Source: an uncultured virus (IMG/VR IMGVR_UViG_2061766007_000680)
Taxonomy: Duplodnaviria; Heunggongvirae; Uroviricota; Caudoviricetes
DNA: 64,000 nucleotides
Strand: one strand, 5' to 3'
Virus record (IMG/VR): IMGVR_UViG_2061766007_000680
The position numbers and the translations under genes were made by a program. Numbering within the stretch: the first letter of the stretch is position 1; each line of letters starts with the position of its first letter. Positions 1 to 64,000 of the stretch are shown here, one piece after another. The notes beneath the pieces were generated by a model. That model was not told the origin of the DNA and did no database searches. It saw nothing but the letters and a program-made list of their open reading frames with translations.

Positions 1-388
1 TACTACGCCCGAACAAAGTAAACGATTGTTAGAGTTAGGGGTACCTGCTGATAGTGCGGATTGCTATATTCAGATATCCGAATGTATAAAGTACAACTTT
101 GATGAAAAGCACGAAGAAATATATAAAAAGTATGAATATGGAATAATAGGCGGTTCTGGTATATTTGGAAGTGAACTACCAGCACTCCTCCGTCTGTCTG
201 ACGGTTCTCCAGAATATCTTCCATGTTGGTCGGTTGGTCGGCTGATTAATATATATGTCTATTTATCGTCTCACGAATATGTTAGTCTTATATTCAAAAA
301 GACATTCACTCCGATGGATAAGATACTTGATAAGTTTGAAAAAGACGCCAAAAATAGCATTTTGGACTTTTCAAAATTGGATGAATAA
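1..388 (+). CDS. Hypothetical protein, paralog family B (FTTxEQSKRLLELG...PCWSVGRL...DFSKLE), 5' end outside the window
   Basis: Frame is open from the window edge (TTPEQSKRLLELGVPADSAD); shares motifs with 18872, 55952 and 59305. Confidence 0.85.
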   Translation, partial: TTPEQSKRLLELGVPADSADCYIQISECIKYNFDEKHEEIYKKYEYGIIGGSGIFGSELPALLRLSDGSPEYLPCWSVGRLINIYVYLSSHEYVSLIFKKTFTPMDKILDKFEKDAKNSILDFSKLDE

Positions 389-497
389 TTTTATAGACTA
401 TCTTTAATTGATAGAATTATTATTAAACTATTGTATTTTAGTTTCAAAAATAAAAAAAAGAAAACAACATTTTATAATAATATAATTTACATAAATC

Positions 498-1124
498 ATG
501 GAAACAAATAAACAATGGAAACGTGTGCCGTTCGACATCGAACTGGCAAAGAAAATTCAATCAGGAGAGATTGAAGGGAGAATTCTTTGTGAATCGGGAA
601 GTGTACATCCAGATGTCATTATACCTAGAATCTTGTGTTATGATGCAAACAGCGATTTTCCTATAATTACATTATGTGAATACAATGCGAGAATAGTCAC
701 TTTTAGTGTAAATGGAAAATCAAACATCATATATGGTGTATATACGCTCTTTATCGAACTACCAGAAGAAACACCAAAGATATATCCTTATGACACAGTA
801 AGGGACAAAATAAATGAAGCGGACTGGAAAGCAGCAAAAGAAACATTCCCCGATTCAGGAAATATGCAAAGTGCATTTATATCTGGTATAGCTTATCAAA
901 TATGTAAAGAAATAGATTTAAAAAAATCTATGGAGCATAAGTTCAAACCGTTTGATAAGGTGTTGGTGAGAGATGATGAGGAAGAAATATGGCAACCTCG
1001 TTTATATGAAATATATTCTGGAGGAACAGAGAAACACTATTGTCAAGACGGGCAAGGATACGCACAGTGCATTCCTTATGAAGGTAATGAACACTTAGTA
1101 GGTGCAACTAATAATCCTGAATAA
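498..1124 (+). CDS. Hypothetical protein, paralog family A (KRVPFDIELAKKIQSGE...FKPFDKVLVR...CIPYEGNEHLVG)
   Basis: Conserved N- and C-terminal blocks shared with 4691, 16913, 18399 and 58107. Confidence 0.9.
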   Translation: METNKQWKRVPFDIELAKKIQSGEIEGRILCESGSVHPDVIIPRILCYDANSDFPIITLCEYNARIVTFSVNGKSNIIYGVYTLFIELPEETPKIYPYDTVRDKINEADWKAAKETFPDSGNMQSAFISGIAYQICKEIDLKKSMEHKFKPFDKVLVRDDEEEIWQPRLYEIYSGGTEKHYCQDGQGYAQCIPYEGNEHLVGATNNPE

Positions 1125-1142
1125 ATTAGGGAATGGAATTAT

Positions 1143-1197
1143 TAGTCAGTTACTCACCACTAAAGTAGTGGGTTTACACGCAGTTTTGATCATGAAA
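1143..1197. repeat. 55-bp intergenic palindromic element, copy 1 (resembles an IS200/IS605-type end hairpin)
   Basis: tagtcagttactcaccactaaagtagtgggtttacacgcagttttgatcatgaaa; near-identical copy at 19347-19401. Confidence 0.7.
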
Positions 1198-1223
1198 AAT
1201 AAAAAATAATAAATTAAAAAAAT

Positions 1224-1766
1224 ATGATATCAATAATTTTTATATGTATCGGGATTTTGCTATTTACTGTTTATAACAGCGTAGCAGTTGGATTATTTGG
1301 GTTTCCATGGAGTATGAGTGAAACGTATTATCTATACGAAAAAAAGAAAAAAGGACTTGGATGGCTGTTTACTATTTTTATGTGGCTTCTTGCTTTTATC
1401 ATGATGCCAAGTTGGCTAACAGTTTCTGATGGCATTGGTGGATGGAGAAGTAATTTAACATTTTTAGCATTTATATCCGCAGCAAGCATGTTATTTATTG
1501 GGGCAGCACCAAGATATAAGGCATCGTTTGAAAGCACTGTACATACAATAGCCGCATTAATTTGCGCCGCAACAGCATTATTATGGGATTTTCTTGTTTG
1601 TTGGGATATATGGTATGCAACATTAACTGGAATGACAATACCTGCAATTGTAGCAACAATAACTAAAAGTTGGAAAACAAGTAGAGATTTTTGGTTGGAA
1701 ATGATGGCATTTGGCGGAACCTTTTCGGTATTACTAGTAGAATCAATAATACTTTATTTGAAATAG
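1224..1766 (+). CDS. Multi-pass membrane protein
   Basis: 180 aa with 5-6 hydrophobic segments. Confidence 0.85.
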   Translation: MISIIFICIGILLFTVYNSVAVGLFGFPWSMSETYYLYEKKKKGLGWLFTIFMWLLAFIMMPSWLTVSDGIGGWRSNLTFLAFISAASMLFIGAAPRYKASFESTVHTIAALICAATALLWDFLVCWDIWYATLTGMTIPAIVATITKSWKTSRDFWLEMMAFGGTFSVLLVESIILYLK

Positions 1767-1768
1767 TT

Positions 1769-2035
1769 ATGAGAATGACAAAATTTGATCCTAATTGTGA
1801 AGGATTAATAATAACACTAAAATGTCCGTGCTGTGGAGATAATATAGAGTGCGAAATTAATGATTTGCCTTATTATTATCAAATTGCCAAAGACTATTAT
1901 TTTCAGTGTAATTGTGGCACAAACATAGTTATTGACGTTTTTTCTAATAGGGTAGAAGGAAATGTAATTGCGTGGAATGAATGCGGTGAGAATTATAATC
2001 AAGTGGAAATTATTAAAATTGAAGAATTATATTAA
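1769..2035 (+). CDS. Small Zn-ribbon-like protein
   Basis: CPCC...CNC motifs; ATG directly after the previous stop. Confidence 0.65.
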   Translation: MRMTKFDPNCEGLIITLKCPCCGDNIECEINDLPYYYQIAKDYYFQCNCGTNIVIDVFSNRVEGNVIAWNECGENYNQVEIIKIEELY

Positions 2036-2046
2036 TTTTTTGCTCC

Positions 2047-2128
2047 AAAATTTTTATATGTCAAAAAAATGTAATACTTTTGCAGCAGAAATAAAAAAGT
2101 TTAACAAATAAAGCAAACAAAAATGACA
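2047..2128 (+). promoter_or_regulatory. Bacteroidota-type promoter (TACTTTTG at 2075) plus leader; 82-bp block duplicated at 54655-54736
   Basis: Matches the TAnnTTTG -7 consensus; 2 mismatches to the second copy. Confidence 0.8.
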
Positions 2129-2425
2129 AGTTACATTGGTAAAAAAGTAATTATTCGTTCTAACGGAGCAGGTGTGTTCTTCGGAACACTTGAAGATTAC
2201 AACACAAAAGACGGTGTTGTAGAGTTATCTAACACTCGCAGATTGTGGTATTGGGATGGAGCCTGTTCGTTATCCCAACTCGCCATGGAAGGTGTTAAGA
2301 AAGCGCATAACTGCAAGTTCACGGTAGTAGTGCCGCAGATGCAGGTGGCTCAAGTTCTTGAAGTCATCCCATGCACGGAGTTAGCAATCAGCAATATTGA
2401 AGCAGTGCCAGTATGGAAGAGTTAA
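2123..2425 (+). CDS. DUF6948-like phage protein
   Basis: IGKKVIIRS.GAGVFFG, RRLWYW.GA.SLSQLA.EG motifs. Confidence 0.75.
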   Translation: MTSYIGKKVIIRSNGAGVFFGTLEDYNTKDGVVELSNTRRLWYWDGACSLSQLAMEGVKKAHNCKFTVVVPQMQVAQVLEVIPCTELAISNIEAVPVWKS

Positions 2426-3141
2426 TTAAACAGTTCCTTAGCATTAGCCGTGGTTATGGTCCTAGAGGAACTGGATATCCTGATGGCTCTGGTTCTGGCT
2501 CTGGCGATGGTTCTGGCTCTGGCGATGGCTATGGATATGGCGATGGCTATGGATATGGCTCTGGCGATGGTTCTGGCTCTGGCTATGGATATGGCGATGG
2601 CTATGTATATGGCGATGGCCATGGATATGGCTCTGCCTCTGGTTCTGGCTCTGGCTATGGATATGGCGATGGCTATGGCGTGAATACCTTCAATAAGTGG
2701 CAAGTGTATATCATTGATGGCGTGCAGACACTGATAGATGCCGTTCATGGTAACCATGCAAGATGTCGCATCTTAAAGGCTGACCTCACCACAGAGCCAT
2801 GTTATGTCGCAAAGGTCGGCAACTACTTTGCACACGGAACAACATTAAAACAGGCGCGTGCAGACGCACAATCCAAGTACGATAGGAATAAACCTATTGA
2901 AGAACGTATATCCGATTTCAAGCAGGCTTATCCTACACTCTATACTGTTTGCGACGGAGAAGATTTATTCCGTTGGCATAATGTATTGACTGGCAGTTGT
3001 GAACTGGGGCGTAAGACGTTCTGTGATGAACGAAGCCTTTGCCCAAAGACCACTAAAATGACAGTCAAGGAGTTTATCGAATTAACTGAAAGTGCTTATG
3101 GTGGTGATGTCATTAAGCAACTACGTGAAGCATATAAATAA
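2413..3141 (+). CDS. Phage protein with Gly/Ser/Asp/Tyr-rich repeat and conserved C-terminal domain
   Basis: (GSGSGDGYGY)n tract followed by YFAHG..., WHNVLTGSC.LGR. Confidence 0.85.
   Translation: MEELIKQFLSISRGYGPRGTGYPDGSGSGSGDGSGSGDGYGYGDGYGYGSGDGSGSGYGYGDGYVYGDGHGYGSASGSGSGYGYGDGYGVNTFNKWQVYIIDGVQTLIDAVHGNHARCRILKADLTTEPCYVAKVGNYFAHGTTLKQARADAQSKYDRNKPIEERISDFKQAYPTLYTVCDGEDLFRWHNVLTGSCELGRKTFCDERSLCPKTTKMTVKEFIELTESAYGGDVIKQLREAYK
2482..2679 (+). repeat. Coding hexamer-based low-complexity repeat (ggctct/ggcgat/ggctat/ggatat)
   Basis: Directly visible tandem Gly-X codon pairs. Confidence 0.9.
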
Positions 3142-3146
3142 ATATA

Positions 3147-3175
3147 AAACAGCAGGAATAATCGCCTGCTGTTTA
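3147..3175 (+). terminator. Intrinsic terminator-like hairpin
   Basis: aaacagcagg / cctgctgttt inverted repeat right after the stop at 3141. Confidence 0.7.
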
Positions 3176-3191
3176 TAACAACAAAAAAAAC

Positions 3192-3346
3192 ATGAAAATT
3201 TTACAACTTCAGAGCAAAGCAAAAATCTATTGAAATTAGGAGTACCAGCCGATAGTGCAGATTGTTACTATGAATACGATACCGATGGCCTTGAGATTAT
3301 TGTATTTCCATATGATGTAGATAAAAAATGGCGAAATTCTACCTAA
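3192..3346 (+). pseudogene. Truncated/frameshifted family B copy
   Basis: NFTTSEQSKNLLKLGVPADSADCYY lies out of frame with the ATG at 3192 and stops early. Confidence 0.7.
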
Positions 3347-3587
3347 AAGGACAACTTGACTACGCAAAAAGATTTCCTAATCTTAAAAGAAAGGATTAGT
3401 TATGAACACCAACGAAACATATATTGTATATTGCCCATATTGTAAAAAAGAACATCAATGCGAATATCTATGGACAACTAATACGCGTAGACGTACTTGG
3501 CAGCAAAAAATAGAAACTAATAATTATCGATGTCCAGAAACAATGGGTATATTTAAAATGGATAACGTAAATACTTATAATTAAGAT

Positions 3588-4004
3588 ATGAATATGCACG
3601 AAACATATGTATCGCTAGAAGTAGCGAAGTTATTAAAACAAGCAGGATTTGAGTGGGAAGTTATGTCATTCTATACTAATGATGTTACTGAAGGATGTGA
3701 ATCTGAATATGAATTAAGATTAGTTAGATTTGATAATTGGAATGACAAAAATAAGATCTGGTGTGATTTAGTATCAGCACCAACTCTTGATGTTGCGCAA
3801 AGATGGTTGAGAGAAGTGAAAAACATTTCGGTGAATATATCCTCAACTCCTTGCAGTTACTATGAATATACTATCCGTAAAATTAACCAATTGAACTATA
3901 AGGATAATACTATTTTGGCTTTAACCGCATGTAGGTTTTATACCTATGAAGGAGCACAAGAAGCAGGTATTAAGAAATGTTTAGAGATAATTTTAGAGAA
4001 ATAA
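3588..4004 (+). CDS. Hypothetical protein, paralog family C (HETYVSLEVAKLLK.AGF...APTL.VAQRWLRE...EAGIKKCL)
   Basis: Paralogs at 35019 and 55540. Confidence 0.9.
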   Translation: MNMHETYVSLEVAKLLKQAGFEWEVMSFYTNDVTEGCESEYELRLVRFDNWNDKNKIWCDLVSAPTLDVAQRWLREVKNISVNISSTPCSYYEYTIRKINQLNYKDNTILALTACRFYTYEGAQEAGIKKCLEIILEK

Positions 4005-4014
4005 CAGAATAATT

Positions 4015-4085
4015 ATGAAAAAGAATTACAAACGTGTGCCATTCACTATTGGACTAGCAAAGAAAATTCAATCTGGAGAAGTTGA
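4015..4085 (+). CDS. N-terminus of a family A gene cut by an N-gap
   Basis: MKKNYKRVPFTIGLAKKIQSGEV; 4036-4085 is identical to 58134-58183. Confidence 0.7.
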
Positions 4086-4109
4086 NNNNNNNNNNAAGGA
4101 GAATAAACA

Positions 4110-4283
4110 ATGAAATACAGTGTACAATTTTACTACCACACGACAGTAACTGTTGAGGTAGAGGCAGAAGATGAGCAAGACGCTATCGAGACTGCATACT
4201 CAGAAGTATGTGATCCGAAATACGACGAACAGCTCAAAATGAATCTTACGGAAGATGGTGATCCGGACGTTGAGGAGATATGA
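4110..4283 (+). CDS. Small acidic phage protein (TVEVEAEDEQDAIETA)
   Basis: 57-aa ORF below the track cutoff; ATGA overlap with the next gene. Confidence 0.7.
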   Translation: MKYSVQFYYHTTVTVEVEAEDEQDAIETAYSEVCDPKYDEQLKMNLTEDGDPDVEEI

Positions 4284-4588
4284 AAACAATCGTCGAAACA
4301 ACCGTTAAATGGTGTCCAGGCCACACTACACCAGCAAAGGATGGGAGTCGAGATTTCGAAGTCTCTGTAGAAGTATTAGCATACACTAATCTCGGTTTCT
4401 ATTGCAAGGCTCGATATGACTATAGAAACAAAGAGTGGTATATAACCGACGGAGAAGATATGGATTGTGGTGGACTTGTGTGGGAGGACGGCGAACACGT
4501 CGTTTGCTGGATGTATTTACCGAAACCTCCAAAAGAGGTGCTGAAAAGAAAGAAGTTGAATCTTACTCACAAACCAGAAAATGAATAA
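4280..4588 (+). CDS. DUF551-like hypothetical protein
   Basis: C-terminal VVCWMYLPKPPKE. Confidence 0.6.
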   Translation: MKTIVETTVKWCPGHTTPAKDGSRDFEVSVEVLAYTNLGFYCKARYDYRNKEWYITDGEDMDCGGLVWEDGEHVVCWMYLPKPPKEVLKRKKLNLTHKPENE

Positions 4589-4690
4589 CGAAGTTTGGAA
4601 TACGTTAGTATCACAACGTAATATGGAATATGCTATGCATAAAAACATGAGAGTATATAGACAAGAAATATGGGAAAGGGGAAAATGAGA

Positions 4691-5506
4691 ATGAACAAGA
4701 CTTATAAACGTGTACCGTTCGATATTGAACTGGCAAAGAAAATTCAATCTGGAGAGGTTGAAGGTAGGATTGTAACGGTTAATGGTGAACTAGTTCGAGT
4801 TCTTACGTTTGATATAAAAGATAATCTTCCGGCGGTGGTAGTTGTAACACGACCAAACGGTAACGAAACAGTATACACTTGTACATCGACAGGAAAGGAT
4901 CTAGACGGTTATAATAATTCAACTTACGATATTCAGATTGAACTCCCAGAAGAAACGCCAAAGCACGAGTTCAAAGTGGGGGATGTTGTAAAAGTAACTC
5001 CACAAGACGGTAAACATAGTGAATGGATTATAGGATTCGGTCCTGTAATTGCCCGTGTTTTATGCCAAACTCCAGAAGGTGTATTATTGGAAAACAAAGG
5101 AGGGTTCATTGATATGTTTTCATTAGATGAAATACAATTCATCACAGATGCGTCACATGATTCAACCCACGAGTTCAAAGTCGGGGATAAAGTGCAAGTC
5201 AACGGGAGTGAGATGGTATTTGAAATATATAAAATAGAAGGCAAAGATGTTCTTTTGAAAAATGTAAAGGAGATGCATCTTGGAAGTTATTGGTATACAT
5301 TAGATCAGTTAAGATTATATATTGAAAAGCACGAGTTTAAGCCGTTTGACAAGGTGCTTGTGAGAGATGATGAGGAAGAAATATGGCAGCCTCGTTTATA
5401 TGAAANNNNNNNNNNNNNNNNNNNNNNNNNNNNNAGGGGATATATAGAGTGCATTCCATACGAAGGCAACGAGCATCTTGTAGGTACAACAAACGAATCA
5501 AAATAA
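4691..5506 (+). CDS. Family A protein with two internal HEFKVGD modules
   Basis: Family motifs; contains an N-gap. Confidence 0.85.
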   Translation: MNKTYKRVPFDIELAKKIQSGEVEGRIVTVNGELVRVLTFDIKDNLPAVVVVTRPNGNETVYTCTSTGKDLDGYNNSTYDIQIELPEETPKHEFKVGDVVKVTPQDGKHSEWIIGFGPVIARVLCQTPEGVLLENKGGFIDMFSLDEIQFITDASHDSTHEFKVGDKVQVNGSEMVFEIYKIEGKDVLLKNVKEMHLGSYWYTLDQLRLYIEKHEFKPFDKVLVRDDEEEIWQPRLYEXXXXXXXXXXRGYIECIPYEGNEHLVGTTNESK

Positions 5507-5515
5507 AAATACAAT

Positions 5516-5737
5516 ATGACGCTTTCAGAAATCAGACAACAAGCTGCAATCAGTATTTTGAACTCCCTCCTTGAGACCACCAAGCACTCAGTGGTAGAAG
5601 CAGTAGCACTCAAAGATGTTTATGCTCATGTAGCTGTCATGTACGCAGATTCTCTCGTCGATGCTTTGGGTAAGCAACCAGATGTGGTGGAGAGGTTTTT
5701 GGAAAAAGTCGCCTGGAAAAACATTCTGCAAATATAA
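5516..5737 (+). CDS. Hypothetical protein, homolog of 35443..35673
   Basis: RQQAAISILNSLLETT.HSVVE...KDVYAHVAVMYADSL shared. Confidence 0.85.
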   Translation: MTLSEIRQQAAISILNSLLETTKHSVVEAVALKDVYAHVAVMYADSLVDALGKQPDVVERFLEKVAWKNILQI

Positions 5738-5748
5738 CTTGTAAAAAA

Positions 5749-6003
5749 ATGACAACCGCAGGTAATCCAACATCACATAAGAAGTCTATCAGCGGGCACA
5801 TCAATATCAGAATCAGTATTCCCGCCACCTACGAAGTAGATGCTATATGGGAGACTTATCTGAATAAAAAAGGTAAAGAGTATCAGCAGGAGGAGTGGGA
5901 ATGTGGTGTAGACGAGGTCCTTGATCAGTTCCCTCAGATAAGACAAGATATCGAAGACCTTAAGCAGAAGGGTTACTCAATAGACGAAATAGAAATAGAA
6001 TAA
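5749..6003 (+). CDS. Hypothetical protein, homolog of 40893..41123
   Basis: GH..I....P...VDA...EEWE.G..E.L.Q shared. Confidence 0.75.
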   Translation: MTTAGNPTSHKKSISGHINIRISIPATYEVDAIWETYLNKKGKEYQQEEWECGVDEVLDQFPQIRQDIEDLKQKGYSIDEIEIE

Positions 6004-6230
6004 GAATATGGTAGAGAAAGAAGCAGTTATCCACGTTATCAACGTCAAGACAAGAACGTTGGTAGGAGATCTTAGTCCGAAACCGAAATACCTTCCCAGA
6101 CAAGGAGAGTATCTCCATTTTCCTGAAGACAGAAGTGGAAATGGGGTATATAAAGTATTTCGTATTTTTCATGTAATTCGAACAGGTTATCCAGTAGAAA
6201 TAAATATATTTGTAATACCAGATAAAGGCG

Positions 6231-6722
6231 ATGAAACTGTTAATTAAAAAAGAGGTAGAGATCATGGGTTGGTCTCTCCGTGCCTACTTAGGCGAAATAA
6301 CCAAATGGTGGGATGAAGAGGGATTCGAATTCAACGGAAAAGAATACCGCGATTTTGAAGAGTTTAAGAAAGACTATCCAAGTCTGGTGATGACTCAACC
6401 TCCTTACTATCGCGGTGATCCTAAAGAAGGAACTGAGACGATTGTTCTCGATATCGATCTCGAAACCGGTGAAGTCAAAAACTGGCCAGCAGGAGTAGAA
6501 CATGGATTCTATGACAAGATCGTCGACACTGGTCGCTGGGAGATCCTCGATAATGATGGAAACATAGTAGCTAGCAAAACAGATTACGTTCTCAGTTGTC
6601 TCCAGATTGAAGATGAAGGGTGGGGTGACTATCTTGAGTTCATAGTGGATGAAAACGGTCTTATCATAGGTTGGGAGTTCGGCCAAGACGACTTTGATGA
6701 GATCGCAGGAACACCTGCCTGA
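6231..6722 (+). CDS. Hypothetical acidic phage protein
   Basis: 163-aa ORF in operon context. Confidence 0.75.
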   Translation: MKLLIKKEVEIMGWSLRAYLGEITKWWDEEGFEFNGKEYRDFEEFKKDYPSLVMTQPPYYRGDPKEGTETIVLDIDLETGEVKNWPAGVEHGFYDKIVDTGRWEILDNDGNIVASKTDYVLSCLQIEDEGWGDYLEFIVDENGLIIGWEFGQDDFDEIAGTPA

Positions 6723-6768
6723 TTTCGACTATCACAAAAAGAAATGAGAATGAGTCATATTTTAGAAA

Positions 6769-6812
6769 GACTTCACTTAATAGTGGATTCTTTTTTGATA
6801 TATTTATATATA
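6769..6812 (+). promoter_or_regulatory. Hairpin containing TCACTTAAT plus TTTGATATATTTA motif (also at 9502-9545, 11528-11580, 13899-13946)
   Basis: Four copies, each immediately upstream of a gene start. Confidence 0.7.
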
Positions 6813-6971
6813 GAAACACGAAGTTATGACAGATGAACAGAAAAATGAGATTTACAATCTCTTGGCACAGATCAAAGTCGTTGAGAGAGTCTTAAACTCA
6901 CAGAACGTTCATAAGAAACGTTTGGAAATCCGCGAACTAGTCGATAACATTCAGATGAAGATATTAGAATT

Positions 6972-7367
6972 ATGAATTTGGAATCAATAGATGCACTAAA
7001 GAGTGAGTTTCAAAAAGTAATGCACTCAGGAAGACACAAAATGTTTGTGTCAAGAACCGATAAAAATCTTGCTATAATCACAGAAGCGCTCATTTCGACA
7101 AATATCCTTGATAGATGTGAAGTGATTATTAGCCCAAATCCTGCTGAAGATATTGAGATCAATTGGTGATACCTGAGAAAAGATATTAGAATTATGACAC
7201 TCGATTCTTTGTATAATTTGATAGAGGCAGCAAAACTTGCTGGGCTCAGTTATATCTTTATTGACAAGACTGCTGAGAATATGAAATTGATGGACGGCGT
7301 CAGATCCTCAGTGTATCAAAAAGTTATCGGGCAAGGCGAACATGCTCGAATCAAAATCAGTTGGTGA
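6972..7367 (+). CDS. Two tandem small paralogous ORFs (6972..7169 and 7194..7367)
   Basis: Both are preceded by aagatattagaattATG and end in I-x-W. Confidence 0.6.
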
Positions 7368-7368
7368 T

Positions 7369-7948
7369 ATGAATACAAACAAAATCACACTTAAAAAGAC
7401 ACTTCTCCATTTTGGAAAGATCATCCAACACAAGTTCTGGGTAGCACACTACTGTTTCAAATGTGGACTGTACTGGCAAGGAATCACTCACGATCTCTCC
7501 AAATTCTCTTGGACAGAGTTCTGGGAGTCGGTCAGGTACTTCCGGGGCACGAGTTCACCCATTAACGCAGCTAAGGCTGATGTGGGACACTCTCTTGCCT
7601 GGCAACATCACAAAGGTCGCAATCCTCATCATTACGAATACTGGACTGATAACTACGATATGGGTACGACGACNNNNNNNNNNNNNNNNNNNNGAACTTA
7701 TCTGTGACTGGTTAGGTGCTGCACGAGCTTATATGGGAGACGCTTTTTCTTATCACATGGAGTATGAGTGGTTGATGAAGAAGATGTCTTTTGAAACTCC
7801 CAAGATGCACGCCTATACACAACTGTTTATCATGGAGGTATTCAAGGCTCTTAATGATACGGAGTCAGACCAAGTGTATTTCATCAGTGATAGGCAAATA
7901 CTTAACAGCAAACGGCTGAAAGAAATATATAAAGAGACTAATATATAG
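7369..7948 (+). CDS. DUF5662-like HD-type protein; apparent frameshift is due to the N-gap
   Basis: HK.WV, HDLSK, W.HHKGRNPHHYEYW, ELICDW motifs. Confidence 0.75.
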
Positions 7949-7949
7949 T

Positions 7950-8429
7950 ATGAAAACAAAACTACTCAAAGATCTTAGATCGTCAGCGAAACATAACGTA
8001 TATCTCGTTCCAGCAGACGGGGATACTAATAATTGTCTCATCGCTAAACTAATATGGAATGCTCAGCTGTGTGGTTATGATATTCGATATTACTATAGAA
8101 AGATATCGGGTTCATGTGATGTGGATAAGCACCTTGTCAAAACTGGAGTTAAGTATCATGGTAAAGAGATTCGCAAAGCGGACTCCAAGTTTATTCAATA
8201 TGAAATAGATTTTCGCGACAATCGTAAGCCTCTTACACTCCGTTGGTCTCTTATTCATGATGAGAAAGGTAAACCTGTTATGCATCAGGGTGGATGGCCT
8301 CTCCAAGAAGCTATTGAGGTTCTAAAGATGAAACGCCGGGAGTTCATTCTCGAGCAGGGTCGAGAGAAAATGGAGAATTACTATAAACGTAAGGAATTTT
8401 GGATGACAAAAAAACTTAGTAAATACTAA
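7950..8429 (+). CDS. Hypothetical protein
   Basis: 159-aa ORF with tight spacing. Confidence 0.7.
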   Translation: MKTKLLKDLRSSAKHNVYLVPADGDTNNCLIAKLIWNAQLCGYDIRYYYRKISGSCDVDKHLVKTGVKYHGKEIRKADSKFIQYEIDFRDNRKPLTLRWSLIHDEKGKPVMHQGGWPLQEAIEVLKMKRREFILEQGREKMENYYKRKEFWMTKKLSKY

Positions 8430-8431
8430 TC

Positions 8432-8707
8432 ATGTTACTCAAAGACAAATTGATACTCGTTTTTTATCTTGGTTGTGAAGGTATGAATAGACGCCAAGTA
8501 AATGAAACGTCGGTTCAAGCATCTATGTACTTCAGGTATTTGCGCGATGAAAGTTCTGAAACTATATTCATTCCTAATTTTGAGTCACCGAACACAAAGG
8601 TGGAAGTCCTCAATCCTCGAGACATGAATACAGATGACCTCAAGAAGCTCGAATCCCTCATAGACGAGTTCAATAAAACATGTAAGAAAGATGAAAACAA
8701 CAATTGA
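8432..8707 (+). CDS. Hypothetical protein, homolog of the N-terminal half of 41120..41812
   Basis: LILVFYL...FIP...TKVEVLNP versus MIIVFYI...FIP...TKVDVINP. Confidence 0.75.
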   Translation: MLLKDKLILVFYLGCEGMNRRQVNETSVQASMYFRYLRDESSETIFIPNFESPNTKVEVLNPRDMNTDDLKKLESLIDEFNKTCKKDENNN

Positions 8708-8958
8708 ATTATTCGCTCTTACAGTCAAAGAGCCCAAACAAGACGAACGAGTGATGGTCTGGTCGGAAAAGTTCCACGAGTATCGTCCTCAGGTGTTTAA
8801 CAAAACATGTGAATGCTGGGACACGGAAGACGGTGACGACTACATGTGTGATCTCAATCCCAGCGACATTTGGTTCAGTTTACCCCCATCTCCAGATAAG
8901 TTATGAGACGACTAAAGAAAAGTTAAATTAGTTTTATATTATTAGTACTTTTTATAAC

Positions 8959-9363
8959 ATGATTTACAAAAACGCACACTACGTAAGACATAAGTTCACT
9001 GGTCTCTATTTCAGACCGGGTGGGTCCCTCTCGAAGAAAGGTAAGTTGTACAAGGACAACAACGACATCCTGTCACACCTTTCCCCTCACTACTATCTGA
9101 CTTTCGAATGTCATGACGGAACGGGAGACATCCTAAAGAAGCTTCATGAGTCTGGTGTAGAGCCTGTTGTCACGGACGAATATCGAATCTGGAATCTCCC
9201 TTCAGGAGAAGTGGTGAAGCAGAGTGCCTGGAAGACTTGGGATTTTGAAAATCAACGATGGAACTATCTGGGATTCTGTGATTACTTCGATTTCAGATCT
9301 ACGGCAGAACACTTTGAACGCGTACCTGTGAAACTGACTATCGAAATAGGTGAAACTGAATGA
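8959..9363 (+). CDS. Hypothetical protein
   Basis: 134-aa ORF. Confidence 0.7.
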   Translation: MIYKNAHYVRHKFTGLYFRPGGSLSKKGKLYKDNNDILSHLSPHYYLTFECHDGTGDILKKLHESGVEPVVTDEYRIWNLPSGEVVKQSAWKTWDFENQRWNYLGFCDYFDFRSTAEHFERVPVKLTIEIGETE

Positions 9364-9565
9364 GTTATCCATATGGCAGAAGTCACTCAAATAAGACTAA
9401 AAAAGTGTCCTTATTGTAAACGAAAGCATTTCGTAATAATGAGGAGTGGAAGCCGATCACGACTCGCGTGGGAGTGTCCGAGTAAAAAACGATGCTTCAA
9501 AGAGGACTCACTTAATTAGGAGTCCTTTTTTGATATATTTAATTATACATAAGTGAAAAGAATAT

Positions 9566-10027
9566 ATGAAAAAGAAAAAAGTCTACATCGCAGGTCCGTT
9601 TGCGGAGCCTCATCATAGGGAAGCTCTCCGTCACATGATTGATATTATTAAGCATTCAGAGGACGCAGACAAATTTGAACTATATATTCCTATGGAGTAC
9701 AAAGTGGAAGGAGACTTTCAAAAAGAAGACGGAACATGGAACCTTCCTAATCATGTTTGGGCTTATCAGGTGTTCGTAAACGACAAAAAAGAACTCGACC
9801 AGTCCGATATGGTGGTGGCTTTGTACGACGGACGAAAGGGTACTACAGGCACTGCATGGGAAATAGGATATGCATTTGCAAAGGACATTCCTGTGGTAGG
9901 ATACATTCCTGAATATGCAAAGAAAGAGCCTATGTCTCTCATGGTTATCAATAGTTTCGCCGGCGTGCTGCTGGAGAACGGACTAGTTGATAACAGTGGC
10001 TTCCTCGCACCTCTCGATCAAAAGTAA
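9566..10027 (+). CDS. Nucleoside 2-deoxyribosyltransferase-family protein
   Basis: KVYIAGPF, D...LD.SD.VVA, GTAWEIGYA.A. Confidence 0.85.
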   Translation: MKKKKVYIAGPFAEPHHREALRHMIDIIKHSEDADKFELYIPMEYKVEGDFQKEDGTWNLPNHVWAYQVFVNDKKELDQSDMVVALYDGRKGTTGTAWEIGYAFAKDIPVVGYIPEYAKKEPMSLMVINSFAGVLLENGLVDNSGFLAPLDQK

Positions 10028-10883
10028 ATCAAAATAAACTGATAAACACATATGAACTTCNNNNNNNNNNNNNNNNNNNNNNNNNNNNNNNNNNNNNNNN
10101 NNNNNNNNNNNNNNNNNNNNNNNNNNNNNNNNNNNNNNNNNNNNNNNNNNNNNNNNNNNNNNNNNNNNNNNNNNNNNNNNNNNNNNNNNNNNNNNNNNNN
10201 NNNNNNNNNNNNNNNNNNNNNNNNNNNNNNNNNNNNNNNNNNNNNNNNNNNNNNNNNNNNNNNNTATTCAAAGTTGTTTGTCCATAAGTTGGCAGAAGCT
10301 AAAACTGAATAAAATGAACGGATTGTACAGAACAGAAACATTTCGAGAATCACATGTCGTTAAAACCGACAACCGAAAAAGATTAACGCCAAAACAGAGG
10401 CGTGTGGTCAGCAGGTCACTTTCTTCGATTGGTAAAAAAACGAAGAACTCAAAATCCGAATTGCAGAAGATTTATCAATGTATCGAAAATTTGAAAAATT
10501 TAGGATACATTGGGAGATTCTTTGCATGGTTTTTTTGAAAAAACAGTGATTCCAAAAGCAGAATCAATGGTAGACCAACAGAAACAAATTTGTACATCCG
10601 TTAAAAGTTTCACAAGAAAACAAATCATAGTTTAAGTAATAATATGAAAGTAATTCATTTCCAAGTTAGAGGTAGAGACTACTACGTCAACTCAGACAAG
10701 CTTATCGAGATCAGACGTGGGGTAACCACAGTAATCCGATGGCAAGTAACGAGCACACTTTGTGAGTGTGAAGAAGTAGATGACGGCAAAATCAAACTGC
10801 TAGACGATAGCTGGGTAGGACTAGAATAAGTTATCGATGTGCGTCAAACGCCATAATAGTATTATATTAAACGCGAAAAAATC

Positions 10884-11546
10884 ATGCTCGATAAACTAAA
10901 ACAGTTCTTCAGTGATTCCTCTGGGAAGATCAAGTCGTTTATCTGTATTGGTTTAATGATCACGGCACTCGGATGTATTTTGATTGATTTCAAATACCGA
11001 GGAAATCAAAAGGGACATTTTACCGTTTACGAAGAACAGCTTACATTGAAGTACCAAGGTGCAAAATGTGCGCTCGTTGACGAGACCCAACGATACATTG
11101 ATTCAGTCGCACCCAGCTCCTGCCTACGCGCTATAGTGGTTGTGGATAACTGCTTAAAGTACGATATAGACGTTTGTTTCGTTCTGGCACAAGGTCAAAA
11201 AGAATCCCATTTCGGTACCCAAGGCCTAGCGCGAAAGACTAATTCAGTATGGAACGTTTTTGCATTCGACGGGAAGACAATTGATCAGATTCACAAGGAT
11301 GGTAAGTATGGTTCACCAGACGAATCAGTGGAACCGTACATGAAACTTCTCTCCTCAAGATACTTGGTAAACAAAACCGAGTATGATCTGCTAGATGAAT
11401 ACGTGGATGTACACGGCAAACGGTATGCTTCAGACGAAAACTATGAGACAGCACTTACAGCTATATTCGGAAGGATCAAACAACAGACAAAAATAGACGC
11501 GTATTCACAACAACTGAAAAAATATGATATCCTGTTAAATCACTAA
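10884..11546 (+). CDS. Membrane-anchored glucosaminidase-like (GH73/lysozyme fold) peptidoglycan hydrolase
   Basis: N-terminal TM segment; LAQGQKESHFGT and YASDENY motifs. Confidence 0.7.
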   Translation: MLDKLKQFFSDSSGKIKSFICIGLMITALGCILIDFKYRGNQKGHFTVYEEQLTLKYQGAKCALVDETQRYIDSVAPSSCLRAIVVVDNCLKYDIDVCFVLAQGQKESHFGTQGLARKTNSVWNVFAFDGKTIDQIHKDGKYGSPDESVEPYMKLLSSRYLVNKTEYDLLDEYVDVHGKRYASDENYETALTAIFGRIKQQTKIDAYSQQLKKYDILLNH

Positions 11547-11606
11547 ATTGACAGGATCTATTTGATATATTTATATATAAAGCAAACATTATAATCCAAA
11601 TAACTT

Positions 11607-12098
11607 ATGCTAATTTTCATCATGTTCGAAGAACGAGACTACACCCAAGATGGCATGACACCCGAAAAGAAGGCCTACTACGCCAAGATGAATCAATCCC
11701 AAAACAAACGCATTGCAGACATGTCTGAAATGTACATCTTGGGGTTACTCAAAGNNNNNNNNNNNNNNNNNNNGGATTTGGTCTTGGCAGACGGCCGTAC
11801 GATTGACGTTAAAGTCAAGAACAAATTCATCCTTGAACTTCAGAACCGATGGGGACGTCCAGGATGGTTGTTTACAGGAGCAGATATCATTGTGCAGTGC
11901 TTCAAAGACAACTCGTATTGGGGCGACGACATCTACGTTTACGATCGCAAGGAGATGGTAAAGTATTACTACACCCACAAAGGTATCTTTGCTTCCCAGT
12001 ATTGTGAGAAGACGACAGACGGTTCCGTCCTGTGGGCACTAGGTAAGAAACGCCTTGCCACGATGCCTTTTGTCAAAAAACTCAATTTGAAGAAGTAA
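11607..12098 (+). CDS. PD-(D/E)XK-like nuclease-fold protein, homolog of 51872
   Basis: D.......IDVK, ELQN.WG..GWL. Confidence 0.6.
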   Translation: MLIFIMFEERDYTQDGMTPEKKAYYAKMNQSQNKRIADMSEMYILGLLKXXXXXXXDLVLADGRTIDVKVKNKFILELQNRWGRPGWLFTGADIIVQCFKDNSYWGDDIYVYDRKEMVKYYYTHKGIFASQYCEKTTDGSVLWALGKKRLATMPFVKKLNLKK

Positions 12099-12099
12099 T

Positions 12100-13659
12100 A
12101 TGCACGCAAAGTTTAACATTGGGGATACCGTTAGGATAGCGGATAAGTATCTGCATAAATACAACTGTATCACCACTACCGGAGAGGTGTTGGATGTCGT
12201 TCGGCCTGCACCAGGGGAACGTTTGATGTATCTCGTCCAATTCGAGGGGAAGAAATTCAAGACTTGGCATAAAAGTTACGAGCTCAAGCTGGATGTTCCA
12301 CCCATGATGTTAAAATCCCCTCAAATGAAAGAGTCTCAAAAAATATCATCTCAACGACTACTTGAAGAAATTGAGAAAGCAATCGATACAAAAAATCAAA
12401 AAGACATGAAAAAGAAATTTCAAATAGGCGACCGGGTTCGCATTAAATCCGGCTGGGAAAAAGACAGCTTTGGCACCATCGTGAAAGAGACCAAATCTCG
12501 TTCAGGACGTATCGTCTATAACGTCTTCATCCAAAAAGAACATTACAAGGCCAATCGCGACTATTACAGTTACGATCTTGAACTTGTCAGCAAACCAGAG
12601 ACCACTCAGGTGGAGGAAAAGAAGGAACCTACCAAAGCAAAACCGATGAAAGAACAACCACACTTCAGAATGGGGGATCGTGTTCGTCTTTCGGAAAAGA
12701 CTAAGCGTTGGCTTGCCACCCACGATGCAGACCACGCCTTTATCAAGAACGCAAACGACCTGTTCACAATTGGTGTTCNNNNNNNNNNNNNNNNNNNNNN
12801 NNNNNNNNNNNNNNNNNNNNNNNNNNNNNNNNNNNNNNNNNNNNNNNNNNNNNNNNNCAAGTTCTATGAAGAGGATCTGCTTACGGAAACGTATCAACAG
12901 CTGGGTCAAAAAGAATCTCGACAAATACCAAAGTATCAAGTCGGAGACAAAGTACGATTTACACGTGACGTTATCGCCAAACTCGCTATTGAAAAATCTC
13001 TCTATTTCGGTGCAGCTACTATAAGACGACATCCGGATTCGATCACAGGCGTCCATTCAGTCGTCAGCATCGCGTATAAGAATGATCGAGTGCTTTATCA
13101 AATTGACGGGGAGCCGTTTGGTAAGATGTTCTTTGAAGACGAACTAGAACCTATTACTATTCAAGGCAAGCCCATAGAGGAAAAGAAGGAGCATGACCTC
13201 GAGAACAAAGAATACCTGGACTGTCGCACCCCTGGTGAGTACAGACGTAGACTCGCAGGTAACTGGAAAGAGATTTGCAACAGATATCTTCAAGAGTTCT
13301 GCCACAAACACGGTTACAAATACGAACCGGATATGTGGGTTGGGTCGGATCCCGGAACGATCATCGAAGTTTGCGACATGTTTGTCAGCATGGATAATAT
13401 CCGCTACGATGTCGACAACAATATCCAGGTTGGCAATTTCGAGAAGTGGTACTGGAAAAACCTTGAACTTTGTGAGCTCGGTGTGGAACATTGGATGAAC
13501 TATCCCAGCTATTGCAAAGGAGCACCAGATGAGTGGACGGTGGGGAGAATGAAAAACCTCCGAGAGGCACACAAACGTATTCATGAAGCTGAAGAGGATC
13601 TCAAACGCACCATTGAGGAGGTCAAATCTAAATCGGTATCCGGTCGATCCCTCGCATAA
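12100..13659 (+). CDS. Multi-module protein with four F/Y-x-[IVM]-GD-x-VR (KOW/SH3-like) repeats
   Basis: FNIGDTVR, FQIGDRVR, FRMGDRVR, YQVGDKVR. Confidence 0.75.
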   Translation: MHAKFNIGDTVRIADKYLHKYNCITTTGEVLDVVRPAPGERLMYLVQFEGKKFKTWHKSYELKLDVPPMMLKSPQMKESQKISSQRLLEEIEKAIDTKNQKDMKKKFQIGDRVRIKSGWEKDSFGTIVKETKSRSGRIVYNVFIQKEHYKANRDYYSYDLELVSKPETTQVEEKKEPTKAKPMKEQPHFRMGDRVRLSEKTKRWLATHDADHAFIKNANDLFTIGVXXXXXXXXXXXXXXXXXXXXXXXXXXXKFYEEDLLTETYQQLGQKESRQIPKYQVGDKVRFTRDVIAKLAIEKSLYFGAATIRRHPDSITGVHSVVSIAYKNDRVLYQIDGEPFGKMFFEDELEPITIQGKPIEEKKEHDLENKEYLDCRTPGEYRRRLAGNWKEICNRYLQEFCHKHGYKYEPDMWVGSDPGTIIEVCDMFVSMDNIRYDVDNNIQVGNFEKWYWKNLELCELGVEHWMNYPSYCKGAPDEWTVGRMKNLREAHKRIHEAEEDLKRTIEEVKSKSVSGRSLA

Positions 13660-13955
13660 GTTTAATATTCAAAAACCAAAACAGATATGAACGATAGAAA
13701 TAGCAGACGAGTTTATGGGTTTGGACTTCTTACAGTCAATATCCCAGAAGAAAAGTATCTCTTTAACGTAATAGCAAACGGAAAAGAGTACAAAGTAATC
13801 GCAGAGAATCTCACTCAAGTCGTTAACAAGTATCCCGACGCAGATCGGATTGAGAACGCTGGTGAGGTAGAGGTTCTTTGATTTTCCTAAAAAATCTGAA
13901 GAGGATTCACTTAATAGTGAGTCCTCTTTTGATATATTTATATATACAAATCAAT

Positions 13956-14693
13956 ATGAATATGGGACAAGATAATATATCAAAAGACGTCAAGTTGGAC
14001 AACAACAAATCTTTCATGTACGGGTCCGGAGATCACATCTGGTTCACATCAGACACTCACTTCAGCCACGACAACATCATTCGTTTTTGCAATCGTCCAT
14101 TCAAGGACGTCAATCACATGAATGAAGTGCTTATCGAGAACTGGAACTCACTCGTTCAACCGGAGGACACTGTATTCCACTTAGGCGACTTTGCGTGGGG
14201 TGGATCCGATGTGTGGAACAAGATCTTACAACGACTCAACGGACACATCCACTTGATAGTAGGTAACCACGACGAGAAGAATCTTCGCCAAGGATATATG
14301 AAGTACTTCGATTCTATCTCTTATCAGAAGCACATCTATATCGAAAGGAAGAGCATCTATCTCAACCACTATCCGTTCCTGGCGTTCGGTGGCGCTTATA
14401 GAGGAGAGGGTGCGACGTGGCAACTCTTTGGTGGAGTTAATCCATCTTTCGAAGCATTAGATGAGATCCTCAAAAATGTTCCAGAGCAGAAAGTCGATGC
14501 TGTTTGGGAGTTATTCGGTCACGTACACTCCAAACCAGGAAGCACAGGACTCGATGTAAGTCGTATGCAATATCTCTTCACTACACAGTATGATGTGGGA
14601 GTAGATAACAACGACTACAAACCTGTAAGCTTTGCTCAAGTAAAGAAGATCATTGAAGAACAACAACTATCAAATGGGTTATCTCGGAAATGA
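13956..14693 (+). CDS. Calcineurin-like metallophosphoesterase
   Basis: SDTHF, HLGD, GNHD, HYP, GHVH, DVGVD motifs. Confidence 0.9.
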   Translation: MNMGQDNISKDVKLDNNKSFMYGSGDHIWFTSDTHFSHDNIIRFCNRPFKDVNHMNEVLIENWNSLVQPEDTVFHLGDFAWGGSDVWNKILQRLNGHIHLIVGNHDEKNLRQGYMKYFDSISYQKHIYIERKSIYLNHYPFLAFGGAYRGEGATWQLFGGVNPSFEALDEILKNVPEQKVDAVWELFGHVHSKPGSTGLDVSRMQYLFTTQYDVGVDNNDYKPVSFAQVKKIIEEQQLSNGLSRK

Positions 14694-14866
14694 ATAAGCC
14701 GATATCATATGAAGATATAAAGTTCTCTACACTACGATCTGTGTTGGCAACACTCTTTATTTCCCCGGAAGAGTTTATGGAGTTTGTCAATAAAAAGAGT
14801 GTGGAAAACTTTACGGATATTTTAGAAGAAGAGAAACAGTTGTCCAACGGATTAAGTAGAAAATGA
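14690..14866 (+). CDS. 58-aa ORF ending in the same QLSNGLSRK tail as the phosphoesterase
   Basis: ATGA overlap; MNKPISYEDIK...ILEEEKQLSNGLSRK. Confidence 0.7.
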   Translation: MNKPISYEDIKFSTLRSVLATLFISPEEFMEFVNKKSVENFTDILEEEKQLSNGLSRK

Positions 14867-15904
14867 ACAGATATTGTAGTAATCATAAAGTTAGATGTAA
14901 GTTTAGACTCAATGACGGTTTTTGTTCAAAACTTACAGATAATGATACTTGTGAAATTGTAAATAATTTAATCATAAAGAAATATGGAAGACAGATTTAT
15001 CAAAGTAGAGGACATGTATCAGAATCCTGTAGTCTTTAGGGAGTCCTCGATCAAGAGTCTAGATCAATCCAAAGAATTTTCAACCATCACTTTTATGGAC
15101 GGCCACAAACTACAGGCGAAAACCACTGTTAATGCAATCTGGAATCAACTTTCTCAAAATCAGAAATAACTATGGGTACAAACTTTTATGCATGTCGTGT
15201 TCGCACGAACGTTGAACATGAGGCTATTCAAAAAGCATGTGTTGAACACCAATATGAAAAAGTCAAGGAGCTGATTGACAACAGTGAGAAACGTTATCAT
15301 ATCGGCAAACGGTCTGGCGGTTGGCAATTCATTTTCGAATCCACTAAATCCGGAGCTCCTTGGGAGGACAACACGNNNNNNNNNNNNNNNNNNNNNNNNN
15401 NNNNNNNNNNNNNNNNNGGATCGAAAATGAATACAGTGAACAATTTTCACCAGAAGAGTTCTGGAAAAATGAGGTAGGACCTTCGTTGTATCACGATCCA
15501 GAAAACTATATCAACGGAGANNNNNNNNNNNNNNNNNNNNNNNNNNNNNNNNNNNNNNNNNNNNNNNNNNNNNNNNNNNNNNNNNNNNNNNNNNNNNNNN
15601 NNNNNNNNNNNNNNNNNNNNNNNNNNNNNNNNNNNNNNNNNNNNNNNNNNNNNNNNNNNNNNNNNNNNNNNNNNNNNNNNNNNNNNNNNNNNNNNNNNNN
15701 NNNNNNNNNNNNNNNNNNNNNNNNNNNNNNNNNNNNNNNNNNNNNNNNNNNNNNNNNNNNNNNNNNNNNNNNNNNNNNNNNNNNNNNNNNNNNNNNNNNN
15801 NNNNNNNNNNNNNNNNNNNNNNNNNNNNNNNNNNNNNNNNNNNNNNNNNNNNNNNNNNNNNNNNNNNNNNNNNNNNNNNNNNNNNNNNNNNNNNNNNNNN
15901 NNNN

Positions 15905-16046
15905 ACAGGAACTTCCATGGGATGCGGGGTTGGAAGACGTGTTCGAAGCGTTTCTCACAGCTTGCGTTGGAACGGGCTTTGGTGACAAGAAAGACGTGCT
16001 CGAGTTTGTTCGAGATTACGCTGAAGAGTATTTACCAAAACCTGAA
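15905..16046 (+). CDS. Gap-flanked fragment homologous to 40182..40409
   Basis: QELPWDAGLED...AF.TA.VG.GF versus QDLHWDTSLED...AFYTAMIGVGF. Confidence 0.7.
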
Positions 16047-16056
16047 NNNNNNNNNN

Positions 16057-16195
16057 GTAATTACATTTAATAACCGTTATCCAGTGAGGATATTAGCATT
16101 TGACCTTAAAAACAAGAAGCATTCTATAGTTGCTGCACTCACGTTGAACGCTGGTGAAGAGATTGTTGAGGAATATAACGAACTCGGCAAATGTT
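16057..16195 (+). repeat. 139-bp gap-flanked near-copy of 16985-17123 (family A fragment)
   Basis: 4 substitutions by direct comparison. Confidence 0.9.
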
Positions 16196-16286
16196 NNNNN
16201 NNNNNTTACCGAATCTCAAAAAGAGTATTTCGCTCAACAAAACGCAACATTGAAAACGGTTCACTTACAAACTGGATAACAAAACG

Positions 16287-16502
16287 ATGATATATCTTAA
16301 AAGAATTTTATTTGCCTTAGCGTGGTTACTCTATAGAAGCCTTTGGACGCTTCTAGCACTCCCAGCATTCATCGTCATAATTATAGTAGTTCTACCTATA
16401 TACTATATTAAAAATGGAACAGTATATGACTTTGAAGATAAAGTAAATAATTATGATCAACCTATATGGGACTGGATTGATAAATTTGATCCTGATGAAT
16501 AA
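16287..16502 (+). CDS. Small membrane protein, paralog of 59671..59886
   Basis: MIYLKRILF...PIWDWI.KFDPDE. Confidence 0.85.
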   Translation: MIYLKRILFALAWLLYRSLWTLLALPAFIVIIIVVLPIYYIKNGTVYDFEDKVNNYDQPIWDWIDKFDPDE

Positions 16503-16912
16503 TTGCATCAAGCAAATAACGGTATGTGGTTTAAATAAACGGAGAGCGAGATTATGACATTTAGTAAAATTACAGTTGAGCCAAGTGCTGGAACATATAT
16601 TGGTGATTTTATGTCGGAATTGCATAGGCTAAGCGATAAATACAAATGCGAAGTGTATGCGAAATTCAATGGTACTGAAATTTTAGTTAAGCCAGAATCC
16701 AAAGGAGAATAAGAACTATGGCATTAATTGCAGATAAAGAATTGAGAATAGAATATACTTGTATCTTTACAAACCACATAAAAATCCTAAGGGATGGTGG
16801 TATTTAGAAAGTGACAAAGATAAGGTAATTGATAGTGAGTTATTTCCACAAGTCAAATGGGAAGATGAGGAACCAACTGAAGTTGAATTAATAATTAAAA
16901 TTAAAGAGTGAT

Positions 16913-17794
16913 ATGAAAACAAGGATTATTCCGTTCGATATTGAAATGGCAAAAAAGATTCAATCAGGAGAGGTTGAAGGTAGGGTAATTACATTTAATA
17001 ACCGTTATCCTGTGAGGATATTAGCATTCGACCTTAAAAACAAGAAACATTCTATAGTTGCTGCACTCACGTGGAACGCTGGTGAAGAGATTGTTGAGGA
17101 ATATAACGAACTCGGCAAATGTTCTGATTATTTGGAAGGTTCTGAAAACATAAATTTGTATATCGAACTCCCAGAAGAAATAGCAGAAAAAGAAGAATTT
17201 CATGGAATAGATGGCGCTGATTTTGTAAGTTATGAAAGACGGAAATCAAAAGAACAAAAGTTAAAGAATAAGTTCAAAATAGGGGATAAAGTGCAAGTCA
17301 ACGGGAGTGAGATGGTATTTGAAATATATAAAATAGAAGGCAAAGATGTTCTTTTGAAAGATCCAAAAGAAATAATGCTTGGGAGTTATCGCTATACTCT
17401 AAATGATTTAAGATTACCTATTGAAAAGTATGAATTCAAAGCAGGTGATAAGGTAAAATTTGCTGGTAATGAAAAAGTATTAGAGATAGTTAATATAGAA
17501 GGAGAATGTGCTAAATTAGTAGATGCAGATCTCAAAACAACTTATGTTGGAAGACTTGATACTTTATATCCTGTAATACCAAATCATGAGTTTAAACCAT
17601 TTGATAAGGTGTTAGTGATAAAACGACCTTTAAAAGACGAGGTAGTCTACGAACCATCTATGTTTTGCAAATATGTTTGGTTAGACGGAAGATTATTTGT
17701 CAAAACGATAAATCACGAATTCATACGTTTGTCCGATATTCTTCCATACGAAGGCAACGAACATCTTGTAGGTACAACTGATAATCATGAATAG
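16913..17794 (+). CDS. Family A protein with internal FKxGDKV modules
   Basis: Family motifs. Confidence 0.9.
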   Translation: MKTRIIPFDIEMAKKIQSGEVEGRVITFNNRYPVRILAFDLKNKKHSIVAALTWNAGEEIVEEYNELGKCSDYLEGSENINLYIELPEEIAEKEEFHGIDGADFVSYERRKSKEQKLKNKFKIGDKVQVNGSEMVFEIYKIEGKDVLLKDPKEIMLGSYRYTLNDLRLPIEKYEFKAGDKVKFAGNEKVLEIVNIEGECAKLVDADLKTTYVGRLDTLYPVIPNHEFKPFDKVLVIKRPLKDEVVYEPSMFCKYVWLDGRLFVKTINHEFIRLSDILPYEGNEHLVGTTDNHE

Positions 17795-17924
17795 TTATGA
17801 AACCAAATTTTCTGCAAGAATGTTACGATAGATTCGTAACACCAGAGACAGCGCGGAAAGCAGGGCGCATGGCAAATGAGGAGTGCGGATTAATAATTCT
17901 TAACGAACAAGGAGAATATGAATT

Positions 17925-18125
17925 ATGGAAGAAAAAATTACTGCTTGGGTAGCAAGGGATGAAGAAGGTGGGTTGTATCTATATAAATGTCAGCCTAATA
18001 AAGCAGAAGGTTTTTGGACAGATTTCGGAGTTAGTATGCCAATAGATATATTTCTTTTTCCGCAAGTCAAATGGGAAGATGAAGAACCTACAAAAGTAGA
18101 ATTAACAATTAAAATTTATGAGTAA
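17925..18125 (+). CDS. Small phage protein (AWVARD...LFPQVKWEDEEPT); degenerate copy at about 16718-16911
   Basis: Shared C-terminal DNA and protein sequence. Confidence 0.75.
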   Translation: MEEKITAWVARDEEGGLYLYKCQPNKAEGFWTDFGVSMPIDIFLFPQVKWEDEEPTKVELTIKIYE

Positions 18126-18398
18126 TATGAAAAGAAATACACCAAAATATGATCCAGAAGATATTCTAAGGGCGATTAAAGCAGAAGGCTTATGCGCATA
18201 TTGTTATGGATTTAAAACACCAACTTGTATTTGGGTAGTAACAGACGGAATGGAAAAAGATGAAATTTGGGATAAATTTCCTTCACCATTAAAAGGTTAT
18301 GAGCAAGCATTCTGGGATAATAATAAGTTAATGGAAGTTACTTACTTTTTATTAGACAGAAGTTGTGGCGATTAACAGTTAACAATTAAAATTTGTGA

Positions 18399-18869
18399 GT
18401 GATTATGAAAACAAAAATTATTCCGTTTGACTTGGAAACGGCAAAGAAAATCCAAGCAGGAGAGATTGATGGAAAAATAAAGACAAGATGCGGATATACT
18501 GCAAGAATCCTGTGTACTGATCTAGTGCAAGCGCAACCTATTCTGGCAGCGTTTGCCACACACGAATTGGAGTCTGTATCGCAATACACGAAAAGAGGTT
18601 GCTTTTATATTAATGGAAAATCGCACGAATACGACCTCATTCTTGAAGTACCAGACAACGAGCCGCAGTTTAAGCCGTTTGATAAGGTGCTGGTGAGATA
18701 TCCAGATAAGACAGAATTGTGGGTATCTAAAGACATATGGTTACCAGGCATTTTTCAATATAAAAGTGTTAATTCCAATTTATATTTCGTTAGCGGAAAA
18801 GCTTATCGGTATTGCATTCCATACGAAGGTAATGAACACTTAGTAGGTACAACTAATAATCCCGAATAG
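18399..18869 (+). CDS. Minimal family A protein with no internal modules
   Basis: Family motifs. Confidence 0.9.
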   Translation: MIMKTKIIPFDLETAKKIQAGEIDGKIKTRCGYTARILCTDLVQAQPILAAFATHELESVSQYTKRGCFYINGKSHEYDLILEVPDNEPQFKPFDKVLVRYPDKTELWVSKDIWLPGIFQYKSVNSNLYFVSGKAYRYCIPYEGNEHLVGTTNNPE

Positions 18870-18871
18870 TT

Positions 18872-19216
18872 ATGAAACAGTTACAAAGCAATTTTACAAC
18901 TCCAGAGCAGTCGAATCGGCTGTTGGAATTAGGGTTGTCTGCGTGGACTGCTGATATTATGTTTGATAAAAATCGCAGAAGGTACGAGTTAATTGAAACC
19001 GAAGATGAGAGTTTAGCAGAAACACAAAGAACTCTGTTTTATAATGGTGGTGCAATACCTCATTGGTCGGTTGGTCGGCTGATTGAATTGATGCTTATCT
19101 GTTGCAGTGATGATATGGTATTTTGGAGAGGAAATCCTGTTATGGATTCGCTTTATCACGATGTCACTTGCCAATTACAAAACAACCTGTGGGACTTTTC
19201 AAAATTGGAGGACTAA
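18872..19216 (+). CDS. Family B protein
   Basis: NFTTPEQS.RLLELG, WSVGRLI, DFSKLED. Confidence 0.9.
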   Translation: MKQLQSNFTTPEQSNRLLELGLSAWTADIMFDKNRRRYELIETEDESLAETQRTLFYNGGAIPHWSVGRLIELMLICCSDDMVFWRGNPVMDSLYHDVTCQLQNNLWDFSKLED

Positions 19217-19346
19217 GATATGAAATTCACATTGTTACAAACCTATGATATTAACTCGATGACCATTAACACAAACACACCTACACGAAGATATATATCC
19301 ATTTTTCAGTGAAATGTTTATTTTTAAAGTTATTGGAACATTATAA

Positions 19347-19401
19347 TAGTCAGTTACTCGCCACTAAAGTATTGGGCTTCCACACAGTTTTGATCATGAA
19401 A
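19347..19401. repeat. 55-bp palindromic element, copy 2
   Basis: Near-identical to 1143-1197; its terminal ATG starts the next gene. Confidence 0.7.
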
Positions 19402-19836
19402 GAATTAATATTATTGACAATAGCAGCAATCTTATTTTGCTTATTCATATATGTTGTTGTTAGTGAAATAGATAGACGTAACAATAAAAAAGCAAATGAC
19501 AAAGAAATGTTTGAACTATTGGAACAGTGGCCTGAGATAAAAAGTATGAAATATCTTAACATCACTGAGTTCAGCAAGAATGTATTACTACTTAAAGAGA
19601 AATTCCTACCAAATACAGGCGGAATAATATGGAAAGAAAACCATTTAAAAGGTAAGTATTTCGAAATGGAGTTTTGGGGCGAAACAAGATTTTATCCCAG
19701 CACTAATACATTTGGGAAATATTATATACCTTCTTATTATATACAAGATGATAAACAAATGCAAATATATTACATTGATATTTTAACAAGATTAGGCGAT
19801 TATATGTATGCTGTATTCGTAACAAACAAAAATTGA
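19396..19836 (+). CDS. Membrane-anchored hypothetical protein
   Basis: N-terminal hydrophobic helix. Confidence 0.75.
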   Translation: MKELILLTIAAILFCLFIYVVVSEIDRRNNKKANDKEMFELLEQWPEIKSMKYLNITEFSKNVLLLKEKFLPNTGGIIWKENHLKGKYFEMEFWGETRFYPSTNTFGKYYIPSYYIQDDKQMQIYYIDILTRLGDYMYAVFVTNKN

Positions 19837-19942
19837 TCAAAAAAAAAATAAAAAAAAATTACTTTTTATTGATATTTTTTAAATTATTTGTATATTTATA
19901 ATTGAAAAAGAAAACAAAACTATTAAATTAACAGAGAATAAC

Positions 19943-20029
19943 ATGATGAACAAGTGTTTCAAATATTACGGATTGAAAGGCGGCTATTGGTTTAGACGTG
20001 CAACTTGTTCTATGTGTTCTGTTAACTAA
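19943..20029 (+). CDS. Putative attenuator leader peptide MMNKCFKYYGLKGGYWFRRATCSMCSVN
   Basis: 28-codon ORF after a TTTGTATATTTA motif; its codons match the downstream tRNA set. Confidence 0.75.
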   Translation: MMNKCFKYYGLKGGYWFRRATCSMCSVN

Positions 20030-20054
20030 GCAGTAGGTTAGTAAATATATACAA

Positions 20055-20109
20055 ATACCCTGGGTAGATGGAAACATAGAAACAAAATCTTCTCAGGGTA
20101 TCTTTTTAA
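20055..20109 (+). terminator. Terminator hairpin (20055-20069/20087-20101, then CTTTTT) with an alternative antiterminator (20005-20023/20067-20085)
   Basis: ataccctgggtagat / atcttctcagggtat; ttctatgt / acatagaa perfect core. Confidence 0.75.
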
Positions 20110-20112
20110 TAC

Positions 20113-20195
20113 TGGTGTGTATGCAAGTGGCCAACGCGAGCAGTCTCCAAAACTGTGGACGAAAGTCTTCGTGGGTTCGAATCCTACCGCACCTG
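20113..20195 (+). tRNA. tRNA-Trp(CCA) with long variable arm
   Basis: gcagt-CTCCAAA-actgt anticodon arm, GTTCGAAT T-loop, G73. Confidence 0.85.
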
Positions 20196-20209
20196 CAAAA
20201 AAATGAAAA

Positions 20210-20262
20210 TTTTTGCTCCAAAATTTTTATAGATCAAAAAAAAGTTGTATCTTTGCAGCAGA
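20210..20262 (+). promoter_or_regulatory. Bacteroidota-type promoter (TATCTTTG at 20248) inside the tRNA cluster
   Basis: Same extended motif as at 2047 and 35720. Confidence 0.75.
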
Positions 20263-20273
20263 TTTTAAAAAAC

Positions 20274-20358
20274 GGGCAGTTGGTCGAGTGGACGAAGGCG
20301 AGACTCTGCAAAAGTTTATGGGGAAACCCACACATTGGTTCGAATCCAATACTGCCCT
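20274..20358 (+). tRNA. tRNA-Cys(GCA) with long variable arm
   Basis: gggcagt/actgccc acceptor stem, CTGCAAA loop, U73, tggg-gaaa-ccca extra arm. Confidence 0.85.
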
Positions 20359-20387
20359 CAAAATAAATGAACATTGAAATAAATAAT

Positions 20388-20482
20388 GGGAAGATAACGT
20401 CGGTGGTCTGTAACACCACTCTGCTTTAACAAATTGGCGTATTGGACTTTGCAGTAGGGGGGTTCGAGTCTCTCTCTTCCCA
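20388..20482 (+). tRNA. Atypical tRNA-Tyr(GTA)-like gene (no D-stem, ~37-nt variable region)
   Basis: gggaaga/tcttccc acceptor stem, gtggt-CTGTAAC-accac arm, TTCGAGT loop, A73. Confidence 0.55.
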
Positions 20483-20483
20483 C

Positions 20484-20682
20484 AAAAATCATTCGATAGA
20501 TATTTAATGATATATTAAGGGTTCGAATCCCAATTGGGGGCTTGTCGACGAACTGGTATGTATCTTATATAACTATACTCAAAGTCCCTCGCATTTTCCG
20601 AGTGTTATATAAGTAAGGTCGATTGTTAAGTGTTTATTGTAAAATCTGCAATTAGAGCGCTATGATTGTATGAATGGTTTTT
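20484..20682 (+). ncRNA. Unidentified ~200-nt structured RNA candidate
   Basis: Closing helix 20484-20494/20672-20682; 10-bp perfect helix 20564-20573/20604-20613; isolated T-arm gggTTCGAATccc. Confidence 0.45.
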
Positions 20683-20747
20683 AAGCACAATGGCTAGTGC
20701 GTCGGCCTTCCAAGCCGAGGATGAGGGTTCGATTCCCTTTATCTACT
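20676..20747 (+). tRNA. tRNA-Gly(TCC) lacking a complementary 5' acceptor strand (pseudo- or split tRNA)
   Basis: Perfect D, anticodon (tcggc-CTTCCAA-gccga) and T arms; 3' strand tatctac is unmatched by ggttttt. Confidence 0.6.
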
Positions 20748-20758
20748 CAACAATTATC

Positions 20759-20832
20759 GGGGATGTGATGTAGTTGGTAAGTCATGCGGGTCTGAAAAAC
20801 CCGAAGCGGTCTCTTCGATGAGCCTGTCCCCA
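20759..20832 (+). tRNA. tRNA-Phe(GAA)
   Basis: ggggatg/tgtcccc acceptor stem, cgggt-CTGAAAA-acccg; irregular T-arm. Confidence 0.75.
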
Positions 20833-21139
20833 CTAAAAACTTTTTTTCTTGGTTACAAAACGGTTGTTAGATACGAAGGTGTAGATTATAACGAGGACGA
20901 AGTTAATAACATAAAAGAACTTGACTTTACAATAGAGAATTTAAGAGAAAATAAACTAAATGTGAATATCGGACAAGGCTTAGGCAGGTGATACTAAACC
21001 GCAATCAGGAGAAATAATCACTACTTAGATGAAAGAAGAGTAATCAAGTTTTAGCAAATGTGTATTGTTTCATTTTTACTGAATTGGTAAAGTAAACAGA
21101 CTGGTGGGACGCGAGTGGATTACTTTATGTTTTTAAAAT

Positions 21140-21212
21140 GCGTTAGTAGATCAATTGGTAGATCGGCACATTGCCATTGTGCAGGCTGGGGAATCGTACT
21201 CCCTCTAACGCT
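21140..21212 (+). tRNA. tRNA-Gly(GCC)
   Basis: gcgttag/ctaacgc, gcaca-TTGCCAT-tgtgc, U73; T-loop ATCGTAC. Confidence 0.85.
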
Positions 21213-21233
21213 CTGAAAATCAATAAATTATTC

Positions 21234-21311
21234 GCGGTATTGGTGTAGTTACAGGCGCACATCACTCCTCCAAAGTGAAGGCATGCACGGATGGGATCTC
21301 CGTATACCGCT
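21234..21311 (+). tRNA. tRNA-Gly(TCC), atypical (C33, T-loop TGGGATC)
   Basis: gcggtat/ataccgc, tcact-CCTCCAA-agtga, U73. Confidence 0.7.
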
Positions 21312-21415
21312 CAACGGCAGGTTTGCATTGGAATAAACGTGTGGAAAATCCACTGCCAATGTGATGAAATAAGAGTAAGACTGCACAGACCCGTAGAAGA
21401 GTCGGGTGAAAATAT

Positions 21416-21489
21416 TCTCTCGTAACTCAACTGCATAGAGTACAAATTTCCTAAATTTGGAGTTCCGAGTTGGAGTCTCGGCGGGAGAA
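21416..21489 (+). tRNA. tRNA-Arg(CCT)
   Basis: tctctcg/cgggaga, caaat-TTCCTAA-atttg. Confidence 0.85.
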
Positions 21490-21576
21490 CAAACGAACTG
21501 AAAATAAAAATATTTTTTCTTTAAAAACAGTACGTTTTTAATACTTAACAAGTATTTATTATAAAAGATAAATATT

Positions 21577-22197
21577 ATGGTTAAGTATAGTAAAGAGGAA
21601 TTAGAGGATTTAATTTTAAACAAAAAATTAAGTTATGTTGAAATAGGGAAGACGTGTGGTATATCTGGAGGTGGTGTAAAAAAGTTAGCCCTTAGATATG
21701 GAATAGAACTTCCTATAAGAAGGAAAATAAATGAGAAAGAAACTTTTGGGAAGGGCAGAACTAAATACGAAAAAGGAAATTGTATTTATTGTGGCAAAGA
21801 ATTTGTGAAATATCCAGGGAAAACAAATCTTTTCTGTTCAAATAGTTGCAGAAACAAATATAAAGACCAAGAATATTTAAATAAATGGAAAAAAGGAGAA
21901 GTTGATGCTACGACAAAAGGGTTTACAATTTATGAATGTGTTAGAAGATACATCTTTGAAAAAAACAATAATTGTTGTGAATCATGTGGAAAAGCATATG
22001 TGAATCCTTATACAAATAAAAGTATATTACAGATACATCACAAAGACGGCAATTGTTTAAATAACAAAGAAGAAAACCTACAATTATTGTGTCCAAATTG
22101 CCACGCAATGACAGAAAATTTTGGGAGCAGAAATAAAAACGGTAACAAAGAACGTACAAAATATTACGGAAAAGACAAAACAAGATATAATAAATGA
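21577..22197 (+). CDS. HNH endonuclease (putative homing endonuclease) with N-terminal HTH and Zn finger, inside the tRNA cluster
   Basis: CIYCGK..FCSNSC, CESCG, LQIHHKDGN..NN..ENLQLLCPNCH. Confidence 0.9.
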   Translation: MVKYSKEELEDLILNKKLSYVEIGKTCGISGGGVKKLALRYGIELPIRRKINEKETFGKGRTKYEKGNCIYCGKEFVKYPGKTNLFCSNSCRNKYKDQEYLNKWKKGEVDATTKGFTIYECVRRYIFEKNNNCCESCGKAYVNPYTNKSILQIHHKDGNCLNNKEENLQLLCPNCHAMTENFGSRNKNGNKERTKYYGKDKTRYNK

Positions 22198-22266
22198 CAA
22201 CGAAAAAGAAACATATGAAGAAACCGTAATCCCACAACTTAATGTTTGTGGGGTTAGTAAAACATT

Positions 22267-22337
22267 GCTCTGCAAGCATTAAGGTGATGCACCATCCTTT
22301 TAAGATGGGGAATTCGGGCCAGTACCGAGGCGGAGCA
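22267..22337 (+). tRNA. tRNA-Lys(TTT), atypical T-loop
   Basis: gctctgc/gcggagc, ccatc-CTTTTAA-gatgg; T-loop GCCAGTA. Confidence 0.7.
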
Positions 22338-22345
22338 CAATAAAT

Positions 22346-22419
22346 GACCCCGTAGTTTAATTGGCAAAACCCCATACTTTTAATATGCGAGAGTGCAAGT
22401 TCGAATCTTGTCGGAGTCA
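22346..22419 (+). tRNA. tRNA-Lys(TTT)
   Basis: cata-CTTTTAA-tatg arm, GTTCGAAT. Confidence 0.85.
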
Positions 22420-22426
22420 CAAATAA

Positions 22427-22498
22427 GCCCTTATAGGTTAACGGTTAGACTAATATACTCTTAATATATGGATCTTGGTTCGATTCCAAGTGGGGGCA
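22427..22498 (+). tRNA. tRNA-Lys(CTT)
   Basis: atata-CTCTTAA-tatat, GGTTCGATTCC. Confidence 0.9.
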
Positions 22499-22512
22499 CT
22501 GGAAGAATATAC

Positions 22513-22588
22513 GCCTCGGTATGCAAATAGGTAAAGCAGCCAAACTCAAAATTTGGTGATTCTGTGGATTCGACTTCCACCTGGGGTA
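22513..22588 (+). tRNA. tRNA-Leu(CAA) with short variable region
   Basis: ccaaa-CTCAAAA-tttgg, A73, only ~7 nt of variable loop. Confidence 0.85.
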
Positions 22589-22598
22589 CAATATAATT

Positions 22599-22705
22599 TA
22601 CGCAGTCCATCGCGCCATTAAAGAGTGAGGAAGTTCAGGACACTTATTTGGGAGTGAAAGTCCAAGTATATATGGAATTAGGTACAGAATCCTGGCTATT
22701 ACGTG
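22599..22705 (+). ncRNA. Miniature RNase P RNA-like element (~107 nt)
   Basis: GAGGAAGTTCAGGAC and ACAGAATCCTGGCT resemble CR-I and CR-V and form a P4 helix with bulged U; P1- and P2-like pairings present. Confidence 0.6.
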
Positions 22706-22773
22706 TATTTTAAATCTCAGAAAAATCTGGGATTTTTTTGTATATTTATATTGAAACAAATGAGATTTAATAT

Positions 22774-25700
22774 TATGGCAAAATTAATTAATGTATATAA
22801 GGGTATGATCCTTACTCCAGAACAGGAGAGAGAGATGTTTGTTGAAACATTCAAGTATCTTGATAAGAAGTTAGAAAAATTTCTTTCAAGTAAGTATTTT
22901 GAAAAACTCTATGAAGAAGATGAGTTTATTGGTGCTGCAGTAGAAGATGCAGGAACTAGAGTTGCGCAAATGGTTGATTATTGCGAAAGAGGTTTTTGGG
23001 ATTAATAGTTATGTATATGGATACAAAAGTTAAGGTTGACACAAGTAGTAGTTTCCTAAAAAGAGTATTTGGAGTTACGTCATGGGAAAAATCCGTCAAT
23101 CCTATTTACGCAACATTCAAGGGCGGATTAGGAAAATACAATGATGACATGTCAGAATGGGATTATTTCTGTTTATGGGGTCATTTTCGTTTTTGTTACG
23201 ACAAAAAAAATTTAATTGACGGATGGACACATATTGGTTTACATGGATATAGAAATGGCTATACCTATACGCCAGTAAAAAGATTACTATGGCAATTTGA
23301 TTATCATTTTGCATTTAATAAGAAATGGCCGTTTATCAAGATTGGTTTCCACAGGATATGGCCGTTGTATGACAAAGAAAAATTTTGATCAGTATGAGTT
23401 TAAGTAGTGAGGATTGGAAACAGTACTACGACAGGTGGGCTGAAAGGATTTCTAACTTTAAGGATGTAGATGGCTTGTTTAAGAAAGTCATTGATAAATA
23501 CGGTAATAAAATGTCTGGAAAAAAATTTACCATATTTGATGTCTTATTTGAGTATGCTAAACGAAAAGGTGTTAAGGTTAGCGATGTTGATGAAGACGTT
23601 GAATTTATTGTGGATTTTATTGTAGAAGAATATGAAGTTAACAACTATAGAGTAGCATTATTTTATAGTGAAAATCCAATTATAATGATTAGTTATGGGA
23701 AAAAGACAACCGAATAAAAAATATCTTTTAGATAAACTAAAAGAGTTGGCACGGGAAGGAATGGATTTTCCTTCACATGATTCAAGTGCAGTTACGCATG
23801 TTGTACCAACAAAAAAAATTGTTAAGAATACAAGAATACTTGTTAATTCTTGTGATGATGACGAGTTAGAGAATTGGGATATTACTTTGTATGTAAATGG
23901 CTCAGTACTATTGTGTTATTACAAGAAAAACAGTATTAACTCTATGATAAATGTGGCTGAAAATGGAGTATCTGGCATTTTTGCATATAGGAATATATAT
24001 GAGCCAATGGAAGTTGGTATAAATGAAATTAATAAAATAAATGAAATATTTAAATTAGCAAAAGAACATGGCAAGTAAAGCACCAAGTACAAAGGCGTTA
24101 TTAAAGATATTCTGGATGTTTGACAAACATGGTTTAATTAAAGAAGATTTATGTTTTGATCCAGAGCATTTTATGGAAACCGTGATAAGAGAAAAATGGA
24201 ATAATTGGAACGAAGAAAAAAGATGTTATAAATATGAGTTGGAAGGGAGAGATTAAACAATTTGCCTGTGTTGATATAGGCGGTAAAACAGTACTTGTAT
24301 TCAGAGAGAAATATGTTAGAAAGGCTACTGCCCATAAAGTTCTGGATCTATTTCTGAACAATTATGAGAAATTAGATGACGAAAATAAGAAAACATATGA
24401 CTTTTTGATTATTGAGAAGAAAGGTCGCATTACTGCTAGTTACAAAAAGGGAAATCCAGAAAATGCGCCAGTTGTTTGGCTAAAGAACGTAGAGTTTAAA
24501 GATATCACTATAGCCGATACAACACAAGTAATAACAAATAAATATGACAAACCAATAATGGTTGACGCTAATAGTTTTACAGTACCATTTAATTCAGATT
24601 TTTACAATGAAAAATAAACGAGACTACGGAAGGTATTTAACACTTAAGTTTCCTGATTTAGAATCACCAAGCAAGAAAAGATTTTTTAACTCTCACGGAA
24701 AAGAGATTACAAAGCAGGAGGCAAAACGATTAAAAGAAATTGATGAGGTGATTGAGAAGTTACTAGCCGAAAAGGCTAAGATTGATGGGGAATAATTCAT
24801 TTTATTCCCCTAAAATTTTTATATTCGGAAAAATTATTGTATCTTTGTAGCGTAATGTGAAATTATAACATTATGGAAGAAAAAAAATTATGTGATAAAG
24901 AACGCAAAGTTTGGAAATCCTACGAAGACTACTCAAAGGAAAGGATTAACGAACTAGTTGATAGACGTAACAAATGGACGAAGAGAGTAAGAGATTTCTT
25001 TGTCTATGGTATTAGTTGGACCACACGTGAAAAATGGCGTAATATGAAATGGTATCTTCGAAACATTCGTAAGTTTTTACATTTGGCTAAGGAATGGCGC
25101 CCTTGGGATTACCGTTATCAAGTTGATCTTTTTAAATTCGGTTTGACCGAATTGGCTGATTATATTGACAAACGTGGCAACGAGGAAGATGTATCTCGCA
25201 CCAAGAAAATTGCAGCGATTACTAAGTTAATTGCTGAATTAGATCGTGATTATGAACATGAGGTATATGAGAAGTATCATCGTCACGAACAATTTGGGAA
25301 AGATGTTAAAAAAATTGTTGAATATGAAGATGGCTCAATTTCATTTAGTTTCAACGAAGACGAGGAGACTAAAAAGAAAAATGAGATTTACAATAAAGCA
25401 CTTATAAAAGCCAGAAAAGAGCATTACAACACCATATTCAAACTCATCCTCGGACAAGATAATGAGAAGTTATGGAAAGAAGTTGATAAAAAGTTTGCTG
25501 AACTTCCAGAAGAAGAGCAGAAAGATCCTCATCAGACAAAGCATTATAAAATTTATGCTCAATTGTTTGATGGCAGTGGAATTGAAGGTTGGTGGGATTA
25601 ATTATGGATATTATTAGTTATAACACATATAAAAAAAGATATAACCCACAGATTTATTATGTCCGTGATGGAATAAAAGGGTGGGCAAAGCAAACTGTAA

Positions 25701-28700
25701 CGCCTACATTAGATCATGATGGGTGGAAACAGTGCATATACGACTATGAATATGGCATGTTTGAAAACGAGAAGCCAAAAGATATGGCTATCCGTTTATT
25801 AAAAGAAACATGGGGCGAAGAATGGTTAAATAATAAGAAATTCGTCTATTATCCGTATTATTATAACGGCATGAATAGTATGATGGATGCTTTATATGTA
25901 TTTTACAAAGAATTATAACATGAAGATAGGAATTAAACATACGTTAGAATCAATATGGTTGTGTATGAAGTATCCATTCCTGTACCCAAGAAATAGGTGG
26001 AACGGTTTTCATTACAACAACTGGGCGTTTGAAGAGAAGATTAACGGGAAACGTAATTTTTGGCCAAAGCCAATGATTGAAAAAGAGGGGTGGCTCCAAA
26101 AAGGGTTTATATTGAATATTGACCAAGAAACTTTTAAAAGCACAAGAGATGTTAAGAATTGGTGGTATGCATTACTCTTCTATGTAGGTAATTTTATTTA
26201 CAAATATCCAATGCAATGGATACACTGTATACCAACATATACAGAGTGGGATGCTATGGATGGTATGCCAGGTTGGAAGAAGACTTTTGGTGATCAAATG
26301 CTTAAGGAGGTAAAGGCACAACTTAAGAAAGACAAATGCTTATACTCATGGCGAATTACCGACGTTAAAGAGAAGTGGGGTTCACTGCGTTTGTATAGTA
26401 ATTTTGCTTCTGATGAGTTGCAGAAGATTATTAACAAATATGATGATTTATCATATGAAACATGTATTCGTTGCGGTGAGCCAGCGAAAATAATTACAGA
26501 TGGTTATGTATTACCGTACTGCGAACATTGTTGGGCAAACATGGAGCATCCACACAAAATAGGTATGTACAAGATAGATGGCAAGAAATGGGTGGATGCT
26601 GATCAAATTATAATTAGTGACAAAAAATTACAATAATTATGGAGAAAAAATTGGTATTAAAACATGAAAACGGCAATTTTATTGAATATGAGCCAGTTTC
26701 ATTTGACTATGAGATAACGCATATTGATCAACCAGAGTATTATGACAACGGCGAGTTTGCTGGGTATAAAACAGAGCATTTTTCAGAAATTCCTATTAGT
26801 CAAATATGGAAAGTTTTTTCATCTTCTACATTTAGAAATCAAATTGAAATTACTGAGTTAACATGTAAAATGTTACCAGATAAGGATTATATTTATTATA
26901 CTGATTTAATCAAGATGTTTACATCAAAAACACCTTTACGGTGTGAAGGCGAATTAACAGTCATTGATGAGGATACTAATACACTTTTCACACAAGCAAC
27001 ACTGCTTGGCTGTGTAGCACTGTCTAAGGTTGATAATAAGATTAGTTTTAGGTTTGATTTTATGAAAACATATATATAATACAGTAAAAATAAGCAATAA
27101 AACATGGAAACTTTTTATAGAACATTATTAGAGAAAGCAAAACCTAATGGAAAAGGATGTTTAACTGTTAATATTAATGAAGTTTTAGACGCGTTAGAAA
27201 AAAATGGCTATAAACGTTATAAAACAAAATTAGGTGAAACTCTTTCAAAAAAGGAATTAACGACTGAAGAACTTGCTGAGATTTTCGCACAAGAGGATAT
27301 AATTATCGATGCAAACGCTAAAGAACTATCAAAAACAATTGATTCCTACATCCTTGAAAAAATGAAACAACAAAAAAAATAAACGTAAAAATAATTTTTA
27401 TTTTAGATTTGTAAAATGAATAATTCATCAGAACAAATAAAAAGTTGCTCAATACCCCAAGAAAAAAATCATACAGACGGCCGTTATAGTGAAGAGAATG
27501 TAATATGTTACGGTTGTCACTATCACAAAAATGGAAGTTGTAATAAGCCAGCACTGATGATTGCATGCAGTAAGTATTACCCACACCCAACAACTATTTC
27601 ACAATGGATAAAATACATATTCCATAGATGTAAAAATTTGTATTGGTATTACCATCACAAGTGTTCCGAGAACCTCAATTGGCTTAAGTATAAATGCAAA
27701 TCAGCATCAATACCATCTCCAATTGGGCCAGGAAGTAAAATATACTATCAATGGATTGTATCAGATGATAATGAAACACACATATTGAAGATAGAAAAAC
27801 TATGGGTCGGATGTGGTAATAATAGCGAGAAAAATAAATTCTACATAATGGCAAAAACTAATGAGGGGCAATCAACACTTAATTCGTTGTTGGAATATAA
27901 AAAAATAATAAAAATAGAAAAATGAAGAAAAAATTATGGAAGAAATAATGGAATATAGTGGCTATATAGATTTAGATAGCAAAGAAACTTTAGCAATTAA
28001 AAATCTTGAAAATTCTAAAAGTGATTACCGAAACAAATATTTGTCAAAAATATTTAATACGAATATACATACTGATGTTGAATATTTCTTTGATTACTCA
28101 AAAGCATTGGCTTTATTTAAGGACTATGAAGAGAAATATGGGCAACCTAGTGAATTGGATAAAAATAAATTAACATATCATTATTGGGAAAATGGTGGTG
28201 TTGATAGAATATCTGATATTGAAAAAGCAAAAATTCAAGTTGATGATAATGGGACTTTTCTCGCACGTATTATACTTGAAGCACATGGCAAAAAAACGTT
28301 TGGATGGGGAAATATTGCTAGGTATGATGTAGAATTATTTAAATTTTACGAAAACAGACCAAATTTAGTATTAACAAATGTGTTTACAAACACAGACTTA
28401 TTATATGACTTTTTAAGTAGACTAATTGAATGTATTGTTAATATTAATAAACATGAATTAATTGAAAGAATCAATTACAATACAGAAAAGATAGTCACCA
28501 TTAGTGAAGAAATAAAAAACATGTCTAATATTTTAGAAACACCTGTAAAATAAAAAATATTATGGATAATAAAATTGAAATTCCTAGTTTTCTGCCAGTT
28601 GGCGAAGATTGTGGTGTTAATTCTGACAACCACGAAGAAATTGGTTATTTATTGCGAATTATGATAGAAACACCTTTGAAAAATACGTGTTATTTAATGA

Positions 28701-31255
28701 GTTTTAATAACGAAGAAGAAGCAAAACGTATATTTAAATTCAATCGAGATAGATTTGATAAGGAAAATGAAGATAAGAAAATTGAAGTAGTTGAAGATGG
28801 CGAATATACTTATTATGCAAAATTAGAAGAAATTGAATTGCCTGATAAAGGAAATAAAGGTATAATTTTTCTCAAACTATTTAAGATTCTTAATAATAGC
28901 GGTATAATGTATTCGTATTAATTAAACAATTTATAGTATGGAAAGAATTTTAGAACTGACACATAAAAATGGTGAAATATCAACACTTATTCCTGAATCA
29001 TTTGATTACAATGTAATACATTATGATAAACCTATCAAAGATGAGTGTGTTTTTTTTCGGGGATATGAAACCGATGAATATACAAATGTAGATATTTCAA
29101 ATTTATGGGATGTTCATAAAAGTAGCTCACTTACAAATGTGGTTGAATACACTGCATTTCATTGTAAGTATCAATCACAAAAACAATGTAAAGAGTTGAT
29201 GAAAACCATAAAATCAATGACAGGTAAATATGTAATACCAAATGTAAATCTTGTTGCGGAAGGTAAATTAACTTTCATAGATAAACCTGTCAAAATGGAG
29301 ATTTTACATATGATTGATACGGTTAGTGAAATAACATTTACACTTCATAATTGTATGCCTACATATTTGGATGAGGATAAACATATGATTGGTGTTGTTT
29401 CTGATTTTGTTGAAGCATACGTAGGTAAATAGTTAAAATATATGGGTAAAGTAAGTAGATTATTTGCCACCGAAGAAATGAAGAAGGCGGCAAGAGAGTT
29501 TAGAGAAAACGCACAGGCACAAGAATATCTACATCCAGACTATGGTGAGGTAGATGAGGATAAATTATTGGAAGACTATTTCCTCGCTGGTGCTGTGTGG
29601 TATAAACAGTATTTGAAAGATGTTCAAGATAAGAAAATATATTCACTTGAAGGTCAAACTAGTAAACTTGGTGGTAGTGGCGACGCAGACTATAGAAAAT
29701 AAGCGTTTAGAGACTAATTTTTAAAAATAAGCCTTTGTAGACATAAAAATATTAGAATAATTATGATAGCACTAGGAGGAGCAGTTTGGGCTGCCTTAAC
29801 GATGTTTGACTCGGAACAAACGGTTGATACATACAACCATCATCAAGAACCTTTGACATATGATTGTGATGTAGTTTACAGATTTGAAATCCTATCAGAT
29901 TTAGGGAAGAATGTTAAAAATATTCTTAAATCTCAACTAGATAAAGAAACAAGTGAAGCATTGCGATATTTTCGTCCTGAATACGAGATGATTGAAGAAG
30001 GAAATTTGCTTGAACTTAGAATGATAAAATCTCCATATAAACTTTATCACAGTCAAGTAATTGAGTTGTTGGAGAATCACAATCTCAAAGCAGGCGTTGA
30101 TTATAATTTAACTTGGTTCCTTGGGGAATGGAATAGAAAAACAAAAGAATTTAGTCTGTATTGAATTAATAAAAATAAATAATATAACAGTTAAAAATTA
30201 AGAAAACAATGAAAGCAAGAGATTTAAAACATATTGTTAATCAATTCGATGATAACGATGATATTACGTTTGAATATTCAATGTTTTTCTTTGAAAATAT
30301 AGATAAATTATTTTCTGGAAGGGAAATTGTTGAAGTATACGAAGAAGAAGTTGAAGATATCGATGATATTCCAAATTGCGACCATATAATATCATTTAAA
30401 AATTAAGAAAATAATGAAAGCAAGAGATTTAGCAGAAAAGTTAATGGAGAATCCAGACAAAGAGGTATGCATTATTGACTATAATGCAAAGCCAGGAGAG
30501 GATATCTTTCCTGTCAAGGATGTTTATAATGACGACGAAAAAAGAACCGTTTTAAGTTGGGATTAATTATGTGGTACGATGTAGAATATAACACAAGTTT
30601 CGCCAAACTTTTAGGCGCAAATAGTGTAGACGACTTTAATAAAGAATATGGGACAAATTTACAGTTTGACGACGGATTTGTTCCTAGTGTCAGCACTATG
30701 GTTGAATTGCCAGATTACGTGGAGGCAAATCCAGTTAATATTTGTTACTATCTTGGACTGAAAGAGGTTCCAGATGGTTTGAAATTTGAAGTAAGTGAAT
30801 ATCAAGAATAATTATGACAATAAAATTTTTCACATATCTAAAAGGACAAAAAATCTTTATTGAAACTTGGCAAGATGCGGAATTTGTTCCAAGAAAAGAT
30901 GATGTAATTTGGGATATTTATAACGAACACTCTGGAATTGTCATGCACACATATTGGCAGAATTCTAACACTATACACATTGAAGTAAGATTACCAATGT
31001 TAAATTAAATATAATTTGTATATTTGTATTATGGAAAATGAAGTAAAATTAACTCCTTGGGATGATGAATGGGATTGGAAATTAACGCTTAATGAATTTA
31101 TCAAAGAGGCTGAGATGGGGTGTCTTACTGATGACGATGGTTATGGCTATTATGCAACCGAAGAAGGATACACAGATATAAAGGTTTATCCGTCAACCGT
31201 GTTACACAATTGGCACAAAACAGAATATCCATACATCAATTGGGTTAATAAATAA
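22774..31255 (+). other. Run of about 20 co-oriented hypothetical CDSs (e.g. 24873..25601, 25920..26636, 27936..28553). Includes paralog pairs 26639/28938, 25920/40409 and 29763/57428
   Basis: Abutting or overlapping + strand ORFs; shared motifs H.NG....P.SFDY, VKEK.G.L and MIALGGAVWAAL. Confidence 0.75.
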
Positions 31256-31490
31256 TTGTATATTTGTGTTATGGAGAGAGAAAAATTTAATGCGTATATA
31301 ATTGCAAAAACAAGAGAAGGCGAAAAAAGACATTAAAGTCAACACAATGCTTTGTGGATGATATACATGAAGCAAAGTTCTATAAGAGTCTTGCCGAGGC
31401 CCAAAAAGACAGAAACATTGCTAGTTTTAATTATGATTTATATATGTGGATGCTCCACCAACCAAAATATGATTTTAGAGTAATTAGAGC

Positions 31491-32315
31491 ATGAATAAAG
31501 AAGAATTAATAGAGGTATTTCAAGATACCGAGAAACATTGTAAAAGCAAGGATGCAATAGGGAACGCAAGTAAAATGTGCGTTGAGAGAACTCGTATTCT
31601 CGATTTTACAGCAAAAGAGAAAAAACACATCCATGGTAATTTAATAGTTAAAATAACAAACCTTGACACGCTGACCGCAGCAAGTAAATATGCAAAAGAT
31701 GATGATAACTTTGTTGCTGTATTGAATTTCGCTTCTGCTACTAATCCAGGAGGTGGTGTAACAAAAGGCAGTACTGCACAGGAAGAATGCTTATGTAGGT
31801 GCTCAACTCTTTATCCAGCACTAAACCAAAAGAAATGTTTTGATGAGTATTACAATATAAACAGGAATAGTGGTGATAACCGTGGTAGTGATAAAATCAT
31901 TTATACCAGAGATGTATTGGTATTCAAAGATGGCAACTACGAGATGTTAGAACCAAAAGATATGTTCTACGTTGACGTAATAACTTGTGCAGCCCCAAAT
32001 CTTAGGGAAAAACCTAAAAATGCATATAATCCAGGTGCCAATAGCGAAGCATTAAAACTAACAGATGAAGAACTATATGATATTCATGTAAGACGGGCAA
32101 GGAACATATTACATACAGCAAGAGAAAACGAAATAACTCATCTTATACTTGGTGCGTTTGGATGCGGTGCATTTAAGAATAATCCAGAGGTAGTGGCTAA
32201 TGCATATAAGGAAGTTATTCCAGAATATGAAACTGATTTTGATGTTATCGAATTTGCTATCATTGGCAAAAATGATAACTATGATATTTTCAAAAGAATA
32301 TTGTTAGATAAGTAA
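31491..32315 (+). CDS. TIGR02452/DUF2263-like bacterial PARG-type macrodomain protein (ADP-ribose glycohydrolase)
   Basis: LNFASATNPGGG...GSTAQEECLCRCSTL, VITCAAP, LILGAFGCGAF.N. Confidence 0.9.
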   Translation: MNKEELIEVFQDTEKHCKSKDAIGNASKMCVERTRILDFTAKEKKHIHGNLIVKITNLDTLTAASKYAKDDDNFVAVLNFASATNPGGGVTKGSTAQEECLCRCSTLYPALNQKKCFDEYYNINRNSGDNRGSDKIIYTRDVLVFKDGNYEMLEPKDMFYVDVITCAAPNLREKPKNAYNPGANSEALKLTDEELYDIHVRRARNILHTARENEITHLILGAFGCGAFKNNPEVVANAYKEVIPEYETDFDVIEFAIIGKNDNYDIFKRILLDK

Positions 32316-32470
32316 ATCCAGATTTCACGAAAAAATAAAAAGCGTTGGTTAAAGAATATTTGCCAGAGGATTATGAAGTATTCCAGGAGTTCTATAAGAA
32401 ACTTGCTGATAAGATGCATCCGATGGTATATGAGTTAGGATTTTTAAAATAATTTTTGCATATTTAACAC

Positions 32471-33025
32471 ATGAGATGTAATTGCGGGATAGATCCAAAA
32501 AATCTGACAGATGAACATTTGTTCGCCGAATCACGTGAATTAAAAATGCTACCTTCTCTTTTTAAAAGAGTTGGTTACGCGAATTGGAACAAGGTACCAA
32601 AAACGTTCACTTTAGGAAAGGGACATATGTTATTTTTCTTATATAAGGCTAAGTACACATACAGAAGATATATGTCCGTTCTTAAAGAATGCCAAAATAG
32701 AGGTATTGATGTAAAGAATGAAGCATACAGGTGGTTCGTGTATAATCTAGACGGTGATATTTGGAGAGAATGGAAAGAAGACGGAACGGAAAAACAAATA
32801 TTGATCAATCGAATTACTGAAAAAATAAAATTATCTCCTAAAGAATATTTTCATTATTATCATAAGAGAATAACAAAAGAAGAAGCAATAGAATTATTAC
32901 GTTCTGATGCTCATTATATGGATACAGCCGTTTTTGATACGCAAAGTGAGGCGTTGAAATTTGCACATGATATGGCCAATCAGAAAAAAACAAAAGCAAA
33001 CATTGTCATTATAAATGTGAAATAA
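32471..33025 (+). CDS. denV: Pyrimidine-dimer DNA glycosylase (T4 endonuclease V-like)
   Basis: R.N...P..L.DEHL.AE.RE, FTLGKGH..FF. Confidence 0.8.
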   Translation: MRCNCGIDPKNLTDEHLFAESRELKMLPSLFKRVGYANWNKVPKTFTLGKGHMLFFLYKAKYTYRRYMSVLKECQNRGIDVKNEAYRWFVYNLDGDIWREWKEDGTEKQILINRITEKIKLSPKEYFHYYHKRITKEEAIELLRSDAHYMDTAVFDTQSEALKFAHDMANQKKTKANIVIINVK

Positions 33026-33920
33026 TTATATGTATTACGATTTGGAATTGTACGAAATAGAAAATGCAATGAAGACTGGTCAACCGAAGGATTTATGGTT
33101 TAACCTTTTAGAAGTAGGTGACACAGTTTTTACTGGATATGGCAACGAAATTATAAGGAAGAAATATGATTCCGCTATGATTGGATTCGATGCAAATGGA
33201 GCGGACAATCTATCAAAAGATGGGTATCGTGTAATCGCTGTTTCTGCCCTCACGCCTCCAGTATCAAAATGGAAACTATTCGTAGTAAAAACGTTAAGAA
33301 AATTAAAACTATATGAAATTTGGCGTAAATATCTACGCAAAATTCAAAATGAATTCAAAGACTTATATGTACATTTAGCGTATTATGAATAATTTAGATG
33401 AAAAAGATGAAAAAAAAAATAACGGTTGTATTCCGTTATGATAATTTTAACGACTACATAAGAGATTATGTGTGCTGGGATTTCCAACTGCCGAAAGAAG
33501 GTGACATAGTATATCTGTTACAAAACTACGGTGAGGTCAAATCAGTTGAGAAACTGGCGGATTCTGGAGGTATGGAACGTTATCTATGCAGGATAATTGA
33601 AAACAACACGGAATGTGTTAAACGTAAATTTAATGAATTATTAGATGATTTGTTAGATGATATGTCAACGTGTAAAACTATTGCGCAAATCTCCCATGTT
33701 AATGGTGAGTTAACACTTGAAGTTGATAGTTCCCCAAGATTTATTGATCAAGCACCTGGCGGATATCCAAAAGATTGTATTGCTTTTAAATTACCTTGGC
33801 TTATGGAATATATTCAAACCGATGTGGAATACAGTAAGGAGAATCTCATGGCGCTTAAATGCGTTTTGATGGAAAGATTCTATAAACTAAAAGACGTAAG
33901 GGCAATATTCTTTAAATAAT

Positions 33921-34328
33921 ATGGAAGCAAAAAGTAAAACACATAAAGTCGTATATAATGCGGAATACGGAGGCTTTGGCTTGTCAGACGAGGCTGTTAG
34001 ATGGCTTGAATATAACGCAGAAGATGAGGAATTGCGTAATTTCTTACAAGAAGAGAGAAAAAGATTGTCTCAAAAAAAATCAGATTGGGGTAGTATAGAA
34101 GGATGCATGCAAAGTTCTCTTAAATACAACTTTAAAGAGCATGGAATACCTCGTCATCACCCAGATCTTATAAAGGTAGTTGAGACACTTAAGAAAAAAG
34201 CCGATGGCGAATACTCTGGTTTAAAAATTGCAAAAATAAAAGGTAATTTATATCGTATAGACGAATACGATGGCTGGGAAACAGTTGTCGAACCAGATGA
34301 TTATGAATGGATACATATTGACGAATAA
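33921..34328 (+). CDS. Conserved phage protein, paralog of 53997..54410
   Basis: VYNA.YGGF.LS, RHHPDL..VE, YRIDEYDGWE. Confidence 0.85.
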   Translation: MEAKSKTHKVVYNAEYGGFGLSDEAVRWLEYNAEDEELRNFLQEERKRLSQKKSDWGSIEGCMQSSLKYNFKEHGIPRHHPDLIKVVETLKKKADGEYSGLKIAKIKGNLYRIDEYDGWETVVEPDDYEWIHIDE

Positions 34329-35018
34329 TATGAAAAAGTCCGAATCCATTGAAGAAATGCGTAAAACATGCAATATAATGTGGGGAGATAAAGTAAAAGA
34401 TTGGGATGATAAAAAGGTAGAGGAATACTATCAATTGTATAAACAAGGATTTTTTAATTTGAAATAATATGAAAAAGCAAGAATTAATATTAAAAATACA
34501 GACGGAAACATACCATTGCCGTAGAATATTTGAATCTTGTGTAACAGAACCTCAGGTTAAAAACGCATTGAGATTAGCAAATTCATTAGTTAGTAAATGG
34601 TTTGCAATACTTGGAAATCATTTTGAAGTACTATCAAGTCGTTACTGTGAGATTTCTAGATGGATAATGGACGCTTCTAATGACCTTACCAAGTTTTATA
34701 ATGAAGCAAAACGTAGAGTATCCGAGGAAAATAATAAAATACAACAAGGATATTTGGATTAATTATGGCACAAAACGAATTTAAGTGGATTGATTGTTCT
34801 CGCAGAAAGCCAAAGAACAGTGTTGATGACTATTGTTTGGCTCAAATACAGGAAATCAATGGTTACCAGTGGATTCCTAGAGTAATGGAATATCGCGAAC
34901 AGTTGGATGATTGGAGGGATGATGAACTTGGATTCCTTAAAAGCCATGGTGGTTCGTTTGTTGTAACTCACTGGGCAAAATTACCAGAACATCCTAAAAA
35001 GAAAATATTAAGAAAATT

Positions 35019-35450
35019 ATGAACACACATGAAACATACGTATCGCTCGAAGTAGCTAAGTTATTAAAGAAAGCAGGATTTGATTGGATAGACTGTAATT
35101 TTGTTTACGCAATTTTTAACAATAAAGTAGAACTACTCAAACACACACGTGTTATCAATGATTATGAATCAAACCTCAGACCAGGATTAGGACCGTTTGA
35201 TAGAGATAGTTATATCTGTAAATATTATGCACCAACTCTCGAAGTAGCACAAAGATGGTTGAGAGAAGTAAAAGGAATTGTCCTTCTTATTTGGTATGAC
35301 CATAGAGATAGGTTTGGCTATTCTGCTAAAAGCAAAGTATTTGATATTGATTTAAGTTTTGAATTTACAGGAGATAAAAAAACATATGAAGAAGCACAAG
35401 AAGCAGGTATTAAGAAATGTTTAACTTTAATTTTAGAGAAAGATGAATAA
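35019..35450 (+). CDS. Family C protein
   Basis: Family motifs. Confidence 0.9.
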   Translation: MNTHETYVSLEVAKLLKKAGFDWIDCNFVYAIFNNKVELLKHTRVINDYESNLRPGLGPFDRDSYICKYYAPTLEVAQRWLREVKGIVLLIWYDHRDRFGYSAKSKVFDIDLSFEFTGDKKTYEEAQEAGIKKCLTLILEKDE

Positions 35451-35673
35451 AGAGGAATTAAGGCAACAAGCAGCAATAAGTATTCTAAATTCACTATTGG
35501 AAACAACACAGCATTCAGTAGTTGAATCTATTGCAATTAAAGACGTTTATGCACACGTAGCCGTTATGTATGCAGATTCATTAATTAAAGCATTACAAAT
35601 GGATGGAGAAAATATTGAAAAAATGGTAAGTGATGAATGTGAAAAAATAAAAAGAAAATTTGAAAAAATGTAG
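35443..35673 (+). CDS. Hypothetical protein, homolog of 5516
   Basis: RQQAAISILNSLLETT. Confidence 0.85.
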   Translation: MNKEELRQQAAISILNSLLETTQHSVVESIAIKDVYAHVAVMYADSLIKALQMDGENIEKMVSDECEKIKRKFEKM

Positions 35674-35719
35674 TTTATTTATGAAATAACAATTAGTGGC
35701 AAAATAATTAATTGTTATT

Positions 35720-35775
35720 TTTTTGCTCCAAAATTTGTATATTTGAAAAAAATGTAGTACTTTTGCAGCAGAAAT
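35720..35775 (+). promoter_or_regulatory. Bacteroidota-type promoter (TACTTTTG at 35758); other copies with -7 boxes at 24840, 39721, 41853, 48323 and 59930
   Basis: Recurrent 'aaatttt.tat..(a-rich)..TAnnTTTGc' in intergenic gaps. Confidence 0.8.
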
Positions 35776-35798
35776 TGAAAAACAAAGTACAATTAAAA

Positions 35799-36452
35799 AT
35801 GGAATTAGAAGATATTTTTGACGAAGTGTCTACTCGCACAAAGAATCACAAGACACGTTTAGCAAAGGTTGAACTGTATCTTGAAGTACCTACACAGGAT
35901 GGAGAAACGGTTCTCGGAGAAGACGGAACTCTGAATTATATTGAGGAGGCTCTGGAGGCCAAGGGTATTACTTTCACATCATTTGGTGATATTAATTTGT
36001 CACCTATATTCGATGATGAGGTTGAGAAATATAAGAAGCCAGTTGGCTACCTCGCTCCAGATGGCAAATTCTATGTTATCGAGTCTGACGAGGATGGATT
36101 GGCTCATTTAGCATTAGCACCACTTGTTGAAAAAGCATACGAAGACACTATTGATTATAGACTTATGTGTTCAACATATGGCCTTGATTATGATCTAGAA
36201 AAGGCTGGCTTTATTAAAGTACATCAATATGAAATTCGTTATTTTTCACATTGTGCAGTAAATACGCGAGATGGATGGATGGATTCACCAGACCCAACAG
36301 AAGAACAAAAGTCTGCGCTTGTTAGATACATTAAGAAGTTCAATCTCGATCGCGAGGTATTTGTTAACGAACACCGATATACAGTAAAAGAACTCACGAA
36401 GATTCTAAATGAAGGTGACGAATTAAGTGTAAGAAAGGTTTTTGAGATTTAA
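35799..36452 (+). CDS. Hypothetical protein
   Basis: ATG downstream of the promoter; GYLAPDGKFY motif. Confidence 0.8.
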   Translation: MELEDIFDEVSTRTKNHKTRLAKVELYLEVPTQDGETVLGEDGTLNYIEEALEAKGITFTSFGDINLSPIFDDEVEKYKKPVGYLAPDGKFYVIESDEDGLAHLALAPLVEKAYEDTIDYRLMCSTYGLDYDLEKAGFIKVHQYEIRYFSHCAVNTRDGWMDSPDPTEEQKSALVRYIKKFNLDREVFVNEHRYTVKELTKILNEGDELSVRKVFEI

Positions 36453-36461
36453 TAATAAATT

Positions 36462-36974
36462 ATGGGTAGTATAGTAACAGTAAATGGAAAAACATACAAT
36501 CTTCCGAGTGGAAACGTAAGTGTCATCGGCAACAAAGTGTACTGCGATGGTAAACTTGTAGAAGATTGTAATGATATCAAAGAAAAAGAAATCACTATTA
36601 TTGTGTATGGTGAAAACAACACTATTAAAACTGATTGCGGAGATATAACAGTTAACGGAAACGCAAACAATGTTTCGTCCGCAAGTGGCGATATTCAAAT
36701 AGCGGGTAATACCAATAATGTATCAACAACAAGTGGCGATGTTACCATACGTGGTGATATTCACGGAAATTGTCAAACACTTAGTGGTGACATAAAAGCA
36801 AAACAGATTAGAAATAATGTTCATGACTTTACGACAGGAAAGGCCAATGATTTTACAACACAAGAAATTATAGCGGGTGTAGAAGCACAAAGAGTTAAAC
36901 CACAGGTTTACAAAGCAAAAAAGAAAACTTCTTGGTTTAAAGAATTACTATTTGCAATTTTTGGAGAAGAATAA
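36462..36974 (+). CDS. DUF4097-like beta-strand repeat protein
   Basis: Repeated [ST]-x-[SC]-GD-[IV]-x-[IV] units. Confidence 0.7.
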   Translation: MGSIVTVNGKTYNLPSGNVSVIGNKVYCDGKLVEDCNDIKEKEITIIVYGENNTIKTDCGDITVNGNANNVSSASGDIQIAGNTNNVSTTSGDVTIRGDIHGNCQTLSGDIKAKQIRNNVHDFTTGKANDFTTQEIIAGVEAQRVKPQVYKAKKKTSWFKELLFAIFGEE

Positions 36975-37021
36975 TAGAATTAGTAAAAACAAAGAAAAAA
37001 TAATTAAAGATTTTTGTAAAT

Positions 37022-38365
37022 ATGTTAGAAATAAAAGGTAAATATACCTCCGCTCTTGTTACGAACGACAACACAGAGGCAGAAGCAATTGCTCAAATAT
37101 ATTCAATTGTGAATTGTAAGGCATATGATGGTTGTAAAATAGTAATACAGCCAGATGCCCATTGCGGTAAAGGTTCTGTAATCGGTTTCTGCTGCAAAAT
37201 AGGAAACTATGTCGATCCAAGAACGGTTGGTGTCGATATTGGTTGCGAAATATCTATGCACCTTTATGATAAGCCAATTCCTGAGGATAAATACGCTGAG
37301 TTAAATCATCGTATTCTTAAGGAGTGTGGATGGGGATTCAATTTGTCACCAAAGAAAATGTACGATGACAAGGAATTGTATCGTTTTTTATCAACCGAGT
37401 TTCGTAAGGCCAAGTCTGCTCATCCAGATATTTTCTATGGATTACCAGATACGGTAACAGAAAAATGGGTAACTGATATGCTTGACCGTATAGGAATGGA
37501 TGAAAAAACGTGGTATTATTCTATAAATTCTTTCGGTTCGGGTAATCACTACTGTGAATATGATGTAAACGAGGATGCTGGATTATACGGAATATCGGTA
37601 CATTGTGGCTCTCGTAATTTCGGAGTTAAAGTATGTAATTACTGGGAGAATAAATCTAAAGGCGGTTCTCTTTCTAAAACACAAATAAAAGAAGCCACGG
37701 AGATTTTTAAGCAAAAGTATATCAAAGAACATACAAATTCAAACGGTTCTAGAGATATGACTGGCTTTAAAGACGCCCTAAAAGCACACTTAAATTTTTT
37801 ACAGAAAGATCACATCGAAGGTTTCTTAACTGGAGAAAATATGAAAGGTTATTTCTGTGATATGTATGTTGCTCGTTGCTATGCAATGTTTAATCATATT
37901 ATCATTCACAGAGTAATAGACGGAATGGTTTCTAAATATGGGTGTAAAGTTGTAGAGGAAATTGTGTCAGTTCACAATTACATAGATTTCTCAGAAGAAA
38001 CACCTATTATTAGAAAAGGTGCTATTCGTTCTTATGTAGGAGAAAAGATGCTTGTGCCATTTAATATGCGTGATGGTGTTGCCATTTGTGAGGGTAAATC
38101 CAATGCTGATTGGTTGAATTCATGCTCGCATGGTGCTGGCCGCAAGATGTCTCGTTCCGCCGCAAAGAAAAATGTATCACTTGATGAGTTTAAAGAATCA
38201 ATGGCTGGTATATATTCTACTAGTGTATGTACAGGTACACTTGATGAATCACCAATGGCCTATAAAGACACTAACGAGATTGCTCGTTTGATTGAAGATA
38301 CATGTACTATTAAGTATATGATGAAACCACGTATTAACATTAAAGCAACCGACGAGGTTGATTAA
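37022..38365 (+). CDS. rtcB: RtcB-family RNA ligase
   Basis: PDAH.GKG..IG, GVDIGC, GSGNHY.E, H.GSR, HNY, RKGA, SHGAGR, DESP.AYK. Confidence 0.95.
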   Translation: MLEIKGKYTSALVTNDNTEAEAIAQIYSIVNCKAYDGCKIVIQPDAHCGKGSVIGFCCKIGNYVDPRTVGVDIGCEISMHLYDKPIPEDKYAELNHRILKECGWGFNLSPKKMYDDKELYRFLSTEFRKAKSAHPDIFYGLPDTVTEKWVTDMLDRIGMDEKTWYYSINSFGSGNHYCEYDVNEDAGLYGISVHCGSRNFGVKVCNYWENKSKGGSLSKTQIKEATEIFKQKYIKEHTNSNGSRDMTGFKDALKAHLNFLQKDHIEGFLTGENMKGYFCDMYVARCYAMFNHIIIHRVIDGMVSKYGCKVVEEIVSVHNYIDFSEETPIIRKGAIRSYVGEKMLVPFNMRDGVAICEGKSNADWLNSCSHGAGRKMSRSAAKKNVSLDEFKESMAGIYSTSVCTGTLDESPMAYKDTNEIARLIEDTCTIKYMMKPRINIKATDEVD

Positions 38366-39518
38366 AATTATGGAGAAAATTAAATATATTTTACAATTTA
38401 GCGAAGATTTCAAAAAAATCTACGAAAGAGAAAGAGGTCACTTTGTGTGGTCAGAGGATATGTGTCAAGTAATATTAAACACCATGCCAACAAAGGATGG
38501 CGACGACTATGTTTATGAATTTGAAACAAGCCACAAACTTGGATGTTGTTTGACTTATCGGGCTAACAAAATAACAGTTAATGGCAAAGTTATAAAAAAC
38601 AGATATGGTCATACTGATTACGAGCCGTCAGATGAGAATTTGGCACAACTACGTGAGCATGGACAACGTAATATGAACGTAATCAAAGAGATCGCTAGGG
38701 AGGTTGCGAAAGGATACGGCGGAGAAATAATGGAACCTATCATTGAGCATCACGAGGAGTTGATGAGAGAGAAAAAAGCTAAAAATTTCTTTAAAAACAC
38801 TTTATAAAATATGGGAATGTACACAGAATTTATTTTTGGATGCGAGTTATCCAAAAGCACACCGAAGGTATGTATTGATGCCTTGGACTATGTAATTAAC
38901 GGCGAAGAAAAAAAGCCAAAGTATGAGAACCCTGAGGGATGGGAGCAAGAACGTTTCAACGACAATTATATTGAGCGAACAACTCCTGTTGAGGAAATAG
39001 AGAAGTTCATTGAAGAATATGACTTCTATCGACTATTCTGTTCTTGTTCTTATTATTTTGGGGCAGATAATCCATACAGCAAATTCCATTACGATAAAAT
39101 AGCGGATACATATAAGATTTCCACTAGGGCCGACCTGAAAAACTACGAAGGTCAGATTGAGAAATTTATTGAATACATTAGGCCATATGTGGAACATGGA
39201 TCTGGCTTCCCTCATAGGATTTTTGCTTATGTTCAATATGAAGAGGAACAATTCCCAACCATTTATGCAATGGATGGCACATATAGTGATCCAACATTCG
39301 ATGGACAGGTAAAAAAGCAGGAAGAGCGCATTAAACATTTATATGACACTCTGAGTAAAATTTATATGGCCATTGATCCAGATTGGAGTGTTACCGAAGA
39401 GGTGTATGCTAAGCACGGAATCACTAATCCAGAAGAGTACGGAAAAGAGAATTACGATACAATTTGGAGGTGGTTTGCTGAACATATTGAGGAAAAATAT
39501 GCTAAAAAAGAAGAGTGA
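38358..39518 (+). CDS. Two hypothetical proteins (38358..38807 and 38811..39518)
   Basis: Long abutting ORFs. Confidence 0.75.
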
Positions 39519-39751
39519 AAAACAACTTCCATACATGGATCAGTAAATAGATAATTTATTAATAGAAATTCACCCTATTTTTTACTATATTAAAGGTATT
39601 ATGAGTTACCTATTTTATTAACAAAATTTATTTTTCCCAATGTTTTAAATCGCTTAATTATTTAGTGCAAAAAAAGTACTATTTTTAGGCGATCATTTTT
39701 TTACTACTTAAAAATTTTTGTATATTTGTAATGGCTAAAATAATTTGAATT

Positions 39752-41123
39752 ATGAGTAGTTATTTAACAATTTACGCAAAATTAAAAAACGTAGAAAAGC
39801 CTGCTCCAATTATTTCATGGAGTAGGAATAATAAAGTATATCAAGCAATGAGTCATGGCATCGCTTATATCGGTAATGAAGATAAAATGAACTTCACTGA
39901 ACTTGGAGTTGATTTGATCAATGAAAGTATAAACGATGTTAGAACCGAAATGAAGCGTGCAGAAAAATATCTTGCTGAGTACGAAAAGCGCGCTGATAAA
40001 AATGAAGAATACATCAACTACATTGTTGAAACTAAAGATGAACTCGAAGAATGTGAAAATGCAATTCACGAGATGGAATTCATTAAAGCATTGATAGATG
40101 ATATTTCTTATACTGATTATATAAAAGACGACGACAAAGAACTTAGTCGTGTCGAAAAATATCTAGCAAACATAGACTAATATGAAAAATAACGATCCGT
40201 ATTATCTTGGTAACGACACACAGTTACCAACAAAGTTAATTGTAAAAACAACCGATACAACTATAGAACAAGATTTGCATTGGGATACTTCTTTAGAAGA
40301 TTACATGCACGCGTTCTATACTGCAATGATTGGCGTTGGTTTTATACCAGAGTCTATTATTGGCGGAATGAGAGAATTTGTGGAAGAATATTCACCATCA
40401 GAAAAATAATGAGAAGAAGATTACATCTAAAAGAAAAACTACTATTACCATTTCAGCAAATACGAAATTGGTTTTTAGTTAAGAGGTTTCCGTTTCTGAA
40501 ACCATCGCTTGGTTATGGGTGTGATATGGAATACCATAGAAATGGATACAAATACCATTACGAGGAAACTTGGTTAGATTGTTTACCACGAGGATGGAGG
40601 AAAGCATTTGGTACTAAACTATGTAAAGATCTAAAAAATGTTATTGAAAAATATGACATCAAAGATTATTACGTGAGCCAAGTCAAAGAAAAGTTCGGAA
40701 CTCTATGTTGGTATAGCGAAGGTGGTAATACTGAAACATTCAAAGCAATTAGTAAATATATTGATATGTCTGAAGATATTTGTCAATATTGTGGAAAACC
40801 TGCAGAGTGTTATACTTCAAGATGGATTGGTTTCTACTGCAAAGATTGTGCAAAAAAATATAATCTTGAAGTTAAAGATTTAGAGAAGAAAAATGAAACA
40901 CGATAAATATTTTGACGGTCATGTTACAATAACACTAAAATTTCCACTTCGTTTTAAAGTCGATGCAGAAGATGTTGAATACTTGGATAATAATGGAAAT
41001 TCATACTTCGAAGAGGAATGGGAATACGGCCCAGAAGAAATACTTAAACAGAGCGAACAATTAAAACAATTTGTAAAAGAATATAAAGATAATATAGAAG
41101 AAATTGTAGTAGAGGAAATATGA
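39752..41123 (+). CDS. Four hypothetical proteins (39752..40180, 40182..40409, 40409..40906, 40893..41123)
   Basis: Abutting ORFs; three have homologs elsewhere in the window. Confidence 0.75.
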
Positions 41124-41812
41124 CAGATAGTGAAAAAATGATCATAGTTTTTTACATTGATGTAACTAATTTAGATTATATTGATGTTCCACAATATATG
41201 GAAACAGTAAAAAACGTAATGGTATTTGATGACACCGTAAGACCATTGTTTATACCAATAAAAGATTGCGGTCACACAAAAGTAGATGTGATTAACCCGC
41301 AACACCTATCAAAGAGCGAATACAAAAAAATTGTTAAAAGGCTTGATGATACCCTGAAACACATTAGTGAGGAATATGACGAAATGAAAAAAAGAAGCAA
41401 AAAAATTGCAAACAATGGAATCGAAGAATTCAAGCACTACTACCTGGTTAATGGATTAAAAGTACATTGGAATTTTAAATTATTGCCAAGTGGGTTTGAA
41501 GCAATAACTCTATTCGGCCACATTTTTGATGTAAGGCCTAAAGATGATCTGCTATGTTTTTTAAAAACAACAAGCGGAAAGGTGATGGTTAATCATGAGA
41601 GGATCCACACGTTACAAGGCAAATCATTCAAATTAGGATATTTCACGTTCTATATAGTATATCTATGGTATTGGTTCATTGGGTTGTTTAAATATGGGGT
41701 GAAAAATAATGCATCGTATTACCATATACCGTTTGAGGTAGAAGCGTATACAAATGAGCGAGATTTTAGTTACGAAGAAACAAAATGGAGGGAATATATA
41801 GGAAAATGTTAA
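41120..41812 (+). CDS. Two-domain protein; C-terminal HExxH zincin-like domain
   Basis: AITLFG, NHERIH..Q, PFEVEAY. Confidence 0.65.
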   Translation: MTDSEKMIIVFYIDVTNLDYIDVPQYMETVKNVMVFDDTVRPLFIPIKDCGHTKVDVINPQHLSKSEYKKIVKRLDDTLKHISEEYDEMKKRSKKIANNGIEEFKHYYLVNGLKVHWNFKLLPSGFEAITLFGHIFDVRPKDDLLCFLKTTSGKVMVNHERIHTLQGKSFKLGYFTFYIVYLWYWFIGLFKYGVKNNASYYHIPFEVEAYTNERDFSYEETKWREYIGKC

Positions 41813-42528
41813 TTTTTCTTCCCCAAAATTTTTATAAATGAAAAAAATGTTGTACCTTTGCGGCAGATTTAAAATTTGACACGTATGAGAAGAACCGAAA
41901 ATTTTAAAAAAGAACTTATTCCTATCAAAAAAGGCTTAATGCGAGAAATTGCTTCGTTGCTCTTAAACGGACGTTTCGATATGGCGAAAGAGACGCCTAT
42001 CTACTACTACGATGGCGATTCTATTGGAGGACCAATAAGAATTTCATTCAATTATATTGAAGGCGATGAAAATGAAATCAAACTCAGACGTTTAGATATG
42101 CCATTCGCTTGTCAGATTAGTTTTGATGTCGAAGAGAACATTACAACAGGTATTGTTTCTGGTGAGATAATGTTTCTTTCGAAGTTACTTGATTACATGG
42201 AGTTGGACCGAAAAGGTATAATTTAAAAATATGTTTATGAATAAATTATACAAAGAGGGGTATGTCATCGAAATAAATGACACCATAAATAACAAAGTGC
42301 TTTATTACCATCACACTGGATATCTTGGGCTTTACGAGACATACCATACAACCGACACACCTCTTGAAGCAGAAGTATTTAAAACCAAAAAAGAAGCATT
42401 AGAGGCCAAAAATAGTATGTATCGTAGATACCCTAAAAAAGATACTGGATATTGCTATAAAATTCGCTTTATTCGAATTAATATGTATTATGAATTTCCA
42501 AAGTATTAACATTTAAAAAAAATATAAT

Positions 42529-43332
42529 ATGTCACATTTTGTAGGTTTGGTGGTTTTAACACCAGGTTATTTAGAAAAACATGATTTGGATATGTCTCTC
42601 GAAAAGTATAATGAAAATCGAGAGGTACAAGAGTATTCGAAGGGTCCAGTTAGTGATTATGAGAAGTTGGAGTTTATTGAGTACTACAAATTTAAGGACG
42701 GTACAATATCTCCAGAGCACGACCATAAGGACTTATGGCAGATTCTATATGATAGGCTTCGAGAAGAAGGAAAAGTAGAGGAGTTTGACCAAGAAAAGCA
42801 TCGTACCATTTATCTATTGCTGAATGATGCTCTTGGCGAGGATGGATTCCAAAAGGCTTATGTTGAACTTTTCAACGAATTATATCCAGGCCTTTTAGAA
42901 CAATTCAGCGAACTTTACGAGGAAAACGGTGTAGATTGGGATAGTAATTCTTGGCGGTTCAACTATGTTACTAGCCAATGGGAAAAATATTCCACTTATA
43001 ATCCAGATTCAAAATGGGACTGGTATACTGAAGGTGGCCGTTGGGATGGATGTTTAAAGAACAAGGACGGTGAACACGTTAATGAATGTTTACTTAACCA
43101 ATTAGATTTGTCAAGCCCGACACCAAAAGACGGTGAAGATTATTATATTGGTGAGAATTCAGCACCGTTCTGTTTGGTTGTTGACGGTGAGTGGATTGAA
43201 AAAGGCCAAATGGGTTTGTGGGGTATTTCAACAAATAACAAACCCCAAGATGTTTGGAATACTGAATTTATGAACATCATAAATAAACTTCCTGGTAACT
43301 CCGAAGTGCATCTCATTGATTTCCACATTTAA
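42529..43332 (+). CDS. Conserved phage hypothetical protein
   Basis: MSHFVGLV, YNPDSKWDWY..GGRW, DGEWIEKG.MG, IDFHI. Confidence 0.8.
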   Translation: MSHFVGLVVLTPGYLEKHDLDMSLEKYNENREVQEYSKGPVSDYEKLEFIEYYKFKDGTISPEHDHKDLWQILYDRLREEGKVEEFDQEKHRTIYLLLNDALGEDGFQKAYVELFNELYPGLLEQFSELYEENGVDWDSNSWRFNYVTSQWEKYSTYNPDSKWDWYTEGGRWDGCLKNKDGEHVNECLLNQLDLSSPTPKDGEDYYIGENSAPFCLVVDGEWIEKGQMGLWGISTNNKPQDVWNTEFMNIINKLPGNSEVHLIDFHI

Positions 43333-43373
43333 TTATAACAATACAAAATATAAAATTTAACAATATAAAACTT

Positions 43374-44333
43374 ATGAAACTTTTTGAAAAAAATGGAGTA
43401 ACGTATGGTGTAATTGACGCCTTTAATATCCGCCGCCTTTTGGCGCAGTATCAAAACGGTAACTACACGGTATACATCTTTGATGATGGTACAAAGGTTC
43501 GTGAGACCGAGGAAGATGATTTCATTCCCGCATTCTCAGAGAATACTGATGTGTGCTTGACAAAGAAATGTAGCCAGGGTTGTATCTTCTGCTATGAGGG
43601 TTGTACAAAGGACGGTCTTCATGGCCGTATTGATTACCACTTCCTTGATACACTGCACGCAGGTACTGAGGTTGCGTTGAATGGTAACGATATGGACCAC
43701 CCGCAACTTGATGAGTTACTTCATAAATTGAAAGAGAAAGGCGTGTTTGCAAACATTACTGTAAGCAAGAACCAATTTATTCAAAACTACGAGAAGATCA
43801 TCAACTACCAGAAGCAAGAACTTCTTTACGGCATTGGTATCTCTGCAAATGCTTTTGATGACGATTTTATCAAGATGGTAGAGGCAGTTAAGAATTCGGT
43901 TATCCATACCATCGCAGGTATTTGTACCGTAGATGAATACAAGAAGTTGTTCGGCCATCGCGTAAAAGTACTTGTTCTTGGCTACAAGAATCGTGGCCGT
44001 GGTGTTGAATACCTCAAAAAGAACAACACTGATATCTATGATAACATTCAAGAGTTGAATGACAATTTGAATGAAATTGCAAAGAATGTGTTGGTATTTA
44101 GTTTTGACAACCTCGCTATTGAGCAATTGCAAAATATTCACGCAGTTGTCGGCGAGGATTGGGATACGTTCTATATGGGTGATGATGGTAACTATACGTT
44201 CTACATCGACCTTGTAGCAGGTACGTTCGCTAAGAACTCTTGTATTGACGAGCGTTTCCCAATTGGTGACAAGTCAATGGATGATATGTTTAACTTTATC
44301 CGTGATAAGTACGGAGTAAAAAAAGTAGCGTAA
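43374..44333 (+). CDS. Radical SAM enzyme
   Basis: CSQGCIFCYE (CxxxCxxC); YMGDDG..T.YID C-terminal block. Confidence 0.9.
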   Translation: MKLFEKNGVTYGVIDAFNIRRLLAQYQNGNYTVYIFDDGTKVRETEEDDFIPAFSENTDVCLTKKCSQGCIFCYEGCTKDGLHGRIDYHFLDTLHAGTEVALNGNDMDHPQLDELLHKLKEKGVFANITVSKNQFIQNYEKIINYQKQELLYGIGISANAFDDDFIKMVEAVKNSVIHTIAGICTVDEYKKLFGHRVKVLVLGYKNRGRGVEYLKKNNTDIYDNIQELNDNLNEIAKNVLVFSFDNLAIEQLQNIHAVVGEDWDTFYMGDDGNYTFYIDLVAGTFAKNSCIDERFPIGDKSMDDMFNFIRDKYGVKKVA

Positions 44334-44458
44334 TATGGAAGAGCACATAGCAGTATTAGCATTTTTTGCTATAACAGGTTTCACTATTGCAATATTTGCA
44401 CTTTTTGTTGCAATTGCTTGGGCAAAAGATTTAGATAACCGTTTAAAAAAGTTAGAAA

Positions 44459-44782
44459 ATGAAAAAACAAATTAGGCGTGGCGTATTTGAAACCAATAGT
44501 AGTTCAACTCACGTAATCTCAATTTATAATTACATCGCCATTCTTAGTGATGAGGAATATCAAAAATACCTCAAAGATGATATTATTGTTACTCGTTATG
44601 GAAAAATTCTTGATGCTGGAAGCAAAGAGGCAAAAAGTCTAAGTGATTGGGATATGGTTAATAAAAAAGACCATTGGTACGATGACACTGAGGTAACACA
44701 CGAAAAAAGAACAATTAATAGCGAAACAATTCACGTAATCTCAATCTGTAAAGGAGAGGAAAGTGAAGAATTTAGAGGATAA
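44459..44782 (+). CDS. FETNSS-motif protein 1
   Basis: MKKQIRRGVFETNSSSTH. Confidence 0.9.
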   Translation: MKKQIRRGVFETNSSSTHVISIYNYIAILSDEEYQKYLKDDIIVTRYGKILDAGSKEAKSLSDWDMVNKKDHWYDDTEVTHEKRTINSETIHVISICKGEESEEFRG

Positions 44783-44787
44783 CAATT

Positions 44788-45318
44788 ATGAAACAGCAAA
44801 TTAGATTAAACGTATTTGAAACTAACAGTAGCACACAACACGCTTTGGTTATTCGTTGTAAGAATAAACACATGAGTATGGCCGATGGCATTCCAGAGGA
44901 TGTTAAACTTCCAGAAAAAGTAAAATTGTATGCAATGACATGGGGTGATATTGATAATATAAAATTAACGACTATTGAAAATCGTATTTTGTATTTGTAT
45001 AATATTCTTCTTACTTGGAATGCGCCTAAACATGAGTTAATCACGTTTTTGAGTAAACTTAATGAGTTGGGTATCAACTACGAACTAACACCATACGACG
45101 ATGATGTTTATTTCGACGATTTCTCTGACGACATTCTCGAAGAGATAATTCATAAAGACGAAAACCTAATGGCATTTTTGTTCGCAGATTATATTTTCTA
45201 CGACACTTATGCTGACAATTGTGGTAGTTGGGAACAGCAATGTAAATGGGAAGATACCATTTCAGAGTTTATTAAAGAAAGTAAAAACGACGTAATTGAG
45301 TTACGTGATAGATGTTAA
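44788..45318 (+). CDS. FETNSS-motif protein 2
   Basis: MKQQIRLNVFETNSSTQH. Confidence 0.9.
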   Translation: MKQQIRLNVFETNSSTQHALVIRCKNKHMSMADGIPEDVKLPEKVKLYAMTWGDIDNIKLTTIENRILYLYNILLTWNAPKHELITFLSKLNELGINYELTPYDDDVYFDDFSDDILEEIIHKDENLMAFLFADYIFYDTYADNCGSWEQQCKWEDTISEFIKESKNDVIELRDRC

Positions 45319-45320
45319 AT

Positions 45321-45566
45321 ATGAAAAAAATTTTTGTACTTTTATTTATGTGTTTGGCGATGATTTCGTGCAACGATAGGCCAAGAACATTATGTGTTGT
45401 TATTGATAAACAATGTATAGCGCATAAAATTTTTAGTGATGAATATTATCTCATTGTGAAAAACATATATAACGAGCAGAAAAAAATTGCTCCAGTTGGC
45501 AAGGATACGTATCTCCTTTACAATGTTGGTGATACACTTCCAGAACCATTTTCAGCACATCGTTAA
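45321..45566 (+). CDS. Small putative lipoprotein
   Basis: MKKIFVLLFMCLAMISC lipobox-like signal. Confidence 0.7.
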   Translation: MKKIFVLLFMCLAMISCNDRPRTLCVVIDKQCIAHKIFSDEYYLIVKNIYNEQKKIAPVGKDTYLLYNVGDTLPEPFSAHR

Positions 45567-45581
45567 TTAAATTTGAACAAT

Positions 45582-46256
45582 ATGAAGAGACAAGTAAGAA
45601 AAAGTGTATTTGAAACAAACAGTAGTTCGACGCACGCAATGGCTATCCAGAGTTCCCCGAATGTAATGTTTGGTATTTATACTAACATGACCGATGAGGA
45701 AATTGACAAGTATAACGCTGACGATGAAGTGAAAAATGGGTGGCGTTGTAAAATCATTCATAAGCGTGATCTTCCTGCTATTGTGACATTCCACGAGGGA
45801 GAGTTCGGTTGGGAAATCAGAACTATTAAGGCTGATGATTATGATACAAAAGCGTCATATATTTATACGTTAATGGCTGAATCATTGTCTTATGAAGAAT
45901 TTGATGACACTGTTAAACGTTTCAATAAATGGCTTAACGAAGAAGGTGTCATTGCTGAATTCCAACCTTACGAGAAAATAGATAAGGAGTATATGAGTGA
46001 ATATGAATATATGCCTTCAAGAGTTAAACTTATTCGTGAGAACGAGCACGATTGGGGTTATGTTGATCATAGCGATGAGGCTGAAGACTTCCTTTGCTAT
46101 ATAATCTCTCGCAAGGGCAACTTCCTTAACTACCTATTTGGTGATAGTTTCATCAAAATGGGTAATGATAACACAGATTGTGATATATCTCTCTGCAAAG
46201 AGGAAGATGATTGGCAATTCAATCGCACACACAAAAAATTTTATAAAGGAAACTAA
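45582..46256 (+). CDS. FETNSS-motif protein 3
   Basis: MKRQVRKSVFETNSSSTH; GEFGWE, GYVDH, GNDN, FYKGN. Confidence 0.9.
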   Translation: MKRQVRKSVFETNSSSTHAMAIQSSPNVMFGIYTNMTDEEIDKYNADDEVKNGWRCKIIHKRDLPAIVTFHEGEFGWEIRTIKADDYDTKASYIYTLMAESLSYEEFDDTVKRFNKWLNEEGVIAEFQPYEKIDKEYMSEYEYMPSRVKLIRENEHDWGYVDHSDEAEDFLCYIISRKGNFLNYLFGDSFIKMGNDNTDCDISLCKEEDDWQFNRTHKKFYKGN

Positions 46257-46257
46257 T

Positions 46258-46830
46258 ATGAAAAGACAAATTAGACAAGGGCTGTTTGAAACAAACAGTA
46301 GTTCAACACACACAATAACAATTGCCACAACTAACGACTATAAGAATGTTATGTTGAATGATGATGTAATTGGTTTTGGAACTGGTGAGTTCGGATGGGA
46401 GTACGAAGAGTATGATAACCTTTATGATAAGGCAGCATATCTTTGGACAGGTATAGTTGAAAGCGATTATTTTACACCTGAGCAAATCACCAAGGTTAAG
46501 GATAACATCAAGAAAGTACTATCAAAATACGGTTTATCTGCTTATTTTGATCCTTATGAGACTAGTTCTTATGAAAGAGACGACGGAACTACAAAAGTAT
46601 ATTGTCGCATGCTACGAAGCGGCTATGTAGATCACGCTTATAATTTGTGCGAGTGGTTTGATGAACTATTTCCGAATCATGGTGAGGATATCAACGAAGA
46701 AATGTTTATGCAATTTCTGTTTAATCCTGGTAGTTACATCCAAACTGGTAATGACAATAGTTATGGTGTAATTAATAGCCGTCACGAAAATGATACTTGC
46801 CCGACAATTGAGTTTTACAAAGGTAACTAA
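46258..46830 (+). CDS. FETNSS-motif protein 4
   Basis: MKRQIRQGLFETNSSSTH; GEFGWE, GYVDH, GNDN, FYKGN. Confidence 0.9.
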   Translation: MKRQIRQGLFETNSSSTHTITIATTNDYKNVMLNDDVIGFGTGEFGWEYEEYDNLYDKAAYLWTGIVESDYFTPEQITKVKDNIKKVLSKYGLSAYFDPYETSSYERDDGTTKVYCRMLRSGYVDHAYNLCEWFDELFPNHGEDINEEMFMQFLFNPGSYIQTGNDNSYGVINSRHENDTCPTIEFYKGN

Positions 46831-46840
46831 TATGAATAAT

Positions 46841-47461
46841 ATGAAACAGAAAATTAGAAAATCGGTATTTGAGACTAATAGTAGTACTCAACATACTCTT
46901 ACTATCCAACGTCAGATTGATCCACAAAATGACCTTGGCCTTGCTATGGGCCGAATCCCGTCTAACACTACATTTGAATTCAGTAATTCATTAATAGAAC
47001 ATATAGAAGGCTCAGGATTGAAGTGGAAAGATGAAAACAAAATAGTTTCATTTGGTAAAGAAGTGGATAAGTTAGCACTTTGTATTGCATACTGTCGCAA
47101 CTGCTACGATAATTTACAATACGAAGAAACAGGTGACTATTTTTGGTACTACTCTAATGAAATGGAAAATGAAGATGGCGAAATCATCAAGTCACTCAAT
47201 GAAGTAGTAAAAGATAAACCATACTTCAAAGAACTTATTCAAGCAGTTAAAGAAGCACGCAATACAGATTTAGTTTTGGTTGATGGTCTTTACGAACTTG
47301 ATTCATTGAATGACGATTGGGCATATGAGACATTGTTGCACAACTATGTTGAAGAAACAGGCCGTAAATTCTCAGAAGAGAATGAATCTGACTTGGTTGA
47401 ATTCTTTAAGACAATTATATTTGGTAATTACACAATTTTTGATGAATTATTCCCATGTTAA
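46841..47461 (+). CDS. FETNSS-motif protein 5
   Basis: MKQKIRKSVFETNSSTQH (alternative ATG at 46832). Confidence 0.9.
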   Translation: MKQKIRKSVFETNSSTQHTLTIQRQIDPQNDLGLAMGRIPSNTTFEFSNSLIEHIEGSGLKWKDENKIVSFGKEVDKLALCIAYCRNCYDNLQYEETGDYFWYYSNEMENEDGEIIKSLNEVVKDKPYFKELIQAVKEARNTDLVLVDGLYELDSLNDDWAYETLLHNYVEETGRKFSEENESDLVEFFKTIIFGNYTIFDELFPC

Positions 47462-47901
47462 GGCAAATTAGACATAGTGTATTTGAAACGAATAGTAGTT
47501 CTACTCATTCTTTAACGTACCGCCATCCATTGTATAGGTGTTTTAGTGATTATCTATATGAACATGGTAGATTAGGTTATATCAAGATTGGAGAATTTAG
47601 AGATACGTCAGAATCTGAAGAAGATGAAAACGCAAGGCCTTATGAACGCATCAATTGGTTAGTAGGTACCTTACTTAATAGTGATGATGTCGAGTGTAGA
47701 TGGTATCTTTTGAAATTGATGGAATACCTACGAGAATTAGGTGCAGAAATTAAACTATCTGAACCATTCTACAAAGAAGATTTGAATAACTACTATCGTT
47801 GGCTGGAGAAAGAAGTAATTGAAGATATTTTTTCAAGCGAAGAAAGATTCATGTCTTTCATCTTTAATCCAACCTGTGTAATTGAAACAAGCGTATTATA
47901 A
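47455..47901 (+). CDS. FETNSS-motif protein 6
   Basis: MLRQIRHSVFETNSSSTH. Confidence 0.9.
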   Translation: MLRQIRHSVFETNSSSTHSLTYRHPLYRCFSDYLYEHGRLGYIKIGEFRDTSESEEDENARPYERINWLVGTLLNSDDVECRWYLLKLMEYLRELGAEIKLSEPFYKEDLNNYYRWLEKEVIEDIFSSEERFMSFIFNPTCVIETSVL

Positions 47902-47913
47902 ATTCATAACAAC

Positions 47914-48282
47914 ATGAAAAGACAAGTAAGAAAAGGTGTGTTTGAAACTAATAGCAGTTCAACACACGCAGTGACAATTTTAACCGATGAGGAGTATCAG
48001 AAGTATCGCACAGGTGGGCTTCGTATTTCCAGAAATGGTGAGTTGATTACAACAGATGCTTATCAGAAAGCCCTACAGGTAGATAGGGAGAAGGCGCGTA
48101 AGTCTTACGAGACAAATGAGCATGCCAAGAAATACCACGATTCTTTCGAGAGTTATTGGCAGGCTTGGTATGACGGAGTGAAGTATGATTTCGATGAAAA
48201 TAACATGGACGTTGAGCACTCAGAGAGGGTGATTAACGGAGAAAAAGTACATGCTCTGTCAGTTTATGGGTACGAAAGTTAA
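47914..48282 (+). CDS. FETNSS-motif protein 7
   Basis: MKRQVRKGVFETNSSSTH; shares IL.DEEYQKY with protein 1. Confidence 0.9.
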   Translation: MKRQVRKGVFETNSSSTHAVTILTDEEYQKYRTGGLRISRNGELITTDAYQKALQVDREKARKSYETNEHAKKYHDSFESYWQAWYDGVKYDFDENNMDVEHSERVINGEKVHALSVYGYES

Positions 48283-48974
48283 TTTTCGTGCCCTAAAATT
48301 TTTATATTTCAAATAATTTTTGTACCTTTGCAGCAGATTTAACAAAAAGGAGAATAAGATTATGAGTAAAACTAAAAAGGTATTAAACTACATTGCAATG
48401 GCTTGTGCAATAATGGCAGTTATAATTTTCTCTATTGGCCAAGATTGGTACGCTGCTTTTTGGGCACTACTTGCCTTACTTTGGATGGTTAATAGTCATT
48501 TAGCCGAAGATAGTTATTATGACTGCAAAGAAAGTTTAGACAAATTGACTGACGATTACATCAATACGCTAATTAAGCACGGAAAAGAGGTAAAAGATTT
48601 GAAAGATGAAATCGAAAGTTTAAAAAAGGGAGAATAAGAATTATGACTAGTGAAGATTTCTATCATAGCAGACCGATGACTTTTTTACAAAGATTAGTAA
48701 GTATTGGATATGGTACTTGCGGATGTTGTGGAATGCCGTGGAATTTTGTAAGTAAGCATGGAGGAGAACACACTATTATGATTAATAAATACGAAGGATT
48801 CTTTCCAGTATGTGAATATTGTTGGACACACAAATCATACGAGCAAAATAAAAGTGCTGTAATAGAATTAATTGAAAGGTGGAGAGAACAAGGAGGAACA
48901 TACTATAATTCAAGCGTATATAGTAACGCATTCGAAAACGATTGGAACAAAACGCATAATAACGAATAAAAAAT

Positions 48975-49562
48975 ATGGAAGAGAAAAAAACAAAAGTTTT
49001 ACTGGTCATTGATATGCAGAATGACTTCATCGACGGCTCTCTAGGAAGCGAGGCCGCTCAGCGTATAGTGCCAAATGTAGTTGATAAGATTAAAAACTTC
49101 GATGGTGATTTAATCATTTTAACACAGGACACTCACTACGAAGGCTATCTTAATACGAAAGAGGGTCAAAAACTTCCTGTGGTACATTGCGTATATAAAA
49201 CACATGGATGGGAAATTAACGAAGATGTTCTTCGTGCTGTAAATGAATCTAACAAACGTACAGTCTACGTTTTAAAACCAACATTCGGTTCTACATTGCC
49301 AATGCCAGATTTAGAGTGTTACAATGATTTGGCTGGTGAAATCATTTCATTATTCACTAATGATAATTTTAATGAGGCAGAAATAGAACTCGTTGGACTG
49401 GATACTGATATATGCGTTATCTCTAATGCATTGATATTAAAGTCATGGTTCTATGATGATGCAGAGATAACCGTAGACAGTAAATGTTGTGCAGGCGTAA
49501 CACCTGAGAAACATGAGGCCGCTTTGGAGGTAATGAGAAGTTGTCAAATTAATGTAATTTAA
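48975..49562 (+). CDS. pncA: Nicotinamidase (isochorismatase-family cysteine hydrolase)
   Basis: VIDMQNDF, D.H, HC...T.G, K..F, GLDTDICV; next to nadE and pncB. Confidence 0.85.
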   Translation: MEEKKTKVLLVIDMQNDFIDGSLGSEAAQRIVPNVVDKIKNFDGDLIILTQDTHYEGYLNTKEGQKLPVVHCVYKTHGWEINEDVLRAVNESNKRTVYVLKPTFGSTLPMPDLECYNDLAGEIISLFTNDNFNEAEIELVGLDTDICVISNALILKSWFYDDAEITVDSKCCAGVTPEKHEAALEVMRSCQINVI

Positions 49563-49623
49563 ATAATATGAAAATGAAAGATATAAAAGCATATATAAAA
49601 ATAGTCACAAATTATTCTAAAAT

Positions 49624-50427
49624 ATGACAGTTAATAGCGTAACAAATAAATGGGTATTTGACCCAGTAAAAGCAAAAGATAACATCATAAACGGTATTCG
49701 CAATTGGTTTGATGAGAATTTTAATGGTGGAAATGCGGTTCTTGGAATTTCAGGTGGAAAAGATTCTACCGTTGTTGCCTATCTCTTATGTGAAGCAATT
49801 GGAAAAGATAGAGTTATTGGTGTTACAATGCCTAACGGAGTACAAAAAGATATTAATGATTCAAATAGGGTATGTGAGTTGCTTGGAATAAAGAAATTAG
49901 AAATTAACATCCAAGAGTCATACAATAGTATCATCAATGCAGTTTACGAATACGTAAATGTAACTGATCAAACGAAATTTAATCTGCCGCCTAGATTGCG
50001 CATGACAACTTTGTTTGCTGTTGCACAATCAATGAATGGCGTTGTTATTAACACAGGTAATCTATCCGAATACATGTTAGGATGGTTCACATTTGGTTCT
50101 GATACGTGTGGTAGTTATGCACCCATTATGGATTATACTGTCTCTGAAGTATATCTAATTGGCGAGGTTTTAGGAGTTCCAAATGATTTATTATATAAAA
50201 CACCTAGTGATGGCTTGTGTGGCAAATCAGATGAGGAAAAGTTTGGTTTCCCTTATTCTGTATGTGATGAACTTATTAGAACAGGCTTATGTGACGACAA
50301 TAACATTAAAGCTAAAATCATGAAAATGAATAATAGTAGTGCATTTAAACGTATTAAGATAAAATATCCACATAGTCATTACCCCAATTGGTTTGGTTTG
50401 TTGGATAACATTGAGGAGATGAAATAA
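49624..50427 (+). CDS. nadE: NH3-dependent NAD+ synthetase
   Basis: LGISGGKDS, N...RLRM, TGNLSE...G.FT, PSDGL...DE. Confidence 0.92.
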   Translation: MTVNSVTNKWVFDPVKAKDNIINGIRNWFDENFNGGNAVLGISGGKDSTVVAYLLCEAIGKDRVIGVTMPNGVQKDINDSNRVCELLGIKKLEINIQESYNSIINAVYEYVNVTDQTKFNLPPRLRMTTLFAVAQSMNGVVINTGNLSEYMLGWFTFGSDTCGSYAPIMDYTVSEVYLIGEVLGVPNDLLYKTPSDGLCGKSDEEKFGFPYSVCDELIRTGLCDDNNIKAKIMKMNNSSAFKRIKIKYPHSHYPNWFGLLDNIEEMK

Positions 50428-50447
50428 TAATTAATAAATTTAATAAT

Positions 50448-51611
50448 ATGGTAATAAGTATTTTAGATAACGACCTTTATAAATTTTCTATGGGATATGC
50501 CTATATGAAACTCTACCCAGACGCTGAAGGTAAATTTGAGTTTAATGACCGAAATAAGTTGGTATTCACTGACTTTATGGTTGAGCGTTTGAAAGAAGAG
50601 TTTGCAAAACTCTCTTCCATGTCACTCACGGATGATGAGAAGAATTGGGCTATTGAAACTATGCCGTACATTCCCGCTTTCTATTGGGAGTGGCTTAGAA
50701 GTTTCCGTTTTGAACCAAGCAAAATTCACGTATATCTTGATGAGAATAGGCATCTGCATATTGATGTTACCGACAAATTATACAAGGTAACTCTTTACGA
50801 GGTTCCCATTTTGGCTATTGTGTCTGAGACAGTTAACAGATCTCACATAGTTAACAAAGAATATGTGTTGGACCGCTTGGAGGAGAAAATTAAGTTATCG
50901 AACGAGAACAAACTTTATTTCTCTGAGTTCGGAACACGCCGCCGTTTCAGTTATGAGGTACAGGATTTGGTTGTTAAATATCTGAAAAACAACGCACGTT
51001 ATTGCACAGGTACATCCAACGTACATCTTGCAATGAAGTACGACATGAAACCTATCGGTACTGTGGCCCATGAGTGGGTTATGTTCCACGGATCGAACTT
51101 TGGCTATCGTCGTGCTAACCATGAGGCTTATGAGGCTTGGGTTAAAGTATTTGATGGTGCGCTAGGTATTGCATTGACAGATACTTACGGCCTTGACGCT
51201 TTCTTGAATAACTTCTCTTTGAAGCAGGCTAAACTGTTTGATGGCGTTCGTCAGGATTCAGGTGATGAGCGTGACTTCGTATATCGAGTTGTTGAACGTT
51301 ACAAAGAACTTGGTGTTAACCCGATGTTGAAGACCATCATCTTCTCTAATGCACTTGACTTCCCGAAATATAAGGAGATTGCCGAGTTCTGTGAAGGTAA
51401 AATTGGTATGTGCGCTGCAGGTATTGGTACTAACCTAACTAATGACACTGGTTTTAAACCTTTGAACATAGTCATGAAGTTAATGCAGTGCCGCATGAAT
51501 AGCAAACAGGAGTGGCTTAATTGTATCAAAATTTCTGACGATGCAGGTAAGGTTATGGGTGACGCACGAGAGGTAGAGGTTGCTTTACATGAATTAGGTA
51601 TTGAATATTAG
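50448..51611 (+). CDS. pncB: Nicotinate phosphoribosyltransferase
   Basis: DNDLYK, EFGTRRR, GTSN, GTVAHE, RQDSG, GIGT.L, IKISD. Confidence 0.95.
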   Translation: MVISILDNDLYKFSMGYAYMKLYPDAEGKFEFNDRNKLVFTDFMVERLKEEFAKLSSMSLTDDEKNWAIETMPYIPAFYWEWLRSFRFEPSKIHVYLDENRHLHIDVTDKLYKVTLYEVPILAIVSETVNRSHIVNKEYVLDRLEEKIKLSNENKLYFSEFGTRRRFSYEVQDLVVKYLKNNARYCTGTSNVHLAMKYDMKPIGTVAHEWVMFHGSNFGYRRANHEAYEAWVKVFDGALGIALTDTYGLDAFLNNFSLKQAKLFDGVRQDSGDERDFVYRVVERYKELGVNPMLKTIIFSNALDFPKYKEIAEFCEGKIGMCAAGIGTNLTNDTGFKPLNIVMKLMQCRMNSKQEWLNCIKISDDAGKVMGDAREVEVALHELGIEY

Positions 51612-51871
51612 AATATGGAAGAAGAACAAATAACAACAGAAGAGCAATCAAGGCGAAACAAAGAGTTTGGTAGAAGTATTGCAGATATAATATGGGAAGC
51701 GGGCATGACAAGGTGTCCGTGGGTTCTTAATAGTGAACAGGCTGAAGCATTACAAGAGAGATGGAAAGAGTTACAAAAACAGAGAAAAGCAATGCAACAA
51801 AAAACAGCAAACTATGTTTCTAAAAAGAAACGTAAAAGAAAATAACTAAAGTCAGAAATACTTTATGAAAC

Positions 51872-52393
51872 GTGCCTAAACAATACGGAGATTATGAGGA
51901 AAGTGTTAATAGTGGTCTAAAAGCAGAAGATAGGTTTGTCGAATTATTTGTAAAGAATTTCCCTAACACAAAGGTGAGAACTTCAACACTCTATGAAAAC
52001 AAAAACATGCACATAGATGTTATATGCACACGCGGTAATACAACCGTAACGTTTGATGTCAAAGAGCAAAAGAAGTTACACAGATACGACGACAGGCCAT
52101 CCGATATTTATACCTGGGTAGAACTGCAAAACAATAATGGGAATAAAGGCTGGGTTTATGGTGAAGAAAAATACATTGCTTTTGAGAAGGGTGATGAATT
52201 TATTATTGTTGAGCGAAACAAACTTCTTAATCTTATTCTGGATAAAAAACAGGAACCAATTGTGTTCGAGAATCGCATATTAAAACCATATATGCAATAT
52301 CAAAGAAAAAAGTACGATAATTTAGATATAAGCGTACTTACGCCTTATGATGATTTATATAAAATAGCACATAAAGTAATACGAAATGGATAA
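51872..52393 (+). CDS. PD-(D/E)XK-like nuclease-fold protein
   Basis: G..AE..F, HID, FDVK, WVELQN..G.KGW.YG. Confidence 0.65.
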   Translation: MPKQYGDYEESVNSGLKAEDRFVELFVKNFPNTKVRTSTLYENKNMHIDVICTRGNTTVTFDVKEQKKLHRYDDRPSDIYTWVELQNNNGNKGWVYGEEKYIAFEKGDEFIIVERNKLLNLILDKKQEPIVFENRILKPYMQYQRKKYDNLDISVLTPYDDLYKIAHKVIRNG

Positions 52394-53117
52394 AATGTCA
52401 ATGGATTCGAGAAAATGATTTAAGTCTCAATGGTAAAATATGGCCTGGCGAAAGTGGTATTTTTAAAGATAATTTTGACATGGATCCATACAATGACAAT
52501 TCTGTTGAAATTCTCAGGCATAAAGATAGACAAACATGGTATGTTGTAAAATATATTGATGTATCTCAAGTTAACGAAAGTGACATATAATTCCCTTTAA
52601 TTATGGATTATTTAGTAACTAGCCAAATAATAGTAGAGAACGATGTTGATGAATTTAATGGTATGGTTTTGGACTACCCAGATTATGAATCGTTTTCAGA
52701 AGAAACTGTAACTAGTCTTAAGCAATCTTCGTTGTCTACAGATAGATTAAAACAAGACGATAAAGATGAGGTTACCGATTTAAGTTATTTAAAGATGTCT
52801 CACATAAAAGTAGATTGGATATAATTATGAAGAGTGTAAAAATTGACAAATTTATTGGCGAAAATACAATAGATAATGTAAACGGCAAAATATGTTGGGA
52901 TTTTAATTTGGCACTTAACGATCTAGACTCTTTTACTCTAAGTTATTATGATCAACGTCAGCGTGCACGCCGTCTAATAAACGAAGATATAGAACTATAC
53001 AATGATTTAAAAACTGAAAAAATGTCGCATGTTAAAACAGACTGGCTATTATTATTGATCGATACCGATTTTTCGGTATTTTTTTTGTATATTTAGTACG
53101 AAAAAGTAAAACTATTT

Positions 53118-53978
53118 ATGAACAATTTAAAACCATTTGTTAAATGGGCAGGAGGAAAGACACAATTACTAGATGAATTAACATCACGAATACCAAAAGA
53201 TAAAACAGAGTACGTAGAACTATTCGTAGGTGGAGGCGCATTATTTCTAAATCAATTAGATAACATACAATTCGTAAAGTATACTATAAACGACCTTAAT
53301 AAGCATTTATATTTACTATATTCAACATTATCGAATGATAAGGAACTTAGTAAGGTAAAAATAATGTTAAGCCTACTACAGGGAAATTACCTGTCAAAGA
53401 CTGGCGATGAACAAAAGGCTTTTTACAACCTAGTACGAAATGAGTTCAATGGGAACTTAAGTAGGGCATTAGATGTTGCAGAGTTTATATTTTTAAACAA
53501 AGCAGGATTTAATGGACTGTATAGAGAAAACAAGAAAGGCGAATTTAATACGCCGTGGGGAGGGGAAAAGAAAAGTCTTAGCATCAACTACGAGGGAATG
53601 GATAAGTTCTGTAATATATGTAAAGACGTTGATATCACAATAACAAACCTGGACTATAATGAATGCTTAAAATACATTACAAAAAATAGTTTTGTATATT
53701 TGGACCCACCATACAGGCCACTTGGAGGAACAAGCAACTTTAATACATACAATGCAGGAGGATTTACCGACGAGGACCAGAAAAAATTAAAAGAGTTCTG
53801 TGACGAAATAAATAAAATCGGTGCAAAATTTATGTTATCAAACTCTGATTGTCCTGATGGATTCTTTGACGAACTATATAAAGATTATAAGATAGAACGT
53901 GTATATGCACGACGCAATATCAACTCTAACGGAGACAAGAGAGGTAAAATAAGTGAACTTTTGATCAGAAACTATTAA
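53118..53978 (+). CDS. dam: Dam-family DNA adenine methyltransferase
   Basis: KWAGGK, ELFVGGG, FNGLYR.N..G.FN.P, YLDPPY, E.LI.NY. Confidence 0.93.
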   Translation: MNNLKPFVKWAGGKTQLLDELTSRIPKDKTEYVELFVGGGALFLNQLDNIQFVKYTINDLNKHLYLLYSTLSNDKELSKVKIMLSLLQGNYLSKTGDEQKAFYNLVRNEFNGNLSRALDVAEFIFLNKAGFNGLYRENKKGEFNTPWGGEKKSLSINYEGMDKFCNICKDVDITITNLDYNECLKYITKNSFVYLDPPYRPLGGTSNFNTYNAGGFTDEDQKKLKEFCDEINKIGAKFMLSNSDCPDGFFDELYKDYKIERVYARRNINSNGDKRGKISELLIRNY

Positions 53979-53996
53979 AACTAAAAAAATAAAAAT

Positions 53997-54410
53997 ATGA
54001 AAAGTACTAAAATTGTTTATAATGCAGACTTTGGCGGTTTCTCATTATCACCAGAAGCAATAATATGGTTAGAAGAAAACGCAGAAGACAAGACTATTCG
54101 AGACTTTCTAAAAAAAAGAAGAGAGGAATTATCTAAAAAAGAATTGGAATGGGGTTCAATTGAAGATGCAATGGCCTGTGATTTAGTATATTCTTTTAAC
54201 GAAGATGGTATTGAAAGACATCACCCAGATTTAGTAAAATGCGTAGAAACTATCGGTAAAGAAAATGCTGGAGGAAAATCCTCAAAATTATCTATTGCTA
54301 AAATTAAAGGCGATAAATATCGTATTGATGAATATGATGGTTGGGAAAGCGTAAGAGAACCAGAAGATTATGATTGGGTAGATATTGAAGACGAAGACTA
54401 TGAAAATTGA
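53997..54410 (+). CDS. Conserved phage protein, paralog of 33921
   Basis: Shared motifs. Confidence 0.85.
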   Translation: MKSTKIVYNADFGGFSLSPEAIIWLEENAEDKTIRDFLKKRREELSKKELEWGSIEDAMACDLVYSFNEDGIERHHPDLVKCVETIGKENAGGKSSKLSIAKIKGDKYRIDEYDGWESVREPEDYDWVDIEDEDYEN

Positions 54411-55539
54411 TTTTAGAAGAGACGATTTAATATATGGTTTAATTATTGTTTCAAGTGTATTTGTTATTATTGCTTTTACAATAATATTTATGTCAATCGT
54501 TCCTACATATCATTGTCCATATTGTAAGCACGAACTTATGAATCATAATACAGAAAAATATTGTTCCGAATGTGGACATAAACTTGATAGTGTAGAATTG
54601 TATAATAGTTTTAATAAGCCAAAAAACAAATAAAATTTAACATTTTTATTCCTGAAAATTTTTATATGTCAAAAAAATGTAATACTTTTTCAGCAGAAAT
54701 AAAAAAGTTTAACAAATAAAACAAACAAAAATGACAGCAAAAGAATTATACGAATTTACAAAACAATATAATGCAGAAAATCTTACATTGTATTTCAATT
54801 ATGATTATTGTGATTGTGAAGTAACTGATATAAGATTAGATATTGCAACATGCGGAGAAGATAAAATTATGCTACTTAATCTTAAAAAATAAAGGAGGAA
54901 TAAGAATATGACAATAAAAGAAAAAATAATCAATCGCCTCAACAAGGGATTTAACGGGCATTATAATATACCGTATGACGCGAACTGGAAGACAAATCAG
55001 GCGCGAGGCATGTGGTATCGTTCACAAGGTGCCCATTCATGGTATTTTAGCGATTTGAAACTATTTCCACATGAGTTGGTTGGTAGTCAATATTCAGCAA
55101 CAGAATGCCTCAAATGGAAAAGATGGTTAATTGACAAAAGCGAACGAGAGATTCATCAATATATAGAAGGAGTAACGACTTATGATAGTGAAACTTGCCT
55201 ACTCGAAAACCTTGATTAAAATTATGTTACAAACAAGAATAAAGATAAGAAAGTTATGGAAGCAAATTATAGAATTATTAAAATTGGAAAAAAATATTTT
55301 CCACAAGTAAAGTTTAGACGTGTAGTAACCGTAGGAAAAAACCAAAGCATCCAGCCTATTCTTGATTGGGCATATTTTAAAGATACACATGGAGATGACC
55401 AATGGTTTAAAACATATGATGAAGCGCTGCAAGCGTGTATTGAAGACGAAAAAACGGAAGTGTTCGATGAGATTACCGAGATAGAAATCAGGCGCGGGAA
55501 AGTGATAGAAGAACAAAAAACGCTCTAAATTTATATATT

Positions 55540-55917
55540 ATGGAAACAATAAATCATGAATGCTACGTATCATTAGAAGTAGCGAAATTATTAAAAGAAG
55601 CAGGGTTTGATTGGGAAATACGCTCATTATATGACGAGCAGAATAATTTTGTATGTTCGTTATATAGAGATTGGAATAATGTGACAATATGCAAATCTGC
55701 TCCAACTCTTGCTGTTGCACAAAGATGGTTGAGAGAAATAAAAGGGTATGCGGTATCTGTTTATCCTTCAGATGAAAGTGATGGGTGGTTAGTATCTCTT
55801 GATTTGATAGATGATTCTTCTTCTATATGGACAAAAGATTTAAACAATACCTACGAGGAAGCACTTGAAGCTGGAATCAAGAAATGTTTAACCTTATTAT
55901 TAAAGAATGAGGACTGA
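55540..55917 (+). CDS. Family C protein
   Basis: Family motifs. Confidence 0.9.
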   Translation: METINHECYVSLEVAKLLKEAGFDWEIRSLYDEQNNFVCSLYRDWNNVTICKSAPTLAVAQRWLREIKGYAVSVYPSDESDGWLVSLDLIDDSSSIWTKDLNNTYEEALEAGIKKCLTLLLKNED

Positions 55918-55951
55918 TTATGACACGCAAGGAAGAGAAAGGAGATAAATT

Positions 55952-56296
55952 ATGAAACACTTACAAAACAATTTTACTGATTTAATACAGTCAAAGAGGT
56001 TGTTGGATTTAGGCATACCAGAATGGACTGCTGACTGCCTAATCAAAAACAACGCAGAAGAAGATGGACCAACTATCAGGGTGAAGGAACCATATACAGC
56101 ATATTATTTTGCTAAGAATTCATATATACCTTGTTGGTCGGTTGGACGATTGATGGAGATATATGATGCATGTGTTGATAATGATGAAGGATGGCCAGTT
56201 GTTAAAAGTAATATAAGTTATGTGATTAATACCATTGTAGCTATAGATTATGCTGTAAGGGAAGGTAAGATCGACTTTTCTAAATTGGAGGACTGA
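55952..56296 (+). CDS. Family B protein
   Basis: Family motifs. Confidence 0.9.
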   Translation: MKHLQNNFTDLIQSKRLLDLGIPEWTADCLIKNNAEEDGPTIRVKEPYTAYYFAKNSYIPCWSVGRLMEIYDACVDNDEGWPVVKSNISYVINTIVAIDYAVREGKIDFSKLED

Positions 56297-57162
56297 TTAT
56301 GATACGCGAAGAAGAAATGATGGAAATGGGTTTAGCATTTCATGAAAAAATGTATTGGAGCACTGAACGTAGATAATCCTATGACATATCTTAAATGTTT
56401 AACTTTATTATTGGAGAACAATGAGTAAGAATCGTTGGAAATATACCTGCCCTATTTGTAAAAATAAGGTAGAAGAAAAATATACTCAACCTTATATTAA
56501 GAAAGGTTGGATTGGTGCTACTCATAATTGTCCGTGCTGTGGAGGTCTTTTAATAATTAATAAAGATCTTACATGTAGTGATTTCGAAGATGAGTGGCCA
56601 AGCGTTGATTATTTAGTAAAATACGATGAACCAGTATGGGGGCTAATAAAACAGGATGTTAACGAAAATATTAACCTTATACATGATTATGAAACTAGGA
56701 ATTATAAACTATGAATTCGTCAAAAAACTATACCAGGAATATGGGCGAAAATGAAACGGTAAATAGGATCTGGTAAGTTGACTATTTCCCTGGTTCACAA
56801 GAATAGAATAATAACTATGGCTTATATAGAAGAATATGATATTATTAGGCCACCAGATTGTGAGTATTTATAATAATAAAATAATATGGACTATATAAAA
56901 GAAATGTGGTTTAGCCCTGACCTATTCAGACTAACAAAAAAGGAAGATGGACAACATATATGCTGTGATGAGTTCATCGACTATAGTTTCAATGGAGATC
57001 ATGATGCACTGCAGGATATCTGGATCTCACGGACGGTCAATGGTATATAGACTACTATAATAGATGTGATAAACCATCTTTCTATGACCTTGTAGTATCA
57101 GATTTCTCACTAGCACAAAACGTTGAAGAAGATTAAATGTAAAAAACTAAAATTAAATTATT

Positions 57163-57426
57163 ATGAAAGATATTTTTACAATAGCAAAAATTTTTCTTAT
57201 ATCATGCATAATAGCAATCGTGGCTATTTTAATAATGGTTGGCTGTACGAATGAACCATATAAAGCCGACGTAGTACAAGATAATAACCGTTTCCAAACA
57301 GTGTATATACAAAATTTTGACGTCAGTGGAGGCGGTATTTATATCATCGTGGATAAAGAAACAAACGTTAAGTATATGTATATCAAAAACGATTATGGTT
57401 CTGGATTAACTAAATTGGAGGAATAA
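57163..57426 (+). CDS. Small putative lipoprotein
   Basis: Hydrophobic signal ending LIMVGC; YIIVDKET.VKY. Confidence 0.7.
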   Translation: MKDIFTIAKIFLISCIIAIVAILIMVGCTNEPYKADVVQDNNRFQTVYIQNFDVSGGGIYIIVDKETNVKYMYIKNDYGSGLTKLEE

Positions 57427-57427
57427 T

Positions 57428-57835
57428 ATGATAGCATTAGGTGGAGCAGTTTGGGCAGCATTGATGCCTATGTGGGATTCTAATAATGAATGCCATGATT
57501 ATTATTCACATTTTGATAAAGAACCTGAGGAATATCAATGTGATGTAATATTTAAATTTCAAATCTTATCTGATAAAGGATATAGTATTAAGAATATATT
57601 AGAAGAACATTTTAATAAATCAAGTGATTTTATAAGAAGTTTTCCTCCTATATATGAAATTGATGAAAATGAAAATACATTTGAATTAAAAATGATAAAG
57701 GCCCCATATAAGTTGCACCATTCTCAAATAATTGAATTATTATCTGTTAATGGCTTTATTCCAGGAGAAGACTATATTTTGAGTTGGATATTTGGAACTT
57801 GGAATAGAAAAACAAATGAATTTAATGTATCATGA
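57428..57835 (+). CDS. Paralog of 29763..30164
   Basis: MIALGGAVWAAL...WNRKT.EF. Confidence 0.85.
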   Translation: MIALGGAVWAALMPMWDSNNECHDYYSHFDKEPEEYQCDVIFKFQILSDKGYSIKNILEEHFNKSSDFIRSFPPIYEIDENENTFELKMIKAPYKLHHSQIIELLSVNGFIPGEDYILSWIFGTWNRKTNEFNVS

Positions 57836-58106
57836 TGACAAATATTGAATATTCAGTTAAAGAAGAAATAACAGACTTTGGGAAAGTTTGGTATTTTACA
57901 GATACAGGGAAACAATCAATATTAAGTTTTATAAGTCAAAGCGATTATATAACATTAAAAGGAAATAAAATTACTATTAATAATTTATCAAGTTTATCTA
58001 TAAGATGTGTAATAGCACATAATTTACCATCTAAAACAACACAAAATATTTTTGCTAATACCATAAACAAATAACAAAAGTATTAATTTTACAAAATTTA
58101 TTTTAT

Positions 58107-59265
58107 ATGAATACAAATAAAGAATATAAACGCGTGCCATTCACTATTGGACTAGCAAAGAAAATTCAATCTGGAGAAGTTGAAGGTAGGATAGTAACAA
58201 GTGAAGATTTACTTGTTCGTATAGTAGATTTCAATTTTAAAGATAAAACAGATAGTATCGTGTATATTGGAACTTATGCAAACGGAGAACAAGAATTTAT
58301 TCAGACTTGTGACAATGAAGGCAAAAGTTTTGGTGCGGATGTTTTATTTATCGAACTCCCAGAAAAAGCGCCAAAACAAAAAGGAGAATTGACACTTGGC
58401 AAATGCAAAGAGGGTGATGAGGTTTGGATATACAGTAATTATGAATATGGCCCAGAATATGTAAAAGTCAAAGTCGGCAAATTCTCTTTAGATATATCTA
58501 GTGGGCATCGTAGGAATGTCACATTTGATGACGGATTTACATGTCAAGAATTAACATCTCAAATATGCTGGTATGAAAACCCAGAAGAACAAAAAACGAA
58601 AACTAAAGAGTTCAAAGTTGGAGATAAAGTTAAAATATATCCAGATAAAACAAATAGTAACCATTCTTTTGCTGTAATAGATAGAAGAGGGAGTATCGGA
58701 TATATTACAAGTAAAGGTGCTTGTGGTTTCGCCGTAAAAGTTATTGGATTAGAAGATGAAATAGTACTTATGCCGTCTGAATTACAACTATTGGAAGAAA
58801 CACCAGAAAAAGAAGAATTTCATGGAATAGATGGCGCTGATTTTGTAAGTTATGAAAGACGGAAATCAAAAGAACAAAAGTTAAAGAATAAGTTCAAAGC
58901 AGGTGATCCAGTTAAGATTATTAGTGGAGAGTTTGAAGGAACATATGGCACTATCTATCAAGATGTAGAAAGTATATATGCGATAGTGAATATTTATGGT
59001 TATGGGCATCGTTCAGTTCCTGTTCGTAATATTGTCTTATTTAATAATGTGGGAAGAGTGATTAAAGAAGAACCAAAGTACATGTTCAAACCGTTTGACA
59101 AGGTGCTGGTGAGAGCAAGTGAATTTGATAAATGGAAAGCTAACTTTTTTTTCACATATGGACGAAGGGTATTATAAGTGTGTTAATAGCCGCTATGCGC
59201 AATGCATCCCATACGAAGGTAATGAACATTTATTGGGTACAACTATCGATCCAAATAAACAATAA
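58107..59265 (+). CDS. Longest family A protein, frameshifted at a T8 run (59145-59152)
   Basis: The conserved CIPYEGNEHLLGTT tail lies in the +1 frame; removing one T restores it. Confidence 0.8.
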
Positions 59266-59304
59266 ATTATGAAAACAAATTAATAAATTAATATCTATAA
59301 TAAA

Positions 59305-59667
59305 ATGCAAAACAATTTTACAACTATTGAACAATCAAAAAGACTGTTAGAGTTAGGAGTGCCAGCAGATAGCGCGGATTGCTATTATCATCACTATTTC
59401 ACAAACGATCCGACTCCACTTCTTCGTGTATTACAACTTCAATGGGACGAGACAATTGGAGCGATTAGAGGGAAAACTGGACAAAAAATAGAACCTTGTT
59501 GGTCGGTTGGTAGATTGATTGAAATTTTCGAGTTATGTTATACTGATAGAATAGATGAGCATGTATGGTACAATCATCCAGGAAAGGGGAATACTATCGT
59601 CGAGAGGGTTATGTGGGATTTTAATGACAAAGCAGAAAAAATGAACTTTTCAAAATTGGAGGAATAA
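59305..59667 (+). CDS. Family B protein
   Basis: Family motifs. Confidence 0.9.
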   Translation: MQNNFTTIEQSKRLLELGVPADSADCYYHHYFTNDPTPLLRVLQLQWDETIGAIRGKTGQKIEPCWSVGRLIEIFELCYTDRIDEHVWYNHPGKGNTIVERVMWDFNDKAEKMNFSKLEE

Positions 59668-59670
59668 AAT

Positions 59671-59886
59671 ATGATATACCTAAAAAGAATTTTATTTGGT
59701 TTAGCATGGCTACTATATAGAAGCATTTGGGCGCTGTTAATGCTTCCATCATTTGTTGTTATATTAGTTATAGTTCTACCTATATACTATATTAAAAATG
59801 GAACAGTATATGGCTTCGGCAATAAAATAGAATATTATGAACAACCTATATGGGACTGGATTAATAAATTCGATCCTGATGAATAA
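59671..59886 (+). CDS. Small membrane protein, paralog of 16287
   Basis: Shared sequence. Confidence 0.85.
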   Translation: MIYLKRILFGLAWLLYRSIWALLMLPSFVVILVIVLPIYYIKNGTVYGFGNKIEYYEQPIWDWINKFDPDE

Positions 59887-60736
59887 TTTTTTTTCTTTTC
59901 GAAAATTTATATTATTCAAATAATTATAGTACTTTTGCAATAGATTATAAAAACAAATAAAATGGATAATATGGAACATACACTTTATTCGAGATTTTTT
60001 GACAGTGCAAATTGTTATGATCCGAACGACGAATGGTATAATCCAACAAGACAAAATTGTCAATTTAATGTTTTTATTAACCCTAACGAATAACAGGAGG
60101 ACTGATTATGACAGTTAATGATATATATGATTTAAATGGAAAAACACCAAAAAATGGTGATAAAATTGTAATATCAGATGGATGGACAACAGGTAATTCT
60201 TATGTAATGACTGGAATAGTTAAAGAATTTATTGAAAAACCAAAGACATTAAAGATGGTGGTAACCATTGAAAAAAGTGGATTATATGGATATCATGAAC
60301 ACAAACCATATGTTGAAAGTGAAAAAACAATTGGTTTTCCGTCAGACCATATTAAATTTGTAATTGTAAGTTAAAAATTATGACAAAAGAATTATTAAAT
60401 AATGCAACAGAGTTTGACATTTTTGTAAAAACATATACTGGTGATCATCATGATGGTCATGGAAATGTAGTAAGTAATTTGTTGAAGCCAGAAAAATATC
60501 CTTGTGTATTACTTTGGCAAATTGTAGTTGATAATGATGGTTGTGATTATATTGATGGCGAATATGTTTATTTAAGTGATTTTAAAAATAATTAATTATG
60601 ATACAACTTTGATATGATGCATATAAACAATTAATAGAAGAAAATATTGTTTGGTTATTAAAAATAATCCAGAACCATCATTGGAAAAAGATCACATCAT
60701 TGAGGTTCTTAGAGGTAGCATTAAATTATTATACAA

Positions 60737-61219
60737 ATGAAAAGATATATAGGTGATATAGTTCCAGAGAAAAATACAATTTTTGTATTTGGCAGTAATC
60801 CAGAAGGTAGGCATGGTGCTGGTGCTGCTAAAGTTGCTCGTGAAAAATTTGGAGCAATTTATGGAAAAGGTGAAGGCCCTCAAGGAAATGCATATGCAAT
60901 TCCTACAAAAGATTTACGAGTAAAAGAAAATAATGGTTACCGTTCAATTCCAAGAGAAACTATTATTGAAAGCATAAGGAAATTCTATAAGTATGCTATT
61001 AAGCATCCAGAATTAAATTTCAAAGTTGCATATAATAATAAAGAAAACGAAAAAACACTTAATGGATATGATGGTTTTGAGATGTTATTGATGTTTCACC
61101 AAGCATCTGCAGAATATAACTATAATATTCCAGAAAATGTATTTTTCTCAGCTAATTGGTGGACAATGTATTATACATATATAAAACCTGGAGAAAAAGA
61201 AGAAAGAGATTATGATTAA
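60737..61219 (+). CDS. A1S_2505-like phage protein (macrodomain-related Gly-rich motif)
   Basis: IFVFGSN.EGRHGAGAA..A...FGA..G...G.QG.AYAIPT. Confidence 0.75.
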   Translation: MKRYIGDIVPEKNTIFVFGSNPEGRHGAGAAKVAREKFGAIYGKGEGPQGNAYAIPTKDLRVKENNGYRSIPRETIIESIRKFYKYAIKHPELNFKVAYNNKENEKTLNGYDGFEMLLMFHQASAEYNYNIPENVFFSANWWTMYYTYIKPGEKEERDYD

Positions 61220-61676
61220 AGATATAAACATATTATTTAAAACTTTATGCATGTTATTAGCATATAATGTAAAATGCGAAGTAATTGATAGAGGCGTTAA
61301 AATTATAGGAACACTAAATGGTTATACACCTTTGACTGATGGAAGTAAACTATTTGGTTTATCTAATAAAGAGTATGATGCTCCAGATAAGTATTGGCAA
61401 CCAAAGGCGCAATTCTCGGTAGAAGAAATTAAACCATATCTTCGCCCAATGTCAAGTATGACAGATGAGGAAAAAGAAGAACTTAAACAAGAGTTCTGTA
61501 TAGACGTTAGAGAAGAAGATAACGGAAGACATACAGAGGAATATGGATACGTAACTGTTTACCATAACTTTAACAATGAAACATGGTATATACCATACGA
61601 AGCAATAGATTGGCTTAATGAACACCATTTTGACTATAGAGGTTTAATCGAAAAAGGATTAGCAATGAAATATTGA
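61212..61676 (+). CDS. Conserved Bacteroidota phage protein
   Basis: IKPYLRPMSSMT.EE, IDWL..HHFDYRGLIEKGLA. Confidence 0.8.
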   Translation: MIKDINILFKTLCMLLAYNVKCEVIDRGVKIIGTLNGYTPLTDGSKLFGLSNKEYDAPDKYWQPKAQFSVEEIKPYLRPMSSMTDEEKEELKQEFCIDVREEDNGRHTEEYGYVTVYHNFNNETWYIPYEAIDWLNEHHFDYRGLIEKGLAMKY

Positions 61677-64000
61677 AGGAGTGATTATGACGGCAAAAGA
61701 ATTATACGAATTTATAAAATAATAGGTAACTTATGATATAGGAGAAACTGAAGATTTGCCAGCGGAAGGAATGGCTTGCAGATTTTTAGACATGGTTGGA
61801 GATTAAAACAAAAAAGTAAATTATAATTATGGAAAGTAAATTATCACAATATTTAGAAATACTACATGACTTTTTCTTCAATGAAAAGAATGAAAAAGAA
61901 ACTGATCAATTTCAACCTATCATCAAACAAACAGATATTAAGGATAAATTGACTCTTGATATAGATGGTACTCCTTATCAAATTGATGGAGTGCATATCT
62001 CACACAGATATATGCCAGAGGAATACTTTGATGTCACCGTAAACTTCTACAACGAAGAGTTGAAAAAAAAAGTTTATGTTACAAATTTTGTCAACGAGTA
62101 ATCCGAATATACGATCAAGAAAACAAGATGTCATATATAGAAATGTAGCATTAGATGACCAAGAAGGAAAACACCTTTTCAACTATTTTAATGTTATCGT
62201 TTCTAACATTGATTTAGGAGAACAAGATGCTTCTGCTTTACTATATATGGACTATTGGAGAATTCACGATGACTCTGGCTCTAAATATGAAAAACAACTA
62301 TTTAACGATTTGACGCTTAACAGCGAAGAACTTGCATATATCCAAAAGGAACAAATGAAACGTATGGGATGGTATGCAGAGTGCGATGATTAAAATTAAC
62401 AAATAATATGGAGGGTATTATACATACACAAATTTCTGATCGAGATTTAAGCATAAAATTACAAAAAGACATATTTAATATGGTGACAACTGACAACTTT
62501 AAATTGTATGATGAATATGTCAACAACCTTGTAATCCTTGATAAAGACGAAAAAATAGCCCGCGAATTCGTTAATTAATTCTTTGGAAATAGATTGAATA
62601 AATATGACAAAAGATAAAAAAATATATAAAATAAACGTTTCTTCAATGTCAATCATTGCTACCTATAATAAGGTTAGCGATATTACACCAGATAGAGATA
62701 TATACCGAGTTATTAACGGTAATAAACAAATATTCAAAGACGGATATATGTACCGTAAGGCTTGTGACATAACGATCAATAACGAAACTGGTATAATAAC
62801 AGACCTATTATCGGCAAAAAGCAAAAGAGATAAAATCTATGATAAATATGAATATACTATTAACCTTTTAAATAATAGTAACTATACTATCCAGGAAATA
62901 TGCGAACTATCCAAAAAACAAGGTATAAAGGTTTGTGAGGCAACCTGTAGAAAATTAAAAAAAGAATATGTATTTTAAAAAAATAATTAAATTATGAGAG
63001 TAACATCGTATAAATTAACGCATAAAAAACCAGAAAAAAGTTTTGATTACCTTGGAGGAGGAAATGATAATCAAAATGGCTATAGTTTCGGACTATGGGA
63101 TGAATATTTTTGTTGGAATCAAAATGGTTTTAAAAATGCCCTATATCATTATTTTGAGGCAAATAATAATAACGAAAAGAAAAAAACAAAAGAACGTGTA
63201 GAAAGTTGTTATCCAAAACAATATCCGTGTATTATGAAAATATGGAGTTATGATACCTTTGAAGGGTATAGATTATACGCAGACTTTTATTACATTTAAA
63301 ATTATAAAAATAAGTTATGTATAAATTAATAACTATATGCTGTAATAATTGTGGTAGAGCATTTGATTTTACACCACGCGATATTGAAGAGGGGCGAACA
63401 TCAACAGGAAACGTTGTACCATACGTTGAATGCCCCTATTGTGATAACCCTCAAAACCCTTAGAAACAGAGAAGATTAAGGACTATAGACTATTAATAAT
63501 TATGAAAATATACAGAGCAATATTTAAATACAATAACGGAGAGTCATTTGAATATCTACAGTGGTATGAAAAATATTCTCCCTGGTACAGTAGTAAAAAC
63601 TTGGCAGCAAAACACTTGCCACTATTAGAAAAACTGAAAGATTATATTTGTTTTCAAACATCTAGTTGTAATTTTGAATACCTAGACCCATATATCGAAG
63701 AAACTGAGGTATATGATTGTGTGCAAACATTGGTTTTTGATAACATAGACGAAGATAGATTTAATAAATTTGAATATGTGCCATACGAAGGAAAATATGA
63801 AATAACATCCAGTGAATTTGAAAGCGTCGGGTCAGAATGGTCTGTATATCTAACAATAGACAATAATGTGCACTATCTTGTTAATTTCACTTCTTATTAT
63901 GGAAAACCAGAATTTAAAATTAAAAAGGGCTATAATAGGACGCAAGGATATGATCATACCGAACTATATTATAAGTATGATAAACAAACTAAAGAAAAGT

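Follow-up and report, generated by a model that had tools for sequence, protein, structure and literature searches.

A candidate leader-peptide attenuator in front of a phage tRNA gene cluster

Introduction

The locus considered here raises the question of whether a phage may tie the expression of its tRNA genes to the pace at which a ribosome reads a short leader peptide encoded just ahead of them. Control of this general kind is familiar from the leader-peptide attenuators of amino-acid operons, such as trp and his, and from the multivalent thr and ilv leaders, and attenuation also acts on an aminoacyl-tRNA synthetase operon, namely pheST of E. coli, through its pheM leader. Leader-peptide candidates have been reported in amino-acid operons of Bacteroidota, in passages of two papers (PMC9723704, PMC7366714). 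Why phages carry tRNA genes, and when these are used, has been debated for decades, as stated in PMC10264068. Among the papers listed by full-text searches of the open literature, none was found to describe tRNA genes regulated in this manner.

A preliminary description of the locus, made from its letters, had proposed that a small ORF at 19943-20029 is the leader of a trp/his-type attenuator, that its codons mirror the tRNA genes behind it, and that the phage would in this way sense the cleavage or lack of charging of the matching host tRNAs. The analysis reported here followed up that proposal.

The phage and its tRNA genes

The window, by which we mean the whole stretch of DNA analysed (64,000 nucleotides), is a strand-uniform piece of a large AT-rich phage (34% GC), with every long ORF on the + strand, and the DNA runs that contain it are bovine-gut metagenomes, with relatives appearing in runs X4-X14. 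The only near relative in the collections was a 121-kb IMG/VR contig, denoted here as G001, whose CheckV rating of 32% complete suggests a genome of several hundred kb. The tRNA genes of the window, denoted as cluster 2, are arranged as follows:

20113-20196, + strand: tRNA-Trp(CCA), 84 nt with a long variable arm, called by ARAGORN and scoring 34.8 bits with the Rfam tRNA model
20274-22589, + strand: remainder of cluster 2, behind tRNA-Trp and the promoter P2 (described below), with the elements that follow
20274-20359, + strand: tRNA-Cys(GCA), after P2
20388-20484, + strand: Tyr-like element, anticodon loop with GTA
20677-20748, + strand: tRNA-Gly(TCC)
20760-20835, + strand: Phe-like element (20759-20838 as the stretch shared with G001), loop CTGAAAA
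21140-21213, + strand: tRNA-Gly(GCC)
about 21234-21312, + strand: Gly(TCC)-like element
21416-21490, + strand: tRNA-Arg(CCT)
21577-22197, + strand: HNH gene within the cluster
22346-22420, + strand: tRNA-Lys(TTT)
22427-22499, + strand: tRNA-Lys(CTT)
22513-22589, + strand: tRNA-Leu(CAA)

ARAGORN called eight tRNAs (Trp CCA, Cys GCA, Gly TCC, Gly GCC, Arg CCT, Lys TTT, Lys CTT and Leu CAA). The Phe (GAA) and Tyr (GTA) genes were called neither by this program, even at a relaxed threshold, nor by the Rfam tRNA model at its cut-off. Over the whole window, Rfam at gathering score returned tRNA and no other family, and the long spacers of the cluster gave no match to group I introns at that score. 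The Tyr gene had been flagged from the outset as atypical, and so it proved: it was missed by ARAGORN and Rfam, yet it is conserved. Besides an acceptor stem and a T arm, it has an anticodon stem of 5 pairs whose loop carries GTA, and in an alignment of three sequences (the window, G001 and the phage crAss001) 9 of its 29 predicted pairs still pair after two-sided changes. When the locus was compared by blastn with phage records, the match was limited to this element, over 100 nt, in crAss001-like phages; in crAss001 itself, neither a leader nor a terminator separates the promoter from the first tRNA. The Phe-like element, in which GAA in the loop and an odd T arm were read by eye, is 100% identical to G001 over 80 nt, with a flanking spacer that is not alignable, and the Gly(TCC)-like element is 91% identical to a tRNA called by ARAGORN in G001. 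The Tyr-like and Phe-like genes are thus conserved structured elements, though atypical ones.

The leader ORF and its codons

Ahead of tRNA-Trp lies the small ORF that gave rise to the proposal:

19943-20029, + strand: leader ORF, ATG start, 28 codons plus TAA (20027-20029), peptide MMNKCFKYYGLKGGYWFRRATCSMCSVN
19952-19993, + strand: control-codon run, codons 4-17 (14 codons, for Lys, Cys, Phe, Tyr, Gly, Leu(TTG) and Trp)

The ORF and its codons 4-17 were found exactly as first described, and the peptide contains three Cys. The set of 15 codons readable by the cluster represents 31.5% of the 14,306 codons in 80 long ORFs, and it accounts for 16 of the 28 codons of the leader (binomial tail 0.004). 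Under independent draws, a run of at least 14 such codons in 28 has a probability of 1e-6. Among the 453 small ATG ORFs of the window (15-45 codons, six frames) the run of 14 in the leader ranks first, the runner-up having 7. A six-frame scan regardless of ORFs detected one more 14-codon run, in a non-coding frame of the minus strand near 42398, so that a fairer chance rate is about 1 per 128,000 codon positions; from this rate, the probability that such a run is placed by chance in the 28-codon frame of the leader is of the order of 2e-4.

The statement that all 14 codons are read by the cluster holds when the Tyr-like and Phe-like genes are counted, since 5 of the 14 rest on them, but with the set of tRNAs called by ARAGORN alone the longest run in the leader is 5, which is unremarkable. 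The control codons match the supply of the genes presumed to be regulated partly via two atypical tRNA-like genes. The match is mostly one of amino acids; it is only for Leu, represented by a single TTG, that the choice of codon adds information. For Arg, the leader uses AGA and CGT rather than AGG, in agreement with a reservation made at the start. A strict mirroring of the cluster by the leader did not survive comparison with G001, where codon 9 is AAC (Asn), whose tRNA is encoded in the other cluster of that contig. The leader peptide matched none of the PHROG families, and a tblastn search of phages gave one match at E = 8.

The terminator and its alternative helices

The RNA running from the leader to tRNA-Trp can be divided into segments comparable to those of classical attenuators:

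19930-19955, + strand: region 1, 5' strand of the anti-antiterminator including the start codon (predicted fold)
20003-20038, + strand: region 2, from the distal ORF through the stop codon to 9 nt past it, predicted to pair with region 1 or region 3
20057-20085, + strand: region 3, terminator 5' strand and loop, predicted antiterminator partner of region 2
20055-20107, + strand: predicted intrinsic terminator, a 14-pair hairpin (20055-20101) followed by C and T5 (T-tract 20103-20107)

The hairpin at 20055-20101 and its T-tract, present as originally noted, have a predicted energy of -17.3 to -18 kcal/mol (z = -4.3), with none of 200 shuffles as good, and represent the strongest hairpin-plus-T-tract (-17.3) on the + strand of the window. 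The T-tract ends 6 nt ahead of tRNA-Trp, which starts at 20113. The pairing proposed between 20005-20023 and 20067-20085 was recovered at -13.4 kcal/mol, and it is part of a larger structure: in a transcript ending at 20091, that is, before the 3' strand of the terminator is made, the minimum-energy fold pairs 20005-20038 with 20057-20085 through 27 pairs (-29.6 kcal/mol). This fold occupies 12 of the 14 paired bases in the 5' strand of the terminator, which means that the partner stretch reaches well past the terminator loop, and the folding predictions identify 20005-20038:20057-20085 as a genuine antiterminator. The energy of the duplex between regions 2 and 3 is -20.4 kcal/mol, a value reached by 15 of 1000 dinucleotide shuffles and, among other segments of the genome, by 19 of 1196.

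In addition, the minimum-energy fold of the full-length RNA contains a helix between regions 1 and 2, in which 19930-19955 pairs with 20003-20023 (19 pairs), and the terminator is formed as well. The duplex energy of this helix is -20.3, and 6 of 1000 dinucleotide shuffles were as good. The arrangement had been likened to that of trp and his, and the comparison gained from the follow-up, as an anti-antiterminator is predicted besides the antiterminator and a second module occurs in a related contig (see below). In silico, then, a leader ORF, control codons and a predicted terminator, antiterminator and anti-antiterminator are all found at the locus.

The spacing also deserves mention. The last control codon ends at 19993, and antiterminator pairing begins 12 nt further on, at 20005. 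The usual size of a ribosome footprint determines which leader positions leave region 2 free or covered, and on this basis a ribosome whose A site holds any of codons 4-17 would not obstruct region 2, and one that has reached the stop codon would cover it. Folding with the distal ORF masked or free had been suggested; the terminator formed in every full-length fold, whether stretches were masked or not. As the terminator wins all these folds at equilibrium, antitermination would have to be kinetic; the switch in classical attenuators is likewise kinetic.

Predicted promoters on both sides of tRNA-Trp

Two promoter-like elements have to be considered in order to decide which genes a switch at this position might control:

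19836-19912, + strand: P1, promoter-like block upstream of the leader, with TTTG at 19887-19890 and the -7-like box TATATTTA at 19891-19898
20205-20262, + strand: P2, conserved predicted phage promoter whose -7 box, TATCTTTG, lies at 20248-20255

P1 matches a sigma-70-type consensus at 10 of 12 positions and lacks an exact TAnnTTTG box. The block is kept in G001 from about the TTGATCAAAAAAAA stretch on, the upstream genes being entirely different, and boxes like TATATTTA/G also come after other terminators in the window.

P2, lying between tRNA-Trp and tRNA-Cys, combines an exact TAnnTTTG box at 20248 with a long conserved upstream part, and its -7 box fits the Bacteroidota consensus as quoted in a passage of PMC7366714. 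The window contains four copies of the upstream box and six of the core, and the copies at 2037, 35720 and 41815 stand just before protein genes. The element is very abundant in rumen metagenome contigs, with 42 contigs of run X4 showing a listed variant letter inside it. Between 13 and 23.5 kb, P2 has the sole exact -7 box located outside long ORFs and tRNA genes; in particular, no TAnnTTTG box was found at 20030-20112, between the leader stop and tRNA-Trp. P2 is a general phage promoter, and probably a strong one. The possibility of a second promoter at about 20248, raised in the preliminary description as a caveat, was confirmed at the level of sequence, given the exact box, its conservation and its presence before protein genes too.

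The consequences of this finding are considerable. P2 sits about 50 nt past tRNA-Trp and, in cluster 1 of G001, directly past the terminator of the leader. As far as can be predicted from the sequence, therefore, the genes placed strictly behind the terminator amount to tRNA-Trp only in the window and to none in cluster 1 of G001. In other words, the absence of any promoter between terminator and gene holds for tRNA-Trp, and the other tRNAs are preceded by P2 at 20248. Owing to the position of P2 after tRNA-Trp, most tRNAs can be made without read-through, which would only add to the output of P2. An attenuator may accordingly have its role when P2 is off, or for tRNA-Trp alone, or else the module may be a small independent cassette.

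Conservation of the module

The module is about 97% identical in G001, with different flanks. Across 19935-20489, from P1 to P2, identity to G001 is 86% overall, although G001 has an unrelated gene on the upstream side and much more diverged tRNAs on the downstream side. The leader ORF is intact there, with 84 of 87 nt identical, the differences being one synonymous change plus Y9N and A20S. Y9N, the sole non-synonymous change inside the run, replaces a codon of the set by AAC, outside the set. The 5' leader of G001 has about 60 additional nt, its hairpin shows one change, in the loop, and its tRNA-Trp is unchanged, as read by eye. Two substitutions between the window and G001 fall inside predicted helices, and both keep the pair: C19951T converts a C-G into a U-G pair in the helix between regions 1 and 2, and G20070A converts a U-G into a U-A pair in that between regions 2 and 3. 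The same switch folds in G001.

A third occurrence was found in a 501-nt DNA contig of run X7, which covers 19868-20106 with two differences, none of them listed inside the ORF. In this contig, a different tRNA-like sequence starts within 11 nt after the leader and terminator, and a P2-like box stands about 64 nt upstream of the module. Loss of the ORF in relatives, which had been named as an outcome that would count against the proposal, was not observed, the frame being intact in all three genomes that carry the module. These three are the only carriers and are nearly identical, and one synonymous and two non-synonymous changes are too few for a measure of selection on the codons.

Other searches for relatives gave little. 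A pattern back-translated from the peptide had no matches in viral contigs or in GTDB genomes, a shorter peptide pattern and a 21-mer of tRNA-Trp each matched G001 alone among viral contigs, and the neighbouring 175-aa protein, used as a query, retrieved no relative. In metagenome contigs, the tRNA-Trp 21-mer pointed to two unrelated phage tRNA arrays without a leader (L003 and L004). Of the exact matches to the P2 box, one was G001 and the other (L010) a chance match inside a coding region, without tRNAs; in GTDB genomes the exact box search gave 39 loci, with the full P2 box in none. A degenerate P2 pattern led to two contigs of the same metagenome (G003 and G004), both without tRNAs. RNA libraries X16 and X19, inspected over 19700-20700, did not cover 19938-20107; they consist of contigs only and are uninformative on transcript ends or expression.

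A second leader in the related contig

A further piece of information was derived from the other tRNA cluster of G001, cluster 1, located about 35 kb upstream on the same strand and composed of 20 tRNAs according to ARAGORN, or 24 at a relaxed threshold. It serves Met, Pro, Glu, Asn, Thr, Gln, Val, Asp, Ala, Leu(CUN), Ser, Gly(CCC), His and Arg CGN (ACG), a set that is the complement of that of cluster 2. Between the upstream gene and this cluster one meets, in turn, a P1-like box, a small ORF, a hairpin of 11 pairs followed by T7, and a P2 box. The ORF, denoted as leader 1, has 19 codons from ATG (29 from an in-frame GTG), encodes MSRHNDQQTLCPASRALEL and is unrelated in sequence to the leader of cluster 2 (leader 2); it was chosen by eye out of three small ORFs in that spacer. 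A stretch 10-23 nt past its stop codon mimics the 3' strand of the terminator and is predicted to pair with the 5' strand (-11.8 kcal/mol; 10 of 1000 shuffles).

The codon bias of leader 1 is opposite to that of leader 2. A single codon out of its 19 is in the cluster-2 set (binomial 0.007), or 2 of 29 when counted from GTG (0.002), and just 2 of the 453 small ORFs of the window are as poor in this set. A Fisher test of leader 2 of G001 (15 vs 7) against leader 1 (1 vs 11) gave p = 0.001. A check of whether leader codons vary with tRNA content among relatives had been proposed; leader 1 avoids the codons of cluster 2, but it is not significantly enriched in the codons of its own cluster, which amount to 11 of 19 vs a background of 47% (p = 0.22). 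What is significant in leader 1 is, hence, the avoidance of the cluster-2 set only. Still, the existence of two unrelated leaders with opposite codon bias, each linked to its own terminator switch ahead of its own cluster, is predicted by the attenuator idea and not by its rivals.

Further leaders were sought next to other hairpins. A 10-codon ORF before the hairpin at 21087-21128 was discarded, as it is not conserved in G001, and a hairpin within cluster 1 of G001 (7013-7058 in the oriented contig) has no leader-like ORF. As a separate observation, a second conserved hairpin with a T-tract, without a conserved ORF, is found before tRNA-Gly(GCC).

A model for the module and its alternatives

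The observations are best explained by assuming that the module is a ribosome-mediated leader-peptide attenuator that senses tRNA supply through the speed at which the codons of the cluster are decoded. We assign to this explanation a probability of about 0.55, and the presence of P2 is the reason for not placing it higher. In its best reading, the attenuator gates tRNA-Trp and supplements P2. Transcription from P1, or arriving from upstream, would enter the 28-codon leader. A ribosome finishing at the TAA would cover region 2 and leave region 3 free, so that the hairpin at 20055-20101 would form and the transcript would end at about 20107, 6 nt ahead of tRNA-Trp. If charged tRNA for Lys, Cys, Phe, Tyr, Gly, Leu(UUG) or Trp were short, the ribosome would stall in codons 4-17; region 1 would then be covered or held apart and region 2, left free, would pair with 20057-20085 once this segment is made, taking up the 5' strand of the terminator. 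RNA polymerase would in that case read through into tRNA-Trp and then the cluster, on top of transcription driven by P2. With no ribosome on the leader, regions 1 and 2 would pair and termination would follow. We infer from the arrangement that the ORF is translated, that P1 is used, that termination occurs at 20107 and that the module responds to tRNA supply.

The same facts admit other readings. The module may be a stand-alone cassette in which P1 drives a small protein gene or a small RNA that ends at an ordinary terminator, tRNA-Trp being transcribed by leaky read-through and the codon match being a by-product of a peptide rich in aromatic residues, Gly and Lys, within a phage built of promoter-gene-terminator units. 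That TATATTTA/G or P2 boxes follow other terminators of the window, making terminator-then-promoter the normal punctuation of this genome, speaks in its favor, as do the location of P2 after both leaders and the conservation in three genomes of a peptide with three Cys. Such a cassette, however, leaves unexplained why the distal ORF shows complementarity with the start region as well as with the 5' strand of the terminator, why a second, unrelated ORF with an antiterminator and the opposite codon bias precedes the other cluster, and why a tRNA gene without a promoter of its own begins 6 nt past the T-tract; moreover, two of the three substitutions alter the peptide, and no homologue was found in PHROG or by phage tblastn. 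We regard this explanation as unlikely, although it deserves to be kept in mind.

Less probable still is that the frame is open by chance within a structured 5' leader, and that the hairpin acts as an insulator protecting P2 and the tRNA genes against transcription from upstream, or as a signal for the processing of tRNA precursors. AT-rich DNA is rich in small ORFs, as the 453 of 15-45 codons in the window attest, the window has a run of set codons of the same length in a non-coding frame, the tRNAs called by ARAGORN alone leave a run of 5, and the conserved hairpin with T-tract before tRNA-Gly(GCC) has no conserved ORF. Against chance stand the placement probability of the order of 2e-4, the integrity of the ORF in three genomes and the second leader with opposite bias, which was foreseen by the attenuator idea and not by that of a chance frame. 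Finally, the RNA might work independently of translation, binding a tRNA or a protein (T-box-like or protein-mediated antitermination), with the triplets as specifiers. Alternative helices do exist and the regulated gene is a tRNA gene, but, weak off-target matches apart, the covariance models detected neither a T-box nor any further cis-regulatory family across 19700-22800 at E <= 1, no conserved specifier loop or T-box motif is present, and the unrelated second leader has only the ORF-plus-switch architecture in common with the first, all of which makes this possibility very remote.

Relation to known systems and significance

The attenuator that we favor would share with the trp, his, thr and ilv leaders a short ORF with control codons, the 1:2, 2:3 and 3:4 regions with an intrinsic terminator, and a stop codon that lets the finishing ribosome cover region 2; as in thr and ilv, several amino acids would be sensed together. 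It differs from the amino-acid leaders in that the phage module precedes a tRNA gene, involves seven amino acids and is followed by a probably strong promoter after the first gated gene. Its likeness to pheST consists in aiming leader-peptide attenuation at the translation apparatus rather than at amino-acid synthesis, although pheST senses one amino acid and controls a synthetase, not tRNA genes. T-box riboswitches (RF00230) also sense tRNA status through a choice between terminator and antiterminator, but they recognize uncharged tRNA by direct binding and can do without an ORF, and the phage module has no T-box match.

If the model is correct, the leader, composed of codons that the tRNAs behind it decode, would constitute a built-in gauge of decoding speed, tying phage tRNA expression directly to the tRNA supply of the infected cell, and leader-peptide attenuation, known for amino-acid and synthetase operons, would reach tRNA genes as well. 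A broader and doubtful, albeit possible, extension is that this family of giant rumen phages divides a near-complete tRNA set into regulons, each with a codon-matched attenuator that gauges, for its own class of codons, a slowing of decoding, for instance once a defence system has cut or depleted host tRNAs, and tops up just those tRNAs. In that case, tRNA genes would represent a new type of target for ribosome-mediated attenuation.

As for the trigger, two papers (PMC10264068, PMC11555353) propose that phage tRNAs serve to evade host defences that cut tRNAs, which would provide a reason for wanting backup tRNAs of particular anticodons; these reports appear to concern the tRNAs themselves, whereas the phage module would be a transcriptional sensor. 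That the signal comes from host tRNAs cut by a defence nuclease would be a further step beyond the model, and slow decoding of whatever cause would give the same signal as a nuclease attack. The idea of an anticodon-nuclease sensor is nonetheless plausible, in view of these published proposals and of the RtcB-type RNA ligase that the phage itself encodes at 37022-38365 (PHROG E = 3e-93).

Atypical tRNAs of the cluster

Several tRNAs encoded in the window depart from the usual form, two of them by their length.

20113-20196, tRNA-Trp(CCA), 84 nt, class II-like, with a long variable arm
20274-20359, tRNA-Cys(GCA), 86 nt, class II-like, with a long variable arm

Their discriminator bases, read by eye, are G and T. 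Long tRNAs are also found in cluster 1 (L006) of G001, the related 121-kb contig, where ARAGORN called those for Asn (87 nt), Glu (88 nt) and Asp (89 nt). A long-armed tRNA(CCA) is likewise present in two unrelated metagenome phage tRNA arrays, L003 and L004; in L004 it adjoins an ordinary tRNA-Trp, and the same apparently holds for L003.

Two further elements are atypical in their arms.

20388-20484 (4134-4240 in phage crAss001), conserved Tyr(GTA)-like tRNA
20759-20838, Phe(GAA)-like tRNA whose T arm is irregular

The Tyr(GTA)-like tRNA lacks a normal D arm, and its anticodon arm is enclosed by a 6-pair helix; the comparison of three phages revealed compensatory change at 9 pairs. The crAss001 copy is located within an unannotated gap flanked by tRNA-Lys on one side and tRNA-Phe on the other, and the crAss001 record carries no tRNA-Tyr annotation over the stretch shown. 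The Phe(GAA)-like tRNA is 100% identical to its G001 counterpart and was called by neither ARAGORN nor Rfam.

Spacers and a second hairpin

The spacer at 20485-20647, in which no gene was called, is covered by contigs from two RNA libraries (one example being of 335 nt, with 3 differences), which are not proof of transcription; this spacer may hold an unrecognised stable RNA. In L006, tRNA halves and tRNA-like pieces are also separated by long, GC-richer and apparently structured spacers, which gave no Rfam family match at gathering score.

L006, about 11950-11610, minus strand, GC-richer spacer
L006, about 10950-10650, minus strand, GC-richer spacer

Ahead of tRNA-Gly(GCC), the window contains a second hairpin preceded by a conserved block.

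20958-20991, region of a conserved 55-nt block with a frame at its end
21087-21133, hairpin and T-tract, 6 nt upstream of tRNA-Gly(GCC)

The stem is preserved in G001 through compensatory changes. The frame that ends the block encodes NVNIGQGLGR followed by a stop and contains three Gly codons and AGG. The block precedes two Gly tRNAs and tRNA-Arg(CCT); its spacing to the hairpin is not conserved.

Promoter family and enzyme genes

The promoter between tRNA-Trp and tRNA-Cys (P2) belongs to a set of long, near-identical boxes with the exact Bacteroidota -7 motif.

2037, 20210, 35720, 41815, 48318 and 54678, P2 boxes

Since boxes of this type are repeated many times over in rumen metagenome contigs, they suggest both a Bacteroidota host for the phage and a promoter class common to a group of rumen phages.

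Two enzyme genes were also found, the former within the tRNA cluster.

21577-22197, HNH endonuclease gene
37022-38365, RtcB-type tRNA/RNA ligase gene

Follow-up and report, generated by a model that had tools for sequence, protein, structure and literature searches.

The window, which is the whole 64,000-nucleotide stretch of viral DNA that was analysed, carries eight tRNA genes, all on the plus strand and with tRNA-Leu(CAA) as the last (ARAGORN); its long open reading frames also lie on the plus strand only. Pfam and PHROGs matches were obtained for RtcB, NAPRTase, NAD synthase, a PARG-like domain, a Dam-type methylase and a glucosaminidase, as well as for an HNH endonuclease whose gene sits within the tRNA cluster, and the majority of the window proteins have no assigned family. 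No match was found in INPHARED to 22500-22780 by distant blastn, to 18000-28000 by megablast or to a 519-aa window protein by tblastn, and RtcB had distant INPHARED matches only, at less than 40% identity. The public runs containing the stretch (n = 20) are gut metagenomes, mainly bovine, with no RNA run listed among them, and two runs of one bovine gut sample (X1 and X2) contain 100% of the 31-mers sampled from 21400-23400.

The tRNA-Leu(CAA) gene, the final tRNA of the operon, occupies 22513-22589 (+; ARAGORN; Rfam tRNA, 47.8 bits) and encodes no CCA. After a gap of 8 nt follows the element of interest (22598-22706, +, 109 nt), and 5 nt beyond its end an intrinsic-terminator-like hairpin (22712-22735) with a T run ends the tRNA operon (22712-22742, +). 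The terminator is conserved, with one loop change, in the closest relative G001 described below. A promoter-like site was observed at 22570-22597, inside tRNA-Leu; it was discounted, with 13 promoter-like sites counted against 11.8 in shuffles.

The element had been read in the first-pass annotation as a ribozyme of about 107 nt reduced to the catalytic core of RNase P RNA, or as an RnpA decoy, and the motif strings named in that reading, with their coordinates, were all borne out when 21400-23400 was read. GAGGAAGTTCAGGAC was located at 22627-22641 and ACAGAATCCTGGCT at 22684-22697, the P1-like strings tacgcagt and attacgtg at 22599-22606 and 22698-22705, the P2-like strings ccat and atgg at 22607-22610 and 22672-22675, and the hairpin strings tatttgg and ccaagta at 22645-22651 and 22662-22668. 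The pairing of AG(U)UCAGGA with UCCUGGCU around a single bulged U (22634) is also as it had been described.

As defined by covariance model R2 and alignment A2 (both described below), the whole element is an internally deleted homologue of a phage RNase P RNA devoid of the specificity domain (S-domain), and all its parts lie on the plus strand. P1 is made of a 5' strand at 22598-22606 and a 3' strand at 22698-22706; at 22603/22701 C faces A, a mismatch that is conserved in the five-sequence pair analysis. The P2 5' strand CCAUC (22607-22611) pairs through CCAU with the AUGG at 22672-22675, which gives 4 bp; C22611 stands opposite U22671 where the relatives have C-G, and the closing pair of P2 is thus unpaired in this copy only. 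P3 is a stub of 3 bp with a 9-nt loop (22613-22627; CGC at 22613-22615 and GUG at 22625-22627), whereas the P3 of the IMG/VR relatives is about 12 nt longer in alignment A2. The CR-I-like J3/4 GAGGAA and the P4 5' strand AGUUCAGGA then occupy 22627-22640 (P4 strand 22632-22640, bulged U 22634) and are invariant in the five sequences. They are followed by a P5 stub, CACU/AGUG, with the 8-nt loop UAUUUGGG (22641-22656; strands 22641-22644 and 22653-22656). The next segment (22657-22670) consists of J5/15 AAA (22657-22659), an orphan P15 5' strand GUCC (22660-22663) and the 5' side of L15, AAGUAUA; the P15 partner strand, GGAC or AGAC, is missing from the window copy. At the deletion junction (22670-22672) the relatives have 47-52 additional nt, which comprise P16, the L15 GGU, the P15 3' strand and J15/2. 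Downstream of the junction, 22672-22697 contains the P2 3' strand AUGG, J2/4 (22676-22689) with the CR-V-like ACAGAA (22684-22689), and the P4 3' strand UCCUGGCU (22690-22697).

The window copy is closed by P1, and its P2 and P3 lie between this helix and P4. P4 can form eight pairs and the bulged U, crossing P2 as a pseudoknot, and all eight pairs are invariant in the five sequences. CR-I (J3/4 plus the P4 5' strand; consensus GAGGAAAGUCC...) is present as GAGGAAGUUCAGGAC at 22627-22641, and the identical stretch of G001 aligns with GAGGAAAgUCC of RF00373, the archaeal RNase P model. CR-V is present as ACAGAAUCCUGGCU at 22684-22697, followed by AUUACGUGU; the G001 counterpart was aligned to ACAGAAGGgGGcUUA of RF00373, and the relative L075 has the variant ACUGAA. 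The universally conserved core, which consists of GAGGAA, P4 with the bulged U, ACAGAA and J5/15, is intact in the window copy. The specificity domain (P7-P12, CR-II/CR-III) is absent from the window copy and from all four relatives, as had been claimed for the window copy; in its place there is the 8-nt loop of P5, the point where the entire domain would insert according to the RF00373 alignment of a relative.

The statistics of the window copy alone were unremarkable. With up to 3 mismatches allowed, the 15-mer has 3 occurrences in the window, where 0.82 would be expected, and 6 of 100 shuffles reach 3. The fold of 22590-22745 (156 nt) is not unusually stable (z = -1.16; equalled by 26 of 200 shuffles). 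At gathering thresholds, Rfam reported tRNAs only in the window, and at E <= 10 no RNase P family was reported in 22200-22900 (701 bases). The best non-tRNA Rfam match, SpF41 sRNA (24.3 bits, E 0.21), was judged to be due to chance, the shared parts being a terminator and a GAAUCC stretch.

Homologues in large phages and their architecture

The closest IMG/VR record, G001, was reached via RtcB at 97% identity. It is a 121-kb contig with a CheckV completeness of 32%, and these phages must therefore be very large. G001 carries the same tRNA-Lys/Lys/Leu block, which is followed by a 168-nt version of the element. Pattern scans of IMG/VR yielded three more copies, of 167 nt on a 184-kb contig (G002), 167 nt on a 380-kb contig (G003) and 166 nt on a 17-kb contig (L075). 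All five copies, that of the window included, are situated within tRNA arrays or at their ends. A single copy was counted in each of five related records and likewise in the window, which shows 64 kb of a genome of possibly several hundred kb, so that a second, intact copy may lie elsewhere.

Model R2 was built from the four homologues with the window left out. It matched a single site in the 64-kb window, 22598-22706, with 89.1 bits and an E value of 1.6e-19, and the match covers the full model span with two modules skipped. Moreover, a 174-nt stretch of G001 matched positions 1-288 of RF00373, which is the whole model, with 45 bits (E 1.2e-11 when searched locally, 7.5e-13 when the record was searched). 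This alignment skips 129 specificity-domain positions at the P5 loop, and G001 and RF00373 agree letter for letter in GAGGAA, AAGUCCAAGUAU (J5/15-P15), GGUAGGACG (L15-P15), AAUG (J15/2) and ACAGAA. The G002 copy matched the same model with 44.4 bits (E 1.7e-12). The Rfam check proposed in the first-pass annotation thus gave a divided answer: the window copy had no match to an RNase P model, but G001 and G002 matched RF00373, both below its gathering score of 84. The G003 copy was unreported by the Rfam RNase P models, and RF00010 (bacterial type A) had no match at E <= 10 in five related records. Because none of these genes reaches the Rfam gathering score, they are missed by routine annotation.

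R2 also matched a 200-nt RNA of an unrelated complete phage (28.5 bits, E 8.9e-5), which scores 61 bits against RF00010; the family is therefore tied to other reduced phage RNase P RNAs. Among 46 tRNA-bearing phage records, three matched RF00010 at E <= 0.001 and none at the gathering score. The substantial matches were this 200-nt RNA and one of 228 nt (50.4 bits), both located in tRNA arrays of unrelated complete phages.

A chance likeness to RNase P within an operon spacer would agree with the lack of an Rfam RNase P match for the window copy alone and with a fold no stabler than shuffles. However, homologues were found in four other phage contigs, two of which match RF00373 at E about 1e-12, and the independent R2 match contradicts this reading, whose probability we consider negligible. 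The element goes beyond chance because it has homologues; the motifs alone would make a weak case. The matches of R2 to the window and of the relatives to RF00373 uphold the proposed descent from RNase P RNA, and, judged by sequence comparison, the element very probably descends from a phage-encoded RNase P RNA without a specificity domain.

Several search candidates were set aside. The first viral pattern, with a gap of 20-50, gave no match because the gap of the relatives is longer. Four loci of a metagenome pattern scan (L001-L004) lay inside unrelated, coding-looking sequence with no further part of the element. Three of the four loci of one viral pattern scan (L059-L061) and two of the five loci of another (L064 and L066) were chance matches in unrelated sequence, as were six of the 11 loci of a third (L070, L071, L074 and L077-L079). 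Pattern scans of genome contigs gave no match and then two chance matches, in Nostoc and Paraburkholderia. Relatives sought with the 242-aa downstream protein were not found, and a scan anchored on the T-arm returned 47 loci, among which blastn detected the element at the locus of G001 itself only. One further locus (L072, record G005) has the 5' half of the element only. It matched model R1 with 14.1 bits (E 0.0042 for the locus and 0.018 for the record), whereas at E <= 10 none of the Rfam RNase P families matched; it may be a short variant that has diverged strongly or else a copy in decay.

Alignment A2 contains five sequences (window, G001, G002, G003 and L075) in 168 columns, on which P1, P2, the base of P3, P4 (as a pseudoknot), P5, P15 and P16 were placed. 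Standard pairs fill 95% of the 180 pair cells, compared with 30-50% in controls with the 3' partners shifted by 1-3 columns. In the five sequences, five pairs changed on both sides, four of them among the nine pairs of P1 and one in P15. The P15 pair is C-G in G001 and the window lineage and U-A in G002, G003 and L075; this covariation is a single event and also fits an alternative pairing, 91/117, of the RNAalifold fold. P16 occurs as GGGGG/CCUCC and GGAGG/CCUCC, and contig ends of two further runs added GGUGG/CCACC and GGUAG/CUACC. P2 has 5 bp in three of the four relatives, and L075 has one mismatch. Since P4, P5 and the base of P3 are invariant, they receive no covariation support. Covariation had been proposed as a check on both P1 and P4: P1 bears it out, while the eight invariant pairs of P4 speak neither for nor against it.

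The RNAalifold consensus, which is computed without pseudoknots, recovered P1 only and proposed a different nested fold elsewhere. This fold was not adopted, as the P2/P4 pseudoknot is not representable in it and it has no covariation outside P1. The RNase P architecture was assigned because of the Rfam alignment, the motif identities and the covariation in P1 and P16. The P1, P2 and P4 originally assigned to the window copy agree with the alignment of the homologues to RF00373. The hairpin tatttgg/ccaagta, which had been listed as part of the element, is not a helix of the family; in the homologues, the same letters make up the P5 loop, J5/15 and the P15 5' strand.

The internal deletion of the window copy

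Relative to the 168 alignment columns, the window copy has two gaps, the first at columns 20-31 (distal P3) and the second at columns 86-132. The second gap, of about 47 nt, is seen in the window row only and takes away P16, the 3' side of L15 with its GGU, the P15 3' strand and J15/2. The GGU of L15, which pairs with the 3' CCA of tRNA, as well as the P15 3' strand and P16, are present in all four relatives, and the lost module is nearly invariant among these full-length copies, which argues that it is needed. The small size of the window copy, taken at first for the design of a minimal ribozyme, results from the deletion of a module that the four IMG/VR homologues and the relatives in the four other runs have retained.

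Contigs of relatives from four gut metagenome runs of four studies (X4, X8, X9 and X11) were aligned to 22200-22900; stretches lacking contig cover in X4, X8 and X11 were given no weight. Additional sequence was present at the deletion point in all four of these other runs, as in all four IMG/VR homologues. In X8 the insertion is 48 letters long and falls between 22670 and 22672, in X9 it is 52 letters long and falls between 22671 and 22675, and X4 and X11 have loose contig ends that run past 22670 into P16. As no gap interrupts the alignment of X8 and X9 to 22600-22670, the short P3 is common to them, so that the P3 stub is found in at least three strains. Past the terminator and into the next gene, X8 has 14 differing letters of 198 and X9 has 6 of 117, whereas the similarity of G001 ends there. 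X8 and X9, which align beyond the terminator and share the P3 stub, are therefore closer relatives than G001, and since they retain the module, the loss of P15/P16 should be recent and private to the sampled population. As read from these alignments, the window copy arose from a phage RNase P RNA of 157-168 nt by a recent, strain-specific internal deletion. Taken together, the comparisons demonstrate the RNase P ancestry, the architecture of the homologues and the deletion in the window copy.

The junction pattern of the short form was found in no IMG/VR contig. Only the runs of a single sample, possibly the source of the window itself, contained the short form, as might be expected if it were an assembly artefact or a minor population variant and the real phage had the 157-168-nt form. 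However, X1 and X2 are separate Logan assemblies that contain 100% of the sampled 31-mers, including those across the junction, although they are not independent of the source. We regard such an artefact or minor variant as very improbable.

Between the window and G001, identity is 68-80% in protein-coding DNA and 91-100% in the tRNAs; for the parts of the element that both have, it is 94% on the 3' side and, where the alignment crosses the P3 gap, 80%. G002 and G003 share few coding stretches with the window, at 66-72%, and nonetheless the RNA is retained. The family is therefore under purifying selection. The retained 109 nt bear no sign of decay: the window copy differs from its closest relatives by two letters in 22600-22670, and none is listed in 22672-22706. 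With a divergence of about 5-7% from X8 and X9, few changes are expected under neutrality, so that selection on the window copy is neither proved nor excluded.

In the window copy, energy evaluation gave -4.9 kcal/mol for the alternative hairpin UAUUUGG/CCAAGUA, compared with -2.2 for P5. This hairpin, in which the P5 loop pairs with J5/15-P15, would sequester J5/15, and it may form in the window copy only, because the partner strand of P15 has been deleted there.

Predicted function and relation to known enzymes

In its 166-168-nt form, the family keeps the catalytic domain, namely P1-P5, J5/15, P15/L15/P16, J15/2 and J2/4, with the 8-nt P5 loop in place of the entire S-domain. The RNA is presumably co-transcribed with the tRNAs; maturation of the tRNA-Leu 3' end would free its own 5' end, and the terminator, 5 nt downstream, may set its 3' end. 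Neither the 116 window proteins nor five related records, all of these records being fragments, yielded an RNase P protein gene. Because none was seen in the window or its relatives, the host RNase P protein was assumed to be the partner, which the family would borrow. We propose that the family trims the 5' leaders of the phage pre-tRNAs without reading the tRNA elbow.

For the window copy, the loss of a module conserved almost letter for letter is most simply explained as a loss-of-function or strongly weakened allele. To judge from its sequence, this copy is therefore most likely a crippled or dead remnant of a phage RNase P RNA gene, a reading that we hold to be probable and that was judged likelier than a working ribozyme of 109 nt. 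The latter we consider unlikely. It would have P1-P5, J3/4, J2/4 and J5/15 as the predicted active site, receive substrate binding from the host RNase P protein or an unseen phage one, and leave both the elbow and the CCA end unread; L15/P16 might then not be required, as no CCA is encoded in the phage tRNA genes. Such an ultra-minimal enzyme would be consistent with core motifs that are intact and unchanged compared with the relatives, with a gene still placed between a tRNA and a terminator, and with a shrinkage of P3 already tolerated in the lineage, as the stub in X8 and X9 shows. Furthermore, tRNA-Leu has no encoded CCA, and the CCA-L15 pairing may count less at 5' cleavage. It is at odds, however, with a deleted module that is nearly invariant in every other copy, with the occurrence of the short form in one sample only, and with a weakened P2 and a competing hairpin that can trap J5/15.

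Published reductions of RNase P RNA bear on both readings. The catalytic domain by itself is active in vitro, cleaving with reduced efficiency (PMC5839562, in the text available of that paper). Mitochondrial RNase P RNAs of yeasts (rnpB/RPM1), as described in the accessible part of PMC3790967, can have about 150 nt, the smallest being that of Saccharomycopsis fibuligera; they contain little beyond P1 and P4, that is, P1, P4, CR-I and CR-V only, and function with a large protein. This reduction is the closest known parallel to the 109-nt copy. These RNAs differ in being organellar and very A/U-rich and in requiring a dedicated large protein, and the same part of that paper reports no RNA-alone activity, so that the precedent also speaks against a working 109-nt ribozyme. 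Compared with them, the window copy is smaller, adds P2, the P3 stub, P5 and J5/15, and arose by a recent deletion from a longer form. Owing to this counter-example, the loss of P15/L15 is no proof of death, and we keep a working ribozyme as an unlikely but serious alternative to a crippled or dead remnant.

The bacterial RNase P protein contacts the region of P2, P3, P4 and J2/4. The window copy retains this region, lies with the tRNAs and has its own terminator, all of which would suit a non-catalytic RNA acting as a decoy for the host RNase P protein, or another small stable RNA of the tRNA operon; the tRNA cluster of phage T4, for instance, has two stable non-tRNA RNAs. However, a phage with at least eight tRNA genes of its own needs RNase P activity, and sequestering the RNase P protein would therefore harm the phage as well. 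The 167-nt relatives, moreover, have the full set of the catalytic domain including the CCA-binding GGU, which suggests that the family has been selected for catalysis. A non-catalytic role appears decidedly improbable, and a remnant of a catalytic RNA remains our preferred reading of the window copy.

RNase P RNA is regarded as a universal cellular ribozyme. With the type A enzyme (E. coli M1 RNA), the phage family shares the CR-I- and CR-V-like motifs, the putative bulged-U P4, the P1/P2/P3 layout, J5/15 and, in the relatives, the L15 GGU. It differs in having no P18, no P6/P17 and no S-domain, and in its length of 109 or 166-168 nt compared with about 377 nt. The two RNase P RNAs of unrelated phages (200 and 228 nt) are likewise located in tRNA arrays and have a reduced S-domain, but they match RF00010, whereas the 166-168-nt family is shorter and matches only the archaeal model. 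Among all of these, absence of the P15/P16 module was observed in the window copy alone.

The relatives score best against the archaeal model RF00373, and the archaeal type T RNA resembles them in having the full catalytic domain (P1-P5, P15/L15/P16) with the CCA-L15 pairing and a drastically reduced S-domain, as far as the available portions of PMC13462272 and PMC3790967 describe it. According to the former, the L15 GGU pairs with the CCA end of tRNA in both type A and type T enzymes. In the same portion, type T is given a small S-domain with a T-loop motif, whereas the phage family has an 8-nt loop and 166-168 nt; the window copy further differs from type T by the absence of the P15 3' strand, L15, P16 and J15/2. 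The settings differ too, being a phage tRNA operon with a bacterial-style terminator and an archaeal chromosome, respectively.

No description of a phage- or virus-encoded RNase P RNA was found in the literature searched, though the supplementary tables of huge-phage surveys could list some. The accessible parts of a 2024 RNase P review (PMC11143913) and of the P finder paper (PMC7191817) mention no phage or viral RNase P RNA, and the latter names the archaeal M and T types as the smallest. The 166-168-nt parent family is the more important result, and as a natural test case the deleted copy is useful too. Free of an S-domain, virus-encoded and below archaeal type T in size, the family would set the known lower limit for non-organellar RNase P RNAs, and it would show that phages with many tRNAs bring part of the tRNA-processing machinery too. 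A comparison of the window copy with its 167-nt relatives would bear on the long-standing question of whether P15/L15/P16 are needed once a protein cofactor is present. If the 109-nt RNA were functional, it would be smaller than any natural RNase P RNA seen so far and would define a minimal catalytic core; if it were dead, it would document the fast decay of accessory RNA genes in phage populations.

A phage enzyme that is independent of the elbow could help phage tRNAs with unusual T-loops. The first-pass annotation had linked the loss of the specificity domain to non-canonical T-loops in the neighbouring tRNAs, and this link held in part. The three adjacent tRNAs (Lys, Lys and Leu) have canonical UUCGA T-loops, whereas non-canonical ones were found in two of the eight annotated tRNAs, tRNA-Gly(GCC) with AUCGUAC and tRNA-Arg(CCU) with UUGGAGU, and in one unannotated fold. 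The latter is a cloverleaf-like structure at about 22266-22338, with the anticodon loop CUUUUAA, the T-loop GCCAGUA and a z score of -3.95.

Reduced RNase P RNAs on other phage contigs

Two unannotated RNAs on other phage contigs matched RF00010, the Rfam model of bacterial type A RNase P RNA, from end to end. The first, an RNA of 200 nt, was located at L087:1509-1696 (minus strand) and scored 61 bits, and the second, an RNA of 228 nt at the locus L088 (G028:C1:193430-193657), scored 50.4 bits, both values being below the gathering score of 100. The phage records that carry them are unrelated and complete, with lengths of 184 kb and 197 kb, respectively, and with terminal repeats present. These two RNAs are further reduced RNase P RNAs in phages.

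A shorter element of 127 nt was present at L072:1473-1599 (plus strand; IMGVR_UViG_3300035698_031643), and it scored 14.1 bits (E 0.004) with model R1, a covariance model of the phage RNase P RNA family lacking the specificity domain. Its 5' half is common to the family, with AUCGCGCC at the P2/P3 junction, P3 as the tidy hairpin CCAC[UUCG]GUGG, and GAGGAAGUUCAGGACAC. Past this half, the element departs from the family, with a 42-nt insert in P5 and CAA at J5/15; ACAGA is present, and the 3' strand of P4 matches poorly. The L072 element may represent another short variant, or else a copy that has decayed.

Unusual members of the tRNA cluster

The variable arms of tRNA-Trp(CCA) (20113-20196, 84 nt) and tRNA-Cys(GCA) (20274-20359, 86 nt) are long, approximately 12-13 nt, which is unusual for the Trp and Cys identities; the tRNA-Trp(CCA) gene scored only 34.8 bits. 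The T-loops of tRNA-Gly(GCC) (21140-21213, AUCGUAC) and tRNA-Arg(CCU) (21416-21490, UUGGAGU) do not match UUCRANY.

An HNH endonuclease gene (21577-22197; PHROG 1271, E 9e-19) interrupts the cluster, with tRNA-Arg before it and the Lys/Lys/Leu block after it. Since only about 90 nt separate tRNA-Arg(CCU) from the Lys block in G001, the closest IMG/VR record, the HNH insert appears to be missing there.

Between the HNH gene and tRNA-Lys lies an unannotated cloverleaf-like fold (22266-22338, plus strand), which was not reported by ARAGORN or Rfam in the searches of the window. Its acceptor stem is 7 bp long, its anticodon loop reads CUUUUAA (UUU, Lys), and its T-loop, GCCAGUA, is non-canonical. 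A separate hairpin stands beside the fold at 22227-22256. The 148-nt region containing the fold gave z = -3.95 against shuffles, and none of the 200 shuffles folded as well. Contigs of relatives from two other gut metagenome runs (X4 and X9) span the fold, with 8 differences in approximately 390 letters.

Short repeat and NAD-related genes

A short repeat, some 55-105 nt long, was observed at approximately 20197-20272 and at 24788-24891. It has more than 30 matching places in G001, on both strands and with 76-92% identity, and seems to be an intergenic repeat dispersed in the genomes of this phage group.

At 49624-51611, 48975-49562 and 31491-32315, the phage also carries genes for a PARG-like protein and for a set of NAD salvage proteins (NAD synthase, NAPRTase and an isochorismatase/nicotinamidase-like protein). 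These may serve against host defences that act by NAD depletion or ADP-ribosylation.
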